From contig RHPI01002438.1 of the NCBI GenBank assembly GCA_009103225.1, positions 62,001 through 126,000 on the forward strand: a stretch of 64,000 nt of DNA, read 5' to 3'. The translations under genes were made by a program, and so were the position numbers. This DNA is from Chlorokybus atmophyticus. Its lineage: Eukaryota; Plantae; Mesostigma and Chlorokybus algae. The notes under the pieces are model-generated. The model did not search any database, was not told where the DNA came from, and saw only the letters and a list, made by a program, of their open reading frames with translations. This document shows, piece after piece, positions 1-64,000 of this stretch (its first letter is position 1; the number at the start of each line of letters is the position of its first letter).

Positions 1-47
1 GCTAATGCTGCCTCACAGCAGCATGCGCAGGTAGTTAGCGGTTTACA

Positions 48-939
48 TGTCACGCCTTTAAGTCAGTCAAAAGTTATTCTCTGTCCCTTACTTATGTAAG
101 TAAGAAGATACTCAGTGGAGTTCCCCTACTCATGAGCATGTGTAGTGCTTGTGAGGTGTGCTTTCATGTAGGTCTACTCTTGTGCCTATATGGCCCTTAG
201 TGTGATGAACTACACAAGGCATTGTTGAGGGCTAGCATAGTGTTGGTCAATGCCTAAGGCCTTTGGCACAAACCTATGAGTTGCCACAAGATGTGACAGC
301 TCCAAGAGAGAAAGGCATGTTGGCAAACCACAGGGTCAAACTGAGGTAGTGCGATTTGCCACTGTGGTGACAGTGGCAAGGCTAAGTGATGCCTATAGGC
401 AATTTGCAAGTACAATTGTACTATCAGAGCCTATGCTTGTCATTCCGAGGTGGGATTGTTCCTCTTATGGAAAATCAAGGAAATTTGACAATCTCGAGGT
501 TGATGTCCTGTGTTGGACAAGGTCGGCTTGTGCTGATAGGTCAGCACACTGTGATAAGGCCTTCGGCCTTGGACATCCTGTGTGCTAGGTCGGGAGAGCA
601 GCAAGTGGTATAAAGGCTTGATAGCCACCTTCAGTAGGGATCAGAGTGTGTTCACCACTTGAGGGCCACTTGTGTGTGGGGTGCCTGGTTGTGGCTGTTG
701 AAGGGGCTCTCCCCCTCATCTCTTGTGTGGTGTGGTCTTGTGTGCGTGCATGTGTGGGTGTTGAGCGTGGGTGTGCCTGGGGCTGGAGCTGTGCGAGAGG
801 CTGGTGGTCATCCTCTCCTCCGTTGGTGCGCTGCTGCAACTTTCACTACACCGTGGTGCTGGTGAGACTTCGGCTGTAAGTCTTTAGTGCTTGTGCATAA
901 GTTTGCCAAGCCCCGACCAGCAAGTAAATAGTGGTATCA
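48..939 (+). mobile_element. Solo LTR (LTR retrotransposon, probably Ty3/gypsy-type), 892 bp
   Basis: Starts TGTCACG at 48 and ends TGGTATCA at 939; flanked by the identical 5-mer TTACA (43-47 and 940-944); internal TATAAAG at ~610; collinear similarity to 2647-3198. Confidence 0.85.
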
Positions 940-1426
940 TTACAATACCGTTGCAGTCTGCAACGGCGCATGCTGCTAACAACCTGTCTGCCTTTGTGAA
1001 GTTGAAAGCAGCTGTTGCTTGCAACAAGAACTATTGAAACGATGGATGGAACGAGAACAGCAGGCTGTTGAGGTGAGGGGTTAAATCTATGTATAGCGCG
1101 GCGTGTGTATGCATTGTTGGATAGCTTCAACAGCACTTAGCTGGGCCCAAATGGGTGGCCCGAGACGGTGGCTTGAATTTGCGGACATCGCCCATTTATA
1201 ATGATGCGCACGCCATGTCAATAGTCTGAGTGGCGCGATGATGGGCAAGGCTGATCAACAATGTCACACAATTCACATGTGTCATGTTGAGTGCGCGTTG
1301 AGTGAGTGTTCATCTGTTTTCACACTTCGTGCTCATGCTCCTTGATTTATAATGAATGCAGTTGTACAGCGCTCAACATCAGCATGTCCTCATTAACAGG
1401 CACAAGGGGAACTGGAGGTTTCAGAA

Positions 1427-1895
1427 TTGGTTTTGGTTTTCAAGAAAGCCGCCATGCTAGTGGCCAGCGACATGGACGCAGTGCGACAGCGCCTAGCATG
1501 TGCATTCAAGGCTTGTCAAGAAGCCGAGGATCGTGTTGGCATGTCTGAGTTGTTGTCTCCGTGTGTCTCGGTTACATACACACACACTCACACGGTTACA
1601 TGGTATAACTTACATGCACGCGTCAGGTTGCGTGACCAGCATGCCGCTTTGGAAAAAAGCCTAACAGAAGTAACCGCCAAGCTAGACAATCAACGAGTTG
1701 AAGCTACAGCTGCCTTGTCTGTGTAGCGTCCTGAGAATGGCAGGTAGGGTAGCGATCTTGATGGTCACGTTTGCAAATAAGCACATCACCAACCTGACTC
1801 ACAAGCAACGCTTGCAAATCTTGCAGCACAAGCAAAAACCGACTTTAGAATGCATAAGGATTATGAGGCAACCACAACTGCAAATGTTATGGTAA
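1427..1895 (+). pseudogene. Possible fragmentary spliced coiled-coil gene between the two solo LTRs
   Basis: Exon-like segments (VASDMDAVRQRLACAFKACQEAEDRV; LRDQHAALEKSLTEVTAKLDNQRVEATAALSV) with GT/AG boundaries; an in-frame TAG at 1724-1726 shortly before a GTAGGG donor. No recognised homologue. Confidence 0.3.
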
Positions 1896-2646
1896 AGGCG
1901 ACCATGTCAGTGCGGGTTATTATTACAGTTTACCTGAATGTGCTTAGCTCGCAATGTAATGGCAGGCGGCTCCGCAAGCAATCAAGTGTTCATTTTGTAG
2001 AAGACGTTTCTAAATCAAACGATGGCTAGCATGTACTTGAGCATTGTGTGTAAACAGATGGAGAGACAAGGTGGTCGGCGTTCATTTATGTAAGAGGCGG
2101 CACATTGGCTAAGGAACACGATAGTGCGATGAACAACCCGACGTTGGTCTTTATAAGACAAAGCCTTTACCTAGATTTTTAAAGTTAAAACACCCACATT
2201 GGGAGATAGCAACAAGGAAGTGATGGGCAAGGTAGCTGCAATCATTAATGTTGAAGCTTTCATGACGCTGAGAAGAGGTTGTTTTGTTGGTATTAAAAGG
2301 CTTTGCGCACCTTTTTAACATGATCTTAATAATAAAAGGGGTCTTTTATTATTGAGCTATGTGCGACTCGCGTCGTTTGTTGTATGTCTATTACAGCAAG
2401 GGTCAACATTGTAAGTGGAGCCTTATGCCTCGTATATGCCCAATAACTATGTAACTAGCGTCGTAGTGGTTAAAGTCGTGGTCCTATGCATCAGATTATG
2501 GTCAAGGTTGGCGAGAACATAGCATGCAGGGGGGCAGAGAGCACGCCACACGTACTGCACACACGTCCACCCATCACACCCGCCACCTCGCCAACCCTCA
2601 TTCCTCTCCTCTCCTACTCCGCTGCAGGTGAAGCCCGCTCCCCTCT

Positions 2647-3198
2647 TGTCACGTCCAAAGGACTAGCTTAAGTCACTCTCTGTTCCTTCCTTATGTGGTA
2701 AGTAAGAAGGACTAAGTGAAGATTCCGTATAGTCATGGTGAGTGCAGCACTTGGCATACGTGCTCATAAAGTTGATTCTTATGCACGTAGTGTATAAGGA
2801 CCCAGCAGCTACACAACGCACTGTCCACCAGTAAGTTCAGGACGGGTAAGTGTCAATGCGCATTGTCGCACAAGCAGCAAGTATGCAGGGTGGACAAAGT
2901 CAGCTTGTGCTGATATGTCAGCGCACAGATGGTGAGGTCTTGTTGGCCTCGGACATCCTATGTGCCAGGTCGGAGAGCAGCAGGTAGTATAAAGGCGTAA
3001 CTACCACCTTGTGATGTCAATTGTTTGCTAGCCTTGCAGACTACTTGTGTGTGCGGTGCCTGGATAAAGCTGTTGAAGGGTGCTCTCCCCATTCACTCCT
3101 TGTGGGGTGTTGCTTGTTGCAAGGAGTGCTGTAAGTTGAGCTGCTTGTGCAGAAGTTTGTGACGCCCTCAGCAGGCAAGTTGAGAGGTTAGTGTGACA
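2647..3198 (+). mobile_element. Solo LTR, 552 bp, same family as 48-939
   Basis: TGTCAC...GTGACA inverted termini; perfect 5-bp TSD CCTCT (2642-2646, 3199-3203); shares blocks such as GGACATCCT.TGTGC.AGGTCGG.AGAGCAGCA.GT.GTATAAAGGC with the first LTR. Confidence 0.92.
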
Positions 3199-4875
3199 CC
3201 TCTCGCCTACCCTCGCCTAGCTACGCTCTTGCACTTGCATTCACGTAGACTAGCTTAAAGAAAGCCCATGTAGCCTAGAGGTGGTGGTGTGGAGTAAAGT
3301 GCTATGCTGAAGATGTTCTACTTGTGTTTTGTAAGCTTGGCATACAATGTTGCATGATATTTTCCTATACCCTATGCATACAACCATGTCACATCTGTAT
3401 TACCACATATGCTATATTGGAACTTTCAACTTGCATTGAATGGAGCATGTACTTGGCGGTTAAAATCGTTTTAGCTCGGAGCATACACCTGCAAAGGATT
3501 TTATGATGCATTAATGTCATGTACATGATAATGGGAGGTGTATTAACATGTGAGTCCTCATATGGTAACAACTTTTGCTGCGATGGCCTAATGATTCATG
3601 CGTTGATGTTATATGTTAAAACATGGGCGCGCGCGGATTGATGGTGTTTACTATGGGGATGGATTTGCGATAAATATAGGATGTGCATGCATATGAATGC
3701 AGTGTCCGTATGAACATGCACATTATATAAATGAAAACAATTGCAACAATTCAGGTGATCGATTGCTCTTCAGCACTTAATCAATTTGAGTAAAGCTCAT
3801 CATAGCTTGCAAGCAACATTGTGGCAGAATCATTATTTTATGAAGCAGTAGCTTGCATTTGTATACTGATTGTTGGTATTGTTAAGTCAGTCTACTGATG
3901 CAATATTTGCCTTGTTTAACCTTTAACACACCATTAAGCTGTGACAATGGGGAATGGCTTGACATTAACACATACAATTACACCAATGGTTACGATGCAA
4001 CACCATATTGGCGCCTAATAAATGTTTGTAGCGCGTATACACCGCATGATATGCAATGCAATGCGTATGTATACGATATGATATATCATACAAAAGTTGT
4101 ATAATGTATGCAATGTAAATATGGTATACAGTATATCTATATACGTACACATGTAACTCATTCTGTTACACTTCTGAAACCAGGTTTTAATATATAATAA
4201 AAATCATTTAAAATAATCATATATATGTCGTCTTTCCATGGATGCGATCGTGGTTGTTATTTCATGGCCATTTTTATATAGCCACCGTCACGTGTACAAC
4301 CACCACATGGTTCACGTAGTCGATTTGCATGATAAATTAACGATAGCAAACGCTTCATCGGTAACACAATCATTGCTACTATTTCAACCATGACACCAAT
4401 ACCAAAATTGCCATTAACAATATTGTCCTACTCTATATTACCTTGTGCATGTGCTTACAATGCACAACTGATGGGTTATTTGGCAAAGGATGCACCTATG
4501 TAAGAGCAACCTCCATGCACTAAGCACATCATATGGGCCAGATTGTCAGCCTGCCTTGCTGTCCATTCGCGTTTTTTTCTTGTTGGCTTTGTCTTGCATG
4601 TGTCTATCACACCACATATGGTATGTGCTATCCAAATGGTTCTGACGCAAAGATGGTATGAACCCGACACTCAGTGTCAATACATCAGCTGTACTTGTGG
4701 GCAATCATTGTGGGCAAGCGAGTCGCAATCAGCCAAGAGCTGGGCAACCTTAACAACATTGTGCAAGGCACATTCCGCCCTCTACACCTGCCTTAGGTTG
4801 ACCTGTAAAAAGGGAGCATGCACGCATCTGTCACAACAAACCAAGGACATGCATAAACTGCATCACCATAATTAA

Positions 4876-7800
4876 CTAAGCTGTTTGTTTGACAGGCCTA
4901 GAGCGCTCAAGCATCCTCAGTGCCAGCTGCTTGGTCCATGATGCTGAGGTAGGTTTGAATATTTTATCGCTGAGGGCAAACTCCAGCTGCGCCACGACAT
5001 CCAAGCAGTTGTTGCTGTGCGCCAGCTCAATAGCCTGTTCAGCAGAGCAACTTGAGCATTGGCAAGCAGGAACATCAGCAAATGTCCCATACCACCAGTC
5101 CCGCGGTTCAGCATGTGTGCTATTTGTGCTGTTGCCGCAGCCAGTCCCAGCCGCACACATACCTTGCTCACAGCGTGCTTGATTGCAAGAGCGTCTTGCG
5201 CATCAGTGTACCGCACAGACTCCAAGCACTCCTGCCAAGTCTTCATGCCTGCAAGCCTTTGCGGTTGCACGGTTGCATGGTGTTGCTCTCCCAAATTGTT
5301 TCCAAATTTGAGGGCTTGAACAATGCCGCTGTTTGTTACAGCATTGGTTCCAGCAGCTTCAAGAGACTGTCAGCACCACATACATGACATTACGCGGCTA
5401 TCCACCTGCCCTCAGCGAACAACAGCCACAACACGTACATACTTTGTGCGCTGGTTGCTGGGCAGCGCTGTGACCTGGCGAATCCAAGCAATGATGCCAG
5501 CTATCCATGCCGTAAATATTGAGCGGCTGCAGGCCTGTGGGGGGGTCCGCACTGTTGGCGATTGCTACCTCGCTCGGCACGTGTTGCCCACTTGAGTTTG
5601 GCATGGGAGGTATGTCACCAAGTATGGATAAAAGCACTTGCCGAGCATGGAGAATGGATTGAGCTTCTGCCACAGATGTAGCTCGAGCTGTCGGAACTGT
5701 GCCAAGCACACAAGGTGCGATGGCTTGTGGCATGTGCTTCCAGCTCCGTGTCACACCGATGGCTTCAGTAGGTGGAAGGCTTTCAGTAGTAGCTGCATGA
5801 GATTGCAGGGGAACATTCGCTGGTTCACTTCTTGAGTCCTGTTCTACCTGTTCCATAAACAAGCCAGTTCAGACCCAGAAAATGCAACATCCTAATGATG
5901 GCATACTGTGCTATTGCTTCCTGAGAGGGTGATGTTACATCACTTGCTGAGCACTGCAAGTGTTAGCTTGCAATGCTCAGCAGGAACGCTGTAAGCTGGA
6001 GGTATACCAGCGTATCTGGATGCCCATCTTGGTTGCGCTGCAAGCAATCTGGCAAGGCTGCAGATTGTATTGACCCAAACATGTGTTCGCAGGTTGGCGC
6101 AACATGCACACCCGTACACCCACAGTGAGTACCTGTGTATCAGTGGATTCAATGTTCTGCGCATCCTCCAAAGCTTGACAGTCGTCGCATTTCATCTGAA
6201 CGCAGTTGTTGTCCTCAGGCTGCTCAGGAAGGGTTTTTGCTCCAGTTGCAGCACAGTGTAAGCGACAGAAGGTTGTGGGGCATGACTTGCATGTATGCAG
6301 CCGATGGGAATCCACCGTGGCATCACAGCCTGGATGCTTACACCTGTTAACAACACGCATGAAGCCACCACTGCAAATGCAGTGAACATCGCATACACCA
6401 TCATTCTGCATGAATGAACATTACATACATTGACAAGCACCAACCTGTGACGAGGACACAACCAGGGTGCAGTGTCCTCTGGTACTTTCTCTAGACCAAC
6501 ACATTCCAGATGGTACACTTTGTAACAAGGAGAGCCGTGAGACGTCTCTGGGAATGACCCGCGACCGTAGTCGCACTCAATCAGGTCGCCGCCATCTTTG
6601 CACACAAAGCAGTAGTCTTCAGACGCGTTGTCCGTGGCTGCACGTCTTTCAAGCTCATCACAACTCCTGTACATGCAACATCTATTGAATAAATTTTCTC
6701 AGCTTTCTCTCATGTAGATACTATGCTTAAGATAGTGACGTACTCTAGATACCAACGGTGGTAATCATGTCGCCAATTTTCTGATAGGGGTTTCTCACTG
6801 CGAGCTGCAACCGCCGCCTGCGTCGTATCTGAACACATATGCATGCCTGACTGGGCAGCAGGTTGCTTGACCCCCTGCATGGATGGCAAGCTTGATGGCT
6901 GCGGTTCCCTTGCCTCCGCACACTGCCAGGGTCTGTTCTCAGGTGCTGGCCGTTGTACTGTTAGACTCCGCCCTTGCTGTGACGGCTGTGACACAGTGGC
7001 TACCTGCTGCTGCAGCCTGCTTAGCGGCGGGTCTTGAAACATAGCCGCCACTGGTGCAGATTGCTGCGCAGTTGTTTGTTGCAGGGCGGCAGGCTGCAGT
7101 GGATATCTAAACAACGTTCGGGAAAGTTCATTAAGCGCGGTGGCTTCCTGCAGCTGCATTCTGCTTAGTGGTAGGTCTAGAGACGCCGACGCCACTGGTG
7201 TGGGTTGCTGTGCAGCTCGTTGATGGAGAGCAGCGGGTTGCAGACGATTTCTGAACAACATCTTCCACTCGTTCTGCCCCAAATCTGCCGATTGACCTGG
7301 GACCTGATCTTGCTGTGCACTCGATTCTGGAGACTCCCTTTTACTCTGCAGTTGTGTGGCATGCGAGCTCGTAACCGGTGTTGAAGGAGCCAGTTGTGGG
7401 TCAGTGCCACAACGCACCTGAGCCGGCTGTGGAGATGCTGGACTGCAATGCGCCAGCGCTGCATGGTCCATCTGCCGCCATTGCTGATCTTGTTGTTGCA
7501 ACGCTTGCAGTTGCTGCTGGCGGTTGCCATGCTGCGGCTGCACTTGCGGCTGCTGTAGCAGTTGACCAACGTTAAATGGAGGTGTTGTGGCCTGCGCTGC
7601 TGGCTGAGAACTGTGCCTCGTCCAGGGTTGCGATGAGGTGTGCACGGAGGACATCACTCCGCTCAGCCCACAGGCGTGCATGCTCAGTTCTTGCGATGGT
7701 GCAGCATTGCTGGTGGATGGTATTGCAATTGCAATTGTGCTGTCTTGACGTGCGCGTTGACTTGGTAACTCCACCACATCTTGCAAAGGGCGCTTTTTTT

Positions 7801-8560
7801 CCTGCTGGCATTTCCCCAGTCAGAGACTGAACCCTTGTACTCTTAACGAAAACCAGCGTGGTATGACATACTAACATTGCTGTGCGCGGGAGCTTGCAAC
7901 AGAAGCCTGCTTGCCCCATTCTCTGCCACCTCCCAACGCAAGGGGGACCTGAGCGCTTCGCAGAGCACATCCCAAGGAGTTGCTTGATTCGGAAGATTCA
8001 AGTCTGACTTAAGCTGCACAAGGAGCCTTTTCCACCTGTCGCTGGTTGCGGCTGTAGCCTAAGCAACGTTGAAGCCCTCGTCAGTTGCTTAAGGCGCCAG
8101 TCCATCAAAAGATGCAAGAAGTCACGCAATGACTGGCAACGGTCACAACAACTAACCATTTTCTAACACTGATGTCGGTGTGAAAGCGTCGAATTGTCAA
8201 GACATCGCCGCACTGGTTTTCATATGACAGCTGCAGAAACCTGTGGCATAATGTAGCTAAGGCGTGAGTTGGACGGAAATGCTCAATCAATGCTTCCTTT
8301 CGTATCATAGTGAACGAAATGCGCCAGTGAAGTGCAGCATCAGCAAGCGCATACAAGCAGAGAGCAACATCCATGGAGTGCAAGCAGATGTAAGCGATGG
8401 TCGAGTACGCTAATGGCAGGTTCAGCAATAGCTACTCAGCCTTCCAGATGCGATACGACGAGGCCGAGGACAGTTGTAACCACACCAATCAACCTTACCA
8501 GTCGCAATGCAGGGGCAGTGCCCAAGCTCGCCGAGCTACTCTCCACGTCCATACCCATTT
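4876..8560 (-). CDS. Multi-exon PHD-finger protein with Gln-rich low-complexity region (5' and 3' ends approximate)
   Basis: Exon SEDYCFVCKDGGDLIECD...CYKVYHLECVGLEKVPEDTAPWLCPRH spliced to CKHPGCD...HTCKSCPTTFCRLHC (PHD plus following Cys/His finger, NSD-like arrangement); 358-aa Q-rich ORF 6710-7786; probable start MGMDVESSS followed by a GTAAG donor. Confidence 0.7.
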
Positions 8561-9271
8561 TCTGGACCTTAGCCCCTCGCTCCTGTGCGAGCCAACCCGC
8601 CTCACCAGACTTGCAAACCCTTACAGTCCACGCAAGCAATCATCCTGTTGCACCCCACCCCGCCGCCCAGCCATGCCGCCAGTGACAACTACAGGCATGC
8701 CTATGCCAGAGCAGTGCAGCACAGGCATGCGCGCTGCGGCCGGCTGGGGCTTAGCACTGGCGGGCATCGCTCCAATCAAATTAGAACCCTACACAGGCGA
8801 AGCGGGGATTGGTGTGGGCGGCGAAGGTGGTATTGGCGACGGCGCTGTCGGGCGCTGTCGGGCAGGCGCCCGCACGGGCGACATGTGTGTTACCTCTTCT
8901 GTTGTTGCGAACAAGTCTTGAATGACGCAGGTGTGCAGTTGAGATGAGGACGCTTGGACAAAGCCGTTGCAGCTGATGTAGCGAGCGGGCAGAGGTAATG
9001 GGACATGCTGCTGCGTGTTCTCCGTTGGCTGCTGGATTTGCGCAAGTGCTTGGCGCCTGGAGGGTGTGACTTAAGCTTTCTACAGCAACTGAATGATAAC
9101 TTGATGAATGATTACATTACACGGGTGCCATCTGGCGGTTGTGGTGTATAGTGTCCGATGCTTACATGACTGTTGTGGTCACATGCACAGGCCTGGTACC
9201 CTTGCTGCGCCAGTGTGTCAGCTAGCCACTTGTGCCACATATCGCAGCCGGATTCTTTAGTTTGCTGTTGT

Positions 9272-12200
9272 ATGTCTGAGCGTGACACTGAGGAGCATGA
9301 CCCTTTCAATGAACCGTGCTTGCTGTTGGTGAGTTGACGACAAAATTGTCTCAGTCGCAATACATGCATGCAGAGGTTGGTATGTGCCCGCATGTCATCA
9401 CAGCTCAAGAGTTGTGTTCATGTCCAGACTCTCAGGCTTGCTCCGCATGGTGTGCAATCTAAAAGCTAGCTGACTGGTGGATCTTGAGCTTACGCAACAT
9501 GCTGTGCAGACTTGACCACCCAGTCCAGTCACCTTTCCGCAAGATGAGCAAACAGCAAGGCCAAGTTATGAAGCAGTTTGATAGGTTGAAAAGCCGTGCA
9601 TCAAAGCTTGTCAGCAAAGCAACCCGAATAGTTGATGAAGGCGCTGTGAGATCTCCTTTCCAGCGAACGCAGTCAAGCACACGCTCTGGTAACTCAACCA
9701 CAAGCCCTTCAACCTCGCAGAGGACTTCTGAAGACTCCACGGATAGCCCTTCTGGTACTCTTTTCTTATATGCTTGATGCAGACGTATGTGCATACACTT
9801 GACATGTATGTTGACTTCCGCTGTGTACTACCTGCAGATGGTTTGGTGTCTGCAAGAGTGCGAAGCGAATGGGTGAAGGGTCAGCTGAGGAAGTCTCGAC
9901 ATCGGTTTACCGAGTCGCGCGAGTTCACGTACTGCACTTATCACATTACAGTCTAATGCTTATGCCTTGAGTGCAAAAGCTTTGCGCATCACCATCATTC
10001 AAATATCACTATCTGTTGAGTCCTGCAGTCCCATGTGGGTCTAGGTAACTCTCCGGTTGCTTGACAGACTCTTTGTCGGCACATGGAACGTGAACGGCCG
10101 CCCCCCGGACCCTGACACTCCTCTGCACGAGTGGTTAGGCCCGGGTGAAGATGCGGATCTTGTTGTGATTGGGTAGGTTCAGCAGACCCACCCAGCTGAA
10201 CACATGTATTCACCAGTAATCCAAATTTCAGCATGCTTCACGTGCCTCTATGCTGTTAGCTTGGAGGATGTTGTCTCGTGCATTGCATGCGGCCATTGCT
10301 GCGTACATGCTCAGATGGAAGCCCCCATTTCGTGGGTGCGCCACTTAACATCATACATGTGTCCAGGTTTCAAGAAATAGTCCCAATTGACACCCGTAAC
10401 GTGTTGGTGGTTGAAGATGCCAAGATTACTGCAGTGTGGGAAAGTCATATTGACAAGTGTCTGAATAGACAGTGGACTCCCTCCAATCGTTCAATGCGCA
10501 AAGAGCCATCACAGTCCTTCACCGGCCAAGGATCAGACGGTGGCATCAACGGACATGCGGAGCCCGCGTCAGCACCAGATGCGGCGGATGTTGGCAACAC
10601 GAATTCCGGTGCTGACACACAAGCGCTGGAACAACCGGAATCGAGCTCCGACTCTAGCGCATATGCAATCATCGTGAGCAAGCAGATGGTGGGGCTGCAC
10701 ATCTGTGTGTGGGCGAAGTCAACCCTCAGACCTTACGTTCAAGATGTGCAAACAGCAGCTGTGGGCTGTGGTGTCTTGGGCATGCTGGGTAACAAGGTAA
10801 GCAGCCAGCGTGCCGGATGGAAAGTCACATGTGTGTACAACGGACTGTAGGAAGAAGCTGTTTGCTGTTGTAGTATGCCTTTACTGACATCATTTTGCGA
10901 CCGGACAACCATAGCTTCAAGATTTGCTTCTTGCTCGTGCAAAGCTACAGCTTACATTGTTAGCTCATTGTTGGTGCAGGGTGGAGTGTCCGCCCGGATG
11001 CGCGTGTACAGCAATACCTTCTGCTTTGTATGCGTACACCTGAGTAGTGGTGAAGGGGAGGCAGTGGACCGACGCCGCAACTCAGACTACTCGGAAATTA
11101 TGAGGCGGACTACATTCCCTGCAACCGCCAGCCATGCACCTGTGTCAATCCTAGACCACGACACTGTTGTGTGGCTCGGGGATTTGAACTACCGGCTTAA
11201 CTTGAGTGGTAAGTCCGCATAACAGTTTCAAGTTTGGAGCGCCCCTGGTTTTGACAAGAGCAACCATGCTTATACAGATGATGAGATTCGAGACGGGATC
11301 AAGCATAAAGCCTGGGACCAGTTACTCCGAGGTGATCAACTGACAACAGAGCGCCAAGCAGGACGAGCATTCCATAAGCTTAAGGAAGGCAACATTATGT
11401 TCGCTCCCACTTACAAGTAAGGCAAATTGTGTCAGATTGGCTACATGTAGTTGTAAAAAGGATGCCTCCAGTATGGCTGCACTATGGCTCCAGTATGGCT
11501 AACTAAGGCTGAACTTGCATGCTTGGCAGACAATGTGCACAGGATGATATTCCAACTATGCATCCATGTATTGTTTTTTGGCAGTTCTGGTGCATACCTG
11601 TCAAGTATGCTATTGTCTGCCAGTGTGGCCGGTTGTTGACAGCCCTCGCGCAGGTACATCCTGGGCACACAACAGTATACCGGTAAAGCAGCTGCGGAGG
11701 AGAGACTCGTGCGCAGCCCAGCTTGGTGTGACCGTATACTTTGGCAAGGAGAGCGCCTGTCGCAACGGCGATATGACAGAGCAGAGCTGTTGTCGTCCGA
11801 CCACAGGTGCGCAGAAACACTCAGTTTCCGGTCTCTGGCATTACACTATCACACATGCTTGGAAGAGACAAGCATACAGCTGTTATGTAAGTTTTTTTTG
11901 CTGTTCAGGCCCGTATGGAGTGTTTTTAATGCGCAAGCTGAGGAGGTTGTGCAGTCACGGATGGAGGCTATCCTTGCTGAGCTGCGGCACGAACTGGACA
12001 ATATGGAAATGCAAGCACAGCCAAAGTGTCAGATCCACCCTTCTGCTGTGGACTTTGGTATGCATGCCGTTACAGCGCGTAGTGACTCACGCGTTGGGAA
12101 ACAACGTGCCTTATTATATTGAGAAAAACAGTGGTGATTGTGGTGCTGCGGTGAGTACAGAATGCTATTTACTGTTCCTTGCTCCGTCTGCCTGTGTGCA

Positions 12201-13898
12201 CAGGTGCCGTCAAGTATGGTGCATTCGCTGAAGCCACGGTAACAGTTACGAATGCGGGCTCCGTGCCCGCTTACTTCAACTTCCTGCAGGTAAGGGCGAC
12301 AACTCGGATGGTCCACGTTATAAGGCTGTTGCAGTGTGACGGATGCCAACGTGACGCATCCAATGTTGCAGCCCCCTGGTGAGCTGGCTGTGTGCCCAAG
12401 CTGGCTGACCGTTATGCCAATGGAGGGTCAGCTTGGCGTTGGTGAAGAAGTCCAGCTTACCTTGACTGCACTTGTTGACACTAGCAATGGCAGTGTCCAA
12501 CCTCTTGTAACCCACCAAGTAAGCGTAGCCGCTGTGGACTGGGTGTTCAATGCATTCCGGGTGGCTCATGCGATGTGGCTGTAGCTGTGGGTTGTGTACT
12601 CGCAGGGAAACATGGATGCCATTCTGATTTTGCACATAGAGCAAGGAGCTGACTTCTTCCTGAGCTGCACCGGCAAGTACCAGATCTCCTGTTGGGGACT
12701 GACTCTGGAGCAGATGGTGCGCCACCGAGAGCCTGCTCGAGCACTCACTCTCCACCGCATGCCCTCAAACATGAGCCCAGAGCCCGTTGAACCTGAGGTA
12801 TCAGACCGCGCAGCATGGCAGATGTTTGGGGCATGCTCAGGATTTGCATCAACAACGTTTTTGCGCAGGTTCCCAAGGAGTTGCTGCGCATGACAACTTT
12901 CGTAACCAGCAAAGCCAAGGAGGATGGCGGCAGCAGTTTAGCGCAAGCGCTGAATGCTCTGAGCGGCAGTGGCACGGATGTTGTCGGCCATGACACTGAG
13001 GGCAAGAGTGCAGTTGCCAGCATCCGTGAAGCACTGGACACGGGTGCAGAACTTCAAGAGGGAACGACAGTTCTGGCAATGGTCGCCACGCTGCTGTCCT
13101 TTTTTGCATCACTAGCCTCACCGCTTTTTCCACAGGTATGCATGACCTGCACATTAGGACAGCTTGCTGCTTTCAGTGAGCCTGGTCAGGCATGCAAGCA
13201 TTCCAGCTTGAGCTGCGGTGTGTGTTACACCACACTCATCCTGTTGATTCAATTACTGGTTTGGTCACTTACCTTGGAGCCGATAGATGTGCTGAAAAGT
13301 CTGTAATGTTGGTGGGTGTGCAGGCCATTGGCGATGTTTGCGAAGTATGTGTTCCTTCAAGAGACATGGCGAACACGCTGTTGCAGAGAACGCTGACACC
13401 TGAGCACTTCGCGGTGCTCGAACACGTCCGCCAGTTTTTAAAGGATGTCGTGAAGTGCACAGCACGGCACTCCATGTCTCACCTCACCATAGGTTTGTCT
13501 TTGTTGAATAATTGCTTTTTGGCTCCTTGCTGTGACTTTTTGTCATGATGTCGTTGGAACTGTTGCAGCGGCGTTATTTGCGGATGTCTGCTTTCAGACA
13601 ATCGAACGAGGCGGCGCCTGGCACAGACGAGTTGAGTTTGTGCAGCAGATGTTTGAGTAGCCAGTACACAAATGGCTTGTTATACATGTCATATAATATA
13701 TGCATGCGACATGTTATAGTATTGACTAATTGCATGGAGCATCTTTTCATTGTTGCATGCTATCTGAGCAACTTTTGTGGAGAAGCAATGATAACTCTCC
13801 TTGAGTCAACCATCCTTGCGCTTATGTTGCCGATGCACGGTGCCCTTGGCCTTCTAATGACGAGTCAGAAGGCGCTGGCATGTGTTCGCCTGCTGTAA
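9272..13898 (+). CDS. OCRL: Inositol polyphosphate 5-phosphatase, OCRL/INPP5B-like (5-phosphatase + ASH + RhoGAP-like), multi-exon; start approximate
   Basis: Motifs FVGTWNVNG, GFQEIV, KQMVG, GMLGNKGGV, FCFVCVHL, VWLGDLNYRL, DQL...FAPTYKY, PAWCDRILW, SSDHRPV; then VDFG/VTNAG (ASH) and ADFFLSCTG..SCWGLTLE, VPKELLRM (RhoGAP-like). Confidence 0.88.
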
Positions 13899-14465
13899 AT
13901 GGGCAAGTGTAATGTGGCCAGTGATGCTGATAATCAGTTTCTCACCAGCTCCACGGCAGCCTAAGTGATCATGTTAGGACCACCGTGAACAGCACCACAC
14001 CATGTGTTGCTGTATATCTGGCTGACTTCCGTGCTGGTTTGTTCCGAAGGGCTTGGATGAGTAACTGATGCAGTATACACCTCGTGTCAGCATAAGTGGG
14101 AGGTGTGCGGCCTGATATGAAATACCAATAAACACTATTCATATTGCCAGTGTAGCAACACATGTGATAAGGACAGCAATCAATGTCACCAACACCATGC
14201 TCATGCATACTGTGCAACCGAGCGGAGCTAGTTGCTGACTTAACCTCAGCAACTAAATGCAAGAAAGATCACTGTCACTGCGAGGTACACACATACTACG
14301 GCTTGGGCCAGCCCGTTGTTGCAGTGCTTGCAGTGGTTATTGTTCTTGTTGCTTGGCGGTTATCAGTCTATGCTTGTCGTTGTGTGTACACACTGTGTGA
14401 TTCTGAGTGGCTTGGTGTAACTACGCACACATTGTGCCTTGTGTTGTAATGTTATATACAACTCC

Positions 14466-16572
14466 CTACACAGCATTCCGCTGCTGCTGTTCTCGCATAA
14501 CAACCCACTGCTCCTCGATTGCCGTGTCGGTGCACCGCGCGACGAAGCTCCCGACGCGCCAGCCGCTGGCCCGCAGGAATGCCGCGACGGTCGCGGCGTC
14601 GAGGTGGTTGACGATCTCGGAGCGGCGGGACAGGAGCATGCGGGTGCCCCACAACGTCAGCGGGCCCTGCAACCGGACCTGCAGGGCAAAGCAGTGAGGC
14701 CTTGCACTGATGTGAGCAGTTGCGTCTGTGCGCACATGTACGCGTGCGCATGCATGAGTGCCCATGTGCGCAATTGCGCGTATGTGTCATGTCATGTGGG
14801 AGGGGGGTGCGCGTGCATGCGTGCGTGTGTCGGCACCTGGAACTGGGTGTTCAGACCATTTTGTTCCACTAGTGACACGGTGGCGCTCAGCGCATACCCT
14901 CTTTGAACGAAGATGCGTAAGATGGACTTCACACCATCCAAAACCTAGCCAGAGACAGTTCTGATGAGGGGCGCTTGCCTATCAGCGAGCAACCATGCAT
15001 GGATACACTGGTGTGCACACTTACGCAGTCAGCTGATGCTGGCGGAGAGCACGGCTCCGGCGCGCTAAACTCCACGCCCTGGAAACCCGAGCGCAATCCA
15101 CTGTACACCTTGCACCCACATGCAGTCAGACCAGTAGTGCGCGTTCCTTATAGCAAGCGCTCAGTACGTTACGATCAATTTGTTGTGGGGAGCATGTTGC
15201 CTGCTCACAGCGTCAAGATAGGAGATATCTACGTTTTGACTCAGGCCCAAGACAACTACTATTGTAACCATAACCAGGCAGGCAGACACACAAAGACACG
15301 CAGACGGGAGGCTTGCGCAAACAAAAGAAAGTGTCTCTGTTTGACGAACCTTGTCCCCGACACGCTCAAAAAGTGCCTGTGGTAGGAGAGCGTTGTCAGC
15401 AAAAGCGGGGTCCCTGCGCACAACACGCATCCCACCATCCGCGCCCTGCAGCTCCTGCACACACACGAACGCACCGCACGCAAAGGTTACACACGCGAGG
15501 GTTACACTCTAGTCCAGGTAGGATTGCACTGGCGGGTGCAAACATGCACACGGAAAAAAGCGCACGCGCACACACACATGACACATCTTCTGCTCTCTTG
15601 CCTCAAACACTAGGGGCGCGTCCCTCATCTCACGCGCAATGGTGGCCCACTGTGCGAAGTTGATGAAGTCGAAGTACAACGGGTCCTAAAATGGCAGGTG
15701 GGTTATCTTATTGACCCACACATGACGAAAAATTACTCTCGTTTGTTACTTCTGTTATCATACTGTAAGGTCGCCCTGGCGGACGCGGAGTGGGCTGTAC
15801 TGCAGCAAGTAGGACTCGTACTCGCTCTGCCTTAGCTTCCAAAACTGAAGGACAGAACATTGACGCGATGTCACCTTGTTGTGTGGTGTTCTCGTGACAA
15901 CGGATAAGCAACCCAACCAATAAGGCCAGATCCCCTCACCTCCTTCTGGAACCGATCCATCTGTATATAACAAACACTTTATGAATACGCGCACGAATGT
16001 GTACGTATTTATGCGCATACACAATAACGCACACACGCACGCGCACAGACACAGACGCGTGCACCTGCCCACTCAGCAACACACACACACGCATGTGCAT
16101 GCACACCGACATAATGCATAGCGTGCAGTGAGTGAATAGCATAGCATACCGGCACGAAGTCCAGGTCGTCTGCGGCGTCGTAGCCGCTCCTCATCAGCAG
16201 CACGGCGAACGCGCGGTCCACAGCGCGACGGGGGTACTTCACGGGGGAGGGGGGGAGCAGCGGGGCGAAGGAGGAGAAGGGGGAGGAGGAGGAAGAGGAG
16301 GAAGAGGAGGAAGAGGAGAAAGGGTTGCTGGATAATGACGACATTGCAAAGGTGATGGGTGCTTGCTCATGTCGTTTATTCCTTCTTCTCCACAAGGTGG
16401 CCTTGTTGGAATGATGTCTGAGGAATTGCTGCTGCTGCGGTCTTCTTCTGAGGCTGCATTCTGAGGAGATGCAGCCAGGCACATGTTTGAAAGTGAGGTT
16501 GACTCGTGCAGGTGCTTCACGCATGAGAGCACGCACGACGATGATGTTAGTAATGGTGCTGGATGTGACCAT
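14466..16572 (-). CDS. Conserved plastid-targeted protein of unknown function, multi-exon
   Basis: Transit-peptide-like N-terminus then RAFAVLLMRSGYDAADDLDFVP, FWKLRQSEYESY...VRQGDL, DPLYFDFINFAQWATI, segments I recall from an uncharacterised family of photosynthetic organisms; consistent splice phases. Confidence 0.7.
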
Positions 16573-17303
16573 CAGGACAGGACACAGGCACTGGTTTATT
16601 CATGCATGCTTACAGCAAGCGAACACACAATCCATCAAGTCACTCACCGGCTGAGAGAGCGGTTGCTGATGGGAGAGGTGACAGTCTGCATGGCTGCCTT
16701 TGGGTGGTCAACAAGCAGCTAGGCCTAACACCACCAACACCAGCCGCGCACACCCCTTCCATTGGCACAACAGCCTTGCAAGCAGCTGCAGGTTGCAACC
16801 CCACCCCAACTCTTACCCGCTAGCCCTGCGTTCCTTCAATCATTCCTTCGTTCATTCATGCATTATACCGGGCGAACAATCAGCCTGCAAATTAGCATGC
16901 AATGACGGCGCAACAACAGTAGTACACTTGGAGGGGATCTTACTCTCTCAAGGCTTTGGCCTGCATGGATCAATGCGTGCATCAGTGTCAAGCAGACAGA
17001 GATTGTTCTTGTGTGCGGCCACGTAGCGTACTTCGGTTACGGCTGTGACACTCGATGACGCCGACGAGGGTCGCGTTACGCAACTTGGATGCAACACACC
17101 TGAAAATTGGGCGCAAAATTAGGGTTAGGGTTGGTTGGGGGGCGGGAAGCAGGCGGCGGCGGTGGCGGTGGCGGTGGCGGCGGCGGACGACGACGACGAG
17201 GAGGAGGCGGAGCGTTGTGAGGAGGAGTAAGCGGAGCGCTTGGTCAGAATTTTTTGCCATATTTGTGGCGTGAAACCTCGTAGGCGATTGCGCATTGCCA
17301 GCC

Positions 17304-18112
17304 ATGAGCAAGGCGGGGCAGCCACCGGATCTCAAAAAGTGAGAGCATGCGTGTCAAGAGCTGTTGTCCACATCGCATGGGTTGCTTTGCAGCACCATTA
17401 ACTATTACATAAGCTTCATCTGCGAATGTTGGCTGTGCACTCCATTTTTTCATCTTTGTACGTTATGCACGCTCTTGGTGAATTGATACCTCACGTTATG
17501 CATGCTGGCGCATATATGCATGATATAAGAATCTGCACGTCAGAAAGCCATAAACAATTGGTAGAATGACGCGTGTGGACTCCACTGGCTGTCGTTTATC
17601 ACACCCCTCTTGGATTAATGCTGTGTGTTGCTTTTGTGCAGGTACATGGACAAGAAGCTACAAAGTAAGCACAAATCAACACAGAGTTGCTTCCCCAGTT
17701 CTTAATATGCCAATGTCTTTGCCTTTGCAGCTTGTTTGCATTTCAGACAGAGTCGCTATTGTTGCATGTGTGGGCGTTTGTGCGCACGTATGTGCAAACG
17801 TGTTCCAACTGCCACCCCTTTGTGTGATCGCAGTTAGGTTGAATGCTAACCGTTCGGTGACGGGGGTGCTTCGCGGCTTCGATCAGTTCATGAACCTCGT
17901 GTTGGACGAGACCGTTGAGGAGGTATCCTCGTCAGAAAAGCATCAGATAGGCATGGTGGTAAGTGAAGGGTTCCTAGATTTGCCTTGCTGCTGTTCATCT
18001 ACCATTACAGTATGCATGACATACAAGAGTGCTGAAATGTTGTTGTTTTCGCTCCCCGCAGGTGATTCGTGGCAACAGCATTGTGCTCATAGAGTCATTG
18101 GAAAAAGTGTAG
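17304..18112 (+). CDS. SNRPG: Small nuclear ribonucleoprotein G (SmG); exons 17304-17338, 17642-17664, 17834-17958, 18062-18112
   Basis: Spliced product [77 protein letters not shown]; all GT-AG introns in phase. Confidence 0.97.
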
Positions 18113-18306
18113 CTACTTTGCGGAGGCTGGCGTGTGTGCCCTTGTAACGTTGCTGTTTCACACACATGCAGACTCTGTTCTATGTGCATGGCATGCATGT
18201 GTGTGTGTGCCTCTAAGACTGTGCCGGCGCACTGTTGATGGCTTCAGATGAGCATGCACATAGCCAATGCGCGCAAAATCCCCATTGACTGACTGTACAG
18301 TTTGCG

Positions 18307-21300
18307 TCATCTTCTGGGTTTGGGCAAGTTGTCCAACATTGAGCCAAACCGGTCTTCATGCTCAGCGGTGTCGTGTGAACCAAGGTACAGAAACTGCTCA
18401 TAAAAGGCGTCCACGCATGCGGCGACTGTCCCGCCACCGATGGCCTGCGCATGGGCGTGCATGAGCTCAACAGTTGCTTTGTTCGTGCCGGGTGCAAGCT
18501 CGGCGACGGCTCGTTGAAAGGCTTGCAGCATCGGTTGGTAAGTGGGCCCCGGCTGCTGTCCTCTATCACCTATTTGCTTAAATGCTTTCTCCACCTGCGT
18601 CATCAACAATCAGTTAAAACCCCTGCTTAGTAGTTGCTTGACTTGAATCTAGGACTTATGACATGGCAGCTTTCATCAGCCTATACCTGTGGCCTTAGTG
18701 CATGGGCGCGAACTCGCGCACACTCCACCAGCTCCGCAAGTACTCTTTCAAGCGTGATTGCATCGGATGTCTGCAGGTCAACAGTCAGTGCAGCACGTGT
18801 AGAAGTGCTGCTGTCACCCTTCACAGCAGTTGGACAGGCAAGAACCCGTATTCTCGCACCTCCGGTTTCATCTTGGCTTTGCTCTTCGCAGCCACCAAGC
18901 GCCTTTCTCCAAACGAAAGGGCGTCGCCCAATGTGCCGGCAGCCAGCCCGTCCGCCAGTGCCTGCAAGAGTAACAACGTGACATAAGAAGGTGACATGCA
19001 TGCATACTTATTTGTCTGATGAGAATCACCAAGACTGTAAGCAGTTCAGCATATTCCCTCTCTGCATGCACACACGCACCCGCAATGTGTCTGCGATGAA
19101 GCTGGAATCCAATCCGTCCAGCACTTGGCACACGATGGATTCAGCCTCGTCGCTTGTGACGGTGAGCTTGTCGCCGGCTGCCAGGCGCCGCCAGAAGACT
19201 GCAGGCTTGTTTCTGCGTACATGTATGGCGGTGCTCATCAGCGTTGCTCTCAAGGCCTTCAATACAACCAGTGTCGGGTACACATCACCGTACCGTGCGG
19301 CCGTGCAGTGAAAGGACGCGCCTTCGAGCACGCGCAGAAAAAAGGTGAGAACGCTTGACGGTAGCGGCGAGTAGATGCCACAGAGCCTGGCAAACAGCAC
19401 GCAGCGATGGTCGCACGCCGTCCTGTAATGATGCCTGCGGATGGACGCCCAACATGTCAGGCCAGCAGCAGAGACATGAACAGTTGGTTGATTTCTGTTC
19501 TACCAAACGTACTTGAGCATTGTAAACAGCACGATGAGCTTGTGGTCTGCGAGTTTCTTGAGGCCGAGATGGTGGTGCAGCCACTCCTGCACAAAAGCCG
19601 GCAGGTCCTGGCTGGGAGTTCCGCAGCTCGCATCAACCTGAGCCAAAGACACGTGTGGGAGTGCATGCTGTCAATGTGCCAACAGTGCTTGTGCATACTA
19701 GACCCTCACCTTGTCTGCCAACACCTTCGCGCGCAGGATGGAGCCGATGAGGGCGCGGAGGGTCTTGGCGGGGAGTGCGTCCATCTTGCTTAAGTGCGCG
19801 CCATGTCGCATACCCTCACCCGTGGCCCCGAGCACAGCCTGCCAGGCCGCGGGTACGCACGCCCGCACGGGCTTGATGGACTCGCGCAAAGCGTGCGCAG
19901 AACTGGCTCCGAGCAGAACGGCTCTCCCCGCCCGCCTGAACTTGAACAGTGGATCCGAGAGCGCATCCGCATTGAAGTCGTCGTCGTCATCATCATCGAG
20001 GTCTGCCGTAATGTCCTCAAGGTTGTCATTGTCATCGTTGCTGAAGCTGTCGTCGGTGTGGTCGACGATGGCCACCTCGGCGATGCACTTGCGGCCGAGC
20101 GTGGCCCCACCGGTGGGTTTGGACAGCACCACGTTGAAGGTGGCGTCACCGGCGTCGAGGAGGAAGGCGTGGTCCTCCTCGTCCATGATATGGATGTCGA
20201 TCTGCTTCGGCTCAGTGTCACTGTCCTCCCACGCGATCTCCTGCAGGGCGATGGGGATGAAGTCCATGTCCGCGGCGGCTGTGCCCTCCACAGTGGAGTA
20301 CCGCACGGTCACACGGCCCGCTGACCCGCCACGCCTCTCCACCATCAGAGACACGCACCCGTCGCTCTCCGCGCACGCGTAGCGACCCGTGCTGAACTCG
20401 ATCACTCCATTCTCGCTCGCCTCCGGTGACATCTCAAACCCAGCGAGCGGCCGCTCAGACACCTGGCAAAGGTGCCCAACATTATGCATACAGACGCATG
20501 CGCACATGCAGGTGAGTGTGCACACGCACACACATGCACACGCACACGCGCATGTGCACAGGGGCACACACACATGCACACACACTGCGCAGCAGCAGCA
20601 GCAGCACATCATAGTGCATAGTGCTGCCTCAAGTGGTATCCCCACTTGTGCATTGGCTTGGGCGATAGATCGGTGGCGCAGCTTGGCGATGATTTTCAGC
20701 AAACGCGTGCGCTCTTGCTGCAGCTTTCCCCGGGCGGTAATGAGGTACTGTATCTGCGCGGAGTGCGCCGTGTTGCGAGTCCTGCACTCCTCGATTTTGC
20801 ACTCGTACGCACCAGCGCTCTTGTCCAGCTCCGGCATCATCATATCAAGGTCAACGTCCTTCGTGCTTTGACCTATGTCATCATCCAAGTCATCAACAAG
20901 GTCAAGTGTATCTGTGGCCGCGTCCTCTTGATTAACTGTCGGCGGTGATGCTGGCTTGAGAAGCATTTCCTCCTGCAGCGCTCTCAACTCTGCCTCCAAC
21001 TCTTCTGGCATTTGTTGGGCGCCTTCGCCCTCGGTCTCGGCATCTTGCGTGACATCCTCGCTGTTAGCGCGCTCGTCGGTCGGGGTGGTGTCATCCATGC
21101 CATTGTCTTCACCGGTTGCACCGCTATTGTTGATGCTCTTTTTTCGCTCCAACACGGCATTCAACACCTTGCCTGAAGAGTGGTCACGTGTATGAGTGTG
21201 GGTGCGTGCATGCGTCACTCATCACCAGTGAACTGCCTGTTATGACTACTCACCTTGCAGCTTGTTTATGATGCTCAGCAGGCCGTCTCTCTCTAGCTGC

Positions 21301-24300
21301 CACGTGCGCGCCTGCTTCGCCAGCTCCGCCTCCACGTCGCCTCCCCGCTGCCGACGCCCCTGTCACCCAATCCACACGGTCAGTAAGCATGTCACATTAA
21401 TCATCAACATTGCTGTATGATGTCCTTTCGCATTGCAGCGCTGTGTGCGCTTATGTGGGCACACGCTTTACCCCGTCTATCATTGGACTGCTAGTCGGTG
21501 TTTCAATTATGTGAGCTGCGCCTTCGTCTGTGCTCTGCATCGTGCGTTGGTTTGAGACCTCTTGGCTCTGGCCCTGACACCAGACACATTGTAAGCGTAC
21601 ACGTCAAGAAGTGCAGCTTGCTGTCGATCTTAATAAAAGGAGTTGTTCCCATACCTTGTGTTCAACCGATGATGTTGTGCGACGAGTTGTCGCACTGCGG
21701 CTAATGCCACCAGTCACCGACTGCTGCGAGTGCTCTCGTTCCTCCTGCAACACACAGCAATAAATATGAACCAAGTTGAACAACTCTATCCATGCTGATT
21801 TCTGCCAGTGTTGTATGTACAGTTTAGAACCCAAACATCTGCAGGCACTCCCCCCAACAACACGTGTGCTGGGTGTTCTGCTGGTCATGTATGCAACTGC
21901 TTCCAATGTCACAGAACTGTCATGCATAGGCTTGTTGAAGTATAGTAACAGCGCACCTTAAGCGCCTCTTCCGCCTTGACGCGCAGGAGCCACTCTTGCT
22001 GCCTAGCCACCTGCTCCGCCACGAGCTTGTCCTGCCACACTCTCTCCCGCATCTGCCATGTCGGGAGGGCCAACACGTTGTTAGCTCTGCGGCAACCTGG
22101 GACACAATAAGTGGCCAATCAAAGTCCAACTCGACACATGATGCCTCTTGTGTATCTGGTATACACCTTTTCTGCATCGCGTTCACGCTTCCGCACGCTG
22201 CGCGCTGTCGTGTCCGCCTCATCGGCTTTCTTCACTGTCAAGTCCGTGGACGCCTGGGGAAAGCAAGCAAGAGAATGAAACTACCACTTGTATAGCGTAT
22301 CATGCATTGGTAGTGACTGTGACTTTGTGCTTGCTAGTGTACATGCGTTACTGAATTAAACGCGGACGCTTCAGAGACGGTCGATAGCACAAGCTTGTTC
22401 TTGCTGGCCTTGCCTGCGTGTCGTGGATGAGCTTGTGCTTGAGGACCTCCAGCAGGTGCTCGTGTTGCCGCCTGAGCTCCCGCAACGCCTTTTCAGCCTC
22501 TTTCGCCTCCTCCTCCGCCCTTCGACACATTTAAGTCACAATGTGCACTAAAGCACAGACATGCACGCTGTAATGTAGTAATACCATCCCCTGTACACAC
22601 GCATTGGGTAAAATAGAGGGGCCCCCAGTGACATCAGCAGCACACCACACGCACACCACATCACATTACTGCATGAGTGTTTCTTAACACTCATGCAGTA
22701 AGGAAACAGGCCTGCTAGCATACGCGCCTTGTATATGCACACCCAAAAGTGTGCACGCCCACGCTTAGGTGCACGCACATGTGTACGCACGTGACATTGC
22801 CCCTCACCTTTCCAACTTCCACTCCGCGATCTCCCTCTTCCTGACCTGTTCAGCATCAAACGCCACAACGCCCTCCTGCCCTTGTCCCGAACCCGCTCCA
22901 ATACCGGCCGCATTTGGGACACGACCCTCACCAGGCCGTGCCTCCGCTTTCAGGTCCTGGGACCTGCCGTCGCCGGTCCCACTTGGGACATCCGAGTCTG
23001 GGACTTCACCACTTGGTTGCTCGTATGTTGTGTCGGTGCAGCACAGCGCGTCAAGGAAGTCCTCGCGCTCACGCAGCGCGTCGTCTTGCTGCTGGAGGAG
23101 AAGGGCGATGTCGCTGAAGTCCTGCAGGAGGTCCTCGGCGTCGGCGCCGCCCTCTCGCACCGCCACGCGCTCGTCCTCGTCCATACGCGCCTGGCGCATC
23201 CTGTCCAGGTCCTCGCGCCGCTGCAGACACAACAACTCGGCTGTGGGAATTGGAAATAGATGAGCTATGGGTAAGTTATCACTCCGTTTTAGTCTACAAA
23301 CATACCATGGCGAGTGGCGTGGTTGTTTCTGGCCTCAACATCAGCGACACATCTGCACAAGAACACAAGCTCGTACACACGCAAACACGCGTGCGCGCAC
23401 ACAGACATGCGCGGACACCCATGTGTGCACATGCAAACACACGCACACGCGCACGCACGCACAAGCACCTCTCAACCCACTCTGCCCCCCCTCTCCCCTC
23501 TCCCCTCCTCGCGCGAGCGTGGCGACCGCCGCAGCCGAGATCTTCGACAGGTCCACCTGCATGCGCGCCTGCTCGATGCGCGTCGCAGCAAGCACGCCGC
23601 TGCCGGCGCAACCGGGCAGAGGCAGAAGAAGGGTCGCTTGCTTGTGGCTGTTGTGGTTGTGGTTGTGGTTGTTTCTGCGCTGCACGACATCGATGCTACT
23701 GATGGTACTGTCTCCTCCCTCGCTGTTGTCGTCGTCATCATTGTCAATGTTGTCGCTGTTGTCGTCGTCGCTGGTGCTTGCGTGGGAGCGACGACGGCGC
23801 TTTGTGGACTGCAGTGCGGCGGCCAGCTGGCACTGCTCAAGGAGTGTAACATTGGACCAGACAAATGATGGCATACGCTTGCGGGCACACACACACGGTA
23901 CAGTGGACTTAACCATGCTCCACCTGTGTGACGTGCAACTGGCCGGCAAGGCGTTCCCGCTCCCGTTCGGCTTCCGTAAACGCTTCCGCAGTCCGCAGCA
24001 GCTCCCTCTCCACCTCCTACACACACTCTTATAGCCACACCCCCCTCCCCTCCCCTCCCCACCCCAACACCAAAACACCCAGCAACCCCCTCTCTCCCAC
24101 TCACCGTCCCATGGCTCGCCCTCACGGCGCTCCTCATAGCCGGCATCCTCCGATACATCTCATGGAAACACGCCCGCAGCAGTCCCTCCGCCGCATCGTC
24201 ATCTGTCTTGTCCTTTGCCATCCGGTGCAAGGCCTCGGTCACGGCGGCGTGGAGGGAGTGCCAGTTGAGGAGGCGGGGGGAGCAGGCGCGGGCGCGGGAC

Positions 24301-25753
24301 CAACCGGACTCCTCATCCTCTGGGGTGATGCTGGTAGGGATGGACTCACCAGGCTCGTTGTAACCTAAATATGATGGACATGTCTCGGGGGCGTGAGACG
24401 TGGACAGGCGGCGTGGAGAGCGTGCGGGAGAGCTGGACGTCCATGCCTGAGAGGGAATGCACGCGTATGGGCGTGGGCGTGTGCGTGGGCGTGCGCGTGC
24501 GCGTGCGCGCGAGCGTATGTGTCTGTGCTTGCACGGGCGGGAGTCTAACCATGCATGCTCAAGCCCATGTGTGTGCGTGTGCAAACGTGTGTGTATGTGC
24601 ATGAATGCAAAGCTACTCCTTCTCACCCTTTTTGCTGGTGCCGGCACGGTGTCAGGCCTCCCCGACCCGGACACCCCTCCATGAACATCATAGGAGCTTC
24701 GCACAATCACAGACGACGCATACCCTGTTGGAAACGCCCCTTTCACGCCACCATTCCCTCTCCTCATTGCCTCCAAAGACCCTATCGCACCCCCACACAC
24801 ACACATGTCACAACAACAACACACGTACACACACATCACGTCTCTCCCGCTCTCTCTCGCTCGCGCTCACTCTGCTGCTGCTGCTGTTGTTGTTGTTGTT
24901 GTTGTTGTTGTTGCTGCTGCTGCTGCTGTTGGAACTGCGTCAAGTGTTGACGCGGTGTTGTTGGAGCGGCGCGCGGGGACAGCGTGTGAGGGAAGGGCTC
25001 CACGCCGGATCCGCCGCCGCGGCGCGGGGAGGGACGTGGGGTGTTGCGCGGGGAGGAGGAGGGGAAGGAGGGGGACTGCTGCTGCAAGGGAGGAGGAGAG
25101 GTGTTGGGATGGGGTGTTGTCAATGAGTGGGGATGGGTGTGTTGGTGGTGTGTGGCACGGTGTTGTATTGTGATGTGGTGCTTGTGAAGTACGTAATGGC
25201 ATGGGTTGTGAGTTTGGTGACAACTTAAGGTATGCAGCAAAGCGCATTCACGCAAGGGCGTCCGATCTTGACAGTGACGCCGATAACAAGTAATGCCGTG
25301 GCGATGGCAATGGCAACGGCAACAGCAACAACGATGACGACAACGTCACTACAACATCAACAATGGTAACAACTAAACACAATAACAGCCACCACCACCA
25401 CCACCACCACGAACAACGTTAATAACAACAACACCACCACCACCACCAACAACAACTAACCCTAACTCCGACCATCACCGGCACCACAACAACAGTCAAC
25501 TTCAGATCATCCCCCTTTGAAACCCCACCTCCCACATCGGTTCGAACACCGACACCGACACCGGCACCGCCACAGCTGGCAGGGTCGCACCACCTCCTCC
25601 ACCGTCCCCGTTTCGCCCGCCACGCGGCAATCCCTTGCTGCCATGCCACGACATGCTGCTGCTGCTTGCACCCCCGCCTAATGCAGTCCACCGCCTGCTG
25701 CTGCCGCTGCCGCTGCTGCTGCTGAGGGATGGAACGAGTCCCTCGTCCGCCAT
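18307..25753 (-). CDS. Large multi-exon coiled-coil protein with a Calx-beta domain and polyQ/acidic tracts
   Basis: Calx-beta: IEFSTGRYACAESDGCVSLMVERRGGSAGRVTVRYSTVEGTA..DF...WEDSDTEPKQIDIHIMD...FNVVLSKPTGGATLG...AEVAIVD (~20050-20420); many charged helical exons upstream; polyQ exon at 24870-24930. Confidence 0.7.
24872..24930 (-). repeat. (CAG/CAA)n trinucleotide repeat encoding about 20 Gln
   Basis: ctgctgctg...gttgttgtt...gctgctgct on + strand, inside ORF 24836-25255. Confidence 0.9.
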
Positions 25754-27261
25754 TGTGTGGGTGTGGGTGTGGCTATTGCAGCACCATTCTCAGCTATCTC
25801 AGGGTGATTGCCTTGGCCTGGCAGGACTACCGTGTTCTACACATCCTTGAGCGAAACAAGAGCTTAACAAGCGTTTCCTTGCTCAGTTCCAGTATAGGCT
25901 TGAGTGTGATGCGTTCCACACCAAAATGCTACTGCCATTGTTTACATCATCAGGCCTGGTCGTGAGGCACAGGTGTTGCAACAACACTGCTGCACTGTGG
26001 TCACTGATCTGGCTTGATCTAGACACCGTGCTGGCAGCGTGCTTAAGTAACAGTGGTAGTCCGCTGCCAGCTTGTTGCTACCTGCTGATTGGGATTTTCT
26101 TTTTTGTTTCTGTGTGCGTTTGGTTTCTGGTACGGCAAGCAAACTCACGTGACCTGAGATACGAGCTACCTTAACACAGTTACGTGTCCCCTGCATCTGA
26201 AACATCGTAATCCACGATACGCAGTTTCGCGGCAAACAACTGCGCGTTTGATTTGTTGCGCCTTTTGCAACGGATACAGGCGGCGACGTTGGCGTCGTGG
26301 TCGTCGTTGTTGTCGGCGGCGGCTGTTGTGTCCAGACGATCTTGTCAAGTCTTTGATTCGTGTGGCCCTCTGCCGGATAAGGCCGGATGAGGAGGGCGAG
26401 GGCAAGGGCGAGGGCGGCAGGTACAGTTGATGGCATGTTAGGGCTGAGCTTTGCGTGCAGCATGGTAAGTTACACTTACCCATACATACGAAGAAGTGAA
26501 ATATCATACTATGAACCAGTTGGTATCGGCACAGCACTGTCAGTTGATTTGTTGTGGTTGTGTCATGAGTTGAGTGCTCACTCCTGTTATTACCACGCTC
26601 ACAATGTTTATTATGCGTTGTTTGTACCCAGTACATTTGCACTCCAGACATATGTTGGTTACCACTGAAACCTCCGTGCGTAAAGTTTGCGTTTGAAACT
26701 GCACGTACGTCTTGCCAGTTTGCACTCCGAATGCCTGAATAGAGCAAAATTCTCTTTTGCGCTGTTGGATGCGCACATTAGCGCCTCTGGAGTTATTGCT
26801 GTCATTGATATACGCGACGTCATGATTGAGAAGTCAGCTGCTGTTTTACTTGCACTTATCTGCATCTTCCCATTAGTGCTTACTCAGTGCAATAAGTTCT
26901 CCAAGTTTGGTACACAGGTCATCACTGTTGCTTACTTGCGCTTCTTTATGCAACGTCATACTTGTATTGTGACAATCTGCGTGCGTGCTTTTGCCTTTGC
27001 ATGCAGTGTGCATTGCAAGGATATTGATATTGCAAAGAGTGAGCAGAAGCTGCTGCGTTTGAGTAAATACCACATCAGCGTCTGCTGGTATGTTCAGCTC
27101 CACATGCTCTCTTCCCAGCAGTTACAGTTACACTTGCACCGCACCTAAAGCCATTTATTTCCATATCCACATTCAAAAGCCACGGGCACTCCTCTCACTC
27201 GCATATCGCACTCAGGTTCCTTGACTAAGCCCCTCCTCGCTCCCCCATCTCACCTTTCATA

Positions 27262-30233
27262 ATGGAGGAGGCCGAGAGGCCAGGCCCCGCCCCCGTATCC
27301 CAGTACCCAGACAACCCTTACTCCAACGGCGACAACGGCAACGACCACGCCGCCCCCAACACGCAGCATGTCCCGCACGCCTTCCAGCTCGTGCTGGACG
27401 CGCGCTCCTTCCGCGCCTCGCAACGATTACCGATTCAGATCGCCCGCGTGGCCGCGCGCTTCACTGTCCCGCACGAACTCACAGGTGAGAAGAGGAGTTG
27501 TACGGGTGGGTATAAGGATGTTGTGCTTGATGTGGTGTGGTTGTTGGGTTGCAGATCTGGTTGTTGGTGGTGGCGCGGGGGCGCAGCTGAGAACGCAGCC
27601 GCCGGTGGAGGTGCAGCGCGGGTCCGAAGTGGCCCTTCCTAGCGGGTGAGAGGGGAGAACCCGCATGTGTGCTTGACAATCTTTGTGACACAACATGTGC
27701 AACACGTATGCAAATGTTGCCCACTGCTGCAGGCGCATGGCATTGAAGCTGCAGTGCTCCACATCGCAGCTGGCCTCAGCGTTGTCCTCCGCACCCGAAA
27801 TCACAGCCGAAATCTACCATCACGACAGGTATGTTGGGGTAGCTTACAGCATGCTAACGTGCGGTTTATTTTCATGTTTGCAAACAAGACTTGTCGTTGT
27901 GTTTCAGATATGCGGACCCGTCGCTGTTGGGACGGGCGTCCATATCCCTCGCGCCTCTGCTGCAGGAACCCGCCGTGGACGGGTACGCCCCCGTGACGAC
28001 CAACACAACAACAAGCGAAGGAGGAGAGCATCAGGTCACTGTGGGTGCGATCCGCATCATACTCACACTCACCGACTCGGGTGTGTTCCAAGTCCCAAAG
28101 CCCGAACCTCAGCCCAACAGATTGGTTGCATCTGCGGCGGACACACACACACATACCACTGCAAGAGTTGATAGGGTGAAGGCCACATCATCATCACAGA
28201 ATGAGGGTGATGAGGCAGGGGAGGGAGAGGGGAAGGAGGAGGAAAAGGCAATAATGTTGGGTAAGGTGAGGGAGGGTCCCGAGTACGAAGCCGCGCTCGA
28301 GCTCGAGGTGTGGAAGCGCGCGCAGCAGGCTCGTTTCCGTGCAGAGTTGCGTGCCAAAGAGGGTGAGCGCATGCGTGTGTTGGAAGAGGAGTGGCGAAGG
28401 CGTGAGAGGCAGCGAAGCGCGGAGCTGGCGGCCGCGCGGGAGAGGACGGGCGCGTTGGAGGCGAGGTTGAGGGGAATGGTGGCTGCATTGGAGGAGAGAG
28501 AGAGAAGGCTTGTGGCGGCGGAGGAGGCGTTTGCGCTAAGGCGGGAGGGAGCGGAACGGGAGAACGCGCTACGAGCAGGCGAGATGGAAGCAGTTGTGCG
28601 CAGAGTAAAGGTTGGTGCGGTTGCGTGTGCGTGCGCACGTATCGTGTGCGTTTTTGTTTGCGTATCTGCGTATAAGTGCATATGCAAATGTGTGTGTGTG
28701 CGTGCAATGTGTGCGTGTGCATGTGTGTATGCGCGTGCTCGTGATGGTGTGAATGTGCTGTTTGGTGTGGCAGACTGTTGCTAAATGAGAGACTGATTGA
28801 AAGACTCTGTTGTGCAGGCGGAGTGTTCTGTGGCGGTGCAGTCCGAGCGTGCTCGTGCGGCCGAGTCTGGCCGCCAGGCCGCGCAGCTGGAGCAGCGCCT
28901 GGCTGCGGCTAACACGCGGTACGACCAGCTGGAGCGCGCTTTCTATGCCGTAAGCACATATTCTATTCAAACATTATATACGCAAATGCAAATCACATGC
29001 GTGGAGTGATGCTTACGATACGACACTGTGAGCAGTACAAGGAGCAGCACAGGGCCACGCCAGAGGCGGCCCTGGCGGCGGAGGTGGCGGCCCTCCAGCG
29101 CCAGCTGGCTGAGGCGGAGCGGCGCGCCGAGGCCGCCGTGCATGCCAAACAGCAGTACCGTGAGCAGGTGGGTGTGCGGTTGGGCGATCCAAATGGTGGT
29201 GTGGGTCTTGAAGGCCTGTACAACGTACATGCTTATGTGTGTCTGTGCGTGTGTGCCTGTGGGTGTGTGGTGCAGGTGCTGAAGTTGGCGCGGGAGCTGG
29301 CAAAAGCCCAGAAACTGCGTGCGCATGCGGACAGCTCTGGTGGTGCGCACTCGCAGGCGGCGGAGATGGCGGGGAAGCTTGCGGAGGAGGAGGCACGCAG
29401 AGCACGGTGAGGCTTACGGCAGCATAGTTATGGTGTGTGAAGACACACGGACGCAACTCCTTGAACTCACACAACACTCGTGTGCCTGTTACAGGGAGGA
29501 TCGCATGGAGTTGCTGGAGGTGCGCTCGCGGCTCGCGGCGTTACAGATGCACGCAAACGCACAACAGCAGCAACAGCAGTTTCAACAGCAGCAACAGCAG
29601 TTTCAACAGCAGCAGCAACAACAACATCAGCAGCAACAGCAACAACACCAGCAGCAACAAACGCATGATGTTGGCGCCGCTGTTGCTGCTGCTGCTGCTG
29701 CCGCCGCTGCAGCGGCCGTCGCGTCATCCATGGCCAAACAACAACAACAGCAACAGCACAGCCACTTTTCGCCGAGCAAGCAGCGGGCAAGAAGAAAGGC
29801 CGGCGGGTACACTTCCTTGAGGCCGAGCACCGCACCGCAAAGCAACTTACAAGAGAGCGAAGCTGACTCGAAGGAGGAGAAGAGGGTGCGAAGCAGCAAA
29901 GCGGGGAGAAGAGAGGGGACACGAGAGATCAAGCGCATGCCTTTGCATCGGCACTCCCGAAGCGACATTGATGTGGACTTTGCGGCACTCGTGGACTCTG
30001 ATGATAGTCTCTGGGACAGTGATGTGTTCAAGGAGGATGCAGAGCAGACAGGCGCAGGAAGGGAGCATGAGCATGAGCATGAGCATGAGACAGGGGGTTT
30101 GGCTGCTGAAATTGACAGGTTGCTCAGGGAGCGCGCAAGCTTGATCACCACGGGAGTTTATGCGCCCTCAGATCCGGTCATTTGCAAACTGGATGAGCGC
30201 GTGCATGAGTTGAGTAGAAAGATCGCTGAGTGA
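27262..30233 (+). CDS. CEP120: Centrosomal protein CEP120 homologue (C2 domain + coiled coil), multi-exon
   Basis: HAFQLVLDARSF, TQPPVEVQRGSEVALP, AEIYHHDR..LLGRASISL (third C2 domain); EYEAALELEVWK..Q..F...L..KE.E.M..L.EEWRRRE; HAKQQYREQ; C-terminal RLLRERASLITTGVYAPSDPVICKLD, all matching CEP120 hallmarks. Confidence 0.9.
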
Positions 30234-30915
30234 GACTTCTAGCTGCTGAAGTATACTATATTGTGCGTATTATACCACATATTGTCTGCTATGCACGAGT
30301 AGCATGTATGCTTACCAAATCGCTGTTCGCAACTGTCATGTTCTTGTGAATAAATGTCCGCTATATTCATGCAATACAGTAAGAGGAGGTGTTAATGCGC
30401 AGCATTGCTCACAGCGCCTGGTTGTGCACCCAGGCTTTTACTTTGCGGTCATGATGGACATGGGAGTCTGACAAGTTACAAGCTGTAGCACACGCTAAAA
30501 CTGAAATCTGGCAGTTAGCATTGCGTGGTGGGCACATGGTGCAGCCATGGATTTTGTTGTACAGCATTTGGGATACGTGTCATGAAGGTGGCTGCTGTGA
30601 TAAAAGGAGGTATCACGCCAGGCTAGGGATAGTATGTTGCCATAACAATGGCCGCAGATCAGATCCGTCACCAGCCTTATGTGGTACCATAACAACATTG
30701 GTACCACAGCAATGGTCAGCTGCAAGTCAGCCAAGGGTTACATAATCCTTGGGCTCATGTTCAATGTAAGGCCATCTCAATAAACTGCTGGCACGATCTG
30801 TGAAGCTGTTGACAGGCTAACTACAGAACCGCAGGTATGGCTGAGGCAGTAACAATATCAACGAGAACAGTCAACCAAAAACCAGTTGATGCAATCCTTT
30901 GGAAGCCAACATCAG

Positions 30916-33107
30916 TCATTGCGGCTGTATGATGCGGTCGGTGGGCAAAAGAGAGTACGCTGCTGCAGTAGCAGAAAAGCCGCTTTTGTCTGCGCGCATG
31001 ACAAAGTAATCGCACTTTGACAGAAGCCACCATTCCCCAAATGCCTCCTGCAACCGCGGCGTGATGCTCTCCACTGTCTCTATCTCCTGGAACTTCACTC
31101 TTTGCCGCACCTTCTGGATGTGTGTGGGCTGTACATGCGTCACCATAATCTGCACCAACATGCACAACATAACGCCTAGATTAGGCACACATCTCTGCAT
31201 AGCAAGGGCACCTAGAAAGCACTTGCGAGTCAGACCAAACGTCCAGTCGATGCGCACACATTACACATGTCCACCGAGTGTTACAGACCTTGCTGCCGTA
31301 AGCTTTGAGCGCAACATCGCGGAGTGAGCTGCTGTCGGTAAGGAACAACCATTTTGTGATACGTCCTTCAGCCTTCTGAGATTCCAACAACTGCGGCGCA
31401 ACAAGTAAGCCGCAATGCTGATGGAAGTCCAGCATTGTCTCTCAAGCTGTCAATGTGGCATACCTGCGCAGCTTCAAAGTATCGGCGGAAAGGCACCTTA
31501 GCCTTATCCAAGTCTTGAAGTGCTACCGTCCTGTTTTCTTCCATGACACGATCGCCTGCGCGAATATGAATACCAATACAGAAGTAGACAGGGTTGTTCA
31601 GGATCGCCAAGTATGGCTGAAACTGCCGTTGCACCTCCAGTGTTGGCCTGCAAGTTCAATGCTATCAGTGAAGCCATGCCCAGCAGCTTTGATCACGCAG
31701 TTAATGTCTCTGGAGCTACACACAACTTGGGAAGCATGTTTGCCAAGGAAGGTTTGTACTGTGACACGGACCTTAGAAGGAAACGCAGCAAGCAGCCTTG
31801 CGCTAGATGATCTTCGCGAGGAAGCTTCATGCTTTCCATGATTGGACGCGTATAGTTGTCACCCCACAGAAATGGCGTCAGATCGCGGTTGAAATTGATG
31901 AACAGGACACGTTCAGGAAACATGGTGCGAAGCTTGTCTAAGGATCCATGAATCTGCGCTGTTCACAGTAGCAGTCATTGACACAGCATCAAGTCTAGCG
32001 CTTGTTGGTCAGATGCGTAATGTTGGAAACTTGGAAGCATTGTGGCAAAATGGATACAGACTGGCTGAATTTAGCTTACCCCATAGATTCCGCACTGCAC
32101 GTGCCAGCAGTTGTGCCAACTGTAGAAGCCAACAGAACCAGCCAGAGCAGACACATTCGCCCCAAAGTTTTGGCGCTCGTTGCCAGGGACCCCAGGCATC
32201 TGAGGGAGTAGCTTGTCCACTCTCGGCCCTCCATAAATGGTGTTGTCAAATGCGTACTGAACCAGCGGAGACCCGAACGTGCGCTCTGAGCCAGGCCAAT
32301 CAACCAACAACGTTCTGTTCATGAATATTGAGAGCATCAGCGTGGAGACCATCCCTTTGAACCGATCGGCTAAACCACCGCACAGCTCGTAGTTGTACGG
32401 GTTTCGCCCCACCTGCCGGCACCTACAACCACAGGTATGTTCTACACTCAGGTGGCATGACAAGGATTTCTTTCTTCGCATTCAAGCCAATGAGCGTGAG
32501 TGGATGACCATCATTGTCAGCACAGCCTTCGACGGATCCGCAATGCACTGTGTGCCTGTAAAGACTGTGATTCTAACATGCACAGTTCCAACCTGAAAAC
32601 AATAAATTTGCCCATCTTGTTCAACGTCTCCGCATCTGGATATTTCGCACTGGCGCGCAAAAGGCGCAGCTGGTTCATGGCTTCAGAGTGCTTTGCTGCG
32701 TAAGGCCGCATCCACGTGCCGCAAAGCTGTTCCCAGTTGGGTCGCGGTTTGCTTGGCAACAAGCTCAGCTCAGAGGTCACACCAGGGATGCCGCGACGAA
32801 GCGAGAGGCGCGCAGAAGCAGCAGAGTCTTCATCAGCGTCTTCAACATGCAGCTTCTTTGTTGGCGCATCTCGTCCACCTGCTGCTCCCCTCAGCCTTGC
32901 TTCTGTCAAGGCGGGCTGATGGCGGAGGTTATTCCCAGAGGCAAAGCCTGCCCGCCCGTCCACAGCAGCGAACTGCACATGGCTGAAACCTAACAGCATT
33001 ATAAACACGCCTGCGAGCACCATGATCGTGCGAAGCGCACGGAGAGAGCTGAGTGATGGCCGCAGCACAGCCAACCACCCTGCTCCCAATGACGAGGGCG
33101 AAGCCAT
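30916..33107 (-). CDS. Type II membrane fucosyltransferase-like glycosyltransferase (GT-B, alpha-1,2/1,6/O-FucT superfamily), multi-exon
   Basis: N-terminal TM segment (IMVLAGVFIMLLGF); CGGLADRFKGMVS..LLVDWP; IGIHIRAGD (motif I); WLFLTDS (motif II); EWWLLSKCDYFV...SGFS (motif III). Confidence 0.8.
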
Positions 33108-33618
33108 AGCAGCGGCCTGCACTGCTCCATGTAACCTTCTACCCGATCATCATCCGTGCGACTCAGCTGTCATAGCAGCTTACATGCTATTGTTGATCCC
33201 ACAGCTACGGCAACAGACCAGCTGAACGTGAAGCAGCTGGGTCAGAGGGGACACCCGCTCGGCACACTAAGTATTACTGGCAGCTACTTGCAAACGTCCA
33301 GTTCACAAGTCTTACGGGCATCCATGCAAGGTTACAGGAAGTGCAATGCCTACTAGCAGACACGCGCATGTACAACATGCACGTCAACGGCGCTCTTCTC
33401 AAGCCTAAACAGCCAACATCCGTCAGCCGCCACCATCGCCGTCGCCGTCGCCGCCGCTGCGAGCCAGACTGCACACTGTCAGTGCCAGCGTACACTGCTA
33501 CTAGCGTTGCGCTTACGCTAAGTCACACTATGCAATGCGTCATGCTTGTCTACGTTGTGCGTGACGTTGGTAAGTAAGCGCAGGAGTTGCTGTTGTGGGG
33601 CGGCAGCCGGTGGCGGCG

Positions 33619-35463
33619 ATGGTGCTGCGGATAGCGCTGAGGGCGTGGAGTACGCGAGTGCCCAGCGCGGCTGCGCTGTTGTCGCCTGCTTTGGAGCGGG
33701 TTTCAGAGCAATCGGCTTGTTCCAGCAGCAGACGTGCCACGACGGTTCTCCCTGCCGCTAGCCCTGCAGCATGCCGCCGTAGCTGGAGCTCTAACGTGTA
33801 CAGCGACTACGTCTTCGGGCATGGAGCTTCCCAGGGCGACTCGCAGCAGAGGCAGGAGTCGGACAATGAGCCTGAGTGGGAGGACCCTGCTGAGCTCCAG
33901 AAGCGACGCATGTTGGACGCGGCACTTAAGCACGTGGTACGTTACGTCGCACTCTCTTGGGGATTAAGCAGGCTAGTCAGTGCACAGGTCTTGCCAGAGG
34001 ACACCGCGCACAGCAGGTTTGTTGTCCTGCGTAAGAACTACACTGCGCAATACTTTCTATGAACCAACTAGAAAACAGTAGTCAATGCGGCCATGCATAG
34101 TGTTTGCATCCTTGTCAAATGCACGCGTCCGTACATGCACACATACACGTAGCTACGATTTATTTATATACCTCCACCAAGTGCAGCGCATGCTCCCAAA
34201 GTTCAACATATGCGGGTATCATAACCCCACAATAGCATATCGCTTTTGTCACCATTGATGCTTTTGCAGTTACGCCGTGCAGGTTTTCCTAGTACACAAG
34301 GAACTCACCTGCCCCATGTTTTATGTTTATTGACATTCATGCTGTTTGTCAGGGAGCTGTGGGCTGGTCGGATGAAGCATTGGCGAGAGGGGCAAGGGAC
34401 TTGAACTTGTCAGAAGCAGCGGTGGGCATGTTTCCACATGGAAGCGCTGACCTGGTTGAGTACTTTGTACGGAGATGCAATGACCAGCTGGCAAAGCAGC
34501 TTGAGCAGCGCACGGATGAGCTCGCCGCACTTCGAGTCCGAGATCGCATTAAGACTGGCGTCAGGTTGAGACTTCAAATGATCACCCCTTATATTCAACA
34601 GTGGCCACAAGCGCTTAGCATACAGGTAACCACAAACGCTACACAGTACCCACAACAAGCTTACATGCTGCTCAAGCTTACATGTGCTTGCATATACCTT
34701 TATGTTTGGAAGATACTGGTGAGAAAGGCATATCAGACACATTGTCGTTGTTTTCATGTGCGTATGTGTTGCCACTGTAGGCCAATCCCATGAATGCACC
34801 AACATTTGTGCGCTTGGGAGCAGAGATGGTAGATGCCATCTGGCGGGCCGCAGGAGACAATGCAACACCTACAGATCCCAACTGGTACTCGAAACGCGGT
34901 CTGCTGGCAGCGGTCTATGCATCGACCGAACTGTACATGCTAACGGATTTCTCTGACGGTGAGGTTTCGTGCACAGTTACTCTGTATTGCTGCCATTGGC
35001 TTGTGAGTCTGCTTGACATGCCTGACATGCTTTGCTTATCTTGCACATGCTTAGGGACGCATGCAAAGGGTTTGCATGTATCTTACAACCATTGCTTCCA
35101 ACCATGTGCATGTGATTCAACTATTGCGTCAAATTAAACCGATGCAACCGCCTTCACTGGTGTCAGGATCTGAGGAGACGTGGAAGTTTCTTGATCGACG
35201 CGTGGAGGATGTCATGGAGTTTGGCAAAAAGGCCAGACAGGTACGACACGCAACGGAACACGCCATTAGCATGCCTCCGCAGCATGGCATGTTTGTTCCG
35301 GTGATGTGGGTCACAGTTTCAGCTACCACCACGAACACAATAAATGATGCCATGTAACTGACCGCACTCCATATGCTTGTAGATGTCGGAGATGGCGGGA
35401 GCACTTGGAGGTAGCTTACAACACGTGTTTTCGAGTTTACTGCCAAACAGACCGAAGTTCTAA
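33619..35463 (+). CDS. COQ9: Ubiquinone biosynthesis protein COQ9, mitochondrial, multi-exon
   Basis: Presequence then RMLDAALKHV, GWSDEAL..GA, GMFPHG..DLVEYF, RDRI..GVRLRL, VDAIWRAAGD...NWYSKRGLLAAVYASTELYMLTDFS, ETWKFLDRRVEDV. Confidence 0.95.
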
Positions 35464-38238
35464 TTATCCATTGGGTTTCCTGCTGATTGGACTGCCACGT
35501 CTCAATGCAGCTTCTGAAGATGCCATTGTTGCTGTGCTCGTGTTTCCCCACCCATCGGTTACTTCAGATGGTCATTTGTATTTCTCTCTGTCAACATGCA
35601 AGGTATACCAAAGAATGCACATCATGCCGTGCACACACATGCATGATGTTGAAACACACGTAAAATGCAGTGTTTACTAGTTACAAAATTTGCGCGAGTG
35701 CAATCGTTAATGCTGTTGTTACATTACATGAGTTTGATGCCTGGCAGAAAGTAGTGCTTGTTACACATAACCTTGGCAGGTGCATTGGGCGCCACATGCA
35801 ACACAGCATGGCACTCCCGCTCCCCTTGCCAATTGTGAAAATCGTTGGCTCACTTCCGGCCCGCAGTTCCCTCGCATGCACTCACCCTAATCTCCCGAAT
35901 TCAAACCCCATGCTCCACGCAAGTCCTTCCTGATGTTTGAATGAGGCTTCTAAGGGAGGGGGGCGCTTGACCCCCACCTTTGTACCAGGGGGGCTTTGCC
36001 TTTGGCGGAACATTTGCATGTGGTGCACGAGCACATATGGTAGGTCTAGAATGAAGCTACTCGTAAGTGATACCATTGTTTATCATGATACTGGTGCGAT
36101 ATGAGCATGTGTATAGTTTAACATATCATAACATGCCAACTAACATGTGTAAGACCGAGGGTGCTAGCGGCTGCATAATCAGCAGCAAACTCAGAGAAAA
36201 GCTCAAGGGGCCAAGCTGTCTAGGCGTCTGTCCGTCCACAAGTGCATGCTGAAGTCTGCCCAAGCCCGGTCTAACCTCTCCTCTCCTTGCCTTTTCCCTG
36301 CGCTCTGCAGGTGGTACTCTTGCTGTCATCTTGCCATTGCCCCTGCTTATCGCTGCCTGAGGGTCTAGTGCTAATGATGATGCTGCTGTTGTTGTTGTTG
36401 TTAAAGTAGTAGTTGTGTAAGCTCTGTCTTGGCCCCCGCCTAAAGGTCTTGTTTGCTTGCTGTGCGGCCTGCTCTGTGTGTGCACTACTACTATCATTGT
36501 CTGAGCGTGCTTCGCGCGGCTCTGATGTAAGCTATGTTATATTCACCAGCGCATAAATGATAAACATGTGTAACGATGAAGTGGGTACAAAGAAGCCATC
36601 AATAAGCGAAGAAGCAAATCATAACACATCCTTTTTCAAGTTCAAGTTGATAAGTTTATATTATGTGTAGCATCCATGATGTAATGTTTGTTATCATCTA
36701 AGCTGGTTGCAAATTGTTAAGTGGGATGTTTATGTATATCATACTCAGCAACACACACACTTGTTTGTTCAAGCGAACGTTGCCTTTATGCTTGGGACTT
36801 TGTGCAAGCCTTTAACAATCATTGTTTAATGAGGTTTGCATGCTGCTAGGCAGTGCCCTGCTTAAAACAACATGATTGAACTCCATGTGAGCGTGTTCCA
36901 GGCATGGCCGTGATGTCACGCGGCGCATAATTATGCTTATGTGTGCATTAAGCATGACATGTAAGCACTACACTCTTTATGTGTGCAATCATGGGTTAAC
37001 ATCATCTTTACACCCCTATGTTCGCTTATACTTATGTTATCCTTGCCCAACTTTATTGAGCAAGGCATGGCAGCGTAAACGATCATTAACGCCTCCACCT
37101 CCACCTCCACCATCACCATCACCATGTGTGTATAGAGTAATAGAGATGGCACCATTATCCAAAATGTGTATAACAGCACATGTGTCACTTTGTCATACAG
37201 CGGCAATAATGAGCATACAATCAATGTACTTCAACATGCGGCAGCAAGCAAACAACAACGACGTTGTCGCTTTCATCGACGTAAACGTATTGCATTTTAC
37301 GCTTATATATGTACATGGTATAGTTTTCAATCAATAAGTAGGTAAAAGCAAAGCAATAGCAACACATCAACTAAACACTTAGGAGAAGGCAACAACCAAG
37401 TAAACAATTAGAGCTAGGCTAGGCTGCTACCGGTATGTGCTATGCAAGGTTCGATGGTGAGAAGCAGGGCTGGAGTCATCTCTCAAACATCTCGGGAGCG
37501 CAATTGAAAATCTTCTCACCTACCCCCCACTCCCACCATGGTGTCTGCCATGCACCATGGGCCATGGCACACACACTTTACGCCAAGGGAGTAATAGTTG
37601 CATACCTGCATATATCTCTCAACCTCTATGATCATTACCTGCATATATGGTGTGTGCTTGCGGGAACACCTCGCTCAGTTCTCTGTCGGCCAATGGCCGC
37701 AGCAAGGCCGGCGGCCGCGTTACTTCCATTGTATGAAGCGGCGACGGCCACCGGACGCGCTGGTCGAAACGTGTCGACCTTCAATCGATAAGATCCGCTT
37801 GCCCGCAGACAAGGAAATGCCGCCTCCAAGTCTCACGACGCGCCACGTCACGCAGGAGGCTTAAACTAAGGCTTGAACTGTTGCGCCACAGGCGCATAAC
37901 TGCGGTCAGCTTAACTGAGGGCGCCAAGCGTGGCAGGCGGTGTGGCCAGCGGCGGGGGCGGAGGCGGCGGCGGAGACGTCAATGGCGGCGAGGTAGTTGT
38001 TCGCAGATAATTTGGGATTCGGGATGACAGACGAGTGTTTGTGAACTAAGGTTTGCTGAAGATACGTGTTGAGGGCGCTGCGTCGGGCGCCCGCTGCGCA
38101 TCAGTGTTGTTGGAGCTGTGTTTAGCTTTTAGGGTTGATTCGGCTGCTCTAGCCTGGCGCCTGGGGTTGGCTTGCTGGAATGGTTGAGTGCTCGCTGCCC
38201 GCCTGCTTCGGCATGAGGTTGTAGCTTTAGCAAAGGCC

Positions 38239-39529
38239 ATGACGCCGTACGGCATGAGGACGGTGCCGTCCTTGTCGCCCTCCTGCCTGCCGCTGGCATT
38301 GCGACCAGGCACATTGGAGCGTAGTTTGGGTGCCAGCAAGCAGCGTCGTGCGCCTGCAGTGCAGTCACCTTTACCAGGCCGGCATCTATCATTAGGGTTG
38401 CGCAGCAATTGGCGATCAGGGTCGTTCTCCAGCCCGCTTCCTGGCACAGACCGCAGGAAAAGGTGGAGCTGCTGCCCCAACAGGCCTTCTCCAGCCGTCA
38501 GCTTCGCTGCTGCTCCTGGTGGTGGTCACCGCGCTGCTGCTTCCCAACGGGCTGCATTGCGACAGCCTGCTCACCGCACAGGTGTCAAAGTCGTTTGCTT
38601 TCTCAGTGCATGCATAAGAACACAGTTAAAAGTCAATGTAATATCTGTCATTAGGGTCTCTGCGAGTTGTTGAGTTGGAGTGAGGTTTGCAGTCATAGAC
38701 TCTCATCCTCCGCTTTGGCTTAGGTTTGGATCTGTGCGGGAAGTTGTGCATTGGTACCGCAAAGTTGGGTAGCAGTGTTGTGCAAGACACAGTACGTTGC
38801 AGTGTCACAATGTCACAACCGCATGAGCATTGGTGTGCATGTGTGCAAGCGTTGGTACCAGTGTCAATTAGCAGCGGTGTAAAGTACAATGTTATGAGCA
38901 TCCATAGCAGCGGTAACGGGTGCAAGCATGACGTGTGTTGTGCTGTGTGCGCAGATCATCAGCCAATTTCTTTGCAAGCGCTGCGTGCTTTCAGAGGGCC
39001 TCTGTTGGTGGCTGCCACTGTAGTAGCTACACAATTTATTGGAGCTGCCGCCGCAAGGGCTGCAGCTTCACTTGTCCCGCCTGCGTCGATCGCTGTGCCT
39101 GCTGCTGCGGTCGCTGTCAGTGCTGCTGCCGCCGCAGTCACGGTCACCGCAGCTGAACTGTGGTTAAATGGAGTTTTGTTGTTTATTCTCCTGACTGTAT
39201 CCGCTCTCTGTTCCATGTCTGAAACGTCCATCACAACGCTCTGGCCCTGGAAGGTGTGTACAGTCCAATTTGCATGGGTTTCAGAATGTGAATGTAGGAC
39301 TGGCTTCATGCTTGTCACCATTACAGGTCAGAGAACTTGCAGAACGCGAGGGTGAGGACAGTCCCTTCAACATGCTGCGAATAGACGTTACGCGCTTCTT
39401 GTCTACCATCCTTCTTCTTTCTACGTACGTGACGCCGTTTTGCTGCACAGCCACAGTCACTACTACCTGCTTGCTGTCTCTGCGTATGCTGCTTTTCCGG
39501 GGGAGAGGGGGGGAGGGGGGGGGGGGGGN

Positions 39530-39591
<62 letters not shown>

Positions 39592-42500
39592 GTGGAATTT
39601 TAGCATATAGCTGGCATGTTAATGCATTTGGTTGCTTGCCCACATTGCCATACTGCGAGGGCACACGAGTTCTTGCCTAGATGTCTTGTTGCTGTCCTAC
39701 ATTGTTGCGATGGCTGGCGCATGTGGTTTGAGCACTACAACCGAAACATAAAGGACATCAACGCTCCATCCATGGTTAGGCCATGAGTGCTAGTGTATGC
39801 GGTCTGTCTGCCGGTTAAGAGGGAGTTGCCGTCCCTGATTGAATTGTATGAGGTCTCAGCATATAGCTAAACGGTACTTATGCCTTGTGCCTGCGCAGCG
39901 TTGCCAATGTTGGCGCCACGGCAATTGCGACAGAGTATGCCATGCGAATATGGGGTGAAGTGGGATTGGGCGCGGTTACGATTGCCATGACGGTAAGCGG
40001 CCATGGTGACTTTGTGAAGTGGTTGTGTTGTACTGCCAATGCAAAGGTTATTTATATGTAACTTTTTTGTAGGTGGTAACGGTGTTATTCACTGAGATCA
40101 CACCCAAAAGCATCGCTGTACACAATGCTATTCCAATAGCACGAGCAGTATTACAGCCCATCGCAGCACTTTCTGTAATATTGTATCCGGTTGGCCGTGC
40201 CTGTACATTGATATGCTCCGGAGTCTTAGCATTACTAGGGCTCGGGAACCATGCGTAAGTACATTTGGTACTCTTACACGCTCGCATGCTCCCACATCTC
40301 ATACTGCGGTGACACTCCAGCATCTCGTGTGTCTTGCAGTGAACCGTTTGTCACAGAAGATGAACTCAAGTTAATTATTAGCGGGGCGGAAAGTAGTGGC
40401 GCGATTGAAGAAGAAGAACAGGTATGCTCCCGTGGATAGCCAAGTTTTCTGATATACAGCGATGCTGAAACCGGTTTGGTTGGTTTTTGCAGGACATGAT
40501 TGAAAATGTGCTCGATCTCGAGGAGAAGCAAGTCAAGGAGATAATGACACCGTTGGTGGATGTTGTCGCGGTTGATGGGGGTTCCAAGTTGCTAGAGCTG
40601 CTTCGGTTGTGGCGAGAACATCAGTACTCAAGGTCTGGGAGTGTAGGGGGTCGTTAGTTGGGCTTGTTTGAGCCAGCACTGCTGACGATGCTGTGCGTCG
40701 CACAGGGTGCCTGTGTATGAGGGTCGGGTGGATAATGTGGTGGGCATTGCGTACACAATGGACATGTTGGACTACCTTGAAGAGGTACGCTGCAATGATG
40801 GTTAGCGCGTGTGCGAAAGTGCGCGTCCTGGATGGAGACATACTGCTGTGTGTGTATGTGTTAACTTACATGGTGTTGTGCAGCCCGAACTGCTTGAGCA
40901 CATCACAGTGTCAAAGGCCATGTCAAGAAATCCCGCATTCTTTGTGCCTGGTAAGTGCAGCCTTCTTCGGCATGGTTGACGTGGTTGTGTCCAAACGGGA
41001 GTCTGAACACCCTGCATCTGTCAGATTCCATGACGGTTTGGAATTTGCTGCGTGAGTTTCGCATTCGTAAGGTGCACATGGCAGTTGTGGTCAACGAGTA
41101 TGGCGGCACAGCTGGGGTAAGCAACAATTGGCTTGCAAAAAGGTTGTCAGCATTGCTGGCCTGTTGCATGCTCTGTACTGCAGCTGCTCAACCTGTTATG
41201 CCTGTGCTACCCAGATTGTGACACTTGAGGATGTAGTGGAAGAGATCGTTGGTGAAATCTATGACGAAACAGACACCAAGGTAGGCTTGGACCTAACAAC
41301 ATCAGCAAGTCGCATTGGCATTGTGCACGGTCAACGGTACTCCTCTTTATGCAGGAGGAGATTGCTCGCAAAACAGGGTCAATTGTCAGGAGAGAGGAAG
41401 GCATGTGGCAGATTGATGCACACATGTCAATGGAGGATGCTGCAGATGCTTTGGAGATTGAGTTTCCCGAGGGGGAGTACGAGACTATGGCGGGCTACAT
41501 CTTCCATACATTTGGGTACATCCCGAGGTCTGGTGAAAGCATTGTGGTGCTGTTGCCAAAACGCATAGAAGACAAGTTTGAGAGCGCCACGAAGCAGGCC
41601 TTGCAGATTCGCATGACCGTGGTTAATGGCACTGCTAGAAAGGTACAGCTGCAACTTGCACATTCTCTGCGTAACAATCGTTGCAAACAGCCTCTGCACG
41701 TTAGGTGCAAGCGTCATGCTGGCTCCATGCTTAGAGTGTGACTCTGCCTCAAGCTAATCACTGGGTGAACAGGTGCGGTCTGTGCTGCTAGAGGTCTTGG
41801 GCGTCTGCGAAGGTACTGGTTGTGAAGTAGACGTGAATGGATTAGCCCGGGCGGAGAAACTGGCAGATGGGCAGCCTCGCGGCTACTCCACGGACGTGGA
41901 TGATGAAGACAATGCTGTTTACGGCTTTGAAGAAGGTAGTCTTTAGTTGTTGCACAGGGGTTGTGCACTTTGTCGACCGGAGTCTGGCCTCAGTAGTGCT
42001 AATCGTGGGTTATACACAGACGGACGGACAGCAGATGTTGCCATGGCTTCCGAGATTATGCGAAACTCTATCTCGTTAGGTGAGTACGTGCTATGTGTGA
42101 TACAGCACTATCAGAGCGGTTTATCACAATGGGACTGATTTGTGAGTCGCATAACAGGAACACTAGATGCCAACTCCCCTGCCATGTATGTGCCTGAAAG
42201 AGCCCGCTCAGCGTCCCCAAGCACGTCAGGTGATGAGAGTCCATCATCAGGGAATGGGAGGTCGATCTCACCGCAATTGCTAGTAGGCAAGCCCATTGCA
42301 CGAGGTGCTGCCGCTGCACAGTGGGATGCGCTTGCTGAAGAGCGGCGCTCTGAAGAGGAGTATAGAAAAGAAAAACGGAGAGAAGGGTGAGCGGTCGACA
42401 GCGATGTTTCGCCTTGGAATCCACATTATGCAACTGGTGCATTTGTTGCTTGGCACATGCGCATGTCTCTGTGGTATGCACACACTCATAGGCCTCTTGT

Positions 42501-42705
42501 TTGCGTGGACACTTACTACAGCTGTGCATCCAGGCATAATGTCAGTCAGAGGCATAGAATTCTGGAAGAAGCACGCGCTGCCGCTGCTGCCAAGCGAGAA
42601 GCTATGGCACAGATGGAGGCTGCATCAGCTGGGGAAGTGGTACACTCAAATCTTGCACTACCTGGCGATGCTCCCGGTGCTAACCATGCAAGGACAGAAC
42701 GGTAA
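38239..42705 (+). CDS. Plastid DUF21/CNNM-CBS-CorC Mg2+ transporter (MGR8/MGR9-like), multi-exon; 3' end approximate
   Basis: Transit peptide; SALCSMSETSITTLWPWKVRELAE; FTEITPKSIAVHNA; EPFVTEDELKL..SGAIEEEEQDMIENVL; HQYSRVPVYE.RVDNVVGIAY; FREFRIRKVHMAVV.NEYGGT.GIVTLEDVVEEIVGEIYDETD; YET.AGYI...FGYIPR.GES. Confidence 0.93.
39499..39590 (+). repeat. About 90-nt poly-G tract containing an N, intronic
   Basis: Directly visible; the ambiguous base indicates low assembly confidence. Confidence 0.9.
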
Positions 42706-43022
42706 ATGACGGATATGCCGGGTTAGTAGGGTGTATGTCTATGTACGTCTATATTTGGGGAAACACCATGGTGTTCTCAAGTCGCTGAGCTGCAAATGTT
42801 GGTCTTAAAAGCATGCCATATGTACTGTTGCGAACCCAAGCTGACTATGCATGCCCAGGCAGTGCTTGCGCGCATAATGGAATGTATTATCGGGCACACT
42901 TGTGTTACCCAAGGACTAAAAGTTTCTACTACTATACTGAGCTAACTACCTAGTCCAACACAACAGCATACTGAATACTGCATTGCAAGAATATTGTCCT
43001 GTGACCAATGGCCTATCGCACT

Positions 43023-46000
43023 TTATGCATAGGACAACAGCTGCAAGCTGGTTGGTTGAGCGTTGTACAGGCATGTAGCGTCAGCAGATGCGAAGAGTTC
43101 CATGTCGAAGTCGTTGTAAGGTGCAGCTCCGTTGAATTGGTGCACTTCCACTGCAATCGTCTGTGGCCCATCAGCGCGAAGGAGGGTGCCAGCGACCTTG
43201 TATGATGAGAAGACGGTTGGAGTACGTGTCGCTATCGCTGGAGTGTTATAACCCACAGGTCCAGAGGGCATGTTGATCCGGAGTGCTTCCAGGCCATTGA
43301 CGTATATGATCTGGATGGCATCATGAAATCAGTGCGTGCTGCAAGTGCATGCACTGCTGTGTATTCATTGCTGGGGTGAATCTCATGCTTACCGCGCCGT
43401 CTTCAAACCGCGTGTTGATGGTGAGCGTGTGGTAGCATGCTGTTCTTGTCATGGTGAACGTTTTTCGGAAGTAGGCAGTCTTTGGGTGCTGGATGAGAGT
43501 CTGCGACGAGGTTGGCACCTTGCCGTAAAACCCAAGTGGTGAAGGGCCCGCCTTCCATGCGCTGTCGTCATACGTAGGCATCGTCCACAAGCCAGCAGGT
43601 GGGATGAGGTAGTCGTCACTGTACTTCCACACGCCATCTGTCTTAAACAGGCTCAGTGGTGCGGTTGTTGTCACGCAGCGTCGCGGGTCGCTGCATGCGC
43701 CGGTCACCGCCAGCGCCTTCAGGCTGGCTTCCAAGCCCATGTTGTTATACTGTGATCCCTTGTGCACCTCCACAGCCAGCCTGTTGACGCCGGTCTGCAC
43801 AGTAAAGTGTGCTCTTTAGCCATGCTGCTGCACACACACCATTTGACATTCGCATGTGCATTGTTCATACCTTGAGTGCGACGGAAGGAAATGTTGCATT
43901 CGCCATGGTGATGTTGGGAGTGTTGAAGGTGGGATTGTTGATCTGCGCCCATGTGGTGTACGAGATGGCAATGTCAGATGGCATGTTCCACCTCACCAGC
44001 TCCACTCCGTTGATGTACACCACAGCGCCTGACTGCTCGACACAGGAAGCAGGGGAATGGTCAGCAATGACAGTTTGTTCAGTTGCACTGAGGTGAGCGC
44101 ATATTTGTTCTGTTTGTTGCCAACAAACCTGCAGCAGCAGGGACAAGTCCAAAGAGGTGATTGCGGAGGCATCAGCAACGTTGAAGTCGTAAACAAAGTA
44201 GCCTGTCGGTGTGTACTGTTGGTTGTTGGCAGCTGACCGAATTAGTGGTGTGATCTGCGTGGCTGCGGGGTACACTGCGGGGACGCTGCAAATCGGGGCT
44301 ATCCCGCTCAACCATGTTGAGACATCGAAGCTGCAAACATATTGCACAAGTGTCAGGTGCGAGCCATAAGGGTTGACATATATTTGCTGCCAGCAGAGTT
44401 CCATATGCCACACACCTTGGAAGCTTCCATGTGGAGTCAGTATCGACATTGATCTGTGAGTACTTCCATGTGGCCTGGAGCGGTGTGAATGTCACAGGCT
44501 GTGTGGCTGCAACTTGTGCACATGAACCCTGCAATAGCAACATCGAGTTAGGACACAATAGAATGGTATGACATCACAGGTGGCTATTCACGACCAAATG
44601 CGAGGCAGGCACACGTACCTGGTAGCAAACAAAGCCAGAGGCGCAGTTGAGCTGGGGACTGCCGTTGCTCGATGGGTTGTCGATGTTTCCATCGCAGTCA
44701 TCGTCAATGCCGTTGCACACCTCCTCCTTTGCCACAACGCTGCATGGCCCGAACATCCCCCCCATGCATGTCTGCACACCAGTGCTGCATCCGGCCTTGC
44801 ACGTCTTGGTCAATGGAATGGTTTTGCCAGGGACATTGTCAACGTAGCCTGGTGCATGCAACAATTAGACCGAGTGCGCTATCTGGCAACCAGCATGACA
44901 CATTACTGTACCACATGTTGTGTCATCAAGTCCTCACCATCGAAGTCGTTGTCATAGCCATCGCAGGTCTCGATCAACCAGTCTTGCAGGTTGTTGATGA
45001 CGGGTGTGGGTGGCACTTTGTTGGCGTCCTTCACGTAGAAGAACACAACGGTCTTTGTAGAGGTAACCAGTGTGGGCGGCCTGACCATCAGTTTGGAGAT
45101 GCCTGTGTTGGGGTTTTCAGCTGGGTTTACGCTCAGAGCAAGTGGGGTGGGGTCCGTTGTCGCGGTCTCGAAGACTGCATTGCTTGGAGAGAGTATCTTT
45201 GCGACGAGCGTGACTGCAGGGGAGCCTTGCGTCAACAGGGCCGTCTTGCCATCGGTGGAGATGGTGACTGAGGCTTGCGTGTGGAACATTGACACAATGT
45301 CGAGCGGGGTGTTGGAAGTCACCTGCAAAGGTTGGCACACAGGTTTACCCAACTTGTTGAAGCGTTCAACTGAGCTGAAAGCAACAGGTGGGAGTGGTTG
45401 CGATGCATTACCTCATCTTGGATCAGCAGCCTGGGTGTGCTGAAGCCTACATCCTTGATCAGCGCAATGCCACGTCGCACTTTTGTCGCCAATGGGTAAG
45501 CATTGGTCAAGTCCATTACCACGTGCGAGCGGTCGGGCGTGGAGTAGATGGGGTTCAAGTTGGTTGTCACAGCCAGAGGCTGCAAGTAAGTTCCCAGGTG
45601 AGTCATTGAGCATTTGCATGTCAACGTTGTTGTGAACACTTCACAGACGATCATGTGTCTCATACCTGGCTGGCAAAGTAGAGTGGTGTCTGCTTGGTCG
45701 TGTTCATGGACATCGTGTTGTGCGACTCCGTGCGAGTGCGATAGAACCTGAAGCGGTTCTTGTTGAAGTACCCGGGGATCTGGTAGTTGTCGGTGCCCAT
45801 GTCAATGAGGAAGCGCTGGCCCATCACCTCATAGACAAATGTGCCCAAGTCCAGGTGCTGCGTCACACAAGCTACTTTCAGACAAGAAACCTTCTTGCTG
45901 CGCATGCGAACAGATCTTTATTTCATGCACACGTCTTGTGTAGGGGCTACTCACGTGATGGCCACCACCAGCGTTTGGCGTGGAGCCAGCCTTCATGCAG

Positions 46001-48379
46001 GTCCAGGCTGCCTGGGGGTCCACCCAGTCCGTCCTCAAGCACGACACGTCAATCTGATAACCCTGGAAGCGCTTGTCGGTCGGTGGCATGTTGACCGGGA
46101 GCACTCCTGCGATTGCACTCAAATTACACTGTGATCACTTCTGCACAGCCAAGGAGCACTCGTATGTGAGTGCATGTGCATGGGTATGCAGCTACGAGGC
46201 TTGCCTGTGTATGCACTTGGAGTTGCCCAGATGATTCGCTGTACGCCACCGGTTTCACCCAACGAAGCCTCCCAGGCAGAGAGGTAAGGATCATTCCACC
46301 GGCGCGAAATGTAGTAGCACAGCTGCAACAATCCCAGCAAGTAAGTCTCATGTATTCACACACGCACGCATGCAAGGTTGTTTGCAGCGATGTTGTTGGC
46401 TGCATGGTCCGCAGTGTGTACCTGTGCGGAGAGGGCAGTGGCTTCGGAATCAGCAAAGTTGTACTGGATGTTGCTGGGACCCATAATGTGGAAGCGGAAC
46501 ATGCACAGGTCACGCAGGTGCGGCTGCATCGCGAGGTTGTAATCGGTGCCCATCCCCGTCTCCATGGAGCTGAGGATGTAGGAGATGCTGTACCCCGTAA
46601 ACGACAGGTACGTCGGGCCCTCGAAGTGTCCTCCGCTCGGGGCGTACAATGCTAGGGCTCTTGGCAACTGCGGCAACGCTACGTCCAGAATCTGCACGCA
46701 AGTGTTGCGTTGAGTCGAGATCCACATATGGGTTCCCAACCACGCCATCGAGTTGACTTACTTGTCCGCAGAGCGTGGCATCGCGATCAGCGAAGCTGAT
46801 GGCGGCGAGGATGAAGCCGGCGATGCTGTTGACCCTGATGTTGGTCTCCACGTATGTAAGGCTGGCCAGATTGCTGTTGTTCAGACCCGGCAGGAACCCG
46901 TTGGTCTTTACAGCGTTCCACACGATGTCGCGCTCCGCCGGCGTCATCTTCGCGTACAGCCAGTCGTAGCCAATGGCTGCCGCCATCAGATACTGCGACA
47001 ATTCCAAGTACCCTGCCACATCAAGCAGTCATTGTCAACGTTGTTGTTGTAACTGTCGTGTCCCATGCGTGCACTCAGGCTGCATGTGTGCCGTTCCATG
47101 CCAGGTGCGTTCTAGGTGTATAACCGTGCAACAGTGGCAACACCAACCTGGGTCAACGTTCCCAGCAGTGTTCCACACGTTAGGCGTGAGGGAGGCGATG
47201 TAAAGGAGGTCATTCTTGGCGAAGGTGGTGCGGTTGGCGGCCTGGTCGAGGAGGGCCATGCCGGCCACGAGGGTGATGCGGTCGAGGAGCCCGCGGGAGC
47301 CCAGCGTGGTGGCGCTGTCCGGGTTGGTCATCGTCGCGTCGGCGGATTGCGCGGTGCTCTTGAAGAAGCGCGGCGCCAGCCCTGTTGCGGCGGCCACATT
47401 GGCCCGCACCTGAGTAACTATCGCCGGCGTCACCATCAGTCGCGGCCTCATTGTTGACTTCACCTTGCTCACTGCATTCGTAAAGTCGATCTGGCCCTGC
47501 ACAGCCCATTCACCCAAACGGTCGCGAGTGAGTTACAATCACAATGTGATCGGCAGCCGCCGTGCGCTTTAATCATCGTTGTTGTTACTGTTGTTGTGGT
47601 GTTTGTGGATGCTGTTCTGTGCTTCGCTGCGTGTTGTGTCTGTGTCCGGAAAGTGCCGCTTACCAGGCTCAGCGGTGTGGGAGGGGGAGGCGGGGGTGCA
47701 AAGCATGGTGCAGGAGTAGTCGGGATGAAGCACCGGTCCGCGACGGTGTAGTTCTTGTTGGCGGCGGGAGCATTCAGTGTCACCGTCGCGCCGCACTTGG
47801 TGGACACGCCGGCGCACATGTCCGACGCCCGGTAGGGCTTGACAGTACAGTTTGCAAGCACCTGTGCACGTGCTGAGTGTTGGACACACGCACATGCGCA
47901 CACACAGACACGCGCATCCACCCACCCACGCACATACGCACGCACGCACGCACACGGAACATCTCCGTCCCAACAAGTCTTACCTTGCCCTTGGCTGCTT
48001 CGGACTCCACCGACACCACGCCCGCACTCCACACGCCCGTGACATCCGTCTTGGGGTACCGTTGGACGGCAATGGAGCCTGCATTACAAGAATGTTAAAC
48101 AGCTACACAGCTTGACCAGTACTCCGCGTGCTTGTGCACTACACAGTTTAACTTGCTCACAACAGCACTGTACGCGCGCTCACCGTCATTGTACACGCAG
48201 GTGACAAGCATCGTGGCGTCCATCATTAGACGGTCCTGCGCGTTGCCGTACGCGCCGTTGTTGCAGGCGTCGCAGTACACGCGGCCGCTGAGCATGGGTG
48301 ACACGTACTGCGCCCGCGCCGACCCCGCCAGAGCCAAGAGCAACACTGAAGCCAGCGCAACCAATCGCATCGTTGCCAT
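43023..48379 (-). CDS. Secreted mosaic protein: signal peptide + Pollen Ole e1-like domain + Pro linker + heparinase II/III-like polysaccharide lyase + 2 MopE-like (ExCDGxDNDCDG) repeats + 2 bacterial-type beta-sandwich domains; about 15 exons
   Basis: MATMRLVALASVLLLALAGSARAQ; SGRVYCDAC; AAAIGYDWLY, GGHFEGPTYLSF, YNFADS, CLRTDW, HLDLGTFVY..GQRFLID.G.DNY, YRTRTESHNT; ETCDGYDNDFDG and EVCNGIDDDCDGNID; WKY...W....DDS.W..G..PLG..YFRKTF...DGAV.YVNG.E..R.NMP...AVEVHQ twice. Confidence 0.85.
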
Positions 48380-51300
48380 GGCTGCGGCTGCGCTCCAGCC
48401 CTTGAACACTGCAATAGACACAGAACTTTACTGTCTGCTGTGTTGTTCCATTAGAGGGATAGTATTACACCACAGTCTAGAGTACACAACAGGACAGGCT
48501 ATTATGCAATGCTTCTCATGGTGCGTGACGTATATTTGCGGTTACACTCGCTCTCACCTTGAGTGTGGCGGTATAACCAGTGTGTGCTTGCGTGGAAGGA
48601 AGGTTGCCAAAGTCACACACGCGTAGGATCAGCAGTGTAGTGGCCGCCCGCGATCAGCAAAGAAAGAATGGGTACAGTAGAATGGCCGAAGAATGCTAAT
48701 GTTTTTTGGGAAGAATGGTATTGAGTACACGAGAAAGAATAAAGAATGACGTATGCGGTACGCTATGTGGTATGGTACGCACGCGGTCGCGCAATGAATG
48801 TTATACAACCAAGCAAAGAATAATGGCAGCACAGGCCACCTGCTTGCAACAGCAGCAGCAGCCTGTGGCCTGCTATTGCTTCTCCTTGCCTCTACTCCCC
48901 CCAGTCCTGCCATCACTCCTACACAAGGTGCCTTATATACTGTCATGCTTTCTGTGCTAGGCCCCCGGCCTGGTCTGGCCTGGTCTGGTCTGGTCCAGCC
49001 CTAACCGCCTGGCCGGTACAGTCAAACAACAACAAAATCCACGCTTAGCTTAGCTCAGGCTAGCAAGCGGCTGTGAATCAGCCGCCTGTGCAGTGCTCCG
49101 CCGCCGCCGCCCTCTTGTCTCCAACGTTGACTTCTCCCTCCTTAAGCCACACTGTAACGGCCCCAACAAGCGACGAGATGAATCTTCATCGCGCAGTAAT
49201 TGATATGTGCAACACTTATGGTGTCACAACAAAGATTTCCTTAACGGGAGCCCCGTTACGGGGCCCAAAGTCGTTTTCTCGAGGAATATCATAACTCTCC
49301 GTTTCTGCGGGCGTTTCTACGGGTTAAGGTCTTCAACGCAATAACTCCCATCATTGCTGCGAGAACGAAAGAGTTGGAGAATTTTGCCAATGTTGTCAAA
49401 GAGGTCAAAAGTCCCCGTATGTCACTTATCTGGTCGCGACAACAGCGACCTCACGTGATCAATCAAGGTCTTGCTCACGTGAGGTGTTGTTGTTTACGTT
49501 TATGAGGTGAGTTTGGTACGGTTTGCCGCAATGCTAGCAGATGGACCGTGATCCTGCGGTCGCCAAGGGTCGCGCTAGCTTGACCATCAGGTCAACTTCT
49601 CGGTTCGCACTTCTGCTGGGATGCGCGCATGTGTGGTTACAGCAAGTCAATCACATTTTTGAGGGGGCGGAGTTAGCCAGGGTTTGACCGCGACCACGGT
49701 TAGTTACTTGGACGGCCGCTCGCGTGAGGAAGCCCAGGCCTCTGACATACAGGTTTGACGCCGCTGCCAACCTCTCCTGACAAATCACTTGAGCTGAAGT
49801 TGGCTTTATTGCAGGCCGTGGCTTTGTCAAGTCAATGCTGAGCAAGGTGTTCGACGTGGTGACGCCGGCATGATACGTACTACTTGTACGACGTGCGTGA
49901 GACATGTCAGTATGCTCTTGGCGGGGCAATCCTTCTTGGAGTTCAAAAGCATCATATGCTCTCCTTGGAGATCAAGCGCGCCACTGTGCCATAAGCGCGA
50001 CTCCATCACATCAAGCTAATTACGCCACGGGCATCACACGGCGTGATGCAAGGCGTGATTCACGCCTTGCATCATGCCCGTGCCGCTCTGTCAATGATAC
50101 ATTGCTCACACACATGCTTGCGTTTTTCGGCTGTTGACCATGTTTGATGACGCAGTAACTATAGCGTGTAATCAATTAGCGTTAAAGGGTAGAGTGGATT
50201 AGTTAGAACGAGGGTGAGTAGTGGCGGCATGTCTTTGGGGTATGGGACCTGCCCCGACCTCGTACCGCCAAAAACGCGGCCGTTTTAACCACTAATTGTG
50301 CCGCAATTGCACCAAATCCCTAGCAGTTTTTGGTCGCCGTTGGTAGGCGGTTGCCGCTGAGATATTTTTCAGCATCTTTTAAGCATCTTTGCAATGATTG
50401 GTTATTTCGCTGCCTTTTTGAGCAACTGGCTGTTGTCACCGTTGCGATCCCATTTGATCAATCTCATACGTGAGCAAATGGTGGCCTAACGATGCAATTT
50501 TTCGTTTAGTTGAATCTTAACGTTAAGGTAATTCAGGTTAGCATTATGTTGATGGTCGTAACCTCGGCATTATTTACGTAGTATCGCAGCACGTACCGTG
50601 GCGTGAACGTTACGTTGATTATTAAGTTTTGAAACACTTAACAGCATTTGCTAATATCGCACCATGTTGCACCATATCGCCGCATATGTTATCATATCGC
50701 AACATTTTGCTACACATCAGAGATATTGTGCATGTGGATTTGCACCTTTGCACGCCCTCATTGCTGGACTCAAAACTCAAAACTCAAAAACATCCCCAAG
50801 TTATGGCACTTGACCATGGTACTTAATGTATTATCTTAATACATGTGGGACATGTTCAGATCATATAAGCCATGTGAAACCATATGCCGCTAAATGTGCA
50901 CTATATTCTCCTCATGTTTTGCAATATATATTATATGTATATACATTATATATAATATATATATATAATGTGTAAAAGATCACATGTAACATATATATTA
51001 TGCATATACAATTGTATATATAAAGTGTATAATGCTATGTATCATTTTATGATATATATGTATATCTTTTATTTATATATAATGTAATGTATGTATGATA
51101 TAAAATTACCCATATATAAGTGCGTATGTATCATATAAATTTTGCACTTATGATACATATATATATTTTATTGCTATAAAATACAATGCATGAATATATA
51201 TATTATATGTAGTCATAATTGCATATAGTTATCAGGAACATCATAAATAAAGTATATATAGTTCGCATATATTTTGAGCAGTTGCATGACATGGGGATGA

Positions 51301-52449
51301 GCTTTGGACGGTCGAGACTTGTGTTGACAGATTGAACAGCCGATAGCTAATGATTGCCGCCTAGCCAATGAGAGGCAGGCGGGCCGCGCATACCGCGCAG
51401 CCCGGCAGTCGCGGGTGCCGTATGTCACTGATGGCCTGATGGTGTGTGTCTTGTGCCTGATGCCGGCCGGCCGGCCGGCCCAATCACACGCCCAATCAGC
51501 CGCACCGCTCGTTGTAAGCAGTGCATACTTTCGCGGGTAAGCATATTCTGTTATGAGCCAATATGTGTGTGAGACGTTTGATGATCTCATCCTTTACGCC
51601 GCTGGCAAGGGGATAACGAGATTGGTTAGCAAAAGTGGATAATAATTCGGCGCGATTTAATCACGTCGTCATGGATTATTGTTGCTGTAGCAACATGCTG
51701 TTGGTGTTATAAAAACTCCTCGTTTTAATTATAAAGATGTAGATGTTGTTAATAATGTTAAGCAAGAAATGTATGATGTATACATGTAACATACGCTTTG
51801 TACTTGCGTATTACAAATACTTCATCTTAACATAACATACGCAAAGTTTGCCACTAATTCAGACGGTGTTATATGAGTTCACAAATGTGTCGCAGCAGCT
51901 TTCGGCTTTATCATAAACCCAAAGCGCGCACCTGATATAGGCTATCATGTCTTATACATCAACGCCACCTCATGTGCCATTGATGTATAAGACATGCATA
52001 TGTCTCATGTATCATCACTTGTCTGTAGTGAAAATAAGTGATGATAAAAATGTCACGTTAACATCTGCATTCTGATTCACAGTGTACTACTCATTATATT
52101 ACAAGGTGGCGCCAATGCAATGCCATGTGTGTTTGCTCAAACATTGAGGCAAGCCCAAGCCCATGGTATGTGTTAGCACAAAATCCTGCACACATGTAAA
52201 CACATACGCGCTCAACACGCACACGTGCACGCGCGCACGCTCATGCACACACGTTTATACTGTATCCATCAGCCTTGTCTATATGGGCATGCAAGATCAG
52301 GGTGTAGTGCATCATGAACGCGGAGTACGTAAGTTAAATCAAAAACTGTATCCATCACCGTTAGTATGTTGCATCATTACCTGCCCCATAAGAGCCAAGG
52401 AGGCGGGAAAGTAAACCTTGCCAGCATCACGCAAACAGCTGTAAACATG

Positions 52450-52870
52450 TTCAATTGATGAAGAGGGCCGCATAATCGCTGTGACACAAGTTTATCCCAT
52501 CTACTATCAACTCTCCTCCACATGAGTATACCATGATTAACACCGCACACATCATCAGCATATCACTAAAACCACACTCTCTGGGCCCCATTATTCGAAA
52601 GACAAAAATTGCGTGGATGGACCTGGTAGTTACCGATGGAGGCTTCATCAGTAAGCTAACGCTCTTGAGATTTGGGACGAAAAGATACTAGACAAGGTTG
52701 TTAAGTGGTCGTGCCAACCACACATTGCAATCTTTGCGCCCGAGGTAGCGCAGCAGCAGGTCGTGTTCTTTGCCCTGTTTGTACACTTTTGAACGCTGCT
52801 GCTGCAATGTACCAATATACCATTTAAGGTGTTTGCTATCGGCTGATGCGTGTTGCCTGCTAGCTCTATA
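52450..52870 (+). mobile_element. Possible highly decayed Penelope-like RT fragment
   Basis: Broken frames give VYPIYY, AWMDLVV, LEIWDEK, QPH...QVVF, loosely in the order of the PLE IYP / LDL / YDK / PH..S segment; similarity is weak. Confidence 0.25.
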
Positions 52871-53019
52871 CCTTGTATCACCTTAGACCCCAGCCTCCCC
52901 ACCCCCATCCACCCGGTGGGTGGGGTTGGGGGGGAGAGCTGGCGGGCCGCCAACCCATCTCCGGCCAGTCACCCACCCACCCACCCACCCACCCACAATC
53001 AATCAGGTACCACCAGTGG

Positions 53020-53420
53020 ATAGTGTGCTTTTTGACTGTGTACTGCGTGTTGACCAGACATGCGGCGAGCAACCGGGAGGCGCAGCGAAGGCGGCGGAGC
53101 GGGCGAAAGGGCGAAAATACCACGATCACCCCGCCGCCGACACATTTCATCCCCTCGCCGCCGAGACGCACGGCACCCTGGGCCAGAGTTTTCACGACGT
53201 CATCGACACATGCGCTAGGAGGGCACTGGCTACACGTGACCTGCCGTTGAGCAGGCTGTCGGGCTACTTGGCTCTGTAACGGCAGCGTGTTATGCGCGTT
53301 GCAGCGTGCCCAGGGCATCACCATCCTGGAGCGGGGGGCGACAGTCGTAGCGGCGGTACCAGGCTGGGGTCCAGATGGCGGCGCCAACGGCGGAAGCGGA
53401 CGCTGTGCTGGCGGCTGCGG
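53020..53420 (+). mobile_element. 3' fragment of a non-LTR retrotransposon with restriction-like endonuclease (CRE/Dualen/R2-type), degenerate
   Basis: LFDCVLR...AAKAAERAKGRKY...FHPLAAETHGTLGQSF, then after a stop and frameshift RQRV.CALQRAQG; this is the K..KY / F.P.A.ET.G / RQR.S.ALQR signature of REL elements. Confidence 0.75.
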
Positions 53421-53686
53421 CAGTGTAGTTGTGTAGGCGTGCTTGCACGCCGCTGGCATGCGTGTGAGTATGCTTGTGCTGTGATAGGCAGGGATGAGAG
53501 TACGTAGCTTGGTGTGACGATGTTGCATACTAGTGTATTACAATGACCAGAAGTGCTCCGTTCTTGTTTAGCTCTCAGCAGGACAAGTCCAGATCTGAAA
53601 GAGTTGTCGCACTGAACTGGTGCCGCTGGCATTGATTCATGAGTGGTCAGGTAGTAAGGACATGTACGAGCAAAAAGTTGAACGCA

Positions 53687-53739
53687 TGCTTAATAGGTCA
53701 CCAATCGTGGGCCAGCTGCTTAATAGGTCACCAATCGTG
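53687..53739. repeat. Perfect 23-bp direct repeat, period 30
   Basis: TGCTTAATAGGTCACCAATCGTG at 53687-53709 and 53717-53739. Confidence 0.9.
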
Positions 53740-54318
53740 CTGCAGCATACTGGAGGCTGTCTGTCATGGTATACAAGCAGCATAATAGCACGCTAGTGTG
53801 CCAAGTGATCAAGGTTAACAATCATACATATAGGAGTAGCATACAATCCCGCACTATCATCACACGCCAGTTCATGCATGCAGCCTCACACAGTCACCGC
53901 CATTGAGAGGACACAATACAATATATTGAGAGCACAAGGCCCAGCCGCGCTTTAAACTAACTATTGTAGCAATTATCCTGCAGGAACTTTAGTTACAACT
54001 GAACTACACTAGGCTCGCCTTCTGGGTCTTCAACTCAGATGGCGCTTGCAGCTTGAGAGACAATTGTTTTGTCACCTTGCGCCACTGTTGCATGCGCAAA
54101 CGCACCTGCCCTGCATTGGCTACCTTACACTATGAATACGTATCCCAAACTACAATAAGCGTACGTTCCCCGCTGTTCATAAAATAGGGCGCCGCTAAGG
54201 TAGCCCTCCCTCAATCAAGAAGAGAGCTAGCTACACTGTAACATACATTACGTATAGTATATTGAGTATATATCATACTCATGACGCTACGATACAACCC
54301 ACCCCACCTCCCCGCGCT

Positions 54319-57300
54319 CTACGCTACACGTGTGACACACAACCCAACATTGTGCCACACCCTCTCAGAACATCCCTTCGCCTGCGCACGTGCGAAAAAC
54401 TGTCTCGACACGGCGTTCTGCTGCACGCTTTGAGGGAATGAGAAGGAGTCCGGTGATGCAGTGGATATTCTCACGGTCCCGTCCGCGCCGAACACGACAA
54501 ACACCGTCACGGCTTTGTTCTTCGATCGCACGAAGTAGCGCGCACCCGTCCCAATGGACCCCTTGAAGGAGTAGATCTGGCTGATGCATTGGGATTTTCT
54601 CCTTTTGTTGATCAGGACCTCCATGATGTCAAGCTCGCCGCAACCGCCGCTGCTGCCCATTCCACGGCAGTTGCAACCGTACTGAGACGACCGTGGGACG
54701 TGTTGGGGGAGACAGCCAACTTAGAGCCATGCACATTTACACAGTGCGCTTGCATACACACTTACGCACGCATGCGCAGCTGTGCTAGTACACACGTCCA
54801 CGAGGACACGGGCAGGTACATGCATCCGCACGCATGCACACATGGTCCCGTGCGCACGCCTGCACATGTGCACAGTTTGAACTGGTAGGCATGCACGCAC
54901 ACATGCGTGGCAACCTTTCCTTGCTGGCTTGCAAAAAGGAAGCAAATGGCTAACACTTGCATTATGTTTCTCGTGCACGGCACCGTCATCTCACCTGTGC
55001 GTTGAGGAGCCACACTGCAGGGGTGTCGGTGCCGCCAGCCTCGGGCATCCTTAGCCTGAGCACGAACATCTTCTCCCCCTTGGCGTTGCCCGACCACCCT
55101 CGCTGCCCCACCCCCCGGAAGAACCCGCAGGAGTTGCCCTTGCACGCCTGCCCCGTCATCGCATTCACCTTAAAAAGGGTGTTTCATGTTTAGTTGTTGT
55201 TGTGGTGGGTGGGTGGGTGGGTGGGTGGGTGGGTGGGTGCGGGTGTGTCTGTGTGTGTGTGTGTCACAAGGAGCTGAATTTGGGTCAAGGAGCACTCACC
55301 TCAACGTCTGCTGCAAGAGAACCCGAGAAGCGTGTTGATGATTTCGCAGACATCTTCCCATCGGCTGTACCCCATGATTGGCTCATCCCACCGCACACGC
55401 TGTACACGCCCGAGCCACCCCCACCCTTGTTGTTCAGAATCGCCATGTTGGATTGACTGCACAAAGTTGGGGTCACATTTGGACTAACTGTTCACGCTAA
55501 TGCGTGCATGCATAGGGTATAGGTATCACACGGATTGACGTTCGGGGACCATGCATGGTCCTTCCACGGACCCCGCGGGCCATACATGGTCCGTCCCCGC
55601 GGACCACGAGTGTCTGGTCCGCGAGGGACGGACCGTCCATGGTCCTTTTGGGGCCCCAACATCTGGCGCGCAGTCGCGCACCACATATGGTCCGTGCCGC
55701 ACCTTGTATAGTGCGGCACGGATCAGTACTCTACGCTGGTTCCTGGATGCGGACCAGGAGTGGGCCCGGCAGCCGCGCACCGTACATGGTCCGTGCACAT
55801 TGCTGGTCCATGCCGCACCATGTATGGGGCGGCATGGACCAGCAATGTTGCTGATTGGCGGCCCTGCAGGGCGCGCTACACGTGTACCATGACTGAAGTA
55901 TCGTTACTGCATGTACGAGTACATAGGTACATTGTGTGTATCATCATTTAATAAATGACAGGCCGCACCGACTGTCGCCGCTTACCATAAAGTGGACAGT
56001 CGCAAATGGTCGGCGGCTGTCAATGTACATTGACAGCCGGCTGTCCATGTACATTTTAACTTGACAGCCGCCGACCAGTTGCGGCTGTCCACTTGTGGCC
56101 TATATATGTATAAATGGATATGTGTATACATATAAATATATGTGTATATATACACATATATATATATATATATATGTGTATACATGCATATGTATATATG
56201 TTGATAAATATACGTGTGTGTGTGCATGTAGGAATAGGCTTAAGGTATACAAGCAAAAATTGTTGACGTATTGCGGCCGCAATTTGCAGCCGTGCAATTA
56301 CTTCATAACCATCATTTCATGTACATACATTGTTGTAAGTATATTGATGCGCGTACACATGTGCATTAGACCTTTCATATGCAAGATTATATACATCTCA
56401 AATAATGTATAAAAATATGATTGTACAAAGTGTTATGATTATTATACAATTACATAGTCTAAAATATTAATTATATCAAATTTACATCCATGCGTTGCGC
56501 GTGTTAATTACAGTTTATATAGTTCACTGGTTATTACATTATCATAATGTTCACAACCGTTAACATCATACCATGAATACATATGTTGATGCTGTTCACA
56601 TGTTGCATTGCTAGGCGTTGTTTATGGTATGTTTGGTTTTGATAATTTGTACGAAACGAAAGCGCAAGCAATGTCAGATGTTATGACTTGTAGCCTTACT
56701 TGTATAACCTCATAAATGGCCTATAAAAGCCTCATGCGACCACAAAATCATTGACAGCCCGTTAAGGTACACTGGCTGCATTGACAGTCGCAATTTGGCT
56801 ACTATCACTAAGCATTGTCACAATGACAGCCTCTAACAAGTCTACAAATTGTACTGGCGTATTGACGACCGCCGAGTTCGCGGCTACCTATATGTAGTTT
56901 ACCACCGTCCATGTAATTGGTACAGCCTATAAATGCTACAATTGCAGGGGCTCAGCCTATGGGCCTATCAAAGTGACACACAATCTCCGACTGTCCATCG
57001 GCAATTACTGCCGCCGGCCGACAGTCGCCAAGCGGCTGTCGGCGCATGCAGTAAACTACATGATATAGGTTGCCGTGCGACCCTACCGGTACGTGCACTT
57101 GTAGCTTAGTGGTTAGGGCGTCGTCTTCGATATGCTAAAGGTACTGGGTTCGAATCCGGCCGATGCGGTGTGTTCTTGACTAATCATTCCACTAACTCCG
57201 CGGAGCTGGCCGCGGCCTCTTGCGCCGCAGGTTGGGCGTGGCCGGTGCCGCCGGCAAAGATGTCTCAACTTTTACTGCAGTTGCACTAATGTTTACATTG

Positions 57301-58504
57301 TTTCATATTAAACTTTGGTCGATGGTCTGCTGGCCGGACCAGTTATTGAAGTATTTTGATGACTTTATCCCTGGTCCGATGGCTGGACCATACCTGGTCC
57401 TTACGCAACAGTCATCGGCCGGACCTTAAGTGGTGCGTACCAAGGGACAATGGTACCATTCACGTGAAATTCGGACCATGAATGGTCCGACTGTCGATGA
57501 AAAACAGACCATGCAAGGTCCACCGATTTCATTTAGCAGGGGAAAATCCCGGTCCTGCGTCACGGACCATTCATGGTCCTTGAACGTCAATCCGTGTGTA
57601 TACGCGCATGCACGCATAACAGGTGATTGTGCAGTAGATTGGCATTCTCACCTGCAGCTGTCAAAGTTGGACACGCGCTCCCAATCTCCCTTCCCTTTTG
57701 GATAGTACACCGCGAGGTTGTACAGCTCCAAAGGCCCCCTAAAGTGCATCGACTGCTCCTCGTAAAACGGCGCAAGAGGCCCGCTCAACTTCTACACGAC
57801 AAGCACAAACACACATTAGTCCCCGTGCATGCACTATCATAATTAATCCATCACTACAACCCCACTTACTCGTGGGGCTTTCACGCATGAGGCTTTGGAC
57901 GATAGCGAGCATGGCGGTGGCCAGTGGGGTGCGCTGGGCATAGCAACAATGCGGTTGTAGACTCCACTTCCCCCAACAATGGCGTAAGTGAAGCTCGTCA
58001 CTGGGGAGCTTGGCCCACAGGAGAGTCTTTGCCGGAACCGTAGCTTCTCAAAGCAAGTGCGTAACTAGCACTGCAACCAGTACCACCCGACCGCAGCGAC
58101 CTCCTCTGTGATGAGGAGGTTGTCTCGTTGGATCTGGGTGATTGTGCGTCTGTAGAGAGAGGGAGAGGTGAGTTATTATTGTGTCGTGTTGGCTTAAGCA
58201 AGTGCAACGGTCGTCATTGTGTGCACAATGCATGTAAACTATGTGCATGGGCCCGTGGTCTGCATTGCGTGAGGGAATGCGTTTCACGCTTGAGCTTACC
58301 AGCAATGGGACTGCCTCGCAGAAGCCAGCGGCCAAGCTGAACAGCAGCTGCTGTTGTGGAGAAGGACAAGGACACGGAGGAGGAGGAGGCATTGGCAGCG
58401 GCAGTGGCTGCGGCGGAGGTGGTGGCGCTGCATGTGGACGAGCATGACGCCAACAGCAGAAGAGCCACAACCGCTGCAAGCACATTCCCCACCCTGGTGA
58501 CCAT
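54319..58504 (-). CDS. Secreted Tos1/YJL171C-like putative glycosidase (DUF2403 + DUF2401), multi-exon, possibly pseudogenised
   Basis: Signal peptide MVTRVGNVLAAVVALLLLAS; GGSGVYNRIVAM; LSGPLAPFYEEQSMHFRGPLELYNLAVYYP; NNKGGGGSG; KMFVLRLRMP...DTPAVWLLNAQ; QYGCNCRGMG..GGCGELDIMEVL. Apparent frameshift in exon 2 and a mutated acceptor at 54700-54701. Confidence 0.82.
55965..57045. mobile_element. Inner repeat block with GACAGCC/GGCTGTC subterminal motifs, probably a nested second TIR/foldback element
   Basis: A different motif family clusters at 55965-56100 and 56750-57045 around an AT-rich core; 34-bp inverted repeat (55990-56023 and 56061-56094, 2 mismatches); 24-bp perfect palindrome at 56015-56038. 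No clear TSD. Confidence 0.55.
57095..57167 (+). pseudogene. tRNA-derived sequence (tRNA pseudogene or SINE head) with intact A and B boxes
   Basis: GCACTTG-TAGCTTAGTGGTTAG (A box)...GGTTCGAATCC (B box)-GGCCGATGC, tRNA length, but acceptor, anticodon and T stems contain mismatches so no isotype can be assigned. Confidence 0.7.
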
Positions 58505-59777
58505 GGCGTCAATGCAGGAGCAGCACACCACAACTGCCACCCCTCCCGCCGACACGGACAATGGCTTCTTCCGCCGCTTAAGTCCCAAACGACCAGTAAT
58601 TACACGGATTCCATCGCGGCCGCATTTAGTCTCTGGTCCCGAGGCTGGGCTGGCAAGACGCGACGAGAAAGGAAAACATCAATATTTCAAAACCCCCGGC
58701 CCTTGGCCGGTTGTCCCTACTGCTGGTGGCAGAGTGACACATGGCGGCAAGCGACGGCACCTCGACTGCCGCAGCATGCTGTGACAAAAGAAGTTTTCCA
58801 GCTTTCCTCAGCTTTCCTGGCTGTCGGGGCCGACAGTAGGGCTGGCCCTATTGGCTAGGCTCATCATTTGCGCGGCGGTGACTGCGACGCACTGCACACG
58901 TGGGTATGGTGGGGGGATTGAAACGACGCTTTTCGGTGTGTTGGGAAAATGTCACACGGTGCTACGCTTGTCACGTGCTGAAGGAGTGGGATAAGCTAGG
59001 GGTCCCAGTCTCAGGTGTAAAATCTCGTGGTCACGAGCTGAAACATTGAACCTACAGTATTGTATACGGGTTGGACAACCACCATATAGTTGTTGCCATA
59101 ATTCTGCAGTCATAGGGGCACCCATTCACTATATTCAACTTAAAAATATAGAAGAGATACGAGTGTACGAGTTGAAACAATTGCTCATGGATGTGGTATG
59201 TTACATACATCCTCATGGACTATGTATGAACTTACATATGTGTTCTTTGTTATGATGATATGCTTGATGTCGATGCTGAAGCTAACAATAGATGTATTGC
59301 AAGTAACAAGTCTTCTTGATATGGTCAACAGCACTGAGCTTGTCATCATGCAATTAATATGTTGTAAGACTGGGAGAACAGTAATGCACATTGCATGTCC
59401 AAATTCTGCGCAAAGCACATATGTATAATAAAAAAACATGAGAATATATTTGTCTAATGTTACTAACTATACACATATGAAAGAATGCATGAAGACACAT
59501 GTATATTATATGCACAAGCACGCACACACATATATATGTACAATCGTGATGTGATAGCTCATACGCTTGATACTTTGACGAGCGTGTAAACAGTAGCATA
59601 ACGCACAAGTAATTTGACGTGATCAACCAATACCTTTTTAAATTTTGCAACCTCAAGATTAACAATAATATCAAAAAATCTATCAATCCTTTAACATTAA
59701 ACATAGTAATTGTTTATATACATCATAATGTATATATACAAATACGATATTGCTGATGCTTGTAACTTGCAATGCGC

Positions 59778-59826
59778 AGAGAGAGAGAGAGAGTCAGAGA
59801 GAGAGAGAGGCAGAGAAAGAGAGAGC
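59778..59826. repeat. (GA)n microsatellite, imperfect
   Basis: agagagagagagagtcagagagagagaggcagagaaagagagag. Confidence 0.85.
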
Positions 59827-60599
59827 TGTATATGACTATTACAACATCGTTGTGCAAAAACATCACGCATGGTGACATGTATTGGATATAACAAGCCCAT
59901 TATGATTATAGCATATGTAGTAAAATCGTGGGTAAGCTTATGACAATTCTTAAACGTATTTTTGTGATATTTTTGTGAAGCACTGTCTAAGCTCTTAAAC
60001 ACCAAATATATACATGTAATGGCTTCGCTTATCAAGCCACGATATCGTATGGGCTTTTTAGTAGTTGATGCAGCAGCAACGCTCACGCTCACAATCAATC
60101 TCAACACTCACAACACCAGCCAACACAAGCCACAACACAGGCACTCTCAATCATCAACAGGTAGGGGCAGAAACTAGCTACATGCTCTGTTTAAATGCAT
60201 GCAAGGAGGTGGGAGCGGGCAAGGGGCAAGTAGACAGCAGCAAGGGCAAGCAGCCAGACTTAAGGGCCAAGCGCGATGAGTTCAACCAGGAGTCAAAAGC
60301 AGCACCACCAGCAGGACAGCAGTAACATAAGCAGCAGCAAGGGTGAAGGGCGTGCGATGCTGTGCAGTGCTGTGCTTGTAAGATTGGCGGCCATGGCGGC
60401 TGCTTGGTCTTTTAAATATGTTGGTAAGGCCTCTCGTGGTTGCTATAGCAATGGCTGCAGGCATTGCTTGCGCGGTTGTAAATTGTTAGCAAGTGCAGCA
60501 CTATTACAACGGGTACAAAGGACCTCCTAGAATAACAGCATGGTCTCAACTGCATAATAGCATACTCACCACCGCCACTCATCACACATGGTTACACAG

Positions 60600-62600
60600 C
60601 AGCCGAACAGCATGTCAGTGCTCAATAATAAGGCAGCACAACACGGCAAGTGACACCAAGCTCAGATACTGTATGTGCGCGTAGACACTCTGCTCCCCGC
60701 ACATCATGTGCATGATGCACATGCACATGTACACTTACCTCCCTTACCAACGGCGTTGGCGAGCACCTGCGGGCCTCCTGGACGTACAGTTGTGGATACG
60801 TCGTATTGTACGCAGTCCTCTGCATCCGGGGCATTTTGGCGCGCAGCTTGCCTAATACATCCTTCAAGGGGTACCCGGTAGCATTTATGTCTTTCACCAG
60901 CTGCACCAGCTCAAGCAGAAAGTGCGCACGCAATGTACACAAACGCAAAAACCTCACAGATTGATACACGATCACCCCCAACTTAGCTGATGTCGATATA
61001 TTGCTGTATGGACGAGGTGCCCTTCAACGTGATAAGAATTTGAAGGGGCGATGTGTAATTTGTTGTACACACACGTGTACATAAACCAATTGTGGGCATT
61101 TGAAAGATCAACAAATCCAAGTACGGAATGCTAACTCCCTGTGTTGTCTAAAAAAGAGCCAGCATGTGGCGTGGATAGATGTCGCCGCCTGGAGCTGCAG
61201 GGTCCAAGTACTTGCATGCCTGAAACTCTGGTAAGAACACAGCACATCATCCACATATCTCAGCACGTTTTTGACAAACCTAAGCGCCAAGGGCCTTTAA
61301 TTGTCAGCCACCAATCTGGTTACAAAGTCCAACTCATATGTTAGCAAGTCATAGTCTGCAATATAGACCCTCGCACAATTCCCCATAAGAATGCCAATCA
61401 TTTGCTTATGAAGCTGATCATGTGCTGTTTGCATGTACAAGTTGTGAATGAGGAAATGCAACATGGCATGCAAATCCCCCGCGGTAACCATCTTAGTAGT
61501 GCCTTCACGTGTGATGGTTGTGCCAGCAACCCATGTACATGTAGCCACGCCAGCCTGTACGTTCACATGCAAGTGTGTTTGATGACGTGATGTGCGTAAA
61601 ACACAAAAACCTTTTGCACCAAACCCTGCATGCGTTGCAGCAAGGCATCGTGCTCAAGGTTGATGTATAATATGGTAAAATCATAAGACTGCAAGACAAG
61701 GTGCTCACGCTTCTCCACTGCATTGCGATATTCGTTGAAGTGTTACAGTCTGGCATACCCTCGCAAATCCTTTAAGATCCACGTCTGCAAATTGTCACCC
61801 AAAGCCTCGCTCCACAACTGATCCATCACATCTGCCATGCCTTTATATGCACGTGTAAGCTGAAGAGACGCGTCCAACAATGTAGTTGACATTGCAGCTG
61901 TGATGAATCGAGGCTTGGGAGGTTTCTTGTGCAGTTTGACTGACATGCACAGATGTGGCACACGAGCAGGTACTTCCTATGCTTGAGTTTTAAAGTCGTG
62001 CTGGGTATTGTAGAATTGGTGTGTAGCCACAACCTTTGGTACCATTGCTAATACATTGGAGTAGCCAGCTCTGCACACAGGAGCTGCAGATAGTACGTCG
62101 TGCACACCACAGCCAACGTACTCCCACACTGATCCACCTTGGTTGTCACCATGCATTGCTGCAAGTCTTTCAGTGAATTGCGGTCAGTAGCATTGCATAG
62201 CGCATGTCAATATCAGTCACAGGCGGCTGCATATGCACTGCATCAGCATAAGCGTTAACCTCAACTATGACTGCGGCCACCCAAGGCTGCATCAAATCTG
62301 GTTGGTGCTTGTACGGTACACAAACCGATCAATACGACACCACATGCATAATATGCGCATATTATGGAATTCGATTGGTAATAATAATTGAAAACATATA
62401 TGTGTAACACACTTTTTGTGTGTGACTTACAAATATGATTAGAGGCTTCAAGTTGGAGCACAATTCTCTCTGATGCATATACAAATTGAAAGTCAGGTCA
62501 GTGGTACTTGCATGCGGTTTAGCGTAGAAAGTCCTAGCCCAACTCATGTGTACATCTCAATGAGGAGGCAAAGGCATGGTATGCCTGGCGAGCCTCATAC
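60600..62600 (-). mobile_element. Decayed Penelope-like element reverse transcriptase (boundaries approximate)
   Basis: In order on - strand across stops and frameshifts: VTTKVDQCGSTLAVVCTTYYL.LL..EL; KLHKKPPKPRFI; WILK; SYDFTILYINLEH; QMIGILMGNCA..IADYDLLTYELDF; RYVDDVL; GDIYP...IPYLDLLI...TRVYNK; SNIS..AKLGVIVYQSVRFLRLC...GYP. Confidence 0.88.
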
Positions 62601-63070
62601 ATGCAGTAGTAACTAAAATCTGCGAGTCTCAGTCTTTGCAAAATACCAAAGCAATGTTTAGTATATGCAAATGTTCAAAGAGTAACCTTGCTTGGGTTTT
62701 GCAACAATTGGAGCAAACGCAGGGATCATCCAATCTGCTAACACTACCCGTCATCCAGACCAACATGAATCTGCGCACTCAGGACAATCTATCCAACACG
62801 CAATCACCAACATGCAGCAGTTCAAGCAATCCAAACAGACGTCACATGTAGCTGACTACCAGTACACAAGTCGCTGACACCAAAGCTGGCCTTGTAAAAA
62901 GAGCAACCTCGCACTGGCGTATTTCGCTGACCTTAATTGGCCGCAGCACCAAGTATTACGATGCTTGCAGCTGCAACCCCAAACACAATGGGAGGCACAA
63001 CATCTGGTAAGCATGCCTTACAATGGCTAATTAGTCTCTCCATGCTCTATGCTATGGGACGTATGTGCAA

Positions 63071-64000
63071 TCAGCGGTATCTTCCAAGGTCGAAAGTCAG
63101 CGTCTTTGAGCAACTGCACATGGCGCTAGTCAGCATCACGGGGCAACATGTCGACATGCTATATTGCACATCAACACGGCATGCATGGTGCGCACTGCGA
63201 GACATTGCAAGCGGCAATTCTGTGAACCAATTGCAAGAACCATCAAGCCACGTACTTCTGGTCACAATCGCGGTACACGCCAACCAGAGCATCAGCCTTG
63301 TCGTAGAAGTTGTCCTTCAAGGATATGACGACACTCTGAAAGCCTGCACCGTCGTCGTTGCTGTGCGACTTGGTGCGAATGTAGTTTGCAACTTTAGCAA
63401 CATTCTGGTTGTCCAATGCAGCATCAACCTCGTCGAGGACAAAGAACGGGGCTGGCCGGAAACTGTACAAATGTAGCGGCAAGTCAGCTGGCATGACTGA
63501 CAGATGTTCAGACGATCACAATCATGCGACGTTAAAAATTTGTTTTGATGCATGCACTGCGACAGTTGTCAGTAGAATCACACTTTGAGCTGTTGTAAAG
63601 GTCAACTGTGATTGTGGGTCTGCGTGCTGTTTGTTGCGTGTCTGTATATTACATTGACTCATCACCTGTGGATTGCGAATAGCAGTGCCAGAGCAGCAAC
63701 CGTCTTTTCTCCGCCTGAAAGCTGCTCCATGTCTCGAAACCGCTTTGTTGGGGGCATGGCGGTGAATTTGATGCCATGCAGGAACGGTTCATCAGAGTTC
63801 TCAAGGGTGAGGTATGCGGTGCCTCCCATTGGGTGCGTACTGCTTCGCGTCAAGTCTTTGTAGATCTTGTCTATCCTATTGGATACATGCTCAAAGGCAT
63901 CTTTGAAACGCCGATACCTGCAATAAGACTCAGTGTGTGTGTTGCGATACCAACATAGCAAGTGACGCCTACCGCCACCTGCTGTACCTACTACTAACCT
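63071..64000 (-). CDS. SMC1: Cohesin subunit SMC1, 3' exons (63666-63917, 63256-63462, 63071-63113); gene continues beyond the window
   Basis: [75 protein letters not shown]...[31 protein letters not shown]; splice phases consistent. Confidence 0.98.

Follow-up and report, generated by a model that had tools for sequence, protein, structure and literature searches.

A probable secreted PL35-type mosaic lyase with a bacterial-type core in the streptophyte alga Chlorokybus atmophyticus

The window, the whole 64,000-nucleotide stretch of Chlorokybus atmophyticus DNA that was analysed, carries on its minus strand a predicted gene whose ORF runs from 48379 to 43023, with an ATG start codon at 48379-48377 and a TAA stop codon at 43025-43023, within exon 17. 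An earlier note had read this region as one spliced, intron-rich ORF for a secreted mosaic protein, and that reading was confirmed: all the elements it listed, including every named module, were found in place on the minus strand. Seventeen exons (48379-48184, 48078-47984, 47861-47664, 47496-47148, 47012-46762, 46691-46422, 46322-46205 or 46322-46217, 46106-45955, 45857-45666, 45579-45412, 45322-44938, 44848-44619, 44528-44416, 44330-44129, 44032-43871, 43794-43393 and 43310-43023) join into a stop-free frame of 3771 nt, or 1256 codons. The 16 introns are all short (70-167 nt) and have (C)AG acceptors, 15 of them being GT-AG; the remaining donor, which determines the choice of end for exon 7, is either a GC at 46204 or an alternative in-frame GT at 46216. 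Compared with the strain in run X2 (95-99% identical), 23 of the 25 exonic differences are synonymous and 2 non-synonymous in the predicted frame, an excess which indicates that the gene is under purifying selection and which, together with collinear homology and frame continuity, excludes chance. On the whole of the evidence, this intact ORF probably belongs to a functional nuclear gene of the streptophyte alga, and its product, of some 1256 residues, is probably a modular polysaccharide lyase that is secreted.

A family of Chlorokybus paralogues includes this gene together with four public C. atmophyticus gene models. One of these, P0140 (Chrsp6S07482, 1225 aa, EukProt / JGI Chlat1), aligns collinearly by blastp to 14 of the 17 exons (exons 1, 3 and 12 fall below the cut-off), and by tblastn its residues 22-1212 align along 48319-43068 of the window. 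At 31-56% identity per exon P0140 is a paralogue, a different gene, and the protein of the present gene itself is absent from a library of 1.84 billion proteins. The module order of P0140 is identical from the signal peptide to the second jelly-roll domain, but it has one degenerate Cys/Asp repeat rather than two, and an intron of its last domain appears to have been read through in its gene model. The suggestion that this architecture was undescribed holds for the papers searched, and no description of the unnamed P0140 was found in the literature as far as it is searchable, but the public P0140 model shares the architecture.

RNA evidence for the sense mRNA is slight. Among the sense introns, only intron 12 (44529-44618 at the GT..AG cut) is observed to be spliced out, through a single short junction in run X2 that connects FVCYQ to GSCAQ and whose uncut joint, 44527->44618, reads CT..AC on the plus strand. 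A gene model from RNA is in this way upheld at intron 12, but the other 15 sense introns are without junctions, and no junction in the RNA contigs from this locus joins the exons of the Ole e 1 module to those of the lyase. Most of these contigs represent a spliced antisense transcript on the plus strand (43599..48552), pieced together from contig joints in RNA runs X1, X2 and X4. Its seven introns (43599-43678, 45063-45136, 45598-45681, 45855-45971, 46608-46771, 47008-47104 and 48119-48200, all checked for GT..AG) coincide with no sense intron, and within its 1870-nt reconstructed portion the longest ORF is 151 aa. The seven-to-one excess of antisense over sense junctions, and the absence of the protein from the public library, would be expected of a silent or decaying gene, a relic locus now serving mainly for antisense non-coding RNA. 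However, this is highly improbable given 1256 codons in 17 exons without a stop or frameshift, the 23:2 synonymous excess, the retention of all catalytic and metal residues and the existence of one sense junction.

The predicted protein begins with a 23-residue signal peptide with an A-R-A cleavage motif (48311..48379, including the start codon), read directly from the sequence as MATMRLVALASVLLLALAGSARA with cleavage before Q. It is followed by an Ole e 1-like module in exons 1-3 (47709..48310, introns 1 and 2 included), with a GRVYCDAC motif and eight Cys in total, and by a Pro-rich hinge, PCFAPPPPPPTPLSL, which includes PPPPPP (47664..47708, read from the sequence). Exon 1 alone scores 15.6-16.9 bits against Pfam PF01190, under the cut-off of 23, but the counterpart domain of P0140 passes with 28.7 bits; in both P0140 and P0092 the Ole e 1 region is tiled by exons 1-3, every Cys being aligned, and the best three Foldseek matches of a weak model of the module are Ole e 1 family structures. 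The signal peptide, Ole e 1-like domain and Pro linker proposed earlier are accordingly retained. The module shares its GxVYCDxC start, Cys pattern, TDxxGxW motif, secretion and Pro-rich neighbour with the Ole e 1/PAC-domain wall proteins of plants (PF01190; Lig v 1, 6YOA; Pla l 1, 4Z8W). However, it has eight Cys where the plant proteins have six and, unlike them, is fused to an enzyme; no Ole e 1-enzyme fusion was reported in the literature found by searching.

Exons 4-11 (44972..47496) encode what family HMM, PDB and Pfam comparisons identify as a complete PL35-type (heparinase II/III-like) core, with a predicted (alpha/alpha) toroid and beta-sheet domain. Exons 4-6 and 8-11 are collinear with positions 40-621 of a family HMM built from 75 single-domain relatives (exon 7 has no significant match to it), exons 5, 6 and 9 match exclusively the PL35 chains 9o3q, 8khv and 8khw in the PDB, and Pfam Hepar_II_III_C scores 27.5 bits, over its cut-off of 24. 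A profile of the Chlorokybus paralogues matches 8KHV with E 4.8e-68, the next family being PL15 (E 1.8e-6). Alignment to 8khw places the charge-neutralising Asn (Asn187 of GAGase VII) at 46840..46842 and the catalytic Tyr (Tyr241 of GAGase VII) at 46608..46610 in EGPTY, around which the family HMM consensus reads EGpgYW. Alignment to 9o3q and the family HMM locates an H-H-H-L-D motif, split by intron 8, and further Mn ligands within 45720..45960: the catalytic His (45958-45960), the ligands His (45855-45857) and Asp (45849-45851) of the motif, the Asp of LIDMG (45801-45803) and the His of ESHNT (45720-45722). All seven of the mutagenesis-validated residues in the study from which the PL35 residue roles (neutraliser, Tyr, His and Mn ligands) were taken are conserved (PMC12088678), in agreement with the full lyase core claimed in the earlier note.

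The core is thus collinear over its full length with known PL35 lyases (GAGases II and VII, PDB 8KHV and 8KHW; chondroitinase 9O3Q) and has in common with them the catalytic Asn/Tyr/His and the His-Asp-Asp-His Mn2+ site, and the chemistry to be expected is likewise beta-elimination at uronic acids. However, those enzymes are single-domain, bacterial and of about 600 residues, whereas the algal core, about 25-35% identical to them, belongs to a eukaryotic gene rich in introns, in which it stands between an Ole e 1-like module on one side and Cys/Asp repeats and two jelly-roll modules on the other; at the neutraliser Asn, the PL35 family has N-W and the Chlorokybus clade N-I/V. The same catalytic residues are found in dermatan-sulfate-type epimerases of the superfamily, and Tyr/His proton-abstraction chemistry is common to the epimerases and lyases of the heparinase II/III-like fold. 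This shared chemistry, and the present Pfam name of the superfamily N-domain, 'DSE-like_N', would suit a uronyl C5-epimerase comparable to the dermatan sulfate epimerase of animals, editing GlcA/IdoA- or ManA/GulA-type residues with no chain cutting. Such an activity is distinctly unlikely, as the characterised PL35 lyases give by far the strongest PDB similarity (the E of 4.8e-68 above), the protein appears to be secreted with binding-type modules in the manner of extracellular lyases, and eukaryotic polymer-level epimerases act in the Golgi. Moreover, Thr precedes the neutraliser Asn, in contrast to the His of dual-function or alginate-active relatives (PMC12088678).

Beyond the core lie two Cys/Asp repeats, ETCDGYDNDFDG and EVCNGIDDDCDG as read. 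The first, ETCDGYDNDFD(G) (44939..44971, read from the sequence), has its Gly codon split by intron 11 and no Pfam match of its own; the second, EVCNGIDDDCDGNIDN, in the Cys-rich exon 12 (44676..44723), matches Pfam PF11617 (Cu-binding_MopE) at 21.7 bits (E 2.4e-4), under the cut-off of 27. Two MopE-type repeats had been claimed: both repeats are present, but assignment to the MopE family stays under the Pfam threshold. The C-terminus consists of two domains of about 185 residues each, with the motifs WKY, YF..F, VYxNG, NMP and AVEVH. Domain 1 (exons 13-15 and the start of exon 16, 43705..44495) tiles onto residues 835-1022 of P0140, and domain 2 (what remains of exon 16, together with exon 17, 43026..43656) onto its residues 1035-1225 and onto domain 1. 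A structure predicted for residues 835-1022 of the paralogue P0140, not of the gene's own product (pLDDT 60, pTM 0.66), resembles GH2 N-terminal sugar-binding domains (VIA-align Z 10.6, Foldseek E 1e-5), which with middling model confidence suggests jelly-rolls of the GH2 N-terminal (galactose-binding-like) type. The likeness to a beta-sandwich of bacterial secreted CotH/phosphoesterase proteins noted previously is borne out by a TM of 0.63-0.64 between the P0140 model and their accessory domain. Fold, as modelled, is what the algal domains appear to share with the accessory beta-sandwich of bacterial CotH, LTD, metallophosphoesterase and GH71 proteins and with GH2 N-domains; a search for a sequence-level family match found none, and unlike these counterparts the algal domains form a tandem duplicate at the C-terminus of a eukaryotic lyase.

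In a tree covering the four Chlorokybus paralogues with bacterial and metagenomic sequences, the paralogues group as a single clade (SH-aLRT 100) nested among the bacterial and metagenomic sequences. Their neighbours lie on compact, intron-free contigs, one of them adjoining two sulfatases and an APS kinase. The best genome matches belong to Chthonomonadales, Tepidisphaeraceae, Acidobacteriota and Fibrobacteria, all soil phyla, with identities of 31-34%; this favours an old transfer of the core from bacteria. The backbone of the tree is a polytomy, and the Chlorokybus stem is long (0.78). An origin outside bacteria, as an old eukaryotic gene lost nearly everywhere or one acquired from a fungus or some other eukaryote, would account for the long stem and the low identity to any bacterium; PL35 has been reported in fungal genomes, and sources were traced for only 30 of the 150 listed matches. 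It is nevertheless quite unlikely: apart from the four Chlorokybus proteins, none of the other 26 traced matches is eukaryotic, the clade is nested within sequences from compact bacterial contigs, and Chlorokybus is the only alga or plant among 454 matches to a library that includes the EukProt proteomes. The proposed acquisition of a bacterial lyase cassette is favoured for the bacterial-type core, but co-transfer of the other modules is unsupported, as MopE-like or beta-sandwich modules stand beside the lyase in none of 51 bacterial loci (genome scan), 4 neighbour loci or 146 other library matches. The core would have passed from a soil bacterium to the alga by old horizontal transfer and then, inside the alga, have gained introns, been duplicated and been fused to other modules. 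A bacterial origin has similarly been proposed for streptophyte wall-degrading CAZymes including PL1, PL4 and GH28 (PMC9915684), likewise degradative wall enzymes; however, PL35 is outside that list and so far confined to Chlorokybus in this setting, and the algal lyase would fit an unusual sulphated, GlcA-rich matrix rather than homogalacturonan.

Activity and substrate are inferred from these comparisons. Beta-elimination requires 4-substituted uronic acids, and the secreted core would cut at 4-linked uronic acid residues in this way with the help of Mn, generating 4,5-unsaturated ends; the flanking modules may anchor the core to the extracellular matrix. As substrate, the likeliest candidate is the 'pseudo-pectin' sheath of the alga itself, which is anionic and sulphated and contains GlcA and GalA. 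Chlorokybus 'pectin' is sulphated, contains GlcA and GalA including beta-GlcA-(1->4)-L-Gal, and resists every land-plant wall hydrolase tried (PMC10953000). The same enzyme might instead act on acidic polysaccharides from foreign sources, for instance the capsules of bacteria or biofilm exopolymers in soil films, in defence, niche clearing or carbon scavenging. Its closest relatives are soil-bacterial catabolic enzymes (the one beside sulfatases among them), the family is expanded in a subaerial alga living among bacteria, and the enzyme's link to the alga's own wall is putative. A foreign target is still fairly unlikely, since an Ole e 1-like module with a Pro hinge is what plant proteins resident in the wall typically carry, the alga makes its own resistant sulphated uronic-acid polymer (PMC10953000) and scavenging is of little need to a photoautotroph. 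The best explanation overall, which we hold with reasonable though modest confidence, is a functional secreted PL35-type mosaic lyase with a bacterial-derived core and the alga's own matrix as its likeliest substrate. Such an enzyme may have a part in matrix loosening or turnover, for instance when packets grow or zoospores are released. If this is true, the acidic, sulphated wall slime of an early-branching relative of land plants would be cut by the alga's own bacterial-type lyase.

Seventeen exons on the minus strand make up the lyase gene, and their outer limits coincide exactly with the coordinates 43023-48379 proposed in the earlier note. They lie at 48379-48184 (exon 1, which starts with ATG), 48078-47984 (exon 2), 47861-47664 (exon 3), 47496-47148 (exon 4), 47012-46762 (exon 5), 46691-46422 (exon 6), 46322-46205 (exon 7), 46106-45955 (exon 8), 45857-45666 (exon 9), 45579-45412 (exon 10), 45322-44938 (exon 11), 44848-44619 (exon 12), 44528-44416 (exon 13), 44330-44129 (exon 14), 44032-43871 (exon 15), 43794-43393 (exon 16) and 43310-43023 (exon 17, which ends in TAA). 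Exon 7 has a GC donor, and an alternative in-frame GT donor at 46216 would make it four codons shorter. This chain was assembled from ORF lists and three-frame translations, with splice sites read off the sequence, and a local script found the coding sequence of 3771 nt to be continuous in phase, with no internal stops, introns of 70-167 nt and acceptors that are all (C)AG. The conceptual coding sequence was used solely for this frame-continuity check and for the classification of substitutions, and searches and fold models were run on single exons or on P0140, a public paralogue that stood in for the spliced product. A second or tandem copy of the gene is absent from the window. Elsewhere in the window, Pfam recognises in a minus-strand ORF (54319-54660), at 46.9 bits, the C-terminal domain of YJL171C/Tos1, a wall protein of yeast; this is a second gene related to the wall, and its type is familiar chiefly from fungi.

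The central part of the product, encoded by exons 4-11, belongs with the CAZy PL35 (heparinase II/III-like) lyases (Pfam PF16332 and PF07940). In a PDB search, exons 5, 6 and 9 each match PL35 structures only, in collinear order, and exons 4-6 and 8-11 are collinear with positions 40-621 of a family HMM built from 75 single-domain relatives, to which exon 7 shows no significant match. The N-terminal toroid region can be aligned from residue 13 with PL35 chains, and from position 40 with the family HMM. Searched as a profile, the four C. atmophyticus paralogues match the PL35 structures 8KHV (GAGase II, E 4.8e-68), 9O3Q (a chondroitinase, 2.3e-56) and 8KHW (GAGase VII, 9.4e-55), with the next polysaccharide lyase family, PL15 (3A0O), at E 1.8e-6. 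On the ORF containing exon 9, Pfam Hepar_II_III_C reaches 27.5 bits (cut-off 24), and it scores 26.5-49.6 bits in the Chlorokybus paralogues. Pfam DSE-like_N (DUF4962) shows no match on single exons, nor on full-length paralogues at E <= 0.01.

Mutation of any of seven residues, an Asn, a Tyr, a His and the Mn ligands His, Asp, Asp and His, inactivates PL35 GAGases (PMC12088678), and by alignment all seven are present in the lyase gene. The Asn of VETNIR aligns with Asn187 and the Tyr of EGPTY, at 46608-46610, with Tyr241 of GAGase VII, and the first His in HHHLD, at 45958-45960, fits the HxHxD pattern of GAGase II His401. The spacing of the Mn2+ ligands is that of His403, Asp405, Asp421 and His457 of GAGase II, and HHH-L-D, LIDMG and ESHNT align with HQHLD, EDLG and SHNT of 9O3Q. 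The full-length PL35 similarity, the Hepar_II_III_C score and the intact catalytic and Mn residues thus bear out the heparinase II/III-like core that had been read from the DNA. The intact active and metal sites suggest that the core could catalyse Mn-dependent beta-elimination of a uronic-acid polymer, with epimerase chemistry as the rival reading of the same fold. Separately, where the family consensus has a Trp after the neutraliser Asn (N-W-N), all Chlorokybus paralogues have Ile or Val (46837-46842, minus strand), so that the active-site region differs in a way specific to this clade.

Upstream of the core, the product begins with a signal peptide (residues 1-23, A-R-A|Q), a secretory leader which would make the enzyme extracellular, and includes a Pro hinge, PPPPPP. 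The Ole e 1-like module is split across three exons, and PF01190 reaches 15.6-16.9 bits on exon 1 alone against a gathering cut-off of 23; on the homologous region of P0140 it scores 28.7 bits, above that cut-off. Exons 1-3 tile onto the N-termini of P0140 and a second paralogue, P0092, with all eight Cys aligned, and GRVYCDAC and seven more aligned Cys positions are common to the three, so that the CxxC framework of Ole e 1 is present. A model of the paralogue's Ole e 1 region is poor (pLDDT 48); Lig v 1 (two chains) and Pla l 1 supply its top three PDB matches, at E 2.5e-3 to 2.5e-2 and TM 0.38-0.44. The MopE repeats of the earlier note are present as two Cys/Asp repeats, ETCDGYDNDFDG and EVCNGIDDDCDG, but fall short of the Pfam threshold: the second scores 21.7 bits (E 2.4e-4) on PF11617, under the gathering cut-off of 27, and the first has no PF11617 match in Pfam. 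Both are described here as MopE-like only.

At the other end of the product, exons 13-17 tile twice onto a unit of about 185 residues. The C-terminal domains have no significant sequence match in Pfam, NCBIfam or PDB, and they are named here by fold comparison only, as a predicted galactose-binding-like jelly roll of the GH2 N-terminal type. The model of the paralogue's first C-terminal unit, built from an alignment that includes this gene's exons (pLDDT 60, pTM 0.66), matches the GH2 N-terminal sugar-binding jelly roll at a Foldseek E of 1.3e-5, and VIA-align against the GH2 N-domain gives Z 10.6 over 141 aligned residues at an rmsd of 4.0. The beta-sandwiches had been likened to those of bacterial CotH and phosphoesterase proteins, a resemblance that holds for the fold (TM 0.63-0.64 between the model of the paralogue's C-terminal unit and the accessory domain of bacterial CotH, LTD, metallophosphoesterase, lysyl-oxidase and GH71 proteins) but does not extend to any sequence family. 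The flanking binding-type modules may serve to hold the lyase on the matrix.

RNA covers parts of the locus in four public runs from one organism. A single sense splice junction (44619|44528, in frame) was found, in run X2, from a strain 95-99% identical to the window, and sense mRNA is therefore weakly documented. No RNA in the four runs directly joins exons 1-3 to the remaining exons. The single spliced ORF of the earlier note is accordingly upheld by its continuous frame and one in-frame junction, but not by RNA across the Ole e 1 boundary. We favour a genuine Ole e 1-lyase fusion, given the continuous frames, the same fusion in two paralogue models and the lack of a signal peptide of its own on exon 4. 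In run X4, a deeply covered RNA contig of 2761 nt matches just 30 nt (43174-43203) before diverging, and is probably the mRNA of a paralogue with higher expression.

Seven other RNA junctions at the locus are GT..AG on the plus strand and none of the seven coincides with a sense intron, showing that spliced antisense RNA covers the lyase gene. This RNA (43599-48552, plus strand, seven GT..AG introns) spans the whole gene and was seen in three runs from one study; one of its introns is also used in X2, and in X3, from a second study, RNA contigs are collinear with the genome across sense introns. The longest ORF in 1870 nt of rebuilt antisense RNA is 151 aa and without homology, and the RNA is probably non-coding. 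A plus-strand coding gene is ruled out by this short ORF and by substitutions that are silent in the minus frame. Just upstream of the first-seen antisense RNA, a CorC_HlyC transporter-associated domain (41349-41741, plus strand; Pfam, 54.9 bits) marks the end of a CBS/CorC-type gene. The locus could also, though improbably, be read as a silenced relic, a rival for which the thin sense mRNA and the antisense cover are to be weighed against selection: between the window and X2, 23 of the 25 exonic differences are third-position synonymous in the minus frame, strong evidence that this is a working protein-coding gene.

Exon 6, searched exhaustively against 1.84 billion representatives, returned 454 proteins at E <= 0.001, the top ones only 40-44% identical. 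Among the 1.84 billion proteins are four C. atmophyticus paralogues but not the product of this gene, for which the public gene set may have no annotation or a model on the antisense strand. Exon-wise blastp singles out the same four proteins (EukProt / JGI Chlat1), with summed exon scores of 388-480 bits against at most 281 for any other match: P0140 (1225 aa) has the full architecture, P0092 (749 aa) combines Ole e 1 and lyase, and P0022 and P0034 are lyase only, as modelled. The lyase gene is thus a further member of a Chlorokybus PL35-type family. Exons were compared with P0140 by blastp, tblastn and the family HMM. Word-index protein searches returned two matches for P0140, only its own first sequence for the four-paralogue profile and none for exon 16, and an exact look-up found no contig for P0140; the word-index searches being uninformative, the taxonomic range rests on the exhaustive exon 6 search and 30 source look-ups.

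The four paralogues group as one clade (SH-aLRT 100, stem 0.78) in a tree of 94 cores, nested among other sequences whose relationships are poorly resolved. Bacterial contamination is ruled out by 16 spliceosomal introns, eukaryotic neighbours and paralogues within a eukaryotic proteome. The bacterial origin claimed for the core agrees with the company the clade keeps, as the 26 other traced sequences are bacterial or metagenomic and three near neighbours sit on compact contigs without introns; it appears likelier than the rival, a non-bacterial ancestry. The best relatives found in 185,579 prokaryotic species genomes are 31-34% identical across the whole core and come from Chthonomonadales, Tepidisphaeraceae, Bryobacteraceae and other Acidobacteriota, Fibrobacteria and Chloroflexota. 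Neither those loci nor the other library matches carry the Ole e 1, Cys/Asp or jelly-roll modules, leaving co-transfer of lyase and accessory modules, and with it the 'cassette' once proposed, unsupported. The gene for one metagenomic neighbour of the clade, P0060 (contig L001, 2659-8830), immediately follows two sulfatase genes, with an APS kinase nearby, an arrangement that fits a sulphated-polysaccharide target for that branch of the PL35 family.

Chlorokybus stands at the base of the lineage leading to land plants, and we know of no enzyme that cuts its anionic matrix polymer. This 'pseudo-pectin' is sulphated and contains GlcA and GalA, including beta-GlcA-(1->4)-L-Gal; rich in GlcA and L-Gal, it withstood every land-plant wall hydrolase tried (PMC10953000). 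The alga's own polymer appears the best candidate substrate, the rival being a foreign, bacterial one. It is possible, and put forward tentatively, that a PL35 lyase from soil bacteria became, in Chlorokybus, an expanded matrix-remodelling family which cuts the alga's own sulphated, GlcA-rich 'pseudo-pectin' and is anchored through a plant Ole e 1 module and sugar-binding domains of bacterial type. On the same tentative reading, the system might at this locus be switched by a conserved, spliced antisense RNA.

The enzyme family itself, PL35, is already known. A literature search turned up no account of PL35 or heparinase-like genes for Chlorokybus or any streptophyte, and none of a fusion between Ole e 1 and a lyase; the architecture, of which the earlier note knew no description, is indeed missing from the papers found, but is already present in the public gene model P0140. 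The present analysis contributes an exact exon model, a test of selection, the C-terminal fold, the relatives in soil bacteria and the antisense RNA. Horizontal transfer of wall-degrading CAZymes of other families into streptophytes has been proposed (PMC9915684), and PL35 would extend this list of bacterial wall-enzyme genes by one CAZy family, with a route of domestication displayed in introns, duplication and fusion with a plant wall module and binding domains. A secreted PL35-type family with intact catalytic residues offers a concrete, clonable candidate for cutting the Chlorokybus polymer, and the enzyme could serve as a tool for dissecting its structure. If the proposal is true, Chlorokybus would have a means of wall loosening distinct from land-plant pectate lyases and polygalacturonases.
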